The notes under the pieces are model-generated. The model was not told where the DNA came from. It made no database searches and worked only from the letters and a program-made list of their open reading frames with translations. This document shows positions 1 to 64,000 of a DNA stretch of 64,000 bases, one piece after another. The DNA is taken from NCBI GenBank assembly GCA_963667625.1, contig OY763921.1, positions 802,241 to 866,240 on the forward strand, given 5' to 3'. The DNA comes from Thermodesulfobacteriota bacterium. Lineage in GTDB: Bacteria; Desulfobacterota_D; UBA1144; Nemesobacterales; Nemesobacteraceae. A program made the translations under genes and the position numbers. Each line of letters opens with the position of its first letter. The stretch's first letter is position 1.

Positions 1-512
1 TGGTTTATGCGCTCAAAGATATCGTCTTCGTCAACATTTGGGTTTGTTTTGCAGTATTCTCGCACAAGCACAAAAGTTTTCGTCTGAGGAGCGAAGACAG
101 TGGCTATGTCGGCAATCCATTCAGGGTCTTTTTGTATTGCTGGGTTTGTTACCTCAAACTTTTCTTCTCTGGGGTGAAAAGCTATAGAGATACGAGTTCT
201 TTTATAATTTTTGTTAATCACCTGCTGCCCTAGCAGTGCTGCAAGAAGTGCCGTTACTCGTTGCTGACCGTCGATTAGGATTTTTTTGCCAGCCGATTCA
301 GAGCCATCTTTTAGGCGAATGTTCGGATTTTGCCAAGAAATTAGATACCCAACGGGATAGCCGTTATAGAGCGAATCAATAAAGTCGCGCACTTTCGCGG
401 CACTCCATACAAAGGGGCGCTGTATATCGGGAATGGCAATTTCACCTGCCTTTATCCAAGCTAAAAGAATAGCAATAGGGTGTTGATTTACCGAATAACG
501 TTGAATGGACAT
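1..512 (-). CDS. DUF262 (ParB/GmrSD-like nuclease-NTPase N-terminal domain) protein, N-terminal part only; the gene runs off the window start
   Basis: Minus-strand ORF with ATG at about 512-510, preceded by GGGAGG about 6 nt upstream. The translation [36 protein letters not shown]...[18 protein letters not shown] contains the DGQQR signature of DUF262. This ORF is not in the supplied track because it is partial. Confidence 0.65.
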
Positions 513-764
513 AAGTTCCTCCCATGTGAGTTGTATTATTTGATTTGCGAGAGTAACACGAGTTCAAATAAGTTTAGCTGAACAATTTTCTTTCGTGGAA
601 AAACTAATTGCTGAGTTCGTCACGAAGATATGGTTACTTTATCAGAAATTGGGGGTTTTCCGCAGTTGTCGCTAGAACAAGCGGTCTTTCCAAGGCCTGA
701 ACGGAAACTAACACTGCCACTAAATATTTGTGAAGTAACCTGTCTCTTTTGTGCTATAATAAAA

Positions 765-789
765 CGTGCTTTCAAGTTTGAAACGCAAC
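765..789. repeat. IS30 left terminal inverted repeat (25 bp)
   Basis: Exact reverse complement of 1820-1844. Confidence 0.85.
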
Positions 790-868
790 TTTTGATGTAA
801 ATTAAAAGGGCAAGTTGCGATAATCTTCGCAACCCTCTTTTAACGACCAAATCAAAAGGAGCGTTTGA

Positions 869-1837
869 ATGAGAAAACCAAAGCAACTTACCCTGGAACA
901 AAGATACCAGATTTACATCCTGCGCAAAGCAGGGCACAACCAGACCCAGATCGCAAGGCACCTGGGCGTGCACAAATCCACCATAAGCAGGGAACTTCAC
1001 CGCAACCGCGGCAAACGGGGTTACCGTCCCAAGCAGGCTCAGAGGCTTGCGGAGGGCAGGCGCAATTGTTGTGGAAACCGTATCCCCCAACAAACCTGGA
1101 TTCGCGTGGAGCTGCTGCTCGGAGAAGACTGGAGTCCCCAGCAGATAAGCTGCTGGCTTGCCCGAAACGAAAGACTCAGCGTAAGCCACCAGAGCATCTA
1201 CAATCACGTAAGGGAAGACAAGATTAATGGAGGAGATCTCCACACGCACCTTCGCTGCCGCAAGAAGCGCAGAAAGCGCTACGGAGCGCCCTCGCGCAGG
1301 GGACATATAAAAAACCGTGTCTGTATAGACCAGCGCCCCGAAGTGGTGGATAAGCGTGTGCGCTTAGGAGACTGGGAAGCCGACACTGTGCTTGGCTCAA
1401 GAAAAAAAGGCAAGGTGCTCGTAACCCTCGCCGAGCGCAAGTCCCGCTATTGCATGATTCTGGTCTCTGAGGACAAAAAAGCTTCCTCCGTCTCCCGGGC
1501 CATACTCGAGGCGGCGACACCCATGCGCAAGCGCTTCGAGACTGTGACGTGCGATAACGGAAAGGAGTTCGCGTTGCATGAGGAACTATCAAGCGAGCTC
1601 TCGGCGCGGTGGTACTTCGCCCATCCTTACCACTTGTGGGAGCGGGGGTCCTGTGAAAACGCAAACGGACTTATAAGGCAGTACTTCCCAAAGGGAATGG
1701 ACTTCGGGAAACTGACGCAGGAAGATGTAGACAGAGTTATGGACAAATTGAACAACAGACCGAGGCAATGCCTTGGCTTCAAAACCCCGAATCAGGTACT
1801 CTTCGGTGCTGATCCACCTGTTGCGTTTCAAACTTGA
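869..1837 (+). CDS. IS30 family transposase (DDE), 322 aa
   Basis: An N-terminal HTH (LTLEQRYQIYILRKAGHNQTQIARHLGVHKSTISRELHRN) is typical of IS30 transposases. The C-terminal DDE region (DWEADTV...DNGKEF...) lies between the inverted repeats. Confidence 0.9.
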   Translation: MRKPKQLTLEQRYQIYILRKAGHNQTQIARHLGVHKSTISRELHRNRGKRGYRPKQAQRLAEGRRNCCGNRIPQQTWIRVELLLGEDWSPQQISCWLARNERLSVSHQSIYNHVREDKINGGDLHTHLRCRKKRRKRYGAPSRRGHIKNRVCIDQRPEVVDKRVRLGDWEADTVLGSRKKGKVLVTLAERKSRYCMILVSEDKKASSVSRAILEAATPMRKRFETVTCDNGKEFALHEELSSELSARWYFAHPYHLWERGSCENANGLIRQYFPKGMDFGKLTQEDVDRVMDKLNNRPRQCLGFKTPNQVLFGADPPVAFQT

Positions 1838-1844
1838 AAGCACG
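1820..1844. repeat. IS30 right terminal inverted repeat (25 bp); it overlaps the transposase stop codon
   Basis: Exact reverse complement of 765-789. Confidence 0.85.
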
Positions 1845-1852
1845 AAATTATT

Positions 1853-2209
1853 ATGTATGTAAAAAAGGTTAAAGAAGTAGAGAGTACGATTATCGGAGCA
1901 GGACAGGGTACTTCAAGGCAGGTTCTCATCAGTCCGGAGGAAGGTCCTAATTTCGCGATGAGAAAGTTTGTTATGCAGCCTGGAGGCGATATCCCCGCTC
2001 ATACCAATGCTGTTGAGCACGAGCAATATGTGCTTGGTGGCAAGGCACGTATTGGAATCGGAGACAAAGTGTATAACGTCGAGAAGGATGACGTAGTCTT
2101 TATTCCTGCCGGGGTGCCCCACTGGTATGAAGTCGATGGTGACGAGCCTTTTGAGTTTCTATGTCTTGTACCGAATCTTGAAGACAAGATAGAACTTATT
2201 AATAAGTAA
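1853..2209 (+). CDS. Cupin-domain protein (cupin_2 type), 118 aa
   Basis: The conserved cupin motifs are present: G(X)5HxH-like PGGDIPAHTNAVEHEQYVLGG and GxxxxxPxGxxH-like DVVFIPAGVPHWY. The ATG lies only 8 bp after the IS30 right inverted repeat. Confidence 0.7.
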   Translation: MYVKKVKEVESTIIGAGQGTSRQVLISPEEGPNFAMRKFVMQPGGDIPAHTNAVEHEQYVLGGKARIGIGDKVYNVEKDDVVFIPAGVPHWYEVDGDEPFEFLCLVPNLEDKIELINK

Positions 2210-2570
2210 GCTTGAAGTTTGGGAATTATTCCCTTCCAAGGTTTTCTTGTTATCCCCGAGCGATGAATTTGAGCAAAGTAGCCGGGTTTCCTCGGCTAGG
2301 TATGCTCTGTTCAATAATGATTTTCTGACACCGTCGCCCATTCCTTAATTAGCACCAATCAAGGTATGCTACGCAGAGACCTTTTTCCGAGGTGGCTTCT
2401 ACGGCCTCTTCTCTCTATTTTCCCATGACAGCGGATTATCTTTCGATCAAAGATTGCTCGAATGGTCTAGACGGCCGCTTCACAGGTGGAGAGAGGGATT
2501 TATCAGTAGATAAGGTGGATAGGGGCAAAGTTCACTCTAATCACAACAAGAAAAAAAGGAGAAAAATGAG

Positions 2571-2762
2571 ATGACATATATAGACGGTTTCGGGAAAGCG
2601 GTTCCGACTGCAAACAAGCAGAAATTCATCGACCATACCAAATTAGCCGGCAGCCTGATTAAGGAACTCGGCGCGACCCGCATTCTTGAATGCTGGGGTG
2701 ACGACGTGCCAGACGGCAAGCGGGTGATCTATGGCGGGTTACAGACATTGAGGTGTGGATAG
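2571..2762 (+). pseudogene. Truncated DUF1428-like ORF (63 aa, versus about 115-120 aa in full-length members)
   Basis: The N-terminus MTYIDGFGKAVPTANKQKF...ILECWGDDVPDGK matches the DUF1428 N-terminal pattern (xYVDGFVxxVP...ECxGDDVPxGK), but the ORF stops prematurely. There is a strong RBS, aaaggag. Recognised from memory of the family. Confidence 0.35.
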
Positions 2763-2858
2763 ATGCCCGAGAAAAATACGGGGCGGGGTGGTTAACGAAT
2801 CGGTAAGAATCGGAGTAAATGAAGCTAATTGATACTAACTATCAGGAGGATTTACAAT

Positions 2859-3323
2859 ATGGAATTCAAACTACTTGAATGGAGTGTAACAGGACTAATT
2901 CAAGGTATACCCCTAGCATTACTTGTTGCAGCAGCTCATAAGGTTGCTCTCCATCGGAGAAAAGAAGATCAAAAAGAAGCTCTTCGTGAAATTATCTCTG
3001 AGAGCGTGAGATTGATTATGACTGTGGGAGACAATGATCCATTCGGTTCAGAAAAACTCTGGAGTCGTGCTCGAAAAAGAGTTTATGATGAAATGTATAA
3101 GAAGGTTCATTTTTTGCTGGATCATAAAATGACTGAGCTTGATTACGAGGATGAAGTTAGAATCAGAGAGGCATTTGCTTCCTTTAAAGATAATCTGGCT
3201 TTGTTTGAAATTGATTCATTTCCATCTCTTGAGATTTACTACCATGGACTCATTAAGAAGTTGAGAAGAGTTGAATGGTTGGGAATTGAGGAACCTGACA
3301 AACCACTTCCTTTTTATGACTAG
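2859..3323 (+). CDS. Hypothetical protein with an N-terminal transmembrane helix (AT-rich orphan)
   Basis: ORF with AGGAGG 9 nt upstream of ATG 2859. No recognisable domain. AT-rich codon usage unlike the core genes. Confidence 0.45.
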   Translation: MEFKLLEWSVTGLIQGIPLALLVAAAHKVALHRRKEDQKEALREIISESVRLIMTVGDNDPFGSEKLWSRARKRVYDEMYKKVHFLLDHKMTELDYEDEVRIREAFASFKDNLALFEIDSFPSLEIYYHGLIKKLRRVEWLGIEEPDKPLPFYD

Positions 3324-3823
3324 TAATAAGTAAAGGCTCTGCCAGCAGAAAGCTCTCTTTTTGACATTGCGGTTACTCTCGTTTGAATCGGTCTTAGAGT
3401 ACTGGAAAGTACCACCGTAACGCAAGAATGAAATTGAAAACATGCGGAAGTCCGCGTGTGTTTTAGGGTAGTGCTGGCTTGCGGTTTCGCATATTACATC
3501 CTTGGCATCCAGTATATGCTGCCCAACCGCTGTCGGATATGTGGAAATATGAAAAGACGAACGGTAGTGGGACGGCCCTCGGCGCGGGAAAATACAAAAC
3601 GGTTACCGGGGAAAATGCCAGAGCCGCGGGGCAGAGGTTGAAAACCGCCGGGCCCGGCACAGAGGTTCCCGTGAGTTAGGCTTTACTCGGGAGCGAGTGG
3701 TTGAGAGAGTCCACGCTGGCGGAAGCACGTTTTGGCTTTCTTTAAGAGATAACTGGTAAGAGAGAGAAAGGCTATGGTCGGGGAAGCAAACAAGGGAAAG
3801 CTTGTAACAATTTGCTACAAATG

Positions 3824-4525
3824 CTATCCCGATATCAACCATTCCCTTACGGCTTTTTGCTCTTCTGTCATCCCTGACTCCGGCACTATAGTCATTCCTA
3901 TAACGTCAAACCCCTCCTTCTTTACCTTCTCCTGATTCAGGTAAAGCAACGCCTCTGCCAAGAGATGGAACATGTCCTGATCGGGTAGCGGAATTCCCGG
4001 CTTGCTCTCAATCAATGTTCCCTTCCAGTGTACGTGGAAGTATCTATAGTCTGAATACGAAGAGTTGTACCTTTTTAGACAATCTACCAAGTCATCCTCG
4101 GAAATTTTGCCCATGTGACCCAAGTCATCCATTTTTCGAATTATATAATCACTACTTACGCCTTCCTTGCCCTCTCTCCCCTTCTGCACCTCATTGTAAA
4201 GATAATGCAGTTCGTGCAGTTTGTAAGGAGATGCTTTGATAGGAGTGGAAAAGTGAAGAAGAAAAAGAAGACGTAGAGATTGTTCCACGGACAGCAAAAT
4301 CAATTCGAAAGAAACTTGGGTGAAATACCAAGTATCAATGGTAAAAGAATTGTCGCGGGCAATCCTCCTGCACAAAAGCGATGCACGTTGATGAGCTCGT
4401 GCGGCAGCCATCATTAGCGGCACCGCATTTTCTATTCCTTCAGAAGTCAACTCTTCATTACCTTTTGTTTCTCTAGGTGTTGTCGTTTTCTTGTATCTCT
4501 CCAGTATTCGAGTTAGGTAATACAT
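3824..4525 (-). CDS. Hypothetical protein, 233 aa (AT-rich orphan, island cargo)
   Basis: Long ORF with no recognisable motif. Lies in the AT-rich island beside tRNA-Ser. Confidence 0.45.
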   Translation of the reverse strand: MYYLTRILERYKKTTTPRETKGNEELTSEGIENAVPLMMAAARAHQRASLLCRRIARDNSFTIDTWYFTQVSFELILLSVEQSLRLLFLLHFSTPIKASPYKLHELHYLYNEVQKGREGKEGVSSDYIIRKMDDLGHMGKISEDDLVDCLKRYNSSYSDYRYFHVHWKGTLIESKPGIPLPDQDMFHLLAEALLYLNQEKVKKEGFDVIGMTIVPESGMTEEQKAVREWLISG

Positions 4526-4840
4526 TGTACATGACTCCTAGAAACGAACGAACAGGGACCCTGTCAGCGTTCTGGCCGCGTGGGGGGTAAGAGCGGAGAG
4601 ACTCTGGCGGGGCGTGGAGCTTGTCCAGGCGGCTGTCAGTTGAAACCCTTGAGGCCCTGGGAAGGATTGTAGAAGCGGAACTTTCGGCCAAGCTGTTTCC
4701 CGTAAGTATCAGATGGCAGGAACTAAGGGCGTCAGACCTTCAAACGAGGGCATGTTCCGTGGATTCCCTAGTAAAGGTCGATGTGGAAAAAGGAAAAGCA
4801 ATGGAGATAGCGGGTCTTTCGGTATAAAGTTAAAATGTCT

Positions 4841-5578
4841 TTAGTCATTCTCTTTTCCGTTGCCTGGAAAGGGGGTCCCTAGGTTGCTCCCGCTTCCCGG
4901 GGCTTTTTCTTTACAGTGGCAAAACCTAAGGAATCGTCGGCAAAATCCGAAAAAGCTGTATAGAGGAACTTCTTCTTCTAACATTTCTAAAATAGATTTA
5001 ATTGATCTTGTAAGGGATTTGTGATTCTGGATTAGTTTTAGAGCAGATTCCCCAAGGTTAACATAGAGGCTAGAATGCATTCCCGCTCCTTTTAAATCCA
5101 AAAACGAACTATATTGCTTCCTGTATTCTTCATGCTTATTTACAAAAATCTGTAAAGACATATAAATACTCACTATTTCACTTCGCAGGTCTGAGTTCTT
5201 AATCTGACCGATGAGATTTGCATTTGAACGATAAACGATCGCATAATCTTTAGGCATCTGTAACGGGCCCGTAAAAAAAAGGGGAGGATCATACTGATTT
5301 GGACTACTCTTTTTAAAGTCCTTCCACTTCTCTTTTTCATACTGCGAGATAAGTTGCTTATAGACTGTATTAAGTTCTGCGCAAATCCCCTCTAAGACAC
5401 CTACAATTCTCTGGCCTCGACGTCTATTATCCGAAGCCATCTGAAATACATACGTCACAAAAGCACCCACAAAAGCACCCACAAGAGCAGCTGTAATAGT
5501 GCCCACAATAACGGCCGTAGTAGCGTCCTTAGTTATTAACTCATTGAACCATGTTATTAAGCCATCAATCAAACCCAT
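4841..5578 (-). CDS. Hypothetical membrane-anchored protein, 245 aa (N-terminal TM helix AVIVGTITAALVGAFVGAFVTYVF)
   Basis: Long AT-rich ORF with a predicted single N-terminal TM segment and a soluble C-terminal domain without recognisable motifs. Confidence 0.45.
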   Translation of the reverse strand: MGLIDGLITWFNELITKDATTAVIVGTITAALVGAFVGAFVTYVFQMASDNRRRGQRIVGVLEGICAELNTVYKQLISQYEKEKWKDFKKSSPNQYDPPLFFTGPLQMPKDYAIVYRSNANLIGQIKNSDLRSEIVSIYMSLQIFVNKHEEYRKQYSSFLDLKGAGMHSSLYVNLGESALKLIQNHKSLTRSIKSILEMLEEEVPLYSFFGFCRRFLRFCHCKEKAPGSGSNLGTPFPGNGKEND

Positions 5579-5695
5579 AAACTTTTCTCCTTATTATTTC
5601 TTATATCAAGCTGGTTCTATTGTGGGATACAAAAGGGTATTTCCTTCCTTGCTCCCCCGGAAAACCTTTTGTTTTCAGGCAGTTATAAATTTATA

Positions 5696-5787
5696 TGGCG
5701 GAGAGAGTGGGATTCGAACCCACGAGGGAGCGTAAACCCCCTACACGCTTTCCAGGCGTGCACCTTCGGCCACTCGGTCATCTCTCC
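5696..5787 (-). tRNA. tRNA-Ser (anticodon GGA), type II with long variable arm, CCA encoded
   Basis: The minus-strand sequence GGAGAGATGACCGAGTGG...CACGCCTGGAAAGCGTG...GTGGGTTCGAATCCCACTCTCTCCGCCA folds as acceptor GGAGAGA/TCTCTCC. The anticodon loop is CTGGAAA. Confidence 0.85.
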
Positions 5788-5913
5788 GTGTGTTTTTGTT
5801 CTGATGACACTACAAGCTGTCATTTTTTTGGGAGTTTTATAAACAATTTCCCGCAGTTTGTGAAAAACCCTCTCTAGTTTAACAAGAGAATCGGTGTTTG
5901 TTAAACTATCAAA

Positions 5914-6450
5914 ATGCCAAGAAAATGGAAGCTTCAAAAGAGCACTCCACTCAACGACTACAGAATTTTTTTGACGAAGAAGAAAAGCACCATCTCGCCC
6001 AAAGACGGCGCCGTCCACGATTTCTACGTAATGGACGCTCCTGACTGGGTTAACATTATCCCTGTTACGCCCTCCGGTGAAATTGTTCTTATAAAGCAGT
6101 TTCGCCACGGCACCGCAGAGGTCACGCTTGAGATTCCGGGTGGAATGATCGACCCGGGAGAAAGCCCTGCTGAGTGCGCGCGCAGAGAGCTCCTTGAGGA
6201 AACGGGGTTTACCTCCACTTGGTGGGAGCAGATAGGGTGCGTACGGCCGAACCCGGCCTTCATGTCGAACTCCTGCTATACCTTCCTGGCATCTGGGTGC
6301 GAGCGGACATCTGAACCGTCTTTTGACACTACAGAAGACATAGAAACCCTGCTTGTCGCTCCGCGGGAAATAAAACGATACATAAGGGAAGGCACCATAG
6401 ATCACTGCATAGTGATAGCGGCGTTCGGGTTTTACTTTCTCGGGGAGTGA
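5914..6450 (+). CDS. NUDIX hydrolase (ADP-ribose pyrophosphatase-like)
   Basis: The Nudix box GGMIDPGESPAECARRELLEETG is seen directly. Confidence 0.8.
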   Translation: MPRKWKLQKSTPLNDYRIFLTKKKSTISPKDGAVHDFYVMDAPDWVNIIPVTPSGEIVLIKQFRHGTAEVTLEIPGGMIDPGESPAECARRELLEETGFTSTWWEQIGCVRPNPAFMSNSCYTFLASGCERTSEPSFDTTEDIETLLVAPREIKRYIREGTIDHCIVIAAFGFYFLGE

Positions 6451-6500
6451 CTCTGTTGATTTCTCCGGGTTTAGCGAGAATAATAGTCCCCTATCTTAGA

Positions 6501-6584
6501 GGGCGGGTGGCGGAATAGGTAGACGCGACGGCCTCAAAAGCCGTTGGGCTTCGGCCCGTGAGGGTTCGATTCCCTCTCCGCCCA
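6501..6584 (+). tRNA. tRNA-Leu (anticodon CAA), type II
   Basis: GGGCGGGTGGCGGAATAGGTAGACGCGACGGCCTCAAAAGCCGT + variable stem-loop TGGGCTTCGGCCCGT + GAGGGTTCGATTCCCTCTCCGCCCA. The anticodon loop is CTCAAAA. Confidence 0.8.
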
Positions 6585-6625
6585 GAAAAAAGCGTCTGCT
6601 TCCCTTTCCCTAAAACTTCTGATCC

Positions 6626-7774
6626 TCAGTATCTGGCCATATCCGAGTCGTACTTCTCGGCCCACTCGTCTATGCCGCCCTTGAGGTTCTTAACTCTGCT
6701 GAAACCCTGCTCGACAAGGAAAGTCGCGGCTTTCATGCTTCTTCCCCCGTGGTGGCAGTGAATGACTATATTGTCCTTCGGGTCAAGTTCGTTCGTTCTG
6801 TCCTTGAGTTCGCCGAGGGGAATAAGCCTTGAACCCTCGATGTTGCATATTTCGTACTCATGGGGCTCTCTGACGTCGATCAGAATTATATTGTCCCTGT
6901 CTTCCTTAATAACGTTGAACTCCTCAACCGTTATCTCTTCGACCTTGGGTTTTTCCTCTTCAACCTCTTCGCCTCTTCCGATGCCGCAGAACTCCTGATA
7001 GTCTATGAGTTCCGTTACGGTGGCGTTCTCGCCGCAGACGGGGCAATTAGGGTCTTTCCTCAGCTTGAGGATCCTAGGCTCCATGTTGAGAATGTCAATG
7101 AAGAGAAGTCTTCCTATAAGCGGCGTTCCCTCGCCGATTATAAGCTTTACGACCTCGGATGCCTGCATGGTTCCCACAACTCCGGGCAGTATTCCCAACA
7201 CTCCTCCTTCGGCGCAGCTCGGCACTAGTCCCGGGGGAGGGGGTTCCGGATAGAGACACCTGTAGCAGGGGCCTCTTTTCGCGTCGAACACGCTTACCTG
7301 ACCCTCAAACCTGAAGATGCTCCCGTAGACGTTCGGAATTCCTAGGAAAACACAGGCGTCGTTTGTAAGATACCTCGTGGCGAAATTGTCCGTTCCGTCA
7401 ACGACCACGTCATAGTCTTTCATGATCTCCATGGCGTTGTCCGAGCTAAGCATTTCGTTATAGGTAACGATATTGGTATCGGAGTTAAGCTCTAGGAGGC
7501 GGTCCCTTGCGGATTCCACCTTGGGAGTGCCAACGGTCTTCTCGCTGTGGATAACCTGCCTTTGCAGGTTGCTGAAATCTACAACGTCGAAGTCCAGTAT
7601 TCCCAGGGTGCCTACCCCCGCGGCCGCGAGGTAGAGAGCAAGCGGAGACCCAAGCCCTCCGGCGCCGATACACAGGACCCTTGAGTTCTTGAGTTTTTTC
7701 TGTCCCTCAATGCCGACTTCGGGCATTATAAGGTGCCTGCTGTATCTAGTTATCTCCTGGTTGCTTAAGTCCAT
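6626..7774 (-). CDS. moeB: Molybdopterin/thiamin-synthase adenylyltransferase (MoeB/MoeZ/ThiF family) with C-terminal rhodanese domain
   Basis: Nucleotide-binding GIGAGGLGSP, zinc-binding CYRC...CPVC, and a C-terminal rhodanese domain with the active-site loop CHHGGRS. Confidence 0.85.
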   Translation of the reverse strand: MDLSNQEITRYSRHLIMPEVGIEGQKKLKNSRVLCIGAGGLGSPLALYLAAAGVGTLGILDFDVVDFSNLQRQVIHSEKTVGTPKVESARDRLLELNSDTNIVTYNEMLSSDNAMEIMKDYDVVVDGTDNFATRYLTNDACVFLGIPNVYGSIFRFEGQVSVFDAKRGPCYRCLYPEPPPPGLVPSCAEGGVLGILPGVVGTMQASEVVKLIIGEGTPLIGRLLFIDILNMEPRILKLRKDPNCPVCGENATVTELIDYQEFCGIGRGEEVEEEKPKVEEITVEEFNVIKEDRDNIILIDVREPHEYEICNIEGSRLIPLGELKDRTNELDPKDNIVIHCHHGGRSMKAATFLVEQGFSRVKNLKGGIDEWAEKYDSDMARY

Positions 7775-7925
7775 TTTGAATACCTTCCTTGCGATCTAAA
7801 ATATTCAGACAGTAAAGTTATTACATGATCTGCATATTTTCAAACCGCAAACGCAACTTTCCCGTCAGTTAAGAAGCGGGAATTTCCCTGGAATTGGAAT
7901 AACCGAATTCTTAGTTTCCTGGGAA

Positions 7926-8129
7926 TTAATTCTTTACTACTACGTTGGTTGCGGTGGGTCCTTTTTTACCTTGAGTGATCTCAAAGCTTACTTCGTCACC
8001 CTCATTGAGAGTTTTGTAGCCATCGCCCTCAATAGCGGAGTAATGAACAAAAACATCATCCTGCACTTCGTTGGATGTTATAAATCCATAGCCTTTGGAG
8101 CTATTAAACCATTTTACAGTTCCCTGCAT
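7926..8129 (-). CDS. cspA: Cold-shock protein (CspA family), copy 1
   Basis: [17 protein letters not shown]...VFVHYSAI carries the RNP1 (KGYGFI) and RNP2 (VFVHY) motifs. Confidence 0.9.
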
Positions 8130-8163
8130 TGTAATACCTACCTCTTAAATTAATGTTTGCGGG

Positions 8164-8192
8164 ATTATCCCACACCTATATCACTTTGTCAA
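8164..8192 (-). promoter_or_regulatory. Sigma70-type promoter for csp copy 1: TTGACA - 17 bp - GATAAT
   Basis: The minus strand reads gtTTGACAaagtgatataggtgtggGATAATccc, about 34 nt upstream of the ATG. The RBS aagaggtagg follows. Confidence 0.5.
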
Positions 8193-8287
8193 ACTGTGCT
8201 TCCTCCGTCTCCAGAAAAAATTCTGGATGCGGAGGAAAACATACAGTAGTTCTCAAAGCGTTTCGCGGTATACCTGCGTGCGTATCA

Positions 8288-8306
8288 AATCCGCGCAGAG
8301 CGGATT
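8288..8306 (-). terminator. Candidate intrinsic terminator of csp copy 2 (stem AATCCGC/GCGGATT, 5-nt loop) followed by TTTGAT
   Basis: The hairpin starts 2 nt after the copy-2 stop codon. A degenerate copy of the same hairpin lies at about 8667-8688. Confidence 0.4.
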
Positions 8307-8307
8307 C

Positions 8308-8508
8308 TTAAGCAGGCACAACGTTGGTTGCGGTGGGTCCTTTTTTACCTTGAGTGATCTCAAAGCTTACTTCGTCACCCTCATTGAGAGTTTTGTAGCC
8401 ATCGCCCTCAATAGCGGAGTAATGAACAAAAACATCATCCTGTACTTCGTTGGATGTTATAAATCCATAGCCTTTGGAGCTATTAAACCATTTTACAGTT
8501 CCCTGCAT
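8308..8508 (-). CDS. cspA: Cold-shock protein (CspA family), copy 2 (tandem duplicate)
   Basis: 66 aa, identical to copy 1 except for the last residues (NVVPA versus NVVVKN). The DNA is nearly identical over the CDS. Confidence 0.9.
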
Positions 8509-8544
8509 TATAATACCTACCTCTAGAAATTTAATATCCGCAGG

Positions 8545-8573
8545 ATTATCTCGGACCTATATTGTTTTGTCAA
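8545..8573 (-). promoter_or_regulatory. Sigma70-type promoter for csp copy 2: TTGACA - 17 bp - GATAAT
   Basis: Same architecture as for copy 1. The minus strand reads TTGACAaaacaatataggtccgaGATAAT. Confidence 0.45.
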
Positions 8574-8706
8574 ACAAAATTTTTCCTTCTCCAGAAAAAA
8601 TTCTGGGTTAGAGGGAAACTATATAGTGGTTCTCAGAATTTTTCACAGTATAATTACGTGCATCCCAAATCCGCGCAAAGTGGATTCTTAAGTAGGTATA
8701 AAATCA

Positions 8707-9261
8707 ATGGAAGATAGAAAAAGAAAGAGAATCTATATTTTCTGCATAGTGCTGTTTCTGCTCGGAGGGGGGCTTTTCTTTTATAACGTGGTGAAAAGCT
8801 TCACCGGCCTTGGCTCAACGCTTAGCGAATACACTTTTCCGGGAAGCCACTCAATCCGGCTTGAGAAAAAGGGGCTTTATTCGATCTACCACCAGTATGA
8901 AAGCGCTTTTGACGAAGCAAAGACAAGCGGGGACTCCGTCGGGGAGGGCTCGATAGTCGTTTACCTGAGAAAAGCTTCCGACGCGGAAAACGTGGAACTC
9001 AAGGTGCCCGATTCTCAGAAAAGATACAGTTACATGGGAAAGAGGGGAGTGAAGATATTTGAGTTTGAAAACCCCGGGCCGACAGCTTACTTGATCGAAT
9101 CTTTCTCAAGTCCCACTTCGCAACTCTCCCAGTACACCTTGGTTCTTGAGCGCGGGTTCGAGATAACAAGGCTTAAAGGAATACTTATCTCCCAGGCGTT
9201 TTTGCTTGTCCCGACCCTTTTCGCGATAATACTTTTCATGCGCACCTACATAAGGAGCTGA
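8707..9261 (+). CDS. Hypothetical membrane protein (TM helices at the N- and C-termini)
   Basis: ORF with the hydrophobic segments IYIFCIVLFLLGGGLFFY and LISQAFLLVPTLFAIILF. Confidence 0.5.
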   Translation: MEDRKRKRIYIFCIVLFLLGGGLFFYNVVKSFTGLGSTLSEYTFPGSHSIRLEKKGLYSIYHQYESAFDEAKTSGDSVGEGSIVVYLRKASDAENVELKVPDSQKRYSYMGKRGVKIFEFENPGPTAYLIESFSSPTSQLSQYTLVLERGFEITRLKGILISQAFLLVPTLFAIILFMRTYIRS

Positions 9262-9270
9262 CCGCGGCGG

Positions 9271-10134
9271 ATGTTCAGAGAAGTAAAATCCCGGGTTCTT
9301 GCTTTCGACATAGAGTGGGTTCCAGACCCCGAGTCGGGAAAGGCCGCGTACGGACTTCCTGGAGATATGCCCGACCGCGAAGTGATCGAGTTCATGTGGG
9401 AGCAGGGCGGGGCGACCGAAGAAGAGCCAATGCCGTTTCTCAAGACGGTTCTCTCAAAAATAGTTTCCATCTCGATGGTCTTTCGCGAATCGGAAAGAGA
9501 CGGAACGGCTTCAAGACTCAAGCTTCACTCGATTCCGTCGATTCCGACCTCTGAAGAGGATTGCTCGGAGAGAAGAATCATAGAAGATTTCTTCAGGATT
9601 CTCGACAAGCACCACCCGCAGCTTGTGGGATATAACTCTTCGGGTTCCGACATACCGATTCTGGCACAGAGAATGATCAAGCACGGGCTCCAGGGCGGTT
9701 TTTTCACCCAGAGACCCAACAGGCCTTGGGAAGGAGCTGATTTCTTCGCCCGCGGAAGCGACTGGAACGTCGATTTGATGCGCTGCGTGAGCGCATGGGG
9801 GAAAGGCACCCCGTCTCTTCACGAAATATCGGTTGTAAGCGGAATCCCGGGCAAGATGGAGGGAGTCGATGGGAAGCAGGTCGCCCCAATGTGGCTTGAA
9901 GGAAAACTTGACGATATAGTCGCCTATAACGAGTGTGACGCTCTTACGACCTATCTTCTGTGGCTCAGGATGGCCCACTCGATCGGACACTTCGATTCAA
10001 ATCAGTACGCGGAGGAACAGCGCCTGCTTCGCGACATGATAAAGCAAGAGTCTGAGAGCCCTCAAAGGCGCCGGCATCTTCTGAGTTATCTCTCAAAGTG
10101 GGAGAGCCTGAGCGGGGTAGGGGTGGATGAGTAA
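9271..10134 (+). CDS. Predicted 3'-5' exonuclease of the RNase H-like/DEDD type, PolB-exonuclease-like (COG3298-like)
   Basis: Exo I-like LAFDIEWV and Exo III-like YNECDALTTYLLWL (YxxxD) motifs. Assignment is by motif memory. Confidence 0.55.
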   Translation: MFREVKSRVLAFDIEWVPDPESGKAAYGLPGDMPDREVIEFMWEQGGATEEEPMPFLKTVLSKIVSISMVFRESERDGTASRLKLHSIPSIPTSEEDCSERRIIEDFFRILDKHHPQLVGYNSSGSDIPILAQRMIKHGLQGGFFTQRPNRPWEGADFFARGSDWNVDLMRCVSAWGKGTPSLHEISVVSGIPGKMEGVDGKQVAPMWLEGKLDDIVAYNECDALTTYLLWLRMAHSIGHFDSNQYAEEQRLLRDMIKQESESPQRRRHLLSYLSKWESLSGVGVDE

Positions 10135-11089
10135 GCAGTCCCACAGCCACGGCGTCGCCGTCCTTTCCTTCTACAAGTTCGTTGATCTTGACGGCCTTTT
10201 AGAAATAAAGGACTCCCTGCTTTCTCTCTGCGGGGAAAGCGGCATAAACGGCACCTTTATTCTCGCTTCTGAGGGAATAAACGCCACCGTGGCGGGCCCC
10301 CAGGAGGGCATAGACGGGCTTATTGCCTATCTTGAGAGCGACACGAGGTTCTCGGGCGCGCAGTACAAGCTCAGTTACAACGAGAAAAGTCCTTTTCACA
10401 GGCTCAAGGTCAAATTCAAGAAGGAAATGGTTCCCATGGGCGTAAGCGGCATAAGGCCGCAGCACCCCTCCGGGGAGCGCGTCCCGCCCGAGCAGTGGAA
10501 CGAGCTTATAAGCCGCCCCGACGTGCTCCTTATAGACACGAGAAACGATTACGAGAACCGCGTCGGAACCTTCAGGGGCGCGGTGAATCCCGAGACGGAG
10601 CACTTCAGGGAGTTTCCCGAATACGTGAGGGAAAACCTCGACCCCGCAGAGCACAAGGAAGTTGCGATGTTCTGCACGGGTGGGATAAGGTGCGAGAAAG
10701 CGACCTCTTATCTTCTTGAGATGGGATTTAAGCGGGTGTATCAGCTCGAAGGGGGAGTGTTTTCCTACCTTGAGCAGGTTCCACGCGAGCAGAGCCTCTG
10801 GGAAGGGGAGTGTTTCGTGTTTGACGACCGCACCTCGGTCGGCCACGATCTTTCCAGGGGAACTTGGAGTACGTGCAGGAACTGCAGGGAGCCCGTATCT
10901 GCGCAGGACAGGCAGTCAGAAGGGTTCCGGGATGGAATATCCTGTCCCCGCTGCCACGCGAAGCTTACTCCCGAGAGGACTTCATCGCTTGAGGAAAGAC
11001 AGAAGCAGATGAGGCTTGCCAGGGAGAGAAACCGCAAACATCTTGGGGCCGTAATAAGAAGAGGGAGTGCGAAACGGGCGCAGGGTTAA
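10127..11089 (+). CDS. trhO: Rhodanese-domain tRNA uridine(34) hydroxylase TrhO (YceA/UPF0176 family)
   Basis: The N-terminal YKF..L region, the central rhodanese domain with active-site Cys in MFCTGGIRCEKA, and the C-terminal Cys cluster CRNC...CPRC fit the YceA family. Confidence 0.75.
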   Translation: MSKQSHSHGVAVLSFYKFVDLDGLLEIKDSLLSLCGESGINGTFILASEGINATVAGPQEGIDGLIAYLESDTRFSGAQYKLSYNEKSPFHRLKVKFKKEMVPMGVSGIRPQHPSGERVPPEQWNELISRPDVLLIDTRNDYENRVGTFRGAVNPETEHFREFPEYVRENLDPAEHKEVAMFCTGGIRCEKATSYLLEMGFKRVYQLEGGVFSYLEQVPREQSLWEGECFVFDDRTSVGHDLSRGTWSTCRNCREPVSAQDRQSEGFRDGISCPRCHAKLTPERTSSLEERQKQMRLARERNRKHLGAVIRRGSAKRAQG

Positions 11090-12690
11090 TCCCGGGCGTC
11101 GAGCTCGTCCTTTAAGATCTTGTAGTCTATGCTGTCGACAAGAGCCTTCCAGCTTGCTTCCACTATGTTGTCGGAAACCCCCACCGTGCTCCACCTCTTC
11201 TCCCCGTCTCCCGATTCCACAAGCACCCTTACCACGGAATCGGTGCCGCCCGACCTTGACACTACTCTTACTCTGTAGTCGAGCAGCCGCAGGGTCTTGA
11301 GCCCGGGGAAGAATTTCTCAAGCGATTTCCTGAGTGCCCCGTCTATCGCGTTTACGGGACCGTTTCCCCTTGCCACGGTATATTCCGTGACGCCGTTTAC
11401 CTGAACCTCCGCGGTAGCCTCTGAGAGCGGCTCCTCGTCTCCTTCCCGCTTTTCGACCAGTGTCCGGGTGCTTTTGAGATAGAACCGTTTTTTGTAAGTA
11501 CCCAGGGTTTTTCTCACCAGCAGTTCAAAGGACGCGTCCGCCCCCTCGAATTCGTAACCCTGGTTCTCCAGAACCTTTAGCTCGTTCAGCACCTTGAGAA
11601 TTCTTTCGTCCTTGGGGTCTATGTCCACTCCCAGTTCCTGGGCCTTGTAGGCTATGTTGGCCCGGCCGGAGAGGTCAGAGACCAGCACCCGCCTCCTGTT
11701 GCCGACGCTCTGGGGCTCTACGTGCTCGTATGTATCTGAATTTTTCATGACGGCGCTTACGTGAATCCCTCCCTTGTGGGCGAAGGCGCTTTCGCCGACA
11801 AAGGCCTGCTTCTTGAGAGGTGGAAGATTTGTGAGTTCATGAATGAAATGGGACACGGAATAGAGTTTTTTCAGGTTCTCTGCAGAAAGGGAATCCATCC
11901 CGAGCTTTAAGGCGATATTCGGTATTATGGCGCAGAGATTGGCGTTTCCACACCGCTCCCCGTAGCCGTTCATGGTTCCCTGGACCTGGGACGCTCCCCC
12001 CCTTACCGCATAAAGCGTGTTGGCGACCCCGACTTCGCTGTCGTTATGGGTATGTATTCCTAGGCTCGGGTTATCGAACATGCCGTTAACTTCCCTTATG
12101 GTGCCCTCGACGTCCCATGGCATGGAGCCGCCGTTTGTGTCGCATAGAACGACCGTGTCGACTCCTGCCCCGTAGGCGGTTTCAAGAACCTTCGCTGAGT
12201 ATTCGGAGTTTCTCTTCCAGCCGTCAAAGAAATGCTCGGCGTCGAAAAACACCTTGTCCACATGGCGCTTGAGGTACTCGATCGAGTCGTGTACCAGTTC
12301 GAGGTTCTCTTCAAGTTCTATTTTGAGAGCTTCTGTGACCTGGAAGTCCCAGCTTTTCCCGACAATCGTCACAACCGGGGTTTCTGCCTCCAAAAGCGCC
12401 TGTATGCTTGCGTCTTCCTCGCAGCTTTTCCTGGCGCGTCTTGTGCTTCCGAAAGCCGCAACGCTCGCGTTTTTAAGCCCAAGTTTCTTCGCTTCCTCAA
12501 AATACCCCTTGTCTCTCTCGTTAGAACCGGGCCATCCGCCCTCGATGTAATGCACCCCGAGGTCATCCAGTCTTTGCGTTATCCGGATCTTGTCGTGTAT
12601 GGAAAAGGATATGTTTTCCCCCTGGGTTCCGTCGCGCAGGGTCACGTCGTATATTTCAACGGTTCTCGAATTACTCATCGGTTTTTCCAA
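11086..12690 (-). CDS. cimA: (R)-citramalate synthase / 2-isopropylmalate synthase family (LeuA-like, 534 aa; CimA-type length)
   Basis: The N-terminal VEIYDVTLRDGTQ catalytic motif, the HTHNDSEVGVANTL motif and a C-terminal LeuA-dimer/regulatory domain are present. CimA versus LeuA cannot be settled without phylogeny. Confidence 0.8.
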   Translation of the reverse strand: MEKPMSNSRTVEIYDVTLRDGTQGENISFSIHDKIRITQRLDDLGVHYIEGGWPGSNERDKGYFEEAKKLGLKNASVAAFGSTRRARKSCEEDASIQALLEAETPVVTIVGKSWDFQVTEALKIELEENLELVHDSIEYLKRHVDKVFFDAEHFFDGWKRNSEYSAKVLETAYGAGVDTVVLCDTNGGSMPWDVEGTIREVNGMFDNPSLGIHTHNDSEVGVANTLYAVRGGASQVQGTMNGYGERCGNANLCAIIPNIALKLGMDSLSAENLKKLYSVSHFIHELTNLPPLKKQAFVGESAFAHKGGIHVSAVMKNSDTYEHVEPQSVGNRRRVLVSDLSGRANIAYKAQELGVDIDPKDERILKVLNELKVLENQGYEFEGADASFELLVRKTLGTYKKRFYLKSTRTLVEKREGDEEPLSEATAEVQVNGVTEYTVARGNGPVNAIDGALRKSLEKFFPGLKTLRLLDYRVRVVSRSGGTDSVVRVLVESGDGEKRWSTVGVSDNIVEASWKALVDSIDYKILKDELDARD

Positions 12691-13909
12691 GATTAAAAGC
12701 GTCGTGAAGAGTCCTTACGGCGGTTTCCGTATCTTTTTCCTCAAGAACGCAGGAGATTTTTATTTCCGAAGTGCTTATCATCATAATGTTAATTTCCTCG
12801 TTCGCAAGCGCTTTGAACATGCGCGAAGCCACTCCGGAGTGGGTCTTCATCCCCACTCCCACCAGGGAGATCTTGGAGATAAGGTTGTCGGAGAGCACCT
12901 GCTTTGCTCCTAGCTCCCGGGCCATCTTCTCCGAGAGTTCTATTGATTTCTTGAAATCCGACTTGGGCACGGTGAACGTAAGGTCGGTAAACCCTTCCGT
13001 GCTCACGTTCTGAACGATCATGTCGACTACTACGTTCTCGTCCGCCAGAGACGAGAAAAGCTTGGCCGCTATGCCGGGCTGGTCGGGCACCTGGGTCACG
13101 GTGATTTTCGCCTGGTCCCTGTCGTAGGAGACTCCCGATACCACAACTTCTTCCATGGATTTCATAACTTTTTCCTCATCAAGGACCCACGTTCCCTCGT
13201 CCTCGGGCCTCGGAGTTGACTTAACATGTATAGGCACTTTAAATTTTTTTGCAAATTCCACCGCGCGGGCCTGAAGCACCTTTGAGCCCAAAGACGCCAT
13301 CTCAAGCATCTCGTCGTAGGAGATCTGGCTGAGTTTTCTTGCGTCGGGACAGACTTCTGGATCCGTGGTGTATACCCCGTCCACGTCATCCTTGTAGAGT
13401 TCGCACGCGTCGGCCCCCATCACGGCCGCGAGCGCCACCGCGGTCAGGTCGGAGCCTCCCCGCCCGAGCGTGGTGAGGTTGCCGTCCTCGTCAACTCCCT
13501 GGAATCCCGCTATGACGACCGCCTTTTTCTCCCCGAGGGCAACACGGACGTTCCTGTCGTCAATCGACTTTATCTTCGCCTTGGAGTAAATGTTGTCGGT
13601 GGTGATCCTTATCTGGTGTCCCTGGAAAGATATCGCATCCTCCCCGAGCGATTTTATCGTCATCGCCACAAGGCCGGAAGATACCTGTTCCCCGCTTGAG
13701 GTTATCACGTCAAACTCCCTTTCATCGGGGGGATCCATCACCTCTTTTGCGAGGCCGACCAGCCTGTCGGTTTCGCCCGCCATGGCGGAAACCACCGCTA
13801 TCACGTCGTTTTTCTTCTTTTTCGTTGCTATTATATGTTCGGCTACGCGCCTTATTTTTTCGATGCTAGCAACGCTTGTTCCGCCGTATTTCTGAACGAC
13901 AAGAGCCAT
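12671..13909 (-). CDS. lysC: Aspartate kinase (monofunctional, two C-terminal ACT domains)
   Basis: MALVVQKYGGTSVA matches the kinase N-terminus and the ACT repeats are present. The gene overlaps the cimA start by 20 bp. Confidence 0.9.
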   Translation of the reverse strand: MALVVQKYGGTSVASIEKIRRVAEHIIATKKKKNDVIAVVSAMAGETDRLVGLAKEVMDPPDEREFDVITSSGEQVSSGLVAMTIKSLGEDAISFQGHQIRITTDNIYSKAKIKSIDDRNVRVALGEKKAVVIAGFQGVDEDGNLTTLGRGGSDLTAVALAAVMGADACELYKDDVDGVYTTDPEVCPDARKLSQISYDEMLEMASLGSKVLQARAVEFAKKFKVPIHVKSTPRPEDEGTWVLDEEKVMKSMEEVVVSGVSYDRDQAKITVTQVPDQPGIAAKLFSSLADENVVVDMIVQNVSTEGFTDLTFTVPKSDFKKSIELSEKMARELGAKQVLSDNLISKISLVGVGMKTHSGVASRMFKALANEEINIMMISTSEIKISCVLEEKDTETAVRTLHDAFNLGKTDE

Positions 13910-14346
13910 TTTCCCTTACCTGCAACCTTTATTATTCTCGATTCCTCATCCCCTTGGGGCGGGAATTGGATATCAATTATAACAGCGTTTCCCGGTAATA
14001 CATCCTGTACCTTATCTGCCCATTCCACGACGGAGATACCGTCTCCGTAGAAGAATTCCTCATAGCCCGTATTCTCAAACTCGGCTCCGCCCGACAGCCT
14101 GTAGACGTCGAAGTGGAAAAGAGGCATGCTGCCTTCATAGCAGTTCATTATGACGAACGTGGGGCTGTTGGGTTCCTCCTCTATTCCCAGGCCGCGGGCA
14201 AGACCCTTTGCGAAGACCGTTTTTCCCGCGCCGAGATCTCCCGTGAGTCCCACGACGGAGCCCCGGGGTATGAGTTTCCCCATTATCTCGCCGCAAAGCA
14301 TAGTCTGCTCGGGTTTGCTTACTTCTAGGAGGAATGCGGGTTCCAT
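13852..14346 (-). CDS. tsaE: tRNA threonylcarbamoyladenosine biosynthesis protein TsaE (P-loop)
   Basis: Walker A GDLGAGKT and the TsaE-typical length and position directly downstream of nnr. Confidence 0.8.
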   Translation of the reverse strand: MEPAFLLEVSKPEQTMLCGEIMGKLIPRGSVVGLTGDLGAGKTVFAKGLARGLGIEEEPNSPTFVIMNCYEGSMPLFHFDVYRLSGGAEFENTGYEEFFYGDGISVVEWADKVQDVLPGNAVIIDIQFPPQGDEESRIIKVAGKGKWLLSFRNTAEQALLASKK

Positions 14347-14351
14347 GGGAA

Positions 14352-15908
14352 CTATCTTACCGTGGCGAAATGTCTTTCCTCCGTCGATGAGATGACGGAG
14401 TTTCTAGAAGCGGGGATTTTACGCGATATTTCAGAGGCGGTAAAGCCCGCGGTGCCCGTTTCCTCCAAAAGAAGGTCGGCCGCGTGGCCGTGGAGAAAAA
14501 CGCCGAGCAGGCAGGACTGAAGAGGGTCGTATCCCTGGGCCGCGAGTCCCCCGATTATTCCCGTAAGCACGTCTCCGGTCCCGGCCGTGGCCATGGCGGA
14601 ATTTCCGGTCGGATTTATGAACACTTCCCCGCCGGGGGTGGAGACTACCGTTCTCGCTCCCTTAAGGACGACGTAGCAGCCGTATTTTTCGGAAAACCGG
14701 GTCGAGATCCCGACGCGGTCATCCTGCACCTGTTTTGTTCTTACGCCGCAGAGCCTTGCCATTTCCCCCGGGTGCGGAGTTATTACCGCGGGGACTTTTG
14801 TTTTCTTGAGCACTCCGGGGTCCTTTGAAATTATGTTAAGGGCGTCGGCATCAAGCGTGACCGGCACTTCGCACAGGGTTATCACTTTTTCAAGGAACTT
14901 CCCCGTGCTTTTGGAGGTCGATATCCCGGGGCCGATGGCAAGCGCCGTTTTCTTCCCCTCAAGTTCCCTGAGCACTTCTTCGTGCGCGTCGGGATGTAAG
15001 GTTCCGTCCTTTGAATCCTTGAGAGAAACGGACATTACCTCCGTTGTCTTTTCCTCAACAGCCGAGGATATGCTTCTTGGAACCCCCAGGGTTACGAGTC
15101 CGCTTCCGGCGCGAAGTGCTGCTTCGGCAGAGAGGACCGCGGCCCCGCTTTTTCCCGGAGAACCGGCGACCACGAGAAGATGTCCGTAGGTTCCCTTGTG
15201 TGAATCGGCGGCCCTTTTTTTAATGAGTCCCCGGCATTTTTGAAACGTGAGAAGTTCAAAGGGGAGATCTTCCCAGAGTGGCCTGGGGATTGTTATGTCC
15301 GTTACGCAGAGCTTTCCCGCGTAATCCACTCCGGGGTGAATGCACATTCCAAGCTTCGCCGGGGCAAAGGTGACGGTAACATCGGCCTGTACTGCCGCCC
15401 CGAGAGGCCGCCCCGTATCGGCGTCAAGTCCCGAGGGTATGTCCACGGAAACGCGTCGGGCGCTCTGGCGGTTTATGAATTTTATAAGTTTCTCGTAAAA
15501 CCCCTCCACATCCCTGTCGAGTCCGGTGCCGAAGATGGCGTCGACTATAACTTCCGTGTCTTTTATCCTGGGAAGCTTTCCGCCAAGCTCCCTTACGTCG
15601 GCTCCTATCTCGAGAAGCGAGTCGAGATTCGTTTTCGCGTCTCCCCTGTAGCGTTCCTTTTTTTCTGCGGTGTGGACGCTTATCTCTTTTCCCGAGGAAA
15701 TAAGGTGTCGCGCGATTACGAAACCGTCCCCGGCGTTGTTTCCGGCGCCGCAGATAACCGCCATTTTCTTTGCGGAGGGACACTCGGCGAGGATGACCGA
15801 TGCCACGGCTCTTCCGGCGTTCTCCATCAGCACGACGCCTGGAACTCCGAATTCCTCAATCGTCCTTCGGTCTATTTCCCTTGATATCTGCTTGGTTGAG
15901 AGTTTCAT
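14352..15908 (-). CDS. nnr: Bifunctional NAD(P)H-hydrate repair enzyme Nnr (YjeF-N epimerase + YjeF-C ADP-dependent dehydratase)
   Basis: The YjeF N-terminal domain (GAGNNAGDG) and the carbohydrate-kinase-like C-terminal domain (GTGDVLTG near the end) are both present. Confidence 0.85.
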   Translation of the reverse strand: MKLSTKQISREIDRRTIEEFGVPGVVLMENAGRAVASVILAECPSAKKMAVICGAGNNAGDGFVIARHLISSGKEISVHTAEKKERYRGDAKTNLDSLLEIGADVRELGGKLPRIKDTEVIVDAIFGTGLDRDVEGFYEKLIKFINRQSARRVSVDIPSGLDADTGRPLGAAVQADVTVTFAPAKLGMCIHPGVDYAGKLCVTDITIPRPLWEDLPFELLTFQKCRGLIKKRAADSHKGTYGHLLVVAGSPGKSGAAVLSAEAALRAGSGLVTLGVPRSISSAVEEKTTEVMSVSLKDSKDGTLHPDAHEEVLRELEGKKTALAIGPGISTSKSTGKFLEKVITLCEVPVTLDADALNIISKDPGVLKKTKVPAVITPHPGEMARLCGVRTKQVQDDRVGISTRFSEKYGCYVVLKGARTVVSTPGGEVFINPTGNSAMATAGTGDVLTGIIGGLAAQGYDPLQSCLLGVFLHGHAADLLLEETGTAGFTASEISRKIPASRNSVISSTEERHFATVR

Positions 15909-15938
15909 GGTTCTCTGGGGCTGGTTCCCCGGATTTGC

Positions 15939-16220
15939 CTATTTCCCCATACCGCCCGCTCCGGTGGGTCTTGTATCTCCGAGGTTTTCTATATGCGCGC
16001 TGATGAATTCCTCGGCGTGATCAAAGCAGAAATAGTAGGAAAGAAGGGTGCTGCCGCTTCGGTTGACCGTGATCAGCTGGTAGTGGCGGCTGCAGATATC
16101 TATTCCGCACCTGACGCACTCCTTGATCTGGTTCCTTTCTCCCGAAAGTTCGCATCGCTCTCCTCCGGGACTTACGTGATCACACTGGTATATTTCAACT
16201 TCTATTGTTTTTACCGACAA
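15939..16220 (-). CDS. Small Cys-rich (zinc-ribbon-like) hypothetical protein, 93 aa, TTG start
   Basis: Zinc-ribbon-like cysteine spacing CDH...C and CVRCGIDIC. Strong SD GGGGAGGT 9 nt upstream of TTG. Own promoter upstream. No homology recognised. Confidence 0.4.
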   Translation of the reverse strand: MSVKTIEVEIYQCDHVSPGGERCELSGERNQIKECVRCGIDICSRHYQLITVNRSGSTLLSYYFCFDHAEEFISAHIENLGDTRPTGAGGMGK

Positions 16221-16251
16221 ATGCCTTTACCTCCCCTTGGTTTCTTCGTTA

Positions 16252-16281
16252 ATTATACAGTTTCGCCGGGCAGTTTTGTAA
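16252..16281 (-). promoter_or_regulatory. Candidate sigma70 promoter (TTACAA - 18 bp - TATAAT) driving the small ORF and the nnr-tsaE-lysC-cimA operon
   Basis: The minus strand reads cagTTACAAaactgcccggcgaaactgTATAATtaacg. Coordinates may be off by a few bases. Confidence 0.35.
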
Positions 16282-16337
16282 CTGATTTGTTTTTCGGGGC
16301 GGCTAGACGTTTAATTTCTATGCAAGTGGAATAGCCG

Positions 16338-16892
16338 CTATTTCCTGTCCCATAGACCGAGTTTCTCCAACATCCATCGCAGGTCGCTATCGTACAGGGC
16401 TGCGCGTCGAATATCTTCAATTCGGAAACGTTTGCGCAGATCTTCGGCGGATGCCGGTTTACTATAGTTCTGCCAAAGTCTCTGCAGATTCCGTTTGGCT
16501 TCATCCGCTGTTGGAAACTGCTTTTCCCGACCGGTGTGGAGTCTTAGGAGCAGCCCCTCAAAATTCGGTTTCAGGTAAACCAGTTTCAGGTTTTCCGAAT
16601 TCGCTTTTGGTTCAGGATCACGGCCAGACTGTATGTCCTGTTGAAGCCGGTCGGAATCGAGCAGTATCAGCCCGCTTGAGAATTTACCTCTGCTCTGGGT
16701 GCGTTTGCGATACTCATAAACTGCGTGTTCGGTGATTGTAAGACTGTCTCCGCCATTACTGACAGTTATGTCGAAGTGAAAGCTAACACCTTGTTCCTCG
16801 CAGAGGATTCTCAGCCACTTTGCGAGTGAACGTTCACTTTCGCCCTCTGCACCGACAAATATGCGTTTTCGTTTAGGATGTCGCCGGACCAT
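16338..16892 (-). CDS. RloB-like (PF13707) TOPRIM/OLD-nuclease-like protein, AbiLii-like
   Basis: The N-terminus KRKRIFVGAEGESERS matches the RloB consensus (basic stretch, then ILIVCEGEKTE). A DxD is present in LILLDSDRL. The gene lies 3 bp downstream of the ATPase gene. Confidence 0.7.
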   Translation of the reverse strand: MVRRHPKRKRIFVGAEGESERSLAKWLRILCEEQGVSFHFDITVSNGGDSLTITEHAVYEYRKRTQSRGKFSSGLILLDSDRLQQDIQSGRDPEPKANSENLKLVYLKPNFEGLLLRLHTGREKQFPTADEAKRNLQRLWQNYSKPASAEDLRKRFRIEDIRRAALYDSDLRWMLEKLGLWDRK

Positions 16893-16895
16893 CTG

Positions 16896-18107
16896 TCAGC
16901 CGAAAGTGGGCAATCCTCCCAAGGAGCCGCTGCGGTACTGTTTCTGAAGGCTTCCGCCGCGTCGCAGACCTTGGACGTTGCGTAACCCGTATGCGCGCGT
17001 AACGCCGCCGAGATCCTTCTCGACTATGTACACTTCTTCCTTTTCCAGGTCGTCAAGTATGGCCGGGTTATGTAACGAGCAGATCAACTGGGCATTGTTC
17101 GGATTGGTTTCTTTTCTTCGGAACCAGTTGAGGATCTCCAGCACGAGTTCCGTGTGAAAGTCGGAGTCAAGCGAATCCATGATTGCCAGGCCTCCTGTTT
17201 CGAGAACATAGTTAATCAGAGGGAATATGCGTGCCAGATTGCGCGTACCTGCTGACTCAGCCTCAAGTACGACAGGTACGTCCAGCCCCTGATGTTTGAA
17301 AATCATCATCCATTGGGCATCCGAAATTTGTGATATATCCAGGTATTCAATTCCAAGGTCAAAACGTTGCAGCTTTTCGGAAATTTTGTTCACAAGTTCG
17401 GGATTCTCTCTATATGCGCGAATTACCGCATCCGTGTCTGGACGCCACGGGTCGGCGCCCGCAACATTGGTTGATATGTTACGCAGGTCCTGAGCCAATT
17501 TGGGAAAGGGTTCCACCCCCATTCTGTCAAAAGCCGAGATTGCCGAAGCTTCAGACGGAACGGCAGACAGGCGATTGTCACTTGGGCTTACCTTCAACTC
17601 CCTTGCCACATAGATCGGCTTGCCTGGTTCTCTCTCAAGGAGGCGCCGGGAGCGACCCTTGGGAAAGGAATAAATAGATTCGTATTTGACGCCGGGATTT
17701 GCGGCGTTTAAACCGTTCCTGTGAACCTCAAGAACATATCGGTAAAGAGAACCTGTATCACCTATGTTGGGACCAAACCACTTCGTGTCAAATTCCAGAC
17801 CGATTCTAGTAGGCCGGGTTATCATTTCCTGCTCTAGAAACGGGATAAATGACTTGACCGTATTAGAGCCCGAATCATAATAGGAATTTGCGGCGAAGGA
17901 CATGGTTGCGACCAAGGAACGCAGCAGGGTTGTCTTTCCCGAACCGTTGGGTCCGAACATAGCGATTACGCTTGGAAGGCGAATTTCCGGCTGATATGGA
18001 TTCCTCCGGAAACAATCTAATTCAGGGGTTGTGCCGGGGATGCGGAAATCAAGCGATATTTCTTCCCTGACGGATTGGAAATTGGATACCTGAAATTTAT
18101 GTATCAT
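16896..18107 (-). CDS. AAA_21/ABC-type ATPase, AbiLi-like (also OLD/PARIS-AriA-like); track ORF extends to 18218 but the Met at 18107 (MIHKFQVSNFQS...) is the likely start
   Basis: Walker A FGPNGSGKTTLLRSL. The typical AAA_21 N-terminus has the shape I..L.I.NF.S. A D-rich Walker B region is present (LAIMDSLDSDFH). Confidence 0.7.
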   Translation of the reverse strand: MIHKFQVSNFQSVREEISLDFRIPGTTPELDCFRRNPYQPEIRLPSVIAMFGPNGSGKTTLLRSLVATMSFAANSYYDSGSNTVKSFIPFLEQEMITRPTRIGLEFDTKWFGPNIGDTGSLYRYVLEVHRNGLNAANPGVKYESIYSFPKGRSRRLLEREPGKPIYVARELKVSPSDNRLSAVPSEASAISAFDRMGVEPFPKLAQDLRNISTNVAGADPWRPDTDAVIRAYRENPELVNKISEKLQRFDLGIEYLDISQISDAQWMMIFKHQGLDVPVVLEAESAGTRNLARIFPLINYVLETGGLAIMDSLDSDFHTELVLEILNWFRRKETNPNNAQLICSLHNPAILDDLEKEEVYIVEKDLGGVTRAYGLRNVQGLRRGGSLQKQYRSGSLGGLPTFG

Positions 18108-18384
18108 AAAGCTATCTCTACAAATATTTGTTATATAGAAATGATAATACCCTAAAACGAAGCAGTCAAGAATAGTTTTTAGCAAAAAAATATTCTGTGT
18201 TTCTTGCTGCTTTGACAAACAGGTTCAGTCGTATTGGAGGAGAAAAGATCTAGGTCGCGATTTTACGGGCAGGTTAAATTCTCGCATAACGGTTTTCGGC
18301 TGGATGATCAATGGAAGCAATGGTTGCTGAGCAAGAGTTGGTAATTTGCGCGGATAATTTATAATAGACGGAAGGATAGAGTTA

Positions 18385-19353
18385 ATGATACATCCAAGAC
18401 AGGCCGTAAGCGGCACATTAAAATATTTCTACATCAAGGCCACCGGAAGGCCGAAGCTCCTTAATCTTGAGATAACAAAGCTTTGCAACGCCCGCTGCGA
18501 TTTCTGCGACTACTGGCAGACAAAACACGAAGAGCGCCTTTCCGACTACACTCCGGTAATAAAGAAGATAAATCCCCTCGTCACGGTTATCACGGGCGGG
18601 GAACCCATGATCAGAAAGGATCTTCCCGATATCGTGAGGCAGGTAAAGGGGTGCTCGATATTCATTTTCACTTCCATGGTCACCAAGGGAGATTTCCTTA
18701 CCGAGGAGAAAACCGAAGAGCTTTTTGATGCGGGGATGGATCAGATTGCCGTTTCCCTTGATTTCCCCGGCGAAAAGCACGATACCTACAGGGGCATTCC
18801 GGGCCTCTGGAAAAAACTGTCAGAAACCCTGCCGGAACTGGCGGAGCGGTTTCCTGACAAAAGCCTCGTGCTTAACACCATAATAATGGAAGATAACCTC
18901 GATGAGGTGGTCGACATAGCGAAGAAGGCTAGGGAGTGGGGCATAGCAATCTCCTTCAGTTCCTACTCGGTCATGAAGACCAACAACGAAGACCATTTCG
19001 TGAAAAAGGAAGCCCTCTCGAAGGTAAAGGACCTTGTCGAGGAACTGATTGCGCTTCGAAAGGAGTGGAAGGGAACGATACTCTCGACTGAGTACTACCT
19101 GAAGGAAATTCCGGGTTATTTCGAGAAGGGAAGCGTTCCCGACTGCCTGGCCGGAATCAATCAGATACACGTTACCCCGAGCGGTCACTTAAAACGCTGC
19201 TCTGAGATGCCCGTAGCTGCCCACTACAGCGATTACAAGCCGGATCTTTACGGTAAAACCAAGTGCACTTCCTGCTGGTACAGTTGCAGGGGGGAGACCC
19301 AGAGCCCGGCGAACGTCAAAAGGGCCATGGAATATATGGGAATCTATATCTAG
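18385..19353 (+). CDS. Radical SAM protein with a Cys-rich C-terminal (partial SPASM/twitch-like) extension; substrate unknown
   Basis: The CxxxCxxC motif CNARCDFC follows LNLEITKLC. The C-terminal cysteines are C...CTSCWYSC. Divergent from the ATPase/RloB pair. Confidence 0.75.
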   Translation: MIHPRQAVSGTLKYFYIKATGRPKLLNLEITKLCNARCDFCDYWQTKHEERLSDYTPVIKKINPLVTVITGGEPMIRKDLPDIVRQVKGCSIFIFTSMVTKGDFLTEEKTEELFDAGMDQIAVSLDFPGEKHDTYRGIPGLWKKLSETLPELAERFPDKSLVLNTIIMEDNLDEVVDIAKKAREWGIAISFSSYSVMKTNNEDHFVKKEALSKVKDLVEELIALRKEWKGTILSTEYYLKEIPGYFEKGSVPDCLAGINQIHVTPSGHLKRCSEMPVAAHYSDYKPDLYGKTKCTSCWYSCRGETQSPANVKRAMEYMGIYI

Positions 19354-20795
19354 GTTCTCTGCGCTTTCCAGTCGGTGCCGCCCGGGCGGTCTTCAAGCAC
19401 GATTCCCTTGGAGCTTAGGTAGTCCCTTATTTCATCGGCCTTCTTCCAGTTCTTATCCTTTCTGGCCGAGTTTCTCTCTTCTATGAGCTTTTCTATTTCC
19501 AGGGGGTCTATGTCTGAGAGATTTGCGGCGGACTTTCTTTTTTCCATGTACTCGGCCGGTTCCTCTGAGAGCACTCCGAGCACTCCGCATATCTCCTTTA
19601 TTTTCTCAAGGGCAAGCGTCGCGCTTTGAGTTTTTCCCACAGAGTCAAGCGACCTGTTAATTGAGCGTATCAGGTCAAAGAGATTTCCCACCACGTCAGC
19701 GGTGTTAAAGTTATCGCTCATCGAGGAGTGAAAATCCTCCTCGAATTTCCTAATCGAACCCTCAAGTGCTGGATCGGAACCCTTTGCCTCCCGAGCATCG
19801 GCGGCTCTCAGCAGGGTGAGGTATATCCTCTCAAGCGCTGCCTCGCTGTCGTGCATGCTTTTCTCCGAGAAATCGGCCGGGTTCTGGTAGTGGTGTGAGA
19901 GGAAGAAAAGCCTTATGGCCTCCGGGGACCATCTCTTCGTCGCTTCGGACAGGGTAAAGAAGTTCCCCAGGGACTTTGACATCTTCTCCTTGTTTATTCT
20001 TATCAGGCCGTTATGAAGCCAGTACTTCGCAAATGGCTCTCCGGAAGCGGCCTCTGACTGGGCTATCTCGTTTTCGTGGTGCGGGAAGATAAGGTCCTTT
20101 CCCCCTCCGTGTATCTCGAAGTTCGTTCCCAGATACTCCATGCTCATAACGGAGCACTCTATGTGCCATCCGGGCCTCCCGTCTCCCCACGGGCTTTTCC
20201 AGGCCGGCTCACCGGGTTTTGACTCTTTCCAGAGCGCGAAATCAAGAGGGTCTTCCTTTTCTTCGTTAACGTCTATCCTCACGCCTTCAAGCATGTGATC
20301 AAGCGACCTGCAGGAGAGTTTTCCGTAGCCCGGGAATTTTCTCACGGAGAAAAAGACATTGTTTCCCGAGCGGTAGGCAAAGCCTTTTTCCATTATTTTC
20401 TCTATGAGCGCTATTATCTGCTCTAGATGCTCGGTTACCCGGGGCTCTACATCGGGAGTCTGCACCCCTATGGAGGCCATGTCCTCTCTGTATTCCTTTA
20501 TGTACTTCTCTGAAATCTCATCGCAGCTTACCCCTTCCTGGTTTGAACGAGTTATTATCTTGTCGTCTATGTCTGTGTAGTTCCTCGCGAACAGCACGTC
20601 GTAGCCAGCGTATCTAAGAAATCTCTGTATCACGTCAAAAGACACAGCGGAACGTGCGTGTCCCAGGTGGGCTGAGTCATATACCGTGGGACCGCATACG
20701 TACATACGGATCTTGTTTCCTTCAAAGGGGACGAGATCTTCTTTTTTCTGCGAGAGGGAATTATAGATCTTTATTCTGGGAGGTTCTTTTTGCAT
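19350..20795 (-). CDS. cysS: Cysteine--tRNA ligase
   Basis: HIGH-type motif HLGHARS, KMSKS motif KMSKSLGN, and the zinc-binding Cys in the N-terminus. Confidence 0.9.
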
Positions 20796-21076
20796 GTTTT
20801 CGGGGAGATTGAAACGGGGTTTCCTTGTCCCGCGGTGTTTTTCGAAAGGAAGATTTTACGTACTCGTTTCCTAAATTCAAGGGTAGAGCGCCTGCGCGCA
20901 AGGCGATCGGGAATCTTTTCTTGGAATCCGGGGAAAGATTGCGGATCGCTACTACGGACCTGAAGTTTTTTCTTTGAAATGAAAAAAAGCCCTTGCCAAA
21001 CTAAAGTTCTCCGTTACTATGATGGCTCACCTTAATTTTTCACTTGGAATTTGTTTTGTTTTCTTGTTCTTTCAGG

Positions 21077-21105
21077 TTGACAATTTCCGGTGAGGAAGTA
21101 AGCTA
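21077..21105 (+). promoter_or_regulatory. Possible rRNA operon promoter (TTGACA at 21077-21082 with a weak -10 about 16-17 bp downstream)
   Basis: The hexamer TTGACA lies about 115 bp upstream of the 16S 5' end. The -10 element is poor. Confidence 0.25.
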
Positions 21106-21194
21106 TTTTACCCATTTTGAAAACTGATCTTTGAAAATTTAATAGCAGATGATAGCGGGCGAACTAGAGCAGTATCCGTAAATTCTTTTAAACT

Positions 21195-22733
<1,539 letters not shown>

Positions 22734-22808
22734 TTCACGGAGATATCTGTCTTTTTTTCGCTCGCCATCTGCTTTTTATAAAAAAGTATTTGCGCTTATA
22801 AGGCAACG

Positions 22809-22885
<77 letters not shown>

Positions 22886-22888
22886 CTA

Positions 22889-22961
22889 GGGGGTGTAGCT
22901 CAGTTGGGAGAGCGCCTGCTTTGCAAGCAGGAGGTCGACGGTTCGAGCCCGTTCACCTCCA
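22889..22961 (+). tRNA. tRNA-Ala (anticodon TGC) with the G3:U70 identity pair; CCA not encoded
   Basis: GGGGGTGTAGCTCAGTTGGGAGAGCGCCTGCTTTGCAAGCAGGAGGTCGACGGTTCGAGCCCGTTCACCTCCA. Confidence 0.9.
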
Positions 22962-22998
22962 TAGAAGAAGAATTTTTGAATGCTTTTTTGATCTTTGA

Positions 22999-23018
22999 CA
23001 ACTGAATATAACGCTGAG
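22999..23018. repeat. 5' half of the 23S processing stem (pairs with 26059-26078)
   Basis: caactgaatataacgctgag is the perfect reverse complement of ctcagcgttatattcagttg at 26059-26078. Confidence 0.7.
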
Positions 23019-23064
23019 AAACAGAATTGATCGTGTTGTTAGTATTATCGAGGATTTTCATGCC

Positions 23065-26018
<2,954 letters not shown>

Positions 26019-26058
26019 GGCTTGAAAATTCTCGATACCAACACAACACACAATTTTT

Positions 26059-26078
26059 CTCAGCGTTATATTCAGTTG
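26059..26078. repeat. 3' half of the 23S processing stem
   Basis: See 22999-23018. The 20-bp perfect complementarity brackets the whole 23S, as expected for an RNase III processing stem. Confidence 0.7.
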
Positions 26079-26225
26079 CCAGAGGTCTTTTCCAAACTTG
26101 AGGGTTGCTTCTCTTTATGGAAGGAAGAGACTCTCGTTTAAATATTTTCTTAACAAAGTTCTTGACATATTGAAGCCTTTTGTGGTATTTTTACAAGCAA
26201 AGGTTTTCAAGGCCTTTTGAATTTA

Positions 26226-26255
26226 ATGTTCCTTAACTGTAGTTAAGGAACATTA
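26226..26255. repeat. Perfect palindrome (14-bp arms aatgttccttaact / agttaaggaacatt) about 200 bp downstream of the 23S
   Basis: Seen directly. A related half-site, ctacagttaaggaacac, recurs at 28224-28240. Confidence 0.6.
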
Positions 26256-26518
26256 AACTGGCTTTCCATCCGTCAGTTGTTTGATTTCCGGTTCTTAACT
26301 TCCAGTTTCAGATAGTTTGGCCTTCTGGAAGCCAACTCCTCCGTATTCCTTGGCAGCATTTATGCCTGTAATCAGATGATTACGATACGCTCAGCGCAGA
26401 ACGTTAATTTTCTGTGGACAGTTCCTTAGTAGAATCTGCTCCCTAAACTAAAAGCGCGACAACCGGTGTTACCCAGAAGTCGCGCTTGGTTTAACTAATC
26501 CTCTCTCTAGGATTGATT

Positions 26519-26960
26519 TTAGTTGCACGCCGCGTTAGTCGTGGCAATGGTCTGTATGGCGTTCAGCCTAGCTTGCGAAGTTCCTCCTGCGGAAATGTCA
26601 GCGATCGGTCTTTTTACAGCTGTCGATCCTGTTCCCGTGGTATTGATAAGCATTCCTGCATCGCTAATCGAAAGATTAACAGTAGTACCTACCACATAAA
26701 GGGTATCTCCCATAGGATCAAAATCCGAAACAGTATCTAGGCCAGTATCTAAGCCGAAAGAAAAGCAATCATTACCAGCTCCGCCAGTTAGTGTATCATT
26801 ACCAGCTCCGCCAGTTAGTGTATCATTACCAGCTCCGCCGATTAATTCATCGTTGCCTGCTCCACCGTCCAAGGTGTCTTCACCTTCGCCGCCGTCGAGA
26901 TCATCATCTCCGGCTCCACCAACAAGCATGTCATCGCCAGCTCCGCCGTCAAGAGTATCA
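26519..26960 (-). pseudogene. C-terminal fragment of an RTX/hemolysin-type calcium-binding repeat protein, N-terminally truncated at a compositional junction
   Basis: Repeated GGAGNDTLT/GGxGxDxL nonapeptides. The ORF's apparent N-terminus (26960-26995) is just the antisense of the neighbouring high-GC HTH gene. Confidence 0.55.
26768..26848. repeat. 27-bp tandem DNA repeats (about 3 units, then degenerate) encoding the RTX nonapeptide repeats
   Basis: atcattaccagctccgccagttagtgt appears twice exactly, followed by a diverged third copy. Confidence 0.8.
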
Positions 26961-26962
26961 AC

Positions 26963-27175
26963 ATGGATGTTATCCCGCTTGCGAAGCTGGCCCAAGAGCT
27001 GGACATAGATCGGTCCACACTCAGGAAGTGGGTAAGGCGGCAGGGCCTTGAATCCATGCTTGCCCGCTTCCCGGAAACCCGCGGCCAGCTGGCATTAGCC
27101 TTCACCCCCGAGCAAGCCGGGAAGGTCATCAAGGCGCGGCAAGATGAAGGCTACGGCCGAAATGGGGTCACGTGA
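26963..27175 (+). CDS. Small helix-turn-helix DNA-binding protein (70 aa) in the high-GC alien block
   Basis: [24 protein letters not shown] has the pattern of an HTH. GC content is much higher than in the surroundings. Confidence 0.45.
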
Positions 27176-27335
27176 ACCTATTAGCGGGGCGCGCTCACTC
27201 AAAATTGTGGCACCCCAGCGATATCAAAACCCCGCAACCCCCGTAGGGCAGGGGTCCCCGAACACGCCCGCGAAATCGTCCAGGCGGATCGGCCTGGGGA
27301 AAGCGCCCGAACGAAATCGGGGCGACAATCCGCTC

Positions 27336-28115
27336 TCAGAGCCCCAAGGGAGCACGGAGCACGAATTCGAGCCGGGTCTCTGACGGAATCTTGAGCTTGG
27401 TTCCCCTCGCCGCTGCCACGGCGATGCCCGTTCCGGCACCGACACCGGCACCAATCGCGGCACCTTTCTTGCCCCCGAAGATTCCTCCGATGACCGCCCC
27501 GCCGACGCCGCCGATTGCAGTGTTCCGAATCGTCTTGCGGCCTTTGCCTTCGCCTTGGAGTTCAGCGTAGTCCGTGGCCAGGTGATAGCTCCGCCCGTTC
27601 ACGGTAATGTCGTAAATCTTCAAGGCAACCTCATCGCTGCCTTTCAGTGCGCCGCTTTGCTCGACGCGCATCACCTGCACGGTGGCATCGGCATAGCGTG
27701 GGACCACAACCTGGCTGCCCACGACAATGGGATCGTCGATGCTCGCCCGGAAGCGTTCGCCGACTCCCGTAAGGTCGGCGTCGATCGAGTCAATCAGCCG
27801 AACCGTAATCAACGTCCCCGCCGGTACCGTGACGCCGGCCGGCGAGTGCGCCACTTGTCTTTGGACAGCTCTGGGGACTGGGGGAACTGCGGTCGGCGGC
27901 GGTGTTCCGAAACCAATCCCAGATACGTCCCCCACGGAATACGCTTGGACATTGCCGTCCGGCCCGATAAAGCGCACCGACCGAGCGTCACCACCAATGT
28001 AAGTTCCCTCGATAACGGTTCCGTTGTGGAGAATCAGTTGGTCCGCCAGTGTAGGACTGGCCAAGACCAGCAGCAAGTAGAATGAATGGACCAGCAGGAA
28101 GCGCATGCTTTTCAT
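27336..28115 (-). CDS. Secreted protein with a C-terminal glycine-zipper (Gly-zipper_Omp / Rick_17kDa-like) segment, 259 aa
   Basis: Signal peptide MKSMRFLLVHSFYLLLVLASPTLA. The C-terminal segment is GGVGGAVIGGIFGGKKGAAIGAGVGAGTGIAVAAA. The plus-strand ORFs in this region are antisense shadows of this gene. Confidence 0.5.
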   Translation of the reverse strand: MKSMRFLLVHSFYLLLVLASPTLADQLILHNGTVIEGTYIGGDARSVRFIGPDGNVQAYSVGDVSGIGFGTPPPTAVPPVPRAVQRQVAHSPAGVTVPAGTLITVRLIDSIDADLTGVGERFRASIDDPIVVGSQVVVPRYADATVQVMRVEQSGALKGSDEVALKIYDITVNGRSYHLATDYAELQGEGKGRKTIRNTAIGGVGGAVIGGIFGGKKGAAIGAGVGAGTGIAVAAARGTKLKIPSETRLEFVLRAPLGL

Positions 28116-28418
28116 CGTTGACCTCTTTGCGAATCGTCGCAGACACCATCATAACGGAAACGCGCCACGCACCGCCAGCCGGCCCAGCGGTTCGCTTGAC
28201 AGGCCCTCGTTAGGTATGCACAACTACAGTTAAGGAACACAGAAATTCCGCTCGTTAAGATTGAAAGTGCCGCTTCCGAGTCAGGGTGAACGTAGGAGTG
28301 TGGGCGTTGTGCCAATACTCGAAGAGCTATAGCCGTATTTATCCGCAGTTTTAGTAAAGTCTCGAAGCTCTGCCGCTGGGTACCGTGGCGCTTGGGTTGT
28401 ATCTCAGGTAAGCATCTT

Positions 28419-29498
28419 CTATCTTCCGTAACGTAGGCGAGCAACGGCATTACGCTCTGCAAGCTGATATTTTGCGTATCGGGCCGGCATCTGGGAAGAT
28501 TTCCAGCGGCCCGCTATCTGCATGTCGACAAGAGTAGCTCCGCCGACAGCCATGCTTTGCGCTGCGCCGACCCGTAGAGAATGGCCGCTTACTCCTTCTA
28601 TCCCGGCCTGCTGCGCTCTGGTTTTCAAAATGCGGCGTATGGATAAAGGGGACAGCGCTGTTTTTCCGACCAGGGATGTCTGGAGATTCCCGCGTGAAAC
28701 CCTGCGAAACAACGCACCGCTGCTCACCTTGCCAAACTGCATCCATGTTTTAATCCTGGCCATCGTTGGGTGCCCAAGGTAAAGAACAGTCCCTTTCCCC
28801 TCCTGGTCCGTCTTTGACCTGCGAATGTTGACCCGCCCGGAACCGTCAGCTTCTTCTGTAACGTCGCAGACAAGCAGTGCCGCCACCTCGGAAATCCTCA
28901 GCATGGCATCGGACATAAGTGATATTAAAGCCCCGTCCCGGATGCCCGTGAGAGAATCTGGATTGCTTAAGGCCAGGGCAACTATTTTTTCCGACTGCGT
29001 CCAGGTAATGCCGCGGGCCTGACCACGTCCTCGGTCCGCGCACCTGCGGCGGAATCCTTTTATTGCCGCGTCTGTGAGTCTGCCCACGGGAGATTCGCGT
29101 TCGCTGAGTTTTGCCATATAGGAAACCGCCGCTATTGCCATCTGGGCGGTTGCAGGAGCCTTGTCTTTGGTTTCCAGTGTCGCGATATAACGGGCAAGTG
29201 ACAGGTCGTTCAGTTTTTCCAGCAATAAGTCAACGGGCAGGGTTCCGTTGTTAATGCCCATAAACTCGCTGATCCGACGCAGAGATCCCCTGTAAGCCTT
29301 AAGCGTATTTTCTGATATGGATTCACTGACAAGATTTTTAAGGCTCTGTTCTATTTCGCCATTTGAAACTATTTCCGCACCTTTGCGGAAAACCGCAATC
29401 TCATCCGATACATGCTCGTCTTCTTCTCCCACACTTCCTCCGACCGATTCATTCGATTTCGCTACTTCTGATTCCTCACGCGAGTTTTGTTTTATCAT
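28419..29498 (-). CDS. Tyrosine-type site-specific recombinase / phage integrase family
   Basis: Catalytic residues seen in LRISE (Arg), GHSLRVGAA (His-x-x-Arg), AGRW (Arg) and PARYAKY (Tyr nucleophile). The N-terminal SAM-like domain has a core-binding-like fold. Confidence 0.85.
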   Translation of the reverse strand: MIKQNSREESEVAKSNESVGGSVGEEDEHVSDEIAVFRKGAEIVSNGEIEQSLKNLVSESISENTLKAYRGSLRRISEFMGINNGTLPVDLLLEKLNDLSLARYIATLETKDKAPATAQMAIAAVSYMAKLSERESPVGRLTDAAIKGFRRRCADRGRGQARGITWTQSEKIVALALSNPDSLTGIRDGALISLMSDAMLRISEVAALLVCDVTEEADGSGRVNIRRSKTDQEGKGTVLYLGHPTMARIKTWMQFGKVSSGALFRRVSRGNLQTSLVGKTALSPLSIRRILKTRAQQAGIEGVSGHSLRVGAAQSMAVGGATLVDMQIAGRWKSSQMPARYAKYQLAERNAVARLRYGR

Positions 29499-29835
29499 TT
29501 GGAACCTCCAGAGGCTTTCAAAAATCCTAACGTTTCCTAAGTAAAGAAATATGGCGACATATCATGCAACTGTATATTCCGACTGAGTTCGGACGCAGCC
29601 TCACTTTCAATTGGAATATGTCGTTTTGGAGTTTTCAAGACATCCGTCTGATTGAAACAGACAGCATGTATTCCGAGCGAGAGAAAATGCGAAATTATTC
29701 TTGCCTGGACAGGTTTACACGCGAGATTCCTTGAAAATGCTGTCAATCACGACAATACTTTTACGGTATGGGATGTAGAGATTCTCTGTTTTCAGGGAGC
29801 TTAAGATATTTAATTCTCTGAGGATAATATCTTGT

Positions 29836-31059
29836 ATGAATGCGGCAGAACTGATTGGAACAATAAATGAAGGGGAGAACTCTTACGTTGAGTTCAAACG
29901 GGATGACGGACAGGCAAACTCACTTGCCAAGGAGATGTCCGCATTGCTTAATCTTGAAGGAGGGCTGATTCTTCTCGGAGTTGAAGACGACGGGTCAGTC
30001 TCAGGCCTTGTCCGAAGTCGCGGCGAAGTGGAACTATGGGTTATGAACATCGCCCGGCAGAATCTTCAGCCAAGCTTTATCCCTCAATGGAGTTCCGTTA
30101 CGCTTGAAGGTGGCAAGGTTGTCGGAATTATTCGCCTGCCTCAGGACAGTTTTGGCAAACCCTACAAAGCCAGGCATGGTTCGACTTGGACCACTTATGT
30201 CAGGGTTGGAAGCACGTCACGGGCTGCTACGCGGGAAGAGGAAGGACGTCTCTATCAGTCTGCTGGGGTTGTTCGGTACGATATAAAGCCTGTAGTCGGA
30301 ACAGATTTCGAAGATCTTGATTTTAATCTGCTTGACAACTATTTCCGTAAGATATTAAAAAGAAAAGAGGTTCCGGAACTTGAGGATGCGGAGAGCTGGC
30401 GGCAGTTACTGATAAACGTTGATCTGCTTGCGATATCTGATAAGACTGTCTACACAACGGTTGCCAGTCTGCTGCTTTTCGGACGAAATCCCAACAGACG
30501 TATTCCGCAGGCTGGAGTTACGGCAACCGCATTTCCTGGGAATGAAAAGGACTATGATACTACCGATGAGGAAATCATAAGAGGGCCTCTTGTGTCTGAG
30601 TTTTCCGGAAGCGGCAGGGTTCTTGAGAAGGGTGTCATTGACAGGGCCGTGGACTTCGTGCTGAGAAACATGGGAACTACAGCCTGGCTTGAAGGAGGCC
30701 GAAGGCTAAGAAAGAAGGCTTTTCCCGATGATGCTATCAGAGAGTCGATAGTGAATGCGGTTGCGCATCGCGATTACACTATTGTGGGTACTGACATTGA
30801 ACTCTCTTTGTACTCGGACCGCATTGAAGTCATTTCCCCTGGCAGGCTCCCGAATGGCGTAACGGTGGATAAAATGAAAGATGGTCTGCGCGCGGCAAGA
30901 AACGAAATGCTGAAGGAAATACTGCGTGACTATGGTTACGTGGAGCATCTGGGTATGGGAGTTCGAAACCGCATTATACGGTCAATGATCACTCACAACG
31001 GCAAGGTTCCGGATCTTATTGAGGAAGGGGAACGTTTTATTGTCCGTCTGTGGAAATAA
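29836..31059 (+). CDS. Schlafen-like AlbA_2 (divergent AAA, PF04326) + HATPase_c_4 (RecG-C-terminal-like) protein; putative regulator or defence ATPase
   Basis: The N-terminus E..YVEFK...LLNLEGGLILLGVEDDG matches the AlbA_2 pattern. The C-terminus ESIVNAVAHRDYTIVGTDIELSLYSDRIEVISPGRLPNG matches HATPase_c_4. Confidence 0.7.
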   Translation: MNAAELIGTINEGENSYVEFKRDDGQANSLAKEMSALLNLEGGLILLGVEDDGSVSGLVRSRGEVELWVMNIARQNLQPSFIPQWSSVTLEGGKVVGIIRLPQDSFGKPYKARHGSTWTTYVRVGSTSRAATREEEGRLYQSAGVVRYDIKPVVGTDFEDLDFNLLDNYFRKILKRKEVPELEDAESWRQLLINVDLLAISDKTVYTTVASLLLFGRNPNRRIPQAGVTATAFPGNEKDYDTTDEEIIRGPLVSEFSGSGRVLEKGVIDRAVDFVLRNMGTTAWLEGGRRLRKKAFPDDAIRESIVNAVAHRDYTIVGTDIELSLYSDRIEVISPGRLPNGVTVDKMKDGLRAARNEMLKEILRDYGYVEHLGMGVRNRIIRSMITHNGKVPDLIEEGERFIVRLWK

Positions 31060-31092
31060 AAACCTGCTTAGATTGCGTTTTCACACAGATGG

Positions 31093-31230
31093 TTAGTGCG
31101 TATTTTCTGCGGAGTGTGGAAATCTCGGTTCAATAACACGGAGGAACTGTTTTCTTATTTCTTCTGATTTGGCTCCAAGATCAACGGTTGCGAAACGTAT
31201 CTCGTGTCCTTGGATCACCACAGACTTCAT
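31093..31230 (-). CDS. 45-aa ORF (MKSVVIQGHEIRFATVDLGAKSEEIRKQFLRVIEPRFPHSAENTH) translationally coupled to the antitoxin; no recognisable toxin fold
   Basis: ATGA overlap with the upstream gene. Too short for the ORF track. Translated by hand. Confidence 0.25.
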   Translation of the reverse strand: MKSVVIQGHEIRFATVDLGAKSEEIRKQFLRVIEPRFPHSAENTH

Positions 31231-31502
31231 TCTTCTTCATCAATGAACGGGATTTTACGTCTTGACTCACGGCGGTTGGGGACCGGGAGGTTTGTCCCCC
31301 GTGGCATGTTCTCAATTAGCCACTGCCCCATAGGTTTTTTAGATGTCTCCTTGGCTTGCCATAACTTTGCAGGCACAAGAACGAAGGATTTCTTTATTCC
31401 GATATACTGAGGACCTTCAGTCTCAGCGAGCCTCAGTATTTCGGAAAGTTTCGCTTTGGCCTCTGCTACGGTCCAGACGCGTTTGGTTCTCGGAACTGTC
31501 AT
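31227..31502 (-). CDS. Phd/YefM-type type II antitoxin-like protein (91 aa)
   Basis: The N-terminus TVAEAKAKLSEIL...KKSFVLVP matches the Phd/YefM pattern. Its stop overlaps the next ORF's start (ATGA). Confidence 0.5.
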   Translation of the reverse strand: MTVPRTKRVWTVAEAKAKLSEILRLAETEGPQYIGIKKSFVLVPAKLWQAKETSKKPMGQWLIENMPRGTNLPVPNRRESRRKIPFIDEEE

Positions 31503-31604
31503 GTTTGCTTTTCCTCCGAAGAAAATGCGTATCGGTTTTTTACAAGCCTGTGTGCGTGCTGATTTTCGTTATCACAGCAAATAGTTTACAATATAAAACC
31601 TGCC

Positions 31605-33086
31605 ATGAATATCTCCGACCTCCTTACTCATCTGGGAGCGATGGCGATTGCTGCCTTCGTGTTGTTCTACTATCTGACCAGGGAAAAAAGCAGGCGTGGG
31701 TCCGTCGAAACCGAGCTGTCTGTTATCAGAACCGAACTGGAAGAGTCAAAAAGCAAGAGTGCCCTACTGGAAGGGGAGCTTAAAGAATCGGTCGAGGTTG
31801 CAAGTGCTCTTAACGCCGAGAAAGCCTCCCTTGAATCCAGCTTAAAAGAAAAGATGACCGCTCTTGCGGACCGCGATTCCAGGATTTCCGGGTTTGAAAG
31901 GCAGGTGAGGGAACTTACTTCTCAGGTCACCGAGAAAGAAAGCCTTCTTTCGAGGCTCAGTACGACCATAGAGCAGGAAAGAAAAGGTTTTGAGGAAAAA
32001 CTGGCCATCTTGGATGAAGCGAAAAAAAGACTCGGAGACGAATTCGAGAACCTCGGAAACAGGATTTTCGAGGATACGACCAAGAAATTCACCGACAAGA
32101 ACAAGACGGACATGGAGACCCTGCTGAATCCCCTCCGCGAGCAGATAAAGGATTTCGAGAAAAAGGTTACAGACACCCACAAGGATGCGAGCAGTGACAT
32201 GGCTTCCCTAAAAGCCCACATAGAGAACCTCAAGAATCTGGGCGAGCAGATGAGCCGCGAAGCCGTTAATCTCACTACCGCCCTCAAGGGAGAGTCGCAG
32301 ACCCAGGGCGCCTGGGGAGAAATAGTCCTTGAGAGGGCACTTGAGATGTCGGGACTGTCCGAGGGCAGGGAGTATCATTCACAGCCGAGCTACAAGGGTG
32401 GGGACGGCAACACACTGAGACCCGACGTGATAGTCCATCTCCCCGAGGGAAAAGACGTCGTGATCGACTCCAAGGTCTCGCTCACCGCTTACGAGAGATA
32501 CATGTCCTGCGAGAATGAGGAGGAGAGGGGGGATTACCTAAGGCAGCATGTTCTCTCTTTTCGAAACCACATAAAGGAACTCAGTTCCAAGGGATACCAG
32601 GGTATTCCCGGAATCACGAGCCTTAACTACGTCTTGATGTTCGTTCCGCTTGAATCCGCCTTCATGCTTGCCATAGAGACCGAGGGGGATCTTTACTCCG
32701 AGGCCTTTGAGAAGAACGTGATAATCGTTTGCCCCTCGACTCTTCTTGCGACGCTTAGAACCATACACAGCATCTGGCAGTTTGAGTACCAGAACGCAAA
32801 CGCCAGGGAAATAGCCGAAGGCGCCGGCAGGATGTACGACAAGTTCGTGACCTTCACTGAGCATCTCGCTGAGGTCGGAAAGCGCATAGAACAGTCCGAT
32901 CAGGCCTACCAGAAGGCAATGAGCAGCCTTCGCGACGGCAAGGGCAATCTCGTGAAAAGAGCCTTGGATCTCAAGGAGTTAGGAATAAAAACCTCGAAGG
33001 AGCTCCCCCCTGATTTCTCGGAGAGATCCGAACCCTCGGGGTACGCGGTTTCTCCCGGCAAGGAGACGGACGAGGGGTTACAGTGA
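31605..33086 (+). CDS. rmuC: DNA recombination protein RmuC
   Basis: N-terminal TM segment, long coiled coil, and a C-terminal RmuC nuclease-like domain (GAWGEIVLERALEMSGL...VIDSKVSL). Confidence 0.85.
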   Translation: MNISDLLTHLGAMAIAAFVLFYYLTREKSRRGSVETELSVIRTELEESKSKSALLEGELKESVEVASALNAEKASLESSLKEKMTALADRDSRISGFERQVRELTSQVTEKESLLSRLSTTIEQERKGFEEKLAILDEAKKRLGDEFENLGNRIFEDTTKKFTDKNKTDMETLLNPLREQIKDFEKKVTDTHKDASSDMASLKAHIENLKNLGEQMSREAVNLTTALKGESQTQGAWGEIVLERALEMSGLSEGREYHSQPSYKGGDGNTLRPDVIVHLPEGKDVVIDSKVSLTAYERYMSCENEEERGDYLRQHVLSFRNHIKELSSKGYQGIPGITSLNYVLMFVPLESAFMLAIETEGDLYSEAFEKNVIIVCPSTLLATLRTIHSIWQFEYQNANAREIAEGAGRMYDKFVTFTEHLAEVGKRIEQSDQAYQKAMSSLRDGKGNLVKRALDLKELGIKTSKELPPDFSERSEPSGYAVSPGKETDEGLQ

Positions 33087-33165
33087 TCCGTCGTGTTTAG
33101 AAAAAGGAGGGGAAATCGTGTACGATTCCACTTCCTAAATTCGATATCTAGAGAGGTAGCATAGA

Positions 33166-33966
33166 TTGTTTGAGAATTCTATTAAAGGTAGCTGGGCGCT
33201 GGTGCTTGGTTCTTCAAGCGGCTTCGGGGAAGCCTGCAGCCTTGAGCTTGCGCGCCGGGGAATGAATATTTTCGGCGTGCACCTTGACCGCAGGGGCACG
33301 ATGGCGAAGGTGGAGGGCATAGTTGACGAGATAAAGAGCACGGGAAGCGATGTAAGGTTCTACAACGTAAATGTCGCCGATGCGGAAAAAAGACAGGAAG
33401 TCATTGCGGACATAAAGGACGTGGTGCAGAAGGATGGCTCCCGGGTAAAGGTAATGATACATTCCGTCGCCTTCGGGACCCTGAAGCGCTACGTTGCGGA
33501 TGAACGCAGAGACGTTCTAAACAGCAAGAACATCGACATGACCCTGGACGTGATGGCCCACAGCATCGTTTACTGGGCGCAGGATCTTGTTATGGAGAGA
33601 ATAATGGGCGAGGGCGGGAGAATATTTGCCATGACGAGTTCAGGGAGTCACAGGGTATGGCCTACTTACGGCGCCGTATCGGCCGCCAAGGCGGCCATAG
33701 AGGCCCACATACGCCAGCTTGCCGTCGAGCTCGCTCCAAGCGGGATTACCGCAAACTCAATAATGGCCGGGGTAACGGACACTCCCGCGCTGAGAAAGAT
33801 TCCGGGAAATGAGAAGCTCGTTGACCACGCTCTCGCGGCGAATCCTTCGGGAAGACTGACGACACCGGAAGACGTGGCAAAAGCCATTGCGCTTCTCTCC
33901 CTTGACGAAGCCTCCTGGATCACGGGCAACCTGATAGGGGTTGACGGCGGGGAAGATCTTGTTTGA
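33166..33966 (+). CDS. SDR-family oxidoreductase, enoyl-ACP-reductase-like (FabI/FabL-like Y-x6-K active site), TTG start
   Basis: Glycine-rich loop LVLGSSSGFGEA. Active-site motif TYGAVSAAK (Y-x6-K). ITANSIMAGVTDTP resembles the FabI NAISAGPIRT motif. Confidence 0.6.
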   Translation: MFENSIKGSWALVLGSSSGFGEACSLELARRGMNIFGVHLDRRGTMAKVEGIVDEIKSTGSDVRFYNVNVADAEKRQEVIADIKDVVQKDGSRVKVMIHSVAFGTLKRYVADERRDVLNSKNIDMTLDVMAHSIVYWAQDLVMERIMGEGGRIFAMTSSGSHRVWPTYGAVSAAKAAIEAHIRQLAVELAPSGITANSIMAGVTDTPALRKIPGNEKLVDHALAANPSGRLTTPEDVAKAIALLSLDEASWITGNLIGVDGGEDLV

Positions 33967-34037
33967 TAGGACCGCTTGGTCCGAATCTGTTGAAGGGAAC
34001 CTTGTCTTACAGGTCTTATTAGTATAAAGTATAAATT

Positions 34038-34460
34038 ATGTTAAGTCACCGCAGAGACAGGGATGTCGATTTAGCAATTTTTTTACTCAGAGTCGGCTTC
34101 GGCTTCTCGATGCTTATTTTCCACGGCTACGGGAAGCTGATCGGAGGGCCCGAGAGGTGGGCTAAAGTCGGGGGGTCACTGCAGACCTTCGGCATTGATT
34201 TTTATCCGGTTTTCTGGGGTTTTATGGCGGCTTTTGCCGAGTTTTTCTGCTCGGCTTTCATAATCATGGGGATTTTCTTTATTCCCGCGACTTTTCTTCT
34301 GTCCGTTAACATGATCGTGGCGGTTCTCTTTCACCTGTATCTTCCGGAGGAGTCGCCAGCGGCGGGATGGCAGGGGGCTTCACACGCGATTGAATATCTT
34401 TTCGTCTACGTGGTGTTGATGATTTCCGGTCCTGGAAAGTACAGGATAAACCTAGGCTGA
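34038..34460 (+). CDS. DoxX-family membrane protein
   Basis: Four hydrophobic segments of the DoxX pattern (LLRVGFGFSMLIFHGYGKL...). Confidence 0.7.
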   Translation: MLSHRRDRDVDLAIFLLRVGFGFSMLIFHGYGKLIGGPERWAKVGGSLQTFGIDFYPVFWGFMAAFAEFFCSAFIIMGIFFIPATFLLSVNMIVAVLFHLYLPEESPAAGWQGASHAIEYLFVYVVLMISGPGKYRINLG

Positions 34461-34522
34461 CGGTCTTCGTTGGTTTTTTCATCCAAGCAACTCTTGGATT
34501 TTTAAAAGCGTAAGCTATAACC

Positions 34523-35755
34523 ATGTCCAAAAACCGTAGAATCAGTTCCTTTATCTTATTTGCAGCTATAATGTCAGTCGCTTTGCTTTTGTCCGGCTGT
34601 CAGACTCTGAATTGGAACGAAAAATGGCAAAGCAACTTTATTGATCAAATGGCTGTGGCCAGAGACAGTCAGATGCTTAAAAACCTAGTGCGCATGCGCT
34701 ATGGAACCCCGCCTGTATTTACAACTGTTGGAACGGTAACGGAGAAATACAAACAGGCACCGAGTCAAATTTCATTAGCCGGTGCGGTAACCAGCGTCCT
34801 TGGTTCCTCAGTAGACGATAGCGCGAGAAGCGAAAATAGTCTCTCGGGGCAGGTGGGAATAGGCGGCACCCGTGAAACTACCCTTCAATACAGCCCGCTT
34901 GTCGGCAAGGAACTGAATACGACCATGAATCGACGTCTGGGGCTCGAGACAGTGTTTGATCTTACCCAATCCGGGTTTTCGATAGAACGCGTTCTTGCAA
35001 TAACAGTTGAAAGTTTCGGACCCGCATTAAATGCTCCGTTTGCATCCGGACCTACCCCGGATTATTTGCCGAAACAGGGAGAATTCAGCAAATACGAAGA
35101 GATACTTGCCGCATTAAGAATTTTGAGACAACAAAATAAAATAAGGTTTCTCAATGCCAGTCCTGATGAGATCTGTTCCCCTACCAAAATCAAAAAAGAA
35201 GAGTCGCCGAAAAAATTAATAGCCTGCTTTTTGGACGACAACGATTGCCTGTGCGAAAATAATGATGACCCGCAATGGAAAGAATTGACTAACCTTTTGA
35301 AGGTTGAAGATAGAAAAGGGATTTTAATACTGACCGATTCTGAAACCAGGTCCAGTTTCGAAATAAGAGTGAGAACCCGCTCATTGTTCGGAATAATGCA
35401 CTACCTGTCTCAGAACGTAAAAGTACCCGATGGGGACAGGGAAATAGTCAAAATTTCAGAGATCAACAACGGCGAAGGTTGCGGGGAAGAAGGCAAAAAG
35501 CAAGAGGGTTGGGATTGCAGCCCCGCTGGACAGCGATTCGAAGTCATATCAAGCGATACGCAACCTCAGTTGATTTGTTCAAATCCCCGAACTGATGGAG
35601 ATTGCGCTTCGGTCGTTGCCAGACATAACGGTCGCTGGTTTTACATCAACGCCAGGGATCATGACAGCAAAGCTACTTTCGCGCTGCTGACAAAGTTATT
35701 TGAGATACAAATCTCTGGCAGGGAAACGAATCAGGGCATTTTTCTTGTTCAGTAA
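34523..35755 (+). CDS. Hypothetical lipoprotein, 410 aa
   Basis: Signal peptide with lipobox LLLSGC. No recognisable domain. Confidence 0.55.
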   Translation: MSKNRRISSFILFAAIMSVALLLSGCQTLNWNEKWQSNFIDQMAVARDSQMLKNLVRMRYGTPPVFTTVGTVTEKYKQAPSQISLAGAVTSVLGSSVDDSARSENSLSGQVGIGGTRETTLQYSPLVGKELNTTMNRRLGLETVFDLTQSGFSIERVLAITVESFGPALNAPFASGPTPDYLPKQGEFSKYEEILAALRILRQQNKIRFLNASPDEICSPTKIKKEESPKKLIACFLDDNDCLCENNDDPQWKELTNLLKVEDRKGILILTDSETRSSFEIRVRTRSLFGIMHYLSQNVKVPDGDREIVKISEINNGEGCGEEGKKQEGWDCSPAGQRFEVISSDTQPQLICSNPRTDGDCASVVARHNGRWFYINARDHDSKATFALLTKLFEIQISGRETNQGIFLVQ

Positions 35756-35890
35756 ACTAGCCCATGTCAGCAGAAAGATACGGGGGCTCGTGTAAAACGG
35801 GGGCAACGAGGAGTTTGTAGAGGTTGGAAGCAGCATCCCGCGGCGGAATCTGTTGTATATGCTCTGGATAAATAAGGCATCGGCGACGCG

Positions 35891-38422
35891 TTACTCTGTG
35901 TCGACCGACACCTTCTCGAGATTCGTTTTTATTACCCGAAGGAAGTTCTTCCCCATTATTTTCTCGACCACACCGGTCGGATATCCCTTGCCGAGAAGAT
36001 ACTCGGGGAGTGCGGGAAGTTTGGATATGTGTCTCATTTCTTCCGGAAAATCTTTTATCGGCGCTCCGTCCATGTCGGTTCCCACTCCCACGTGATCCTC
36101 GCCGCAGACGCTTATAATGTGGTCTATGTGAGCGTATATGTCTTCGAGGGTAGCGCAGCCTTCTCCTTTCCTTAAGAATTTCCCGTAGAAAACGACCCCG
36201 ATTACCCCGCCCCTCTCGGAAATGGCGCGAAGCTGCTCGTCACGCAGGTTCCTTGGATGGTCCACAAGCGCTCTTGAATTCGAGTGGGTCGCAATGGGTA
36301 TCAGTTCGGTGAGTTCCACGCTCTCCCAGAAGCAGCGTTCGTTAAGGTGGGAGAGATCAAGCGTGGTGCCCAGGGTGTTCATCTGCCCCAGAAGTTCTTT
36401 TCCCTGATCAGATAGCCCTTCCTTGCTTTCAGGCCCGGAAGCGTAGATGTTCCTGTTGTTCCAGGAAAGACCGAGAGCCCGGACGCCCCTTCTCTGGTAT
36501 TCAACAAGATGCTCCGGGTTCAAAATGGGATCAGCTCCTTCCATGAGAGTGAAAAACCCGATCTTTTCGCCTTCCCGCAGTCTGTCTATGTCCCGTCTGC
36601 TTTTTATCTGAAAGACGCTTTCTGAGTGTTCACGGTATATCCCGTCGTAGAGGTCAAGCTGGGCCATGGCTTCCGTTACGGAACGCGCGGGTTTGTGCTT
36701 CGGGTGTATGAAAACGGTGTTGAAAACTACCCTGGCCCCGCCTTGCCTGAGCCCGGGCAGGGTTATCATGCAGGGGACCTCGGGATTCTCAAATTCCCTT
36801 TTGTAGTGGCGCATGTGAAAGGCTATGTCCTGGTGAGCGTCGATGGTGAAAAAAGTAGCCGAAGCGGGAGTTCCCCATCCTCCCCCTCCCGGAGTCTCGA
36901 TTCTCACCGCTTCTCCGGCCTTCACCTCAATAGAGCATTTCGCGGGCAGTTTTTTCTCTTCCGCTCCTGACACAAGCGTGTTCTTACCGCTTTTCCCGTC
37001 TTCTCCGCCCCGGGCTCCCCAGGGCCGCTTCTCCCTTCTCTCGGTTATGAGGGAGACATGGGAATCTTCAAGGAACCTGTACTGCCTTATGATTCCGTCC
37101 CCGCCCGGGAACCTGCCCGCGCCCCCTGATCCCTTTCTTACGGAGTATGATTCCACCATTACGGGAAGCTCCCTCTCGATTGCCTCAACGGGGGTGTTGA
37201 GCGTGTTTGTCATGTGCGTGTGCACCGCGTTTGCTCCACCAGCGCCTGAGCGTCCTCCCATTCCGCCGGCTATGGTTTCATAGTAGGCGTAGGAGGAATC
37301 AGAAGGTGCGTTTCGCGGCGAGCCGAACGCGAGGTTGCTCATCGTTCCCGCGCTTGCCGCCTGTATCATCTCGGGGACTGCCTCGGCGAGCGCTCCGAAC
37401 ACCACGTCCACTATCCTCTGGGACGTCTCGACGTTTCCGCCGACGACCGCGCTTGGGTACTTGGCGTTTAGAATCGAGTCTTCGTCGACTCTGATTTCAA
37501 TCGGCCTCAGGGTTCCCGAGTTAAGAGGCGTGTCCTCACCCGAGAGACACTGAAAACAGTATAAAACCGCGGAGGTTGTTACGCTCAGGGGAGCGTTAAG
37601 ACATCCTTTTACCTTCTTCGAACTTCCTCTGAAGTCGACCACTGCTGTGTCCCCGCTTATTTTTATCTTTACCTGTATCGGTATATTCCTCGTTCCCGCC
37701 CCGTCATCTTCAAGGTAGTCAGTAAAGACGTAATCGCCGTCCGGTATTTTCTCTATGGCGTTTCTAACTAGCCTCTCCCCGTAGTCAAGAAGCCCGGAAG
37801 CGGCTTGGTTTATTTTCGAAAGAGAGTATTTTTCGAGAAGCTCCCGCATCCTTTTCTCCCCGGTATCAAGCGAGGCTATCTGCGCCCGAAGATCCCCTTC
37901 TCTTTCCTCATGATCCCTAGTCGAGAGGATTATTTCCTGAAGCAGGGTTTCACGCACCACGCCCTCTTCCCGTATTCTTGTCGGGGGTATTATGATTCCC
38001 TCTTCGTGAATTGTCGTTGAAAGCGGCATGGACCCCGGGGTGTCGCCCCCTATGTCCGCGTGGTGGGCTCGCGAAGCGAGCAGAAACTCAGGCTTCCCGT
38101 TGACGAACACTGGAGCGATGCACGTTACGTCGGGAAGATGCGTTCCGCCACGGAACGGGTCGTTAAGGATGAAAACGTCTCCAGGGGAGAGATTCTCCGT
38201 CGCTACCGATCTTGCGGCAAACGACATTGACCCCAGGTGTATGGGGATATGGGCGGCCTGGGCGATCATTTCTCCCTCTGAGTTGAATATGGCGCAGGAA
38301 AGATCCCGTCTTTCCTTTATGTTCGGAGAGAATCCGGCTCTTACGAGCACAGAACCCATTTCCTCGGCGATTGTTCCGAGAAGGTTGTTGAAGATCTCTA
38401 GCTCGAAAAGTTCTAGTTCCAT
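35891..38422 (-). CDS. Fusion protein: N-terminal hydantoinase-B / 5-oxoprolinase subunit B-like (HyuB, about residues 1-520) + C-terminal M19 membrane/renal-type dipeptidase (about 525-843)
   Basis: HyuB N-terminus MELELFELEIFNNLLGTIAEEMGSVLVRAGFSPNIKERRDLSCAIF. M19 motifs IDAHQD (cf. DGHND), DLSHLNE, ATHSNSRAL..HPRNL.D, GGVIGVVFYG and HIDHII..CGEDHVGVGTDMDG. Confidence 0.75.
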   Translation of the reverse strand: MELELFELEIFNNLLGTIAEEMGSVLVRAGFSPNIKERRDLSCAIFNSEGEMIAQAAHIPIHLGSMSFAARSVATENLSPGDVFILNDPFRGGTHLPDVTCIAPVFVNGKPEFLLASRAHHADIGGDTPGSMPLSTTIHEEGIIIPPTRIREEGVVRETLLQEIILSTRDHEEREGDLRAQIASLDTGEKRMRELLEKYSLSKINQAASGLLDYGERLVRNAIEKIPDGDYVFTDYLEDDGAGTRNIPIQVKIKISGDTAVVDFRGSSKKVKGCLNAPLSVTTSAVLYCFQCLSGEDTPLNSGTLRPIEIRVDEDSILNAKYPSAVVGGNVETSQRIVDVVFGALAEAVPEMIQAASAGTMSNLAFGSPRNAPSDSSYAYYETIAGGMGGRSGAGGANAVHTHMTNTLNTPVEAIERELPVMVESYSVRKGSGGAGRFPGGDGIIRQYRFLEDSHVSLITERREKRPWGARGGEDGKSGKNTLVSGAEEKKLPAKCSIEVKAGEAVRIETPGGGGWGTPASATFFTIDAHQDIAFHMRHYKREFENPEVPCMITLPGLRQGGARVVFNTVFIHPKHKPARSVTEAMAQLDLYDGIYREHSESVFQIKSRRDIDRLREGEKIGFFTLMEGADPILNPEHLVEYQRRGVRALGLSWNNRNIYASGPESKEGLSDQGKELLGQMNTLGTTLDLSHLNERCFWESVELTELIPIATHSNSRALVDHPRNLRDEQLRAISERGGVIGVVFYGKFLRKGEGCATLEDIYAHIDHIISVCGEDHVGVGTDMDGAPIKDFPEEMRHISKLPALPEYLLGKGYPTGVVEKIMGKNFLRVIKTNLEKVSVDTE

Positions 38423-38935
38423 ACGAGCAGAATGATAACCAATTTAGGGATTGCCCGTGTGAAAAACACAGGATTCAGAGTGGTAGTTATAGTTTGAAAG
38501 CTACTTTCATCAAATGGCAAAGACAGATTGATCACGTTTTTTGTGCTCATTCCTAATGATCAGTAAATATTCCCTTAAGCAGTACTCACAAATGTCACGC
38601 TAAACTCTATGAGCTACTTGTGATCTTGCATGACCCATACAACCTGTGTCGCCTAAGGGGATTAGGGCTTGCGTCTAAGTCTGCTACCCCGCTACAATGG
38701 TGCGCCGATGCAGGACTTCGTGCGTACATTCGCTGATTCCTGCGAGAGATGCTCTGTTAGCCCGAGGGTATCGACGAACCGGCTCCCAGCAAAATCGCAG
38801 TTTTTATGCAGAGAGTAAGAAGTGGACCCCAAAATAAAATTGCCGAATGGAAGACATAAAAAGCGCAATCTTCAAAGGTCTTTTAAAACATCACAACACC
38901 ACTTTTTAATAGTTCAACGGGCGAGTGCTAATTGC

Positions 38936-39334
38936 TTAGGGCGACACGCAATTGAAAGTTTGTCGTGGCGGAATCTGCTTTCCATCAGTACCCGAGAAAT
39001 CATAGTATGTTCCTCGACCACTTGGATCAATGACAAAGGAGTAAAGGTATGGATCCCCTATTGATTCATCACCGAAATCCCACCGTCTATCAAACCCTTC
39101 AATCTTAAAAGATGCTTTGTGAGTGATTCCAGCTACCGACACCTCACCAAGTCCAGACTTCTCGCCATTTCTTGCTACTCGAGTCAGTTTGACCACGGCT
39201 GTTTTCTTGTCAAAGTCATATGTACCAAAGCATCGCCATTTCTCAGTTGTGGTGCCACTACTTTCTTGTGCTTGAACAGGGATACAGATTCCCATCAGCA
39301 CGACACACACAACAAGTCTTAAAATCATTCTCAT
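38936..39334 (-). CDS. Secreted hypothetical protein (signal peptide MRMILRLVVCVVLMGICIPVQAQE) in an AT-rich insert
   Basis: ORF with a signal peptide. The track ORF start at 39385 is probably too far upstream. No homology recognised. Confidence 0.4.
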   Translation of the reverse strand: MRMILRLVVCVVLMGICIPVQAQESSGTTTEKWRCFGTYDFDKKTAVVKLTRVARNGEKSGLGEVSVAGITHKASFKIEGFDRRWDFGDESIGDPYLYSFVIDPSGRGTYYDFSGTDGKQIPPRQTFNCVSP

Positions 39335-39676
39335 AATGGGAACAATACATCTAAGGCCTTTCAAAATCAAGCTCATCAACACCAATAGCTATAGTTTGAA
39401 AAAACTTTAGAAAATACTCAGAGAAGAAGTTGGAGGTGTCGCTTGGTCACCACTAGAGTATGCGAGGATAGCTGCCATTCTCCTACTGTGGAGTTTTGGG
39501 CTCAGAGATTTGTCAGCAGTTGCCGGTAGTATTTGCCACATACTCTTAATGATGGAATTTACCGAATGATTAACAGGGATCAATAGAAATTATGCTAGCT
39601 TATTTTTGCCGCTTTTAGCCTATAGAAAAAGTGATCAAAACATTTTTGCAATCACAGCGATTAAGTCTTGGGGACA

Positions 39677-40561
39677 TTACGAGGTTGCGCTTTTGAGCGC
39701 TTCTCCCATCTCGGCCGGGCTTTTGCAGGTGGTGACTCCGGCGCGCTCAAGTGCCCGGAACTTGTCTTCGGCGCTTCCCGAGCCCCCTGAAATGATGGCT
39801 CCCGCGTGACCCATTCTTTTTCCCTTGGGCGCCGTGGCCCCGGCAATGAATGCGGCTATGGGTTTCGTGAAGCTCCGGCTTATGTACTCGGCAGCCTCTT
39901 CTTCGTCAGACCCGCCGATTTCCCCTATCATTATCACCGCGTCTGTGTCCGGGTCGTTCTCAAAGAGCGAGAGCGCGTCAATAAACGTGGTCCCTATAAC
40001 GGGATCGCCGCCTATGCCGATGCACGTCGACTGTCCTATGTCGAGGTTGGTAAGCTGCCAGACGGCCTCGTAGGTAAGTGTTCCGCTTCTTGAGATTATC
40101 CCGACTCTTCCGGGTTTATGTATGTAGCCCGGCATTATTCCCACCTTAGCCTCTCCGGGGGTTATAACGCCCGGGCAGTTGGGTCCGACGAGTCTTGCAT
40201 CAGAACCCCTCATGTATTCCTTTACCCTTACAATATCCAGGGTGGGTATCCCCTCGGTTATGCAGATTACGAGCTTTATGCCTGAATCAAGGGCCTCTAG
40301 CATCGAATCCATAGCAAACGCCGCTGGAACGAACACAAGGGACACGTCCGCTCCGGTTTCCCGCACCGCTTCGGACATGGTGTCGAAAACCGGGAATCCT
40401 TCGACGCTGCTTCCGCCTTTTCCCGGAGTGACGCCGCCGACAACATTGGTTCCGTACTCGCGACACTGGGTCGCGTGGAAAAGCCCGGCGCTTCCCGTTA
40501 TTCCCTGCACCAAAACTTTTGAGTCTTTCTTTACGAGAATGCTTATTTCCCGGTCCTCCAC
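39677..40561 (-). CDS. sucD: Succinyl-CoA synthetase alpha-subunit-like CoA-binding protein (likely GTG start at 40561; track ORF extends to 40777)
   Basis: The Rossmann/CoA-binding N-terminus [12 protein letters not shown] and the phosphohistidine loop [10 protein letters not shown] are present. No sucC is present upstream. Confidence 0.7.
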
Positions 40562-40758
40562 GATGAGTTTTTCAAATGAGGGGGAACTATAACATGCATA
40601 GTCCGTTTTTTCAAAATCCTTCGCTCCGGATTCAGAAACCTCGATATCCAGGGCTGCATATTCCTGAAACGGCCTTCCTTTTTTTTGAAATATCCGTTTT
40701 TCCGGGCTACAGTAACAAGACAGCCTCTTTAACTGTAATACGGCCACAAAACCCTGAA

Positions 40759-42021
40759 ATGAAAAACACCCGTTCATTTCTGTATTTTTTTATCCTGATC
40801 TGCATTCTGGGCTCTTCAGCCTGCCGGAGCAATGACTGCGCGGATGCTTCTCTCTGCATAGGGGTGCTCATCCCCGAGAGAATTTTTGACGGCAGCTATG
40901 ACACCAGGCGACAGGCGGTAGTCTCGGCCGTAGAAGATATCAATGCCGCAGGCGGTGATATAGAACTTGTTTTTGGCCGCGACACTGACCGTTCTTTTGA
41001 TTCTGATGCCCTAGGGAATCTTCTAAACAGGGGGGTCGACGGGATAATAGGTCCGACTACTTCTGCCGATTCCGTGAATCTTGTGGATGATTTTGCTAGA
41101 GCGAATATGGTCGCTATATCACCCTCGGCCAGTTCGGTTGAAATAAGCACTTTCGCCGATGACGGCTACTTCTTCAGAGTTATTCCATCGGACGCATTCC
41201 AGGCGCCCATACTTGCGAAGCTGGTAAAGCAGGCCGGGGGGAAACGCGCGGCCATACTGTTTCGTGACGACAGTTACGGAAGAAACCTCAAGGACGGTCT
41301 TGTCGAATCCCTTAAACAACTGGGAGTAAGCTCACTTGAGCCGATTGAGTACGGGGAAGGTCCCGAGGCGGCAGTAAATGCCGTGGTCAATGCGGTAAAT
41401 GCCGAGGATAATCCTGTAGATTCCATTATTCTCGCACTGTTCCGTGAAGGGGGAGCGAATCTTATGGCCAGCATGCTCAAGAGGGATGAGCTCAATGGAA
41501 GGGTGAGATACTACGGGGCGGATTCTTTGTCAATTGAGGGCTTTGCTGAAATAGTTGTCGCCCTTGACCCCGAAGTGCTCTCGCTTGAGGATATGGAAGG
41601 TTTTGTAACCACAATCGCGGGCCCTGATCCTTGCAGACGGGAAGACAGGAAGGAAGTTTTTGATGAAGCGGGAAGATATGCGAGACAGATATACGATGCT
41701 GTTGCGCTGATGAAGCTTGCGTCCATTAAAAGCGCGTCTTCGGATCCTGCCGTGTATGTCGGGGAAATGATAGGAGTAAGCAGGGATGGGACCAAATGCA
41801 GAACTTATGCCGAATGCGCGGGATTTCTCACCGACGGCGACAGTACCAACGATGATATTGATTATTCCGGCTTTTCAGGCGAGATTGATTTCGATGCTAA
41901 CGGCGACGTAACTAAGGCTTTTTACTACGTACACACTTATGATGACATGGGTGGAAGGCCTGACCCTGTTCTCGTTGACCTGGAAGGGAATCCCGTGGGC
42001 GAGTGTAAGACGAACGACTGA
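40759..42021 (+). CDS. ABC-transporter periplasmic substrate-binding lipoprotein, LivK/Peripl_BP_6-type (branched-chain amino acid-like)
   Basis: Lipoprotein signal [22 protein letters not shown]. The Peripl_BP_6 pattern [14 protein letters not shown] is present. Paralog of 61644-62957. Confidence 0.65.
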
Positions 42022-42140
42022 TAAGCTGATACAGGGATAATATCCGGCAAGCGAGTCCGGCATACATGGCGGCCGATCAACGGGTGATCAGGCGACTGGG
42101 GGCTAGCCGCTGTGTCGAAGACAAGATAAGACTGGCAGAA

Positions 42141-43013
42141 TTACTCTATATTCTGAATCTGCTCCCGTATTTTTTCCAGCTCGAGACGTATGCTTATGGT
42201 AAGGTGCGAGATCCCCGCGTCCTTGCATTTCGCCGATACCGTTCCCGCCTCCCTGTTCATTTCCTGGACCAGAAAGTCAAGCTCCTTCCCCACGGGACCC
42301 TTTTTCCTGGCGGTTTTCCTGAACTTTGAGATATGGGCTTCGAGCCTGACGATCTCCTCGTCAATCTCGCTTTTCTCCGTGATTATTGCCGCGGCTTCCT
42401 GGGATATTAGGGGGTCGTTCTTGTGCCTTGAGGAGAAGATTTTCTCGATTTTCTCCTTTGTCTTCTTGTCGGATTTTTTTACGAATTCCTTTCTTTTTTT
42501 CTTTATGCCGTCAACCGTTTTTTTTATGGCTTCCAGGCGCCCGAGTATGGCTTTTTCAAGTTTCTGTCCCTCGATTTCTCGGCTCTTGTTGAACTTTACC
42601 AGGGTTTTTGCGACCGTTTCCTTGATTCTGGCTTCCGTCTCCTTTGAGACCTCTGGTCCGGCGTGGCTTTCAAAGGAGTTCTCCATCATGAGCAGGTGCT
42701 CAATTCCTATCTCCGTTTTAAGTCCCAGGGAGGAATTGATTCTTTTAAGGGAACTGTGATTCTCCCGGAGAATCTTTTCGGATAACCGCTGTCTTTCCCT
42801 TTTGTTTGTCTGTACGGAGAGCCTCAGGCGGAGTTTTCCTCTCTGAATTGAGTTTTTCATCCTGTCCTCAATGGCCATCTCCATTTGGAGCAACGATTCG
42901 GGAAGGCTTGCCTTTACGTCGAGGAACCTGTGGTTCTCCGACCGCATGTCCACGACGATCTTTCCGATTTCCGTGTTTACGGATGATTCCGCAAAACCTG
43001 TCATGCTTTTCAT
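42141..43013 (-). CDS. yicC: YicC-family stress-induced protein (YicC-N + DUF1732)
   Basis: The N-terminus MKSMTGFA... is characteristic of the YicC family, with a long coiled-coil middle. Confidence 0.75.
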   Translation of the reverse strand: MKSMTGFAESSVNTEIGKIVVDMRSENHRFLDVKASLPESLLQMEMAIEDRMKNSIQRGKLRLRLSVQTNKRERQRLSEKILRENHSSLKRINSSLGLKTEIGIEHLLMMENSFESHAGPEVSKETEARIKETVAKTLVKFNKSREIEGQKLEKAILGRLEAIKKTVDGIKKKRKEFVKKSDKKTKEKIEKIFSSRHKNDPLISQEAAAIITEKSEIDEEIVRLEAHISKFRKTARKKGPVGKELDFLVQEMNREAGTVSAKCKDAGISHLTISIRLELEKIREQIQNIE

Positions 43014-43199
43014 GATAATTTCCTCTTTTTTTCTGTATCCGGTTTCTTTTTTCCCAAGCAGGATACCCGCAACGGGTTCCGCTTCGCAACCGCCGCGGGG
43101 TGCTCAAAGAAAACCGCGCCGCATATCGCCGAAACTTGCCTGCGCCATTTTTCTCATTTAACTTCTTACTTTATTCAGAGGATCTTCAGTTCCCGCTCT

Positions 43200-43679
43200 A
43201 TGAGAAAAGCTCATCTTTTCGTTCTGCCGTTGCTGCTTCTTTTTGCCTCCTGCGCCATTCCCGTGCGAAGTCAAGACGCAAGAAGGCCGCAGCCCAAAGT
43301 TTCCGCCACCAGCGTCGTGAAATCTTTTCTCGAGGCGCTTAAGGAACGGGACTTTAAATCCGCTTACGAAAAGGTCTACATATTCAGTTCGGACCGCGAG
43401 GGTTATGTGAGCAGGTTTGAGCTTCTTTATGAGCGCTACGACATCAGGATAGTTGACTACAGGGTCCTGGCGACCCAGCTTTTCAGGGACAAAGCCATAG
43501 TGGTTGCGGAAGTGGAGGTTGACTACAGGGAACCGGGCGAAGACAAGCGTCAGAGGGCCAGATATACAAACCGCTACGATCTCTCCATACCCGAAAAAAA
43601 ATGGAAGATAATGAAGGACGAGTGCATTGAGAACTGCAGCTACGGACCGGAGGTTGAAGGCGGAGACGGAGGAAGCTAG
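43200..43679 (+). CDS. Hypothetical lipoprotein (DUF4878-like)
   Basis: Signal/lipobox LLLLFASC. About 160 aa. Confidence 0.45.
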   Translation: MRKAHLFVLPLLLLFASCAIPVRSQDARRPQPKVSATSVVKSFLEALKERDFKSAYEKVYIFSSDREGYVSRFELLYERYDIRIVDYRVLATQLFRDKAIVVAEVEVDYREPGEDKRQRARYTNRYDLSIPEKKWKIMKDECIENCSYGPEVEGGDGGS

Positions 43680-43680
43680 A

Positions 43681-45611
<1,931 letters not shown>

Positions 45612-45662
45612 TTGAAAAAACTAGCTTTTGTCACTACTTCAGCCCTTTTTCTTTTATCATGC

Positions 45663-45989
45663 ATGCCTCCCGGGACCGGGCAGGGAGGACTTGGGGGATC
45701 GACGTTCTCGGCCATACTTCCGTTCGTCGCCATATTCGCCCTTTTTTACTTTCTTATCATAAGGCCCCAGCAGCGCCAGAGCCGTGAGCGCAAGAAGATG
45801 CTCGCCGAGGTAAAGAGGGGTGACACCATTGTTACCACCGGCGGCATATACGGCAGGGTGATAAACGTCGACGGGGATGACATCACCGTCGAGATAGCTA
45901 AGGGCATCAACATAAAAATGGCCCGCTCCGGGATCTCGGAGAAGACCGATTCTGGGGCCGCTGAAGGCAAATCCAAAGGGGGCGGCTGA
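45663..45989 (+). CDS. yajC: Preprotein translocase subunit YajC
   Basis: A TM segment followed by IIRPQQRQSRERKKMLAEVKRGDTIVTTGGIYG matches the YajC pattern. Internal ATG start chosen. Confidence 0.75.
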   Translation: MPPGTGQGGLGGSTFSAILPFVAIFALFYFLIIRPQQRQSRERKKMLAEVKRGDTIVTTGGIYGRVINVDGDDITVEIAKGINIKMARSGISEKTDSGAAEGKSKGGG

Positions 45990-45993
45990 TTAG

Positions 45994-47595
45994 ATGAAAG
46001 GCGTGTCCCGTCTTTGGATTACCGTTATCGCTCTTTTCTCTTTTCTCTGCGTAATACTCCTTACGCCTACCTTCATGGGCGACAAGCTTCCCTCGTGGTG
46101 GGGGAAGGTTTTCTCAAGCAAGGGGATAAGCCTCGGGCTTGATCTTGAGGGGGGAATATTCCTTCTTCTGGGAGTGGAGACCGAAGAGGGCATTGAGCAG
46201 GAAATGCTCATAGTTGAGGAGGCCCTCGTATCGAAATTCAGGGAGGGGAGGATCCTCGTTAAGAACTCCTCTGTTTCGGACGGAACCCTTACGATCGGTC
46301 TTTTCCCGGGCGCGGATATGGACAAGGCGCTTGAGATCGCGCGCGACGAGTTTGAAGAGGTAGCGGATATAAATTCCGAAGGCTTCCTGGTCAGGCTCTC
46401 GATAAAACCGTCCTACGTGGACGAGCTTGAGCAGAACTCAATAGAGCGGGTGCGCCACATAATAGAGAACCGCGTCAAGGATTTCGGCCTCGTCGAGCCG
46501 AGCATACAGAAATCAGGCGACGACAGGATTCTGGTACAGGTGCCGGGAGCATCCAAAAAAGACAGACAGAGAATAGTTAACCTGATCAAAAAGACGGCCG
46601 TTTTGGAATTCAAGATCGTAAGAGCCGTCGGGGCATCCAGGGAGAACCTCGTCGCTGCCACCGAATCCGAGAACGAAAAGCAGGTCAGGGAAAAAGGACT
46701 TGCTATCCACGAAGGGGACACAGGGAACCAGAACGAGAGGTTTTTCCTAACCGAGAGGCTTGCGAGCGTGACGGGTGAATATATCTCGGATGCGCGGATA
46801 ACGTTTGATAATTACGGGAATCCCGCGGTCGGATTCACGTTCAGGGGCGAGGGCGCGAGCAAGTTCGGGAAGCTTACAGAGTCTAACATCGGCGAACGTC
46901 TGGCGATAGTTCTTGACGGCGTGATAAAGTCAGCTCCCACAATCCAGGACAAGATAACCTACCAGGGCACGATAACGGGCACTTTCACCCCGGAGGAGGC
47001 AAAAGACCTCGCGCTTATCCTGAGATCAGGTTCCCTTCCGGTTCCCGTGAGGGTTGAGCAGGAAAGGACCGTGGGTCCTTCCCTGGGGCAGGACTCGATA
47101 GAAAAGGGAAGATTCTCCATGATCGTCGGCGGCATACTTGTTCTGGTGTTCATGGTCTTTTTCTACAGGCTCCAGGGCGTGGTAGCGAACGCCGCACTGG
47201 TGCTCAACATACTTTTCATAATGGGTTTTCTCTCCGCTTTCGGCGTTACGCTTACGCTTCCCGGCATAGCGGGGCTCGTCCTCACGCTCGGCATGGCGGT
47301 TGACGGGAACATCATCATATTCGAGAGGATAAAAGAGGAGCTTGTTGCGGGGAAAACCGCAGTTCACTCGATTGAGACTGGATACGCGAGATCCGTCTGG
47401 ACCATACTTGACGCGAACGTAACGACGCTTCTTACGGCGCTTATACTTTTCTGGCTCGGCACGGGTCCCATAAAGGGCTTCGCGGCAACTCTTTCAATCG
47501 GAATAGTGTCGACCGTTTTCAGCAATCTGATTGTGGCGAGAGTTTTTACGAACATGCTTTACAGGGACAAAAAACTGACAGAGGTAAGTATCTGA
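45994..47595 (+). CDS. secD: Protein translocase subunit SecD
   Basis: Periplasmic domain plus the C-terminal 6-TM SecD_SecF domain (LTLPGIAGLVLTLGMAVDGNIIIFERI). Confidence 0.9.
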   Translation: MKGVSRLWITVIALFSFLCVILLTPTFMGDKLPSWWGKVFSSKGISLGLDLEGGIFLLLGVETEEGIEQEMLIVEEALVSKFREGRILVKNSSVSDGTLTIGLFPGADMDKALEIARDEFEEVADINSEGFLVRLSIKPSYVDELEQNSIERVRHIIENRVKDFGLVEPSIQKSGDDRILVQVPGASKKDRQRIVNLIKKTAVLEFKIVRAVGASRENLVAATESENEKQVREKGLAIHEGDTGNQNERFFLTERLASVTGEYISDARITFDNYGNPAVGFTFRGEGASKFGKLTESNIGERLAIVLDGVIKSAPTIQDKITYQGTITGTFTPEEAKDLALILRSGSLPVPVRVEQERTVGPSLGQDSIEKGRFSMIVGGILVLVFMVFFYRLQGVVANAALVLNILFIMGFLSAFGVTLTLPGIAGLVLTLGMAVDGNIIIFERIKEELVAGKTAVHSIETGYARSVWTILDANVTTLLTALILFWLGTGPIKGFAATLSIGIVSTVFSNLIVARVFTNMLYRDKKLTEVSI

Positions 47596-47605
47596 GGGTG
47601 CGCGA

Positions 47606-48517
47606 GTGCGAATTATAGGAAAACTGAACTACGATTTTGTGGATAAGATGGGGGGCGCGATGCGTATTTCCATTGCGCTTGCGGTTATTTCCATCGCTTC
47701 CCTGCTGTATCACCAGGGGCCTAACTGGGGGGTAGAGTTCACGGGCGGAACGGAGATACACATAAAGCTTGCTAAGAGCCTTGAGACCAATGTTTTAAAA
47801 GGGGAGCTTGCCGAGAGCGGTTTTCCCTCAGAATCGGTCCAGCGCTTCGGCCTTCCGGGCGATAACGAGCACCTCATACAGTTTGCTCCCGAACTTGCGA
47901 CCTTTGATCAGATAGGTGATTTTCAGAAAAGCCTTGAGGACCTTTTCGCAGAATCAGAGAATTTTCAGGGAGCTTCAATCCAGAGGATAGACTACATAGG
48001 TCCCAGGGTGGGGAAGGAGCTCATAACCAAGGCTCTTCTCTCCATACTGATTGCGTGCGTTGGCATACTCGGTTATCTGGTCTTGAGGTTTGAATTCGGT
48101 TTTGCCGTGGGGGCGGTTATCGCCCTTATTCACGATACCCTTATAACCGTTGGGGCCATATCGCTCGCGGACAAGGAGTTCACCCTTGCGATCGTAGCCG
48201 CGCTTCTGACCGTGATAGGTTATTCAGTTAACGACACGATCGTCATATTTGACAGGATAAGGGAGAACATGGGGAATTTCCCCGAAAAGGGCTTCAGGGA
48301 GCTTGTCAACGATGGAATAAGCCAGACGCTCTCGCGTACTTTGCTCACGGCTATAACGGTGTTCATAGTGCTCGTCCCGCTCTTTTTCCTCGGCGGCTCG
48401 GTAATACACGATTTCGCGTTTACCCTTATGGTAGGGGTAATCATAGGAACCTACTCATCGGTTTTCGTGGCAAGCGCTTTCGTGGTCTACTGGAGAAAAA
48501 GAAAGGAGACCATATAG
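47606..48517 (+). CDS. secF: Protein translocase subunit SecF
   Basis: SecF pattern (VEFTGGTEIHIKL...; AVDANVIIFDRIRE-like DTIVIFDRIRENM). Confidence 0.9.
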   Translation: MRIIGKLNYDFVDKMGGAMRISIALAVISIASLLYHQGPNWGVEFTGGTEIHIKLAKSLETNVLKGELAESGFPSESVQRFGLPGDNEHLIQFAPELATFDQIGDFQKSLEDLFAESENFQGASIQRIDYIGPRVGKELITKALLSILIACVGILGYLVLRFEFGFAVGAVIALIHDTLITVGAISLADKEFTLAIVAALLTVIGYSVNDTIVIFDRIRENMGNFPEKGFRELVNDGISQTLSRTLLTAITVFIVLVPLFFLGGSVIHDFAFTLMVGVIIGTYSSVFVASAFVVYWRKRKETI

Positions 48518-48632
48518 AAACCGCGCTTTGACGGATGCTGCGTCGAAAGCGGGCTCTGTGCTTTGATAATCGGTCTCATAACGGTTAAATATTTCCCGTT
48601 TTGCTTCTGAAAACACACAACTCGTTCACATT

Positions 48633-49652
48633 ATGCAAGAAGCGCTTCAGCAGATAAGAAACCAGATAGATTCTGACCTTGACTCGGTCTCTACGGAGGC
48701 CGATCTCGTCAGGGTGAAGGCAAGCTACGTCGGAAAGAAAGGATCTCTCACGCAGCTTCTTAAATCCATGAAAGATCTTCCCGCTTCCGAGCGCCGCCAG
48801 GCGGGCATTCTCATAAACGGGACCAAAAAGGAAATCGAGGATCTGATCGAGGGAAAATCCGACGAGATAAAGCGCAAAGTGATGGATGAAAAGCTCCTTG
48901 AGGAGGCAACCGACTTCACTCTTCCGGGGCGCGGAATGCCGGTCGGAGCCAAGCACCCCATAACCCAGGTGATGGAGCGCATCGTCTATGACTTCGAGAG
49001 AATGGGATTCGAAGTCGCCGAGGGTCCCGAGGTCGAGCTCGATTACTACAATTTCGAGGCGCTTAACATACCGAAAAACCACCCTGCAAGGGACATGCAG
49101 GACACTTTCTACATAACCGACAACATGGTCTTAAGAACCCACACCTCGCCGGTGCAGATACGGATCATGCAGACCCAGCAGCCTCCGGTGAAGATAATAG
49201 CTCCCGGAAAGGTCTACCGGTCCGACAGCGACGTTTCCCACACCCCTATGTTCCACCAGATAGAGGGTCTTCTCGTTGACAGAGGCATAACTTTCGGAAA
49301 TCTGAAGTCCGTCATCATTCAGTTCGTGAAACTCACTTTCGGTGAGAATACGAACGTAAGGTTCCGCCCGAGTTTCTTTCCCTTCACCGAGCCCAGCGCC
49401 GAGGTGGACATAGAGTGCCAGATATGTTCTGGAAACGGATGCAGGGTATGCAAGGGGACCGGCTGGCTTGAGATAATGGGATGCGGAATGGTCGACCCAG
49501 CGGTTTTCTCGAGCGTTAACTACAACACTGACATCTATTCGGGTTTCGCTTTCGGCATGGGGGTTGAGAGAATCGCCATGCTTAAGTACGGGATAAACGA
49601 CATAAGGCTTTTCTTTGAGAACGACGTAAGGTTTTTGAGGCAGTTCGTGTAG
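48633..49652 (+). CDS. pheS: Phenylalanine--tRNA ligase alpha subunit
   Basis: Class II motifs are present (FRPSFFPFTEPSAEVD, GFAFGMGVERIAMLKYGI). Confidence 0.9.
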   Translation: MQEALQQIRNQIDSDLDSVSTEADLVRVKASYVGKKGSLTQLLKSMKDLPASERRQAGILINGTKKEIEDLIEGKSDEIKRKVMDEKLLEEATDFTLPGRGMPVGAKHPITQVMERIVYDFERMGFEVAEGPEVELDYYNFEALNIPKNHPARDMQDTFYITDNMVLRTHTSPVQIRIMQTQQPPVKIIAPGKVYRSDSDVSHTPMFHQIEGLLVDRGITFGNLKSVIIQFVKLTFGENTNVRFRPSFFPFTEPSAEVDIECQICSGNGCRVCKGTGWLEIMGCGMVDPAVFSSVNYNTDIYSGFAFGMGVERIAMLKYGINDIRLFFENDVRFLRQFV

Positions 49653-49809
49653 TTTTCTCGCAGGAATTGCCGTTGGACGCCAAGTCTCGTTTTTATGACA
49701 TGAAATAGTGGTGTTTGTGAGTAGTGTCGGCAGTAACCATTGTCCTTGAGTTTCTAGCTCAACCTTGTATTCTAAGTCATTATAACACTTTTGTATCGCT
49801 TAATAGAGC

Positions 49810-50460
49810 ATGTCCATGGCCTCTAAGATACCCTACATGACGTCGACAGGATTGATTCCGAAGATATTGGAGAAAATTCAAAATGCGAGGCGGCCTGAAC
49901 GGTTCACCCAAGACTTCCTAGGAACAAAGCTCGGGCACAGCGGGGGCAGTGCACGAGCTATTATACCGTTACTAAAACGTATGGGATTTCTCGGGTCAGA
50001 TGGTGTTCCAACATTTCTATACGATCAATTCCGTAATGTCGAGACTCAAGGTTTCGCTGTTGCTGAAGGCATGAAGAATGCATTCAGTGAGCTTTTTGAC
50101 CGCAATGAATATATCTACGAAGTGTCTCGTGAAAAGTTAACAGGACAAGTAGTTGAGATCACTGGAGCAACTAAGAACGATAGAAGTACCACAGCTGTCG
50201 TCGGAACCTTTTTAGCATTGAAAGAGCTAGCAGATTTTGAGTACGAGGAGCCGGAGAATCCACTTCCTGAACCAAAATCAGAAGTGCCCCCTTTACCACA
50301 GCTTTCGAATAATGGTGAAAATGTGTCTCCGATTGGCAATAGAGATAACATTGAACTGAGAGTTGGGTATACAATCAATCTTAATCTTCCAGAAACCAAT
50401 GACCCCGAGGTTTTCACAGCTATTTTCAAAGCTCTTAGGGAAAACCTATTGAAAGACTGA
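49810..50460 (+). CDS. Hypothetical protein, 216 aa (DUF5343-like by memory); first gene of a coupled two-gene cassette in an AT-rich insert
   Basis: AT-rich ORF. Its stop TGA overlaps the ATG of the next gene (TGATG). The family call is tentative. Confidence 0.45.
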   Translation: MSMASKIPYMTSTGLIPKILEKIQNARRPERFTQDFLGTKLGHSGGSARAIIPLLKRMGFLGSDGVPTFLYDQFRNVETQGFAVAEGMKNAFSELFDRNEYIYEVSREKLTGQVVEITGATKNDRSTTAVVGTFLALKELADFEYEEPENPLPEPKSEVPPLPQLSNNGENVSPIGNRDNIELRVGYTINLNLPETNDPEVFTAIFKALRENLLKD

Positions 50461-51041
50461 TGCGTGCAGAAGAAGCGATTAAATTATTTGGGTTAAACAA
50501 TTTGACTATCGAGTCAAACATTCGACAGATAGAAAGGAAGTACGATATCAACCTTGGTCACAAGAAGGATAAGGAACAAAGAACAGATCAAACATATTAT
50601 CCTCAATTTGCCGAGCGTCTTCGAGCTGAAGCGTCTCGTATGTCGGCAAATTATACAATTTTCTACTGTCTTGAGAACAGTATCAGAGAATTAATTGTTC
50701 AACGGCTTGAAGAAGAACACGGCACTAACTGGTGGGACACGGCCGTACCAAAAGTCGTTCGTAGCAATGCTGAGAAAAATCGAGAGAAAGAACTATCATC
50801 AGGTGTTACTCCCCGTTCAACAGAGCTAATAGATTTCACAAATTTTGGGGAGCTGGGGGAAATCATTAAGGCTAATTGGGACATTTTTGGTGATATGTTT
50901 CGCGATGTTCGAGCGGTCGAAAAGGTTCTGGCAACGCTTAACACATTGCGTGCGCCCATAGCACACTGCAAAACACTCGCAGAGGATGAGGAATTACGAC
51001 TGCATCTTGGCCTGCGCGACTGGTTTCGCCAGATGGAATAA
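50460..51041 (+). CDS. Swt1-like HEPN-domain protein (putative RNase), 193 aa
   Basis: Rx4H motif in LNTLRAPIAHCK, embedded in a predicted all-alpha protein. Translationally coupled to the upstream gene. Confidence 0.5.
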   Translation: MRAEEAIKLFGLNNLTIESNIRQIERKYDINLGHKKDKEQRTDQTYYPQFAERLRAEASRMSANYTIFYCLENSIRELIVQRLEEEHGTNWWDTAVPKVVRSNAEKNREKELSSGVTPRSTELIDFTNFGELGEIIKANWDIFGDMFRDVRAVEKVLATLNTLRAPIAHCKTLAEDEELRLHLGLRDWFRQME

Positions 51042-51290
51042 TATACTGAATATCCGGTTCTCGATATTCCTGCGCACAAAGTTCCTAGCAAAATTTATTT
51101 CTGAGGTTGTATCAGCATTTCAGCGTCACACAGATGAGATAGATACTGTTTCTAAAGCAGAGACCGAAAAAGAAAGCCGAACCCCCGTATAAACTTAGCA
51201 GCATGATTAAGGACTTGCGGTTTGACGAATACATACACATGAAAGAGCAGTCAAAAATGAAAAAGATTGAAGAAAACAGAAAGGAGAATA

Positions 51291-51857
51291 ATGATGGGAA
51301 TCAAACCTGATCACTGGATAAGGAAAATGGCGCTTGAGCACAAGATGATAGATCCTTTTGTGGAAGGGCAGGTAAGCAAGGGCGTTATATCGTATGGCCT
51401 CTCCTCTTACGGCTACGACATAAGGGTAAGCAGTGAGTTCAAGGTGTTTACCAACCTCCACAGCGCCGTAGTTGACCCTAAGAATTTCGATCCCAAGTCC
51501 TTTGTGGAGATAGAGGATGATTACTGCATAATTCCGCCGAACTCCTTTGCGCTTGCAAAGACCGTTGAGTATTTCAGGATACCCAGAAGCACCGTTACCG
51601 TGTGCGTCGGTAAATCCACTTACGCAAGGTGCGGGATAATCGTAAATGTCACCCCTTTTGAACCCGAGTGGGAGGGATATGTGACGCTTGAGATCTCAAA
51701 TACGACTCCCATTCCCGCGAAGATATATTCAAACGAGGGGATCGCCCAGGTGCTATTTTTCGAAGGAGACGAGGGGTGCGAAATCTCTTACGCGGACAAG
51801 AAAGGCAAATATCAGAAACAGACCGGCATCACGCATCCGAAAATTTCGCAGGCATAA
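51291..51857 (+). CDS. dcd: dCTP deaminase
   Basis: Dcd/dUTPase-fold motifs ([32 protein letters not shown]). The internal Met after the RBS aggagaataATG is the chosen start. Confidence 0.8.
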
Positions 51858-52040
51858 GGTTCTCGAAAGCAATCCTGTCCACCAGAGACCGATTGGTCCT
51901 ACAATCTGCCGAAAATTCGGGATTTATATACGCCACTGCCCAAAAGTGTGATAAGATGTAAGTACGGGCTTAATGTATTCCCTGCAGAGCAAGTTTGAGA
52001 TAATACTGCAGCGTCTGGACAATATGGAGAAGCGCCTCAA

Positions 52041-52391
52041 ATGAGCGACGCAGGATTTAAAATTCAGGTCGATCAGTTCAAAGGAGTTCTGATAATAAGC
52101 ATATCCGGCGAGATCAAAGGCCTGAACGGACGGGAATTTCACCGTGCGATATTCCAGGAAATCCAAGGGCAGGAGGTCCCTATAGTTCTGGACCTCGAAG
52201 GGCTGACCTACATCAACAGCACGGGACTGCGCTCGATCCTGCTTGTCGCCAAAAGGCAGCAGGAAAACAAAGCGGAATTCGCGGTGTGCTCCCTGTCCGG
52301 ACCTATCAGAGAAGTATTCGAGATCACGTGCTTTGACCGGATCATATCGGTGCTTGATTCCCGCTCCGAAGCCATAGCAGCGGTAACTTAG
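52041..52391 (+). CDS. STAS-domain anti-sigma-factor antagonist (SpoIIAA-like)
   Basis: The STAS pattern (ILDLEGLTYINSTGLRSILLV) is seen. Confidence 0.7.
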   Translation: MSDAGFKIQVDQFKGVLIISISGEIKGLNGREFHRAIFQEIQGQEVPIVLDLEGLTYINSTGLRSILLVAKRQQENKAEFAVCSLSGPIREVFEITCFDRIISVLDSRSEAIAAVT

Positions 52392-52550
52392 AAGTTATTC
52401 CTAATTGACATCTTCAAGGTCTTCAAGCTTTTTTATAAGCTCTTCTTCAAGAAGCCTTATGCCGACTTTGATGCTTTCTGGATCAGATGCGAAATCTGAT
52501 TCTTCCTTCCTAGCATGGGCAGGCATGTATATAAATCCCAAAAATTCTGA

Positions 52551-55127
<2,577 letters not shown>

Positions 55128-55166
55128 CAACTCACTTTCTCCACTTCAGCCCCATCTACGATAGTT

Positions 55167-55802
55167 TTATGCTTCCCATAACTTTTCTAACTCGGGAGAT
55201 TCACCGATTTCGTTATTCGGGTCGTAGAACTTAGAAGACTTTAATATCCAAATAGACTTATTTATAGATGCCTCGATTTTCTTTTCTTTCTCTTGCTGTT
55301 CATAATACAGGCTCGCATACGAGATGTTCTTGCTGTCCAGTGCTAAGAGCTTTATTGTTTCTAATACATCAATACAAATATTAGGGATACCTTCGAGAGA
55401 TATTGACCAAGAAAGATTAGGCTGAAAATGTTCGAAATTATTTCTAAAGTGACGATGTAACCAGAGTATGGAGTTCTTTTGATTAAGAGTCAATTCAATC
55501 GGAAGAGAATGATAAAAACGCTTTACCCCAATACAGAGTTTTAAGGCAGTTATTAGATCGACAACCCCACCTTTTTTTCTTTGGACAATGCCTGGATTTG
55601 TCCCAGCCGCAACAGTTAATGCGAAAGTATAAAGCGAATGCTGCAAGCAGATAATTACCCATTTCCAATGGAATGCTCCCCAACAGATTCCATCATCTTG
55701 AAGTAGTCTTGTATGTTTCTCAGCTCTACAAATATATTCTTCAGCTCTGAGAAGAGAATCTACGGCATTCTCTTTGTCGTTGATTCTTAAGTAATTTCCC
55801 AT
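55167..55802 (-). CDS. AT-rich orphan protein, 211 aa, with an RNxxxH (HEPN/Abi-like) motif
   Basis: The motif WLHRHFRNNFEHF occurs in the middle of a predicted alpha-helical protein. Very AT-rich relative to neighbours. Confidence 0.4.
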   Translation of the reverse strand: MGNYLRINDKENAVDSLLRAEEYICRAEKHTRLLQDDGICWGAFHWKWVIICLQHSLYTFALTVAAGTNPGIVQRKKGGVVDLITALKLCIGVKRFYHSLPIELTLNQKNSILWLHRHFRNNFEHFQPNLSWSISLEGIPNICIDVLETIKLLALDSKNISYASLYYEQQEKEKKIEASINKSIWILKSSKFYDPNNEIGESPELEKLWEA

Positions 55803-55882
55803 TTCGGTTTGCCTTTCCTATATATGGTTGTCGGGGTTGATGTGTAAATCCCTGAAAAACAAGATTATGAACCAGTGGATTT

Positions 55883-56932
55883 CTAAAGAATTCCCGAGAC
55901 GATAAGAAAACTTATGAGGAGCAGATTGGCTACTGCTAGGGGGAAAAGCCTCTTCCAGCCGAGACTCATTACCTGATCGTACCTGAACCGTGGCAAAGTC
56001 CATCTTACCCAGATGAACAGAAAGAGTAAGAAAAGGACTTTGCCGATAAAAACGGCAGGCGGCAGATACCAATGCGTGTTGATATCAATGCCGAACCACC
56101 CTCCGATTGGTAAGGGATACCAACCACCCAAAAACAAACAAGTTATCATGCACGAAGCAACTATCATGTGAGTATATTCAGCCATGAAGAACATTGCAAA
56201 TTTCATACTGCTGTATTCGGTGTGGTAGCCGGCGACTATCTCGGGCTCGGCTTCCGGCATATCAAACGGAAGCCTGTTGGTTTCGGCAAACGCGGAAACT
56301 ACGAAAACCACAAAGCCTATAAAGGACGGGATCATAAACCACATTTTCTCCTGCGCTTCGATTATGTCCCCGAGGCGAAGCGAACCCGTTATGGCGATTA
56401 CCCCCAGTATGGATAGACCCAGAGCGAGTTCATAGCTTATCATCTGCGCGCCCGCCCGGAGGCCTCCCAGGAGTGAGTACTTGCTGTTGGAACCCCATCC
56501 GCCGAGCACGACGCCGTATACGCTGAGCGAACTTATTCCGAGCACGTAGAGAAGGCCGACATTTATGTCGGCTATCTGGAGCCTTATGAATACGGGATCC
56601 TGAAGAAATCCGAAGAGATCCGTGTGAAACCCCTTTCCTATTGGAATCACGGCGAGGGCCGCGAGGGCCGTGACGAGTGCGAACGCCGGGGCCATTATAT
56701 ACATGGTCTTGTTTGCATTTTTCGGAATTATGTCTTCTTTGAAGATGAACTTGATGCCATCGGCGAGAGGCTGGAGCAGTCCCGAAGGTCCGACCCTATT
56801 CGGTCCGTAGCGGTCCTGCATGAAGGCGCTTAACCTTCTTTCTGCGAAAGTCAGATAGGCGACAACCGTCAGGACGACGAAAAAGACAAGCGCTATCTTT
56901 GCGACAGCTATTGATATTAGAAGTGGAGTCAT
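55883..56932 (-). CDS. nuoH: NADH-quinone oxidoreductase subunit H
   Basis: NuoH pattern (RLSAFMQDRYGPNRVGPSGLLQPLADGIKF). Confidence 0.9.
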   Translation of the reverse strand: MTPLLISIAVAKIALVFFVVLTVVAYLTFAERRLSAFMQDRYGPNRVGPSGLLQPLADGIKFIFKEDIIPKNANKTMYIMAPAFALVTALAALAVIPIGKGFHTDLFGFLQDPVFIRLQIADINVGLLYVLGISSLSVYGVVLGGWGSNSKYSLLGGLRAGAQMISYELALGLSILGVIAITGSLRLGDIIEAQEKMWFMIPSFIGFVVFVVSAFAETNRLPFDMPEAEPEIVAGYHTEYSSMKFAMFFMAEYTHMIVASCMITCLFLGGWYPLPIGGWFGIDINTHWYLPPAVFIGKVLFLLFLFIWVRWTLPRFRYDQVMSLGWKRLFPLAVANLLLISFLIVSGIL

Positions 56933-58536
56933 CTGCCTGCGCCGTGTTCGAGAACTTTCCCGACGGTACCTATTCTGTCGTAGCTGATCCCCCCGTATCC
57001 GGGGATATTGAGGCTTATGTCATCCATCACGTCCGACGCGGAGCCGTAGCTGAACAGGGCTTTATCGAGCCGCTCCCCGATCATGCACAGTATTTCCCAT
57101 CCGGGCTTAGCTTTTCCGGGAGGAGGGATGGCTTTTCCTATTTTCTGAACCCGCCCGGCATCGTTTGTGAAAGTTCCGTCTTTTTCATAGGGGCTTGCCG
57201 CCGGAAGTATTACGTGCGCGTATCTAGCGGTCTCGGTTAGTTTATAGTCGATAACGGCGAGAAAGCCGATTTTCTCAAGAGCCCGGGAAAGAGCGTATTT
57301 CTCGTGGCCTGAAACCATCTCAAACAGGTCAGCTTCGATGACGACCAGCGTATTGATCCTGCCGGCAAGCAGCGAGTCGATCGTCGTTTTCGTATCGTTT
57401 CCGTTTGCCTGCATCATGAAATTCCTTGCTCCCGCGCTGTTTGGATATGGATCGTTGCTTACGAGATCGAATTTTTTCTCTATTTTCTCGGTTCCCGTGG
57501 CGCAGATCGCCGTGCAGTCTCCAAGGGTAGATGAAAGCTTCGCCACAAGAAACATTTCCTCGTTTGTAAGCCTGGCTGATCCCGCAATTGCGCAGGCGCC
57601 CGCTCCGCCCGACTTTATTCCCGAGAGCCTAGCCCCGACGCTGTTAACAGCGTTTTCCCAGGAAGCTATCTCGTAGTCCTTATCGCTTTTCATTATGGGA
57701 TCCTTAAGCCTGGTCGACTCCTGGACCCCCCTGTAGTCGAATCTTCCCCTGTCGCATATCCAGTGCCCGTTAACTTCCTGGTTTATTCTCGGGCGTATGC
57801 GGGAGACCTCTCCTTTTCTCGGATCGACGCCCACGGTAATGTTGCACCCGGTGCTGCAGAGAGAACACACGGAGTCTGTGAATTGCATGTACCAGACCCT
57901 CTCTTCATGGAGAGTGTTTTTGGGGAGCAAGGCCCCGACCGGGCAGATGTCAATCACGTTTCCGGCAAGCTCGTTATCAAGCGTCTTCCCGGGGAAAACG
58001 GAGATTTTCTTCCGAAATCCTCTTCCTGTGGTTCCAAGTTCATGGGTTTTTGTCACCTCATCCGTGAAACGCACGCACCTGGTGCACATGATGCACCTGT
58101 TGGCGTCGTACATTATGCGGTCGCTCAGGTAGCTTTTCTGCCTTACCTTCTTGTTCTCGGGACCGCCGACCCTGCTGTAGCCGGGACCGTGAGTGAAAGT
58201 GGTCATCTGGAGCGGACATTCCCCGCCCTTGTCGCATATGGGACAGTCAAGCGGGTGATTTATCAGCGTGAACTCGACTGCCGCCTTTCTGGCTTCAAAA
58301 GCTTTTTCGGTGTCTGTTTTGACCACGAGGCCGTCTCTTACGGTCGTGTTGCATGCGGGAAGCACCTTGGGAACGCCTTCCACTTCCACGAGGCACTGCC
58401 TGCACTGGGCGACTACGCTTAGCGAAGGGTGATAGCAGAAGTGAGGGATTTCTATCCCGGCCACCGCGGCGGCCTGGATGACGTTCAGTCCGTCGTCCAC
58501 ATCAAGTTCGATTCCGTCGATGGTTATCTTGGGCAT
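56929..58536 (-). CDS. nuoG: NADH-quinone oxidoreductase subunit G (short form, 535 aa)
   Basis: N-terminal 2Fe-2S (C..C..C), 4Fe-4S clusters (HPLDCPICDKGGEC) and a truncated molybdopterin-oxidoreductase-like domain. Confidence 0.8.
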   Translation of the reverse strand: MPKITIDGIELDVDDGLNVIQAAAVAGIEIPHFCYHPSLSVVAQCRQCLVEVEGVPKVLPACNTTVRDGLVVKTDTEKAFEARKAAVEFTLINHPLDCPICDKGGECPLQMTTFTHGPGYSRVGGPENKKVRQKSYLSDRIMYDANRCIMCTRCVRFTDEVTKTHELGTTGRGFRKKISVFPGKTLDNELAGNVIDICPVGALLPKNTLHEERVWYMQFTDSVCSLCSTGCNITVGVDPRKGEVSRIRPRINQEVNGHWICDRGRFDYRGVQESTRLKDPIMKSDKDYEIASWENAVNSVGARLSGIKSGGAGACAIAGSARLTNEEMFLVAKLSSTLGDCTAICATGTEKIEKKFDLVSNDPYPNSAGARNFMMQANGNDTKTTIDSLLAGRINTLVVIEADLFEMVSGHEKYALSRALEKIGFLAVIDYKLTETARYAHVILPAASPYEKDGTFTNDAGRVQKIGKAIPPPGKAKPGWEILCMIGERLDKALFSYGSASDVMDDISLNIPGYGGISYDRIGTVGKVLEHGAGR

Positions 58537-58599
58537 AGAGGGGGCTCAAGGGAAAAAACGATTAGGCTAAATACTATCAGAGAAAGTCCTTTTGACAAG

Positions 58600-58815
58600 T
58601 CAGGCGTTCTCGTTCTTTTCGGGGGCCTGGAACTTGGTTTTCTCGTCAAAATCGTCTTCAAACTCTATGGTTTTCTTAAGATCATCCTTGGTTCTCTGGA
58701 GTTCTCTTATCCCCCTGCCAAGAGTCCTTGCGACTTTTGGCAGCTCTTTGGGCCCCAAAACTATGAGGGCGATGAAGAGTATTATCAGTAATTCAGCCGT
58801 GCCAAGTCCGAACAT
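58600..58815 (-). CDS. tatA: Twin-arginine translocase subunit TatA/E
   Basis: MFGLGTAELLIILFIALIVLGPKELP followed by an amphipathic helix. The internal Met is the chosen start. Confidence 0.8.
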   Translation of the reverse strand: MFGLGTAELLIILFIALIVLGPKELPKVARTLGRGIRELQRTKDDLKKTIEFEDDFDEKTKFQAPEKNENA

Positions 58816-58856
58816 GGTTTTTCCCCCTAGCATCTAATATAACCAAAACCGGGGAA

Positions 58857-60089
58857 CTAAGTGCCGAATTTCTCAGTTTTTTTTGCGGGAGTTCTTATAA
58901 GAAGCGTTAATAAGGCCGTTATGAAAGACGCTGCCATCGCCACGATAAGGGAGTTCTGGTAGCTCTGGGTCATGTCGAAGAGAAATCCCGAAATAAGGGG
59001 GCCGCTGATTGCGGCTAGGGAGAACCCGGTTCCGAAAACACCGAAGATGCTTCCAAGCGACTTAAGGCCGTAGAATTTTCCAAGTATAGTCGGAAACATC
59101 GGCACCCATCCGCTGTAGAAAAAGCCGAACAGAAAGCCGAACAGGTAAAGCGACCATACCTCAACGACCGACAGAATCAGGATTATTGAAGTTGCCTGAA
59201 AGAAATAACATATAAACAGTATGCGCACGTCCCTGAGCATGTTGGTTACCACTCCCGAGAAGAAAATCCGCCCTATAATGCTTCCGACCCCTATGAAGGC
59301 GGGCGCCCCGGCCGCTACGAGCGGTGTTATTCCAGACCCTACCGAGAAGTTAAAAAGGTTAACGATAATAATAAGAAAAGTGTTAAACCCGAAGAAAAAG
59401 GCGGCGTACATAAGCCAGAAACTTGAGTGTGAAAACGCTTCTTTCGCCCCCCAGTCAGGTGCTTCAGTATCTTTTGCCGCATCCTCCGAGTTCTCTCCGT
59501 ACGGCCTGAGATTCATGTCCTCGGGGCGGCTTTTCACTAGGAACGCGGAACAAAGTATCGCGGTAAAGATTACAGAGAGATAAACAAGGGCGCGCTCGTA
59601 ACCGAATGATTCTATAAGCCAGGTGGTAAGCGGGTTTACCACCAGCCCGCTTACCGGAACCCCCGCCGTGGCGATCCCTATGGCAAGCGCCCTTTTCTTG
59701 ATAAACCACCTGCTGATAATGGTGACGGGCAGTATGTAAAGAAATCCATCTCCTATTCCCACCATTACGCTGTAGGTAAGATAAAGTTCCCAGGTAGTTT
59801 CGGCATAAGCGGAGAGAAGGAAGCCGAATGCTCCTATAAGCCCTCCAAAGAAGGTGAGGAGCCTCGCGTCGTGGGTGTCTATAAGCCTTCCCGCGAACAC
59901 GAACGAAAAGGCCATGCACACGCACCTGAGGGAAAAAAATGACGATCCGACGGCGGTTGAGAGACCGAAAGCTTCGTTCAGGTAAGGGAGAAATATCCCG
60001 AACGAGTAGAGAACCATCCCGTCAAGCGTTATGAGCAGGTGTCCTGCTATGACTATTATCCATCCGTAAAAGAATCTGTTTCTAAGCAT
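58857..60089 (-). CDS. MFS-family transporter (12 TM)
   Basis: Hydrophobicity pattern. The MFS loop motif is G(R/K)LIDT-like GRLIDTHD. Confidence 0.65.
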   Translation of the reverse strand: MLRNRFFYGWIIVIAGHLLITLDGMVLYSFGIFLPYLNEAFGLSTAVGSSFFSLRCVCMAFSFVFAGRLIDTHDARLLTFFGGLIGAFGFLLSAYAETTWELYLTYSVMVGIGDGFLYILPVTIISRWFIKKRALAIGIATAGVPVSGLVVNPLTTWLIESFGYERALVYLSVIFTAILCSAFLVKSRPEDMNLRPYGENSEDAAKDTEAPDWGAKEAFSHSSFWLMYAAFFFGFNTFLIIIVNLFNFSVGSGITPLVAAGAPAFIGVGSIIGRIFFSGVVTNMLRDVRILFICYFFQATSIILILSVVEVWSLYLFGFLFGFFYSGWVPMFPTILGKFYGLKSLGSIFGVFGTGFSLAAISGPLISGFLFDMTQSYQNSLIVAMAASFITALLTLLIRTPAKKTEKFGT

Positions 60090-60131
60090 AGGTTTTTCGG
60101 TTGGAAACGGAATTTCGTCGCTTGGGGCTAA

Positions 60132-61415
60132 TCAGAGAAGTTTCCGAAAATCACCGTGTCCTCTGAGGTCGGCGAGTTTTTTGAGGGGAAATGCTTTTTC
60201 CTCTCCAGTTCTCATGTTGCGAAGCGAAAAGACTTTTTTCCGAAGCTCGTCATCTCCGATAATAACGGAATACGCCGCCCCGGTCCTGTTCGCTTTTCTC
60301 ATCTGGCTTTTTAGGCTTTTGTTTTCGTATTCGGTTTCGACCCGGATGCCCTTTTTCCTCAGGGTATCGGCTATCTTTGCCGCTTCCCTCCTGGCTTGCT
60401 CCCCGATATGGATAATGCATATGAGCTGTTTTTTTCCGGGGGAATTCCTCTGTGTCCCGGTTTTCTCAAGCAGAAGCAGCAGTCTCTCAAGCCCCATCGC
60501 GAAACCCACGGCGGGAGTTTCCGGCCCTCCCATCCGCTCAACCAGAAGGTCGTATCTTCCTCCGGCGGCCACGGCGTTCTGGGAACCGAGCTTGTCCGTT
60601 GTTACCTCGAAGACGGTATCCGTGTAGTAATCAAGTCCTCTTACTATCCTTGGGTTGAGTCTGTAGGGTATTGATTTTTCATCGAGGGATGAGGTGAGTG
60701 CGTTCAGGTGCTCACTGCTTTGCTCCGAGAGATAATCCAGAATCGAGAAGGGAATCCCGGAAGTTATCTCGCGGCACGCTCCGGTCTTGCAGTCAAGCGT
60801 GCGTAGGGGATTGGTGTCGAGCCTGTTTCGGCAGTTCTCGCAAAGCGAGTCCTTGTTCGGGGAAAGAAAGTCCGTAAGGGCTTTTTTGTACCGCTCGCGC
60901 TCAGCGGGTTTTCCTATGGAGTTAAGTTCGAGAGCCACGTGGTCAGAGAGCCCGAGTTCCGTTATCGCAAGCCAGAGCATTGCGATTATCTCCGAATCCG
61001 CAAGCGGATCCCGCGAGCCGAAAAGCTCCGCTCCTATCTGGTTAAAGCTTCTCTGCCTTCCTTCCTGGGGTTTTTCATGCCTGAACATCTCGCCCGAGTA
61101 GTAAAGCTTTGTCACAGGCGATTTTCTGTGGAGAGAGTGCTCTATAAAAGCCCTCACAACTCCCGCCGTTCCCTCAGGGCGCATCGAGACCCACTCTCCT
61201 CCCTTGGTCTCGAAAGTGTACATCTCCTTCTGAACTATATCGGTAGTGTCGCCTAGGCCGGTTGAGTAGACCCCTGAGAGTTCAAGAACCGGAATGATTA
61301 TCTCGGAGAAACCGAAGCGCTCGAACACCTCTCTGGTTCTGCTCTCGACAAGTCGCAGTTTCTCCGTTTCGGGGTGAAATATGTCTTTGAATCCGTGAAG
61401 ACGGGCTGCTTTCAT
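60132..61415 (-). CDS. hisS: Histidine--tRNA ligase (start possibly at 61472)
   Basis: Class II motifs are present (FRHEKPQEGRQRSFNQIG, GGRYDLLVERMGG). The anticodon-binding domain is at the C-terminus. Confidence 0.85.
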   Translation of the reverse strand: MKAARLHGFKDIFHPETEKLRLVESRTREVFERFGFSEIIIPVLELSGVYSTGLGDTTDIVQKEMYTFETKGGEWVSMRPEGTAGVVRAFIEHSLHRKSPVTKLYYSGEMFRHEKPQEGRQRSFNQIGAELFGSRDPLADSEIIAMLWLAITELGLSDHVALELNSIGKPAERERYKKALTDFLSPNKDSLCENCRNRLDTNPLRTLDCKTGACREITSGIPFSILDYLSEQSSEHLNALTSSLDEKSIPYRLNPRIVRGLDYYTDTVFEVTTDKLGSQNAVAAGGRYDLLVERMGGPETPAVGFAMGLERLLLLLEKTGTQRNSPGKKQLICIIHIGEQARREAAKIADTLRKKGIRVETEYENKSLKSQMRKANRTGAAYSVIIGDDELRKKVFSLRNMRTGEEKAFPLKKLADLRGHGDFRKLL

Positions 61416-61643
61416 AATAGGTTTCCCCGAGTTTTCCCCGCGCGGGGTTAAGGTTATACGCTCTTCAGTCAAAAATAAAGTTCCTGATACCCCAAGAGCG
61501 CTGTTCCAGAAATACCTAGGATGGGAGGTCGGTGAATGCCGCCGACAGGCATTAAAGCTCCGGCAACCGGGGTTTTCAACCGACCCCTCGAAGCTGTCTT
61601 CCCGAGTCCGCGGTGAACAATATGGGCTTATAGCCTGAAGACG

Positions 61644-62957
61644 TTAATTTGTATTCGCTTCTTCGCCTTCAAAATTCAAATAATTTCTTTGCGGGTTGCC
61701 CTGAGCATCGTATGTATCAACCGCGTAGAGTCCGTCCGTTATGTCTCCGTATTCATTAAGATCGATCGGACCCGAGATTCCTTCGTAGTCGATGTCGTCG
61801 TTAACCTTGGTCTCATCCGTAAGAGCGGCGGCGCAGGTAGCGTAACTGTGGCATTTTGTTCCCCCTGCCGTGACTTCCTGAACCTTGGAAACGTAATCGG
61901 AGGGATCATTGCTTCCGGCACTTAGAGCGGCGAGCCTGAGTATGATCACCGCGTCGTAGGCGTGCGCGGCATAATCACTGAAATCAAACCGTTCTTTAAA
62001 CTCATCAAGCCTTGGACCGGGAGGCGGAGTTGAGATTACCTGCTTGAACCCTTCAATCTCGCCGTTTTCCTCATCCACATGCTGGAAAAGGGCGGCAGAG
62101 AACGGGAGCCCGTCTCCGAAGTAGTATCCGACCTCATCGGGAACTTCGGAGGAATCAAGCAGTCCCCTGACTATGGCCCCTCCCTCAACGTTAAAAACAA
62201 GCAGCACTATGGATTCTACGTTCTGGATTCCCTGTATTTCAGTTTCAACATCTGAAACCACATCGGCGGCCCGCTGCGAAACCGTGTCTTCATTTGCGTC
62301 ATCCGGGAAATCAGCGGGGTCATAGCTAACGACCTTGACCTGTCTGCCGTCACGGGTTATTTCGTCTCTCACTAGCGCCTCGAGAGCTGCTCCCCACGCG
62401 TCATCACGATACACTATGACCGTGTTGCCCTGGGACTGTTTTGCCAGTATCGGGGCCTGAAAGAGGTCGGAAGGGGCTACTCTGAAGAAAAAAGGCTGGT
62501 TTCCGCTGTCTGCGATCTTTTTGTTTTCATCCGTGAGGGTGGGGGAAGTTGCCGAGGGAGAAATGGCCACTATCTCGTTATCGCTCAGAAGAGGATGAAT
62601 AGACAGGGAGTCTGAGGAGTATGAAGGCGCTACCATGCCGTGGACGCCCATTTCAAGAAGCTGAGTTGCGCTTGCCGTCGCTTGGGACGCTCCCGCCTGA
62701 AAAGAGTTTCCACTTATGATTTCCACATTTCCCCCAGCCTTGTTAATGTCTTCTTTGGCTAGATTAACGGCTTCTATAAGAGAGCCGTTAAACCCTTCGC
62801 CTTCAGCCAGAAGCGTTCCTATGCAGAAGGCCTCCCCGCAGTCTATTCCGTCCCCGTCGTCGTCTCCGCTCCAGAGATCATCCCAGCTGCATCCCGAGAA
62901 AAGCAGTCCCGATAGAATGAACAGAAAAACATATCCAAAAGCACTCATTTTTTTCAT
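61644..62957 (-). CDS. ABC-transporter periplasmic substrate-binding lipoprotein, LivK/Peripl_BP_6-type; paralog of 40759-42021
   Basis: Lipobox LLFSGC. Shared C-terminal block with the paralog (DDIDYEGISGPIDLNEYGD versus [19 protein letters not shown]). Confidence 0.65.
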   Translation of the reverse strand: MKKMSAFGYVFLFILSGLLFSGCSWDDLWSGDDDGDGIDCGEAFCIGTLLAEGEGFNGSLIEAVNLAKEDINKAGGNVEIISGNSFQAGASQATASATQLLEMGVHGMVAPSYSSDSLSIHPLLSDNEIVAISPSATSPTLTDENKKIADSGNQPFFFRVAPSDLFQAPILAKQSQGNTVIVYRDDAWGAALEALVRDEITRDGRQVKVVSYDPADFPDDANEDTVSQRAADVVSDVETEIQGIQNVESIVLLVFNVEGGAIVRGLLDSSEVPDEVGYYFGDGLPFSAALFQHVDEENGEIEGFKQVISTPPPGPRLDEFKERFDFSDYAAHAYDAVIILRLAALSAGSNDPSDYVSKVQEVTAGGTKCHSYATCAAALTDETKVNDDIDYEGISGPIDLNEYGDITDGLYAVDTYDAQGNPQRNYLNFEGEEANTN

Positions 62958-63190
62958 GGCCAGACCTCCTTTATGTCTTGCTTCGCACTTGCGGGGCGGG
63001 GTTAACGCCGATTGACTGCACTGGCAGCATTTTTTACAATATTCCTTGCAAAAACAATATCACGGATCGGATGTTTTTCAATCAGCAGTACCAATTGCGA
63101 TGATTTCACGTCGCGGAAAAAGCATTGGGTCAAAATCTGTGTGAAGGGAAAAAGCGGATAAGAAATGGCGGCGAAACGAGCAAGGGCGCG

Positions 63191-63481
63191 TTATTCGTTT
63201 ATCAGTTTTTCTTCGAATTCGCCTATGGGGATTGCGGCAAGGGTTTCTATATGAATAGTTCCCCTTGAGCCGAGTTCTATTACGATTTTCGTTATGGTCT
63301 CATTGTCGGGCGCTTCGATTATGTTCACGAAGTCGTAAGGACCTAGCGCCGCATACTGAGCTTCGACCTTGGCGCCCATCTCTTCAAGCTCCCTGTTAAC
63401 CTCCTTTATCCTCTCGGGCCTCATCTTTATGGTCCTCCTGCCCTCGTCGGTAAGGTTGCTAAGCATGATGTATTTACCCAT
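63191..63481 (-). CDS. GYD-domain protein
   Basis: MGKYIMLSNLTDEG.... About 95 aa. Confidence 0.6.
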   Translation of the reverse strand: MGKYIMLSNLTDEGRRTIKMRPERIKEVNRELEEMGAKVEAQYAALGPYDFVNIIEAPDNETITKIVIELGSRGTIHIETLAAIPIGEFEEKLINE

Positions 63482-63507
63482 TTTTCGTGCCCATGCCTGG
63501 AACGTGA

Positions 63508-63840
63508 TCAGTCCAGCGCCTTGTTCAGTATCTTTTCTATCTCGCTTTTCGGGACGGCGCCGACTATCTGTTCGGCAACCTCGCCGTTTTTAAATACTAT
63601 CAGCGTGGGAATGCTTCTGATGCTGAATTTCATGGTCGTCTTGGGGTTCTCGTCCACATTCACCTTCCCCACCTTGACGCTGCCTTCATAGTCATTGGAG
63701 ATTTCCTCAATGACGGGTGAGAGAGCCCTGCAGGGACCGCACCAAGGGGCCCAGAAGTCGACCAGAACGGGAACTTCACTCTCCATTACTTCCTTATCGA
63801 ACGCGGAATCTGCTACTTCAACTATGCTTGAGGATGCCAT
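63508..63840 (-). CDS. trxA: Thioredoxin
   Basis: Active site WAPWCGPCR. The internal Met (MASSSIVEV...) is the chosen start. Confidence 0.85.
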   Translation of the reverse strand: MASSSIVEVADSAFDKEVMESEVPVLVDFWAPWCGPCRALSPVIEEISNDYEGSVKVGKVNVDENPKTTMKFSIRSIPTLIVFKNGEVAEQIVGAVPKSEIEKILNKALD

Positions 63841-64000
63841 CTTAATCTCCTTGGGGATTTTACGCTTATATGCTAATACCGATTTATAATAATACAAGAA
63901 GAAGGTTAGAAGATGTTTTTCATCTGGCAAGCGCCGCGCATTTTGTTGTGTATAATTCAGGAGATTTAAAAATGTGTTTGAATCGCCCCGTGTCTTTAAA

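Follow-up and report, generated by a model that had tools for sequence, protein, structure and literature searches.

A 64,000-nucleotide stretch of DNA (the window) carries, between nuoH and gyrB, a gene for a helical protein that represents an uncatalogued new family, probably of the known HEPN superfamily, and is located in a defence hotspot. Taking together sequence conservation, structural models and analogy with characterized HEPN RNases, we favour, at a probability of roughly 55%, a solitary HEPN-fold RNase that serves as an effector in defence or conflict. The HEPN fold and the active-site geometry, which rest on the models and on the conserved motif, are well supported and in our view highly probable. 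The coordinates of the gene and its surroundings, the contents of related loci and the conserved residues are listed in Table 1.

Table 1. Features of the window, related loci and conserved residues (A2, alignment described in the text).
Feature	Position	Strand	Remark
HEPN-like ORF, unnamed family	55167..55802	-	211 aa, ATG start (ORF list)
Shine-Dalgarno-like AGGAAAGG (GGAAAGG)	55812..55818	-	9 nt 5' of ATG, read from the sequence
Codons R120-N-N-F-E-H125, Rx4H motif	55428..55445	-	predicted RNase active site
Codons W46-K47-W48	55659..55667	-	family signature, start of helix 2
Variable slot	55132..55882	.	here HEPN-like gene only; blastn homology break
nuoH	55883..56932	-	conserved left anchor of slot; Pfam NADHdh 7e-125
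gyrB	52641..55127	+	conserved right anchor, convergent with nuoH; tblastn to relatives
Slot of L010			empty, 118 bp between nuoH and gyrB stops
Slot of L016			HNH_2 endonuclease, PADLOC HNH 2.7e-26
Slot of L009			HNH_2 and Mrr-type enzyme (mREase_IV / PDC-S02)
Slot of L008			HNH_2 and AAA_14/DUF4143 (PDC-S01, 1.6e-91)
Slot of L013			methyltransferase
Slot of L011			121-aa cupin-like ORF, judged from its sequence; no family match
Locus L001			OLD/AAA_15, DpnII-MboI, reverse transcriptase within 8 kb
Loci L002/L003			GmrSD, AAA_15, TOPRIM, UvrD, DUF4238, KAP NTPase within 8 kb
Locus L004			methyltransferase-HNH fusion, FRG, transposase within 8 kb
Locus L005			McrBC, Mrr within 8 kb
Locus L006			GmrSD_N within 8 kb
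Locus L007			DUF4238, AAA_13, nSTAND3 within 8 kb
Locus L088 (distant subfamily)			defence island: MjaI R-M, NACHT, GmrSD
Locus L089 (distant subfamily)			purely metabolic neighbours, no defence gene nearby
Locus L090 (distant subfamily)			adjoins phage-like genes
D15	codon 55758-55760	-	91/92 in A2
W46			84/92 in A2
K47			91/92 in A2
W48			90/92 in A2
Y58			90/92 in A2
R120			90/92 in A2
Position 121			81 N + 9 D = 90/92 in A2
F123			81/92 in A2
H125			90/92 in A2
P128			83/92 in A2

Predicted fold and family conservation

The AlphaFold2 model, calculated from an alignment of close homologues, is confident and all-helical (pLDDT 86.4, pTM 0.88), with helices at residues 9-32, 41-68, 106-124, 139-155 and 169-188 and an insert at 69-105 that contains a short helix. 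The R120-H125 motif closes helix 106-124, at its C-terminal end and the start of the next loop, which is the position described in a survey of HEPN domains (PMC3710099). According to the same survey, an insert between helices 2 and 3 is common, the residue following the motif arginine is typically Asn, Asp or His, and a conserved acid in helix 2, often as Ex3[KR], occurs in many families but is optional (PMC3710099). The window protein possesses both the helix 2-3 insert and an Asn after the arginine. None of the tallied positions of A2 in this region (46-48, 54, 57 and 58) is a conserved helix-2 acid, the near-invariant acid being D15 in helix 1. A search of the PDB with Foldseek ranked HepT first with a probability of 0.84 and an E-value of 0.45, which is non-significant alone. 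A second model, of the P0204 subfamily (33% identical), was built from a non-overlapping alignment and reached a pLDDT of 90.4, again matching 4nqf (9.3), HepT (8.7), 2hsb (8.5), 1ufb and sacsin. The HEPN core around the motif that the earlier note had suggested looking for appears in the model as a HEPN-like bundle.

At the sequence level, scans of the window protein against Pfam, NCBIfam and PADLOC (E<=1) and against PHROGs (E<=0.1) were all empty. Searching the PDB sequences with a profile yielded no meaningful hit, and hhalign against a Swt1-HEPN profile made from the other HEPN gene of the window returned a probability of 0.1%. Scans of 92 and 52 family members against Pfam and PADLOC yielded sporadic matches of single members only. 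One A2 member matches PADLOC DUF3644 (7.2e-5) and one PADLOC PDC-S19 (3.8e-5 and 2.7e-4), both significant even allowing for 92 queries, and single members match Pfam HEPN_Cthe2314 (0.05) and HEPN_Apea (0.06); the 10 most divergent members match neither DUF3644 nor PDC-S19 in PADLOC. Judged from these searches, strict HEPN homology of the window protein lacks a sequence-level bridge to the curated HEPN families. A membrane protein is ruled out, with a maximal Kyte-Doolittle mean over 19 residues of 1.52.

The gene is not the orphan it was first taken for. A word-indexed search found 37 homologues with 25-100% identity to the window protein, and an exhaustive phmmer search, run over 1.84 billion cluster representatives, brought up 315 clusters with E<=1e-3, 82 of them with E<=1e-10; a profile search contributed 257 further proteins. 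As counted by these searches, a family of at least 315 clusters, clustered at 50% identity, is missed by Pfam, NCBIfam, PADLOC and PHROGs, and wherever the source gives its members a name it is always 'hypothetical protein'. Homologues occur in MAGs of Humimicrobiia, KSB1, Desulfatibia, Deltaproteobacteria, Babeliaceae and Ignavibacteriaceae, and the family also spans Dadabacteria, Ignavibacteria, Dependentiae, Desulfobacterota and some viral contigs. Three IMG/VR contigs encode distant members of 27-34% identity with WKW and RNxF[IV]H signatures (L173 396-857, L174 457-948 and L175 4665-5144), and tblastn against phage and plasmid collections found no homologue. The homologues from the cluster and profile searches carry no Pfam domain except in two fusions, P0253 (347 aa) and P0262 (303 aa), where an N-terminal 'probable addiction module antidote' domain (PF21716 dnstrm_HI1420, 2e-17) precedes the HEPN-like domain. 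This arrangement hints at toxin-antitoxin-like regulation in some lineages.

Residue conservation was tallied in A2, an alignment of 92 diverse members with 26-58% identity to the window protein. The R-N-x-x-x-H motif noticed earlier lies in the peptide WLHRHFRNNFEHF, with R120 encoded by 55445-55443 and H125 by 55430-55428, and its arginine, Asn/Asp and histidine are each kept in 90 of the 92 members. Typical residue frequencies lead us to estimate the chance occurrence in a protein of such length at about 1% for R-N-x-x-x-H and about 20% for plain R-x4-H. Since R-x4-H is so frequent by chance, the motif on its own is weak evidence; the weight comes from its conservation across the aligned family, not from its mere presence.

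A variable slot between nuoH and gyrB

The GC content of the HEPN-like ORF is 0.371, lower than in any other 636-bp window of the 64 kb (mean 0.504, standard deviation 0.047), versus 0.503 for nuoH and 0.504 for gyrB, which bears out the AT-rich minus-strand gene described in the earlier note. GC below 0.40 is also seen at about 2700-3500, 4750-5750 and 8100-8800 of the window. The non-coding flanks are short, 80 bp to the nuoH stop and 39 bp from the stop of the gene itself to gyrB. Transcriptional read-through from nuoGH into the gene is possible, as no terminator-like site is predicted in the 80 bp that follow the nuoH stop; the sole sigma-70-like match sits within the HEPN-like ORF. At 0.21-0.24, the dN/dS ratio of the gene (Nei-Gojobori) lies above the values for the tails of nuoH (0.12) and gyrB (0.06). 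The gene is therefore real and functional, evolving faster than its flanks under purifying selection.

Comparison by blastn with the relatives L008 and L016 (~92%) revealed that homology ends at the nuoH stop (55883) and restarts at 55131, next to the gyrB stop at 55127. The resulting variable segment nearly coincides with the interval 55130-55882 noted earlier, and the placement between nuoH and gyrB is as described there. The content of the slot differs among relatives, so the gene is no fixed presence at this position. The nuoH/gyrB slot is a lineage-variable, recombination-prone hotspot whose cargo consists mostly of defence genes. The two closest homologues (86% and 81% identical; L091 and L092) occupy the same slot on two metagenome contigs collinear with the window, to which they are 86-88% identical in nucleotide sequence. 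For the nuoH flank, dS between L091 and L016 is 0.105 versus 0.256 between L091 and the window, and for the gyrB flank the values are 0.35 and 0.67. Because the flanks of L091, which holds the HEPN-like gene, are nearer to those of L016, which holds HNH_2, than to those of the window, the cassettes of the slot were swapped in situ. Neither convincing direct or inverted repeats nor a target-site duplication were found at the slot, and no tRNA or Rfam element lies in or near it. The small foreign insertion proposed at first is supported in that the segment is both lineage-variable and compositionally foreign. Lying between two housekeeping genes that are essential and convergent, in an uncultured phylum, this simple defence hotspot could be mined for more cargo.

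The earlier note had also suggested that the insertion displaced or interrupted the nuo locus, an idea that the relatives overturn. NuoH is 91-95% identical at the amino acid level in L008, L009 and L016, with hisS-MFS-tatA-nuoG kept upstream; GyrB identity by tblastn is 86-94% in L009 and L016 and 69-71% in L010, L011 and L013. The gyrB gene is always convergent with nuoH and is followed by dcd, for which no match was returned in L016. The order hisS-MFS-tatA-nuoG-nuoH, convergent with gyrB-dcd, is kept in Dadabacteria/Thermodesulfobacteriota MAGs whose NuoH identity is 70-95% (tblastn). In the window, nuoG is preceded by tatA, an MFS transporter gene and hisS instead of nuoA-F. The nuoG-nuoH pair is isolated in the window (55883-58833, minus strand) and in L008-L016, with no other nuo gene in the 64 kb. 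In four distant phyla nuoH is found within a long same-strand cluster consistent with a complete nuo operon, in which matches identified nuoG and nuoH only, and the proteins of these clusters have no homologue in the 64 kb besides nuoG and nuoH. An interrupted nuo operon is ruled out, as close relatives share nuoG-nuoH convergent with gyrB, the slot of L010 is empty and the 64 kb contain no nuoI-N homologue. Since the relatives share this layout and one of them has an empty slot, the stand-alone nuoGH pair is, as read from the alignments, a lineage trait older than the insertion. The truncated nuo cluster should thus be read as a trait of the lineage rather than as insertion damage, which corrects a tempting misreading.

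Other features, among them candidate defence genes, were noticed in the window and in one relative. A candidate two-gene defence pair lies on the plus strand at 49810-51041, about 4 kb from the HEPN-like gene, with a GC content of 0.43-0.44. Its first gene encodes a DUF5343 protein (Pfam 3e-47; PADLOC PDC-M34A 2e-50) and overlaps by one base the second, which encodes a Swt1-like HEPN protein (Pfam 2e-13; PDC-M34B 3e-42). On the minus strand at 16338-18218, a gene for a 440-aa AAA_21 ATPase (PADLOC AbiLi 7e-58) is followed by a 184-aa ORF without library match; the two are possibly an AbiL-type two-gene abortive-infection system. In the more distant relative L015 (9944-12840), about 3 kb downstream of nuoH, a 597-aa ORF is followed by a repeat-peptide array with a pattern like that of CRISPR direct repeats.

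Genomic neighbourhoods and proposed function

Defence genes lie within 8 kb in six of the seven distinct long-contig loci of the subfamily of the window protein, and in L088. The defence-island association is therefore strong for this subfamily, where GmrSD, McrBC, Mrr, OLD/AAA_15, nSTAND and restriction-modification genes are found, but it is not uniform across the family. The check proposed earlier, whether homologues occur in defence islands, comes out positive for this subfamily and for L088; no such setting is evident for L089 or among the genes closest to members of the larger distant subfamily, which include HypD, GDC-P, exonuclease VII and transporters.

The search for a partner covered 74 non-redundant loci, retrieved with an alignment (A4) tighter than the diverse A2, and the 430 neighbour proteins within 5 kb were clustered. 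Each neighbour family is present in at most 3 of the 74 loci, and a conserved partner or antitoxin is ruled out by this clustering. The 150 nearest neighbours match 136 Pfam families, many of them housekeeping, the commonest being TPR with 5 proteins. Small ORFs upstream seem to be spurious and bear no resemblance to the antidote domain of the HI1420 type. The HEPN-like gene is therefore a solitary module, without conserved partner or antitoxin.

Based on the models, the conserved residues and other HEPN RNases, we propose how such a module might work. The protein, of about 200 residues, is predicted to fold as a HEPN domain, an up-down bundle of four helices in which an insert separates helices 2 and 3, followed by one or two extra C-terminal helices. 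The R-N-x-F-x-H motif at the end of helix 3 would form the metal-independent endoribonuclease site typical of HEPN toxins, in which H125 may serve as the general base while R120 and N121 stabilize the transition state, as inferred from HEPN RNases (PMC3710099). Similar to other HEPN RNases, the protein would require dimerization for activity, with the homodimer uniting two Rx4H motifs. The protein would be kept inactive in the uninfected cell; upon infection or stress it would cleave cellular and/or phage RNA, leading to growth arrest, abortive infection or toxin-like behaviour. RNase activity, dimerization, trigger and defence phenotype are all inferred here. Against a defence effector stand the want of an antitoxin or regulator that would explain how a free RNase is tolerated, the distant subfamily, which often lies beside housekeeping genes and in L089 has no defence gene nearby, and the protein itself, which has neither a sequence link to curated HEPN families nor a conserved helix-2 acid.

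A bolder version of the defence effector is more tentative, and we rate it somewhat below even odds. It would be the first example of an uncatalogued single-gene immune or toxin system with its own signature that both senses infection and cleaves RNA, without antitoxin, partner or fused sensor, distributed over many uncultured phyla and a few viruses and occurring in Dadabacteria as a cassette that alternates with HNH, Mrr and PDC-S01 at nuoH/gyrB. How a partner-less HEPN RNase is silenced is a mechanistic question that this minimal protein could help to address.

Alternatively, the gene may encode a HEPN RNase with no anti-phage role, either a selfish toxin or addiction element or a stress or RNA-turnover nuclease, which spread horizontally and persists alone. 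We regard this as unlikely, though it is the best of the alternatives. It would account for the heterogeneous and often housekeeping neighbours of the distant subfamily, including the metabolic surroundings of L089, for the two members fused to an HI1420-type antidote domain, and for the vertical inheritance of the gene in the slot, where purifying selection has acted over about 12-16% nucleotide divergence. However, no cognate antitoxin adjoins the gene in the 74 loci, the subfamily of the window protein resides in defence islands, and the same slot holds recognized defence genes in sister genomes.

Two loci raise a different question. In L001 and L006, the HEPN-like gene is accompanied by a 457-aa gene (L001 8639-10012, L006 2530-3903) that either abuts or overlaps its stop codon. 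The two 457-aa proteins are 79% identical and have no Pfam match, and phrog_18195 matches the copy tested, that of L001 (1.8e-30). By eye, the N-terminus of the 457-aa protein (…CDLIAVFDDHVFIFFDRES…) looks nuclease-like. The translational coupling, the similarity of the two partners and the PHROG match would fit a two-gene system in which the pair is the functional unit and the window copy an orphaned half. This is quite improbable, as the partner is present in only 2 of the 74 non-redundant loci, the window, L091 and L092 are without it, in the window 39 bp separate the stop codon from gyrB, and the solo gene is still under purifying selection with a dN/dS of about 0.22. A non-catalytic bundle, whether a ligand-binding or scaffold HEPN such as the substrate-binding HEPN of nucleotidyltransferases or a non-HEPN protein using R, N and H for binding or structure, would agree with the missing profile-level likeness to known HEPN families but is equally improbable, given that HEPN domains losing RNase function have typically lost Rx4-6H (PMC3710099), whereas 98% of the members of this family retain R, N/D and H at the canonical position, and that no nucleotidyltransferase gene adjoins in any locus.

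The preferred reading is thus still that of a solitary HEPN-fold RNase with a role in defence or conflict, for which a HEPN fold is predicted, the motif is conserved and the slot varies among relatives. If confirmed, it would add a sizeable unnamed family to the HEPN RNase repertoire and to the single-gene defence candidates.

Comparison with known HEPN systems

Abi_2 proteins (AbiD/AbiF-like) are predicted single-gene HEPN RNases with an R-N-x-x-x-H type motif like that of the window protein, and they are larger. The earlier note had proposed a possible Abi-type HEPN effector; the HEPN-like fold and the canonical position of the motif largely uphold this HEPN/Abi-like idea, whereas membership of Abi_2/AbiD/F does not stand, as the window protein matches no Abi or HEPN model of Pfam or PADLOC at E<=1. 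For Abi_2 (PF07751) in particular, membership was rejected, there being no Pfam match at E<=1 for the window protein and no Abi_2 among the 25 families listed for 92 members.

The HepT/DUF86 toxins of type VII HEPN-MNT systems (e.g. Shewanella SO_3166, PDB 5YEP) are among the closest known systems. They differ in having an adjacent MNT antitoxin gene, whereas the window gene has none and its flanks of 80 and 39 bp leave no room for one; nor does MNT appear in the list of families of the 150 nearest neighbours. Within the window, the Swt1-like HEPN of the PDC-M34 pair (50460-51041, about 4 kb away) shares with the HEPN-like gene the Rx4H motif, a low-GC patch and a candidate defence role. However, it is paired with a conserved DUF5343 protein and clearly covered by models of both Pfam and PADLOC, and the profile comparison between the two, at 0.1%, sets the window family apart from it.

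AbiV (PDB 9BJ5) and DUF3644/HEC-08 (the EC042_2821 family) are single-gene HEPN defence proteins, and the window protein matches the model of neither. AbiV is typically without the canonical histidine and uses an alternative one (PMC3710099). DUF3644 is a HEPN family contained in the HEC-08 system, whose defence requires the histidine of the motif (bioRxiv 10.1101/2024.01.29.577857). The zinc-ribbon domains at the C-terminus of HEC-08 have no counterpart in the window family. Judged from the alignment, the latter is set apart from both AbiV and DUF3644/HEC-08 by a signature of its own, consisting of D15, WKW, Y58 and RNxFxH[FY]xP.
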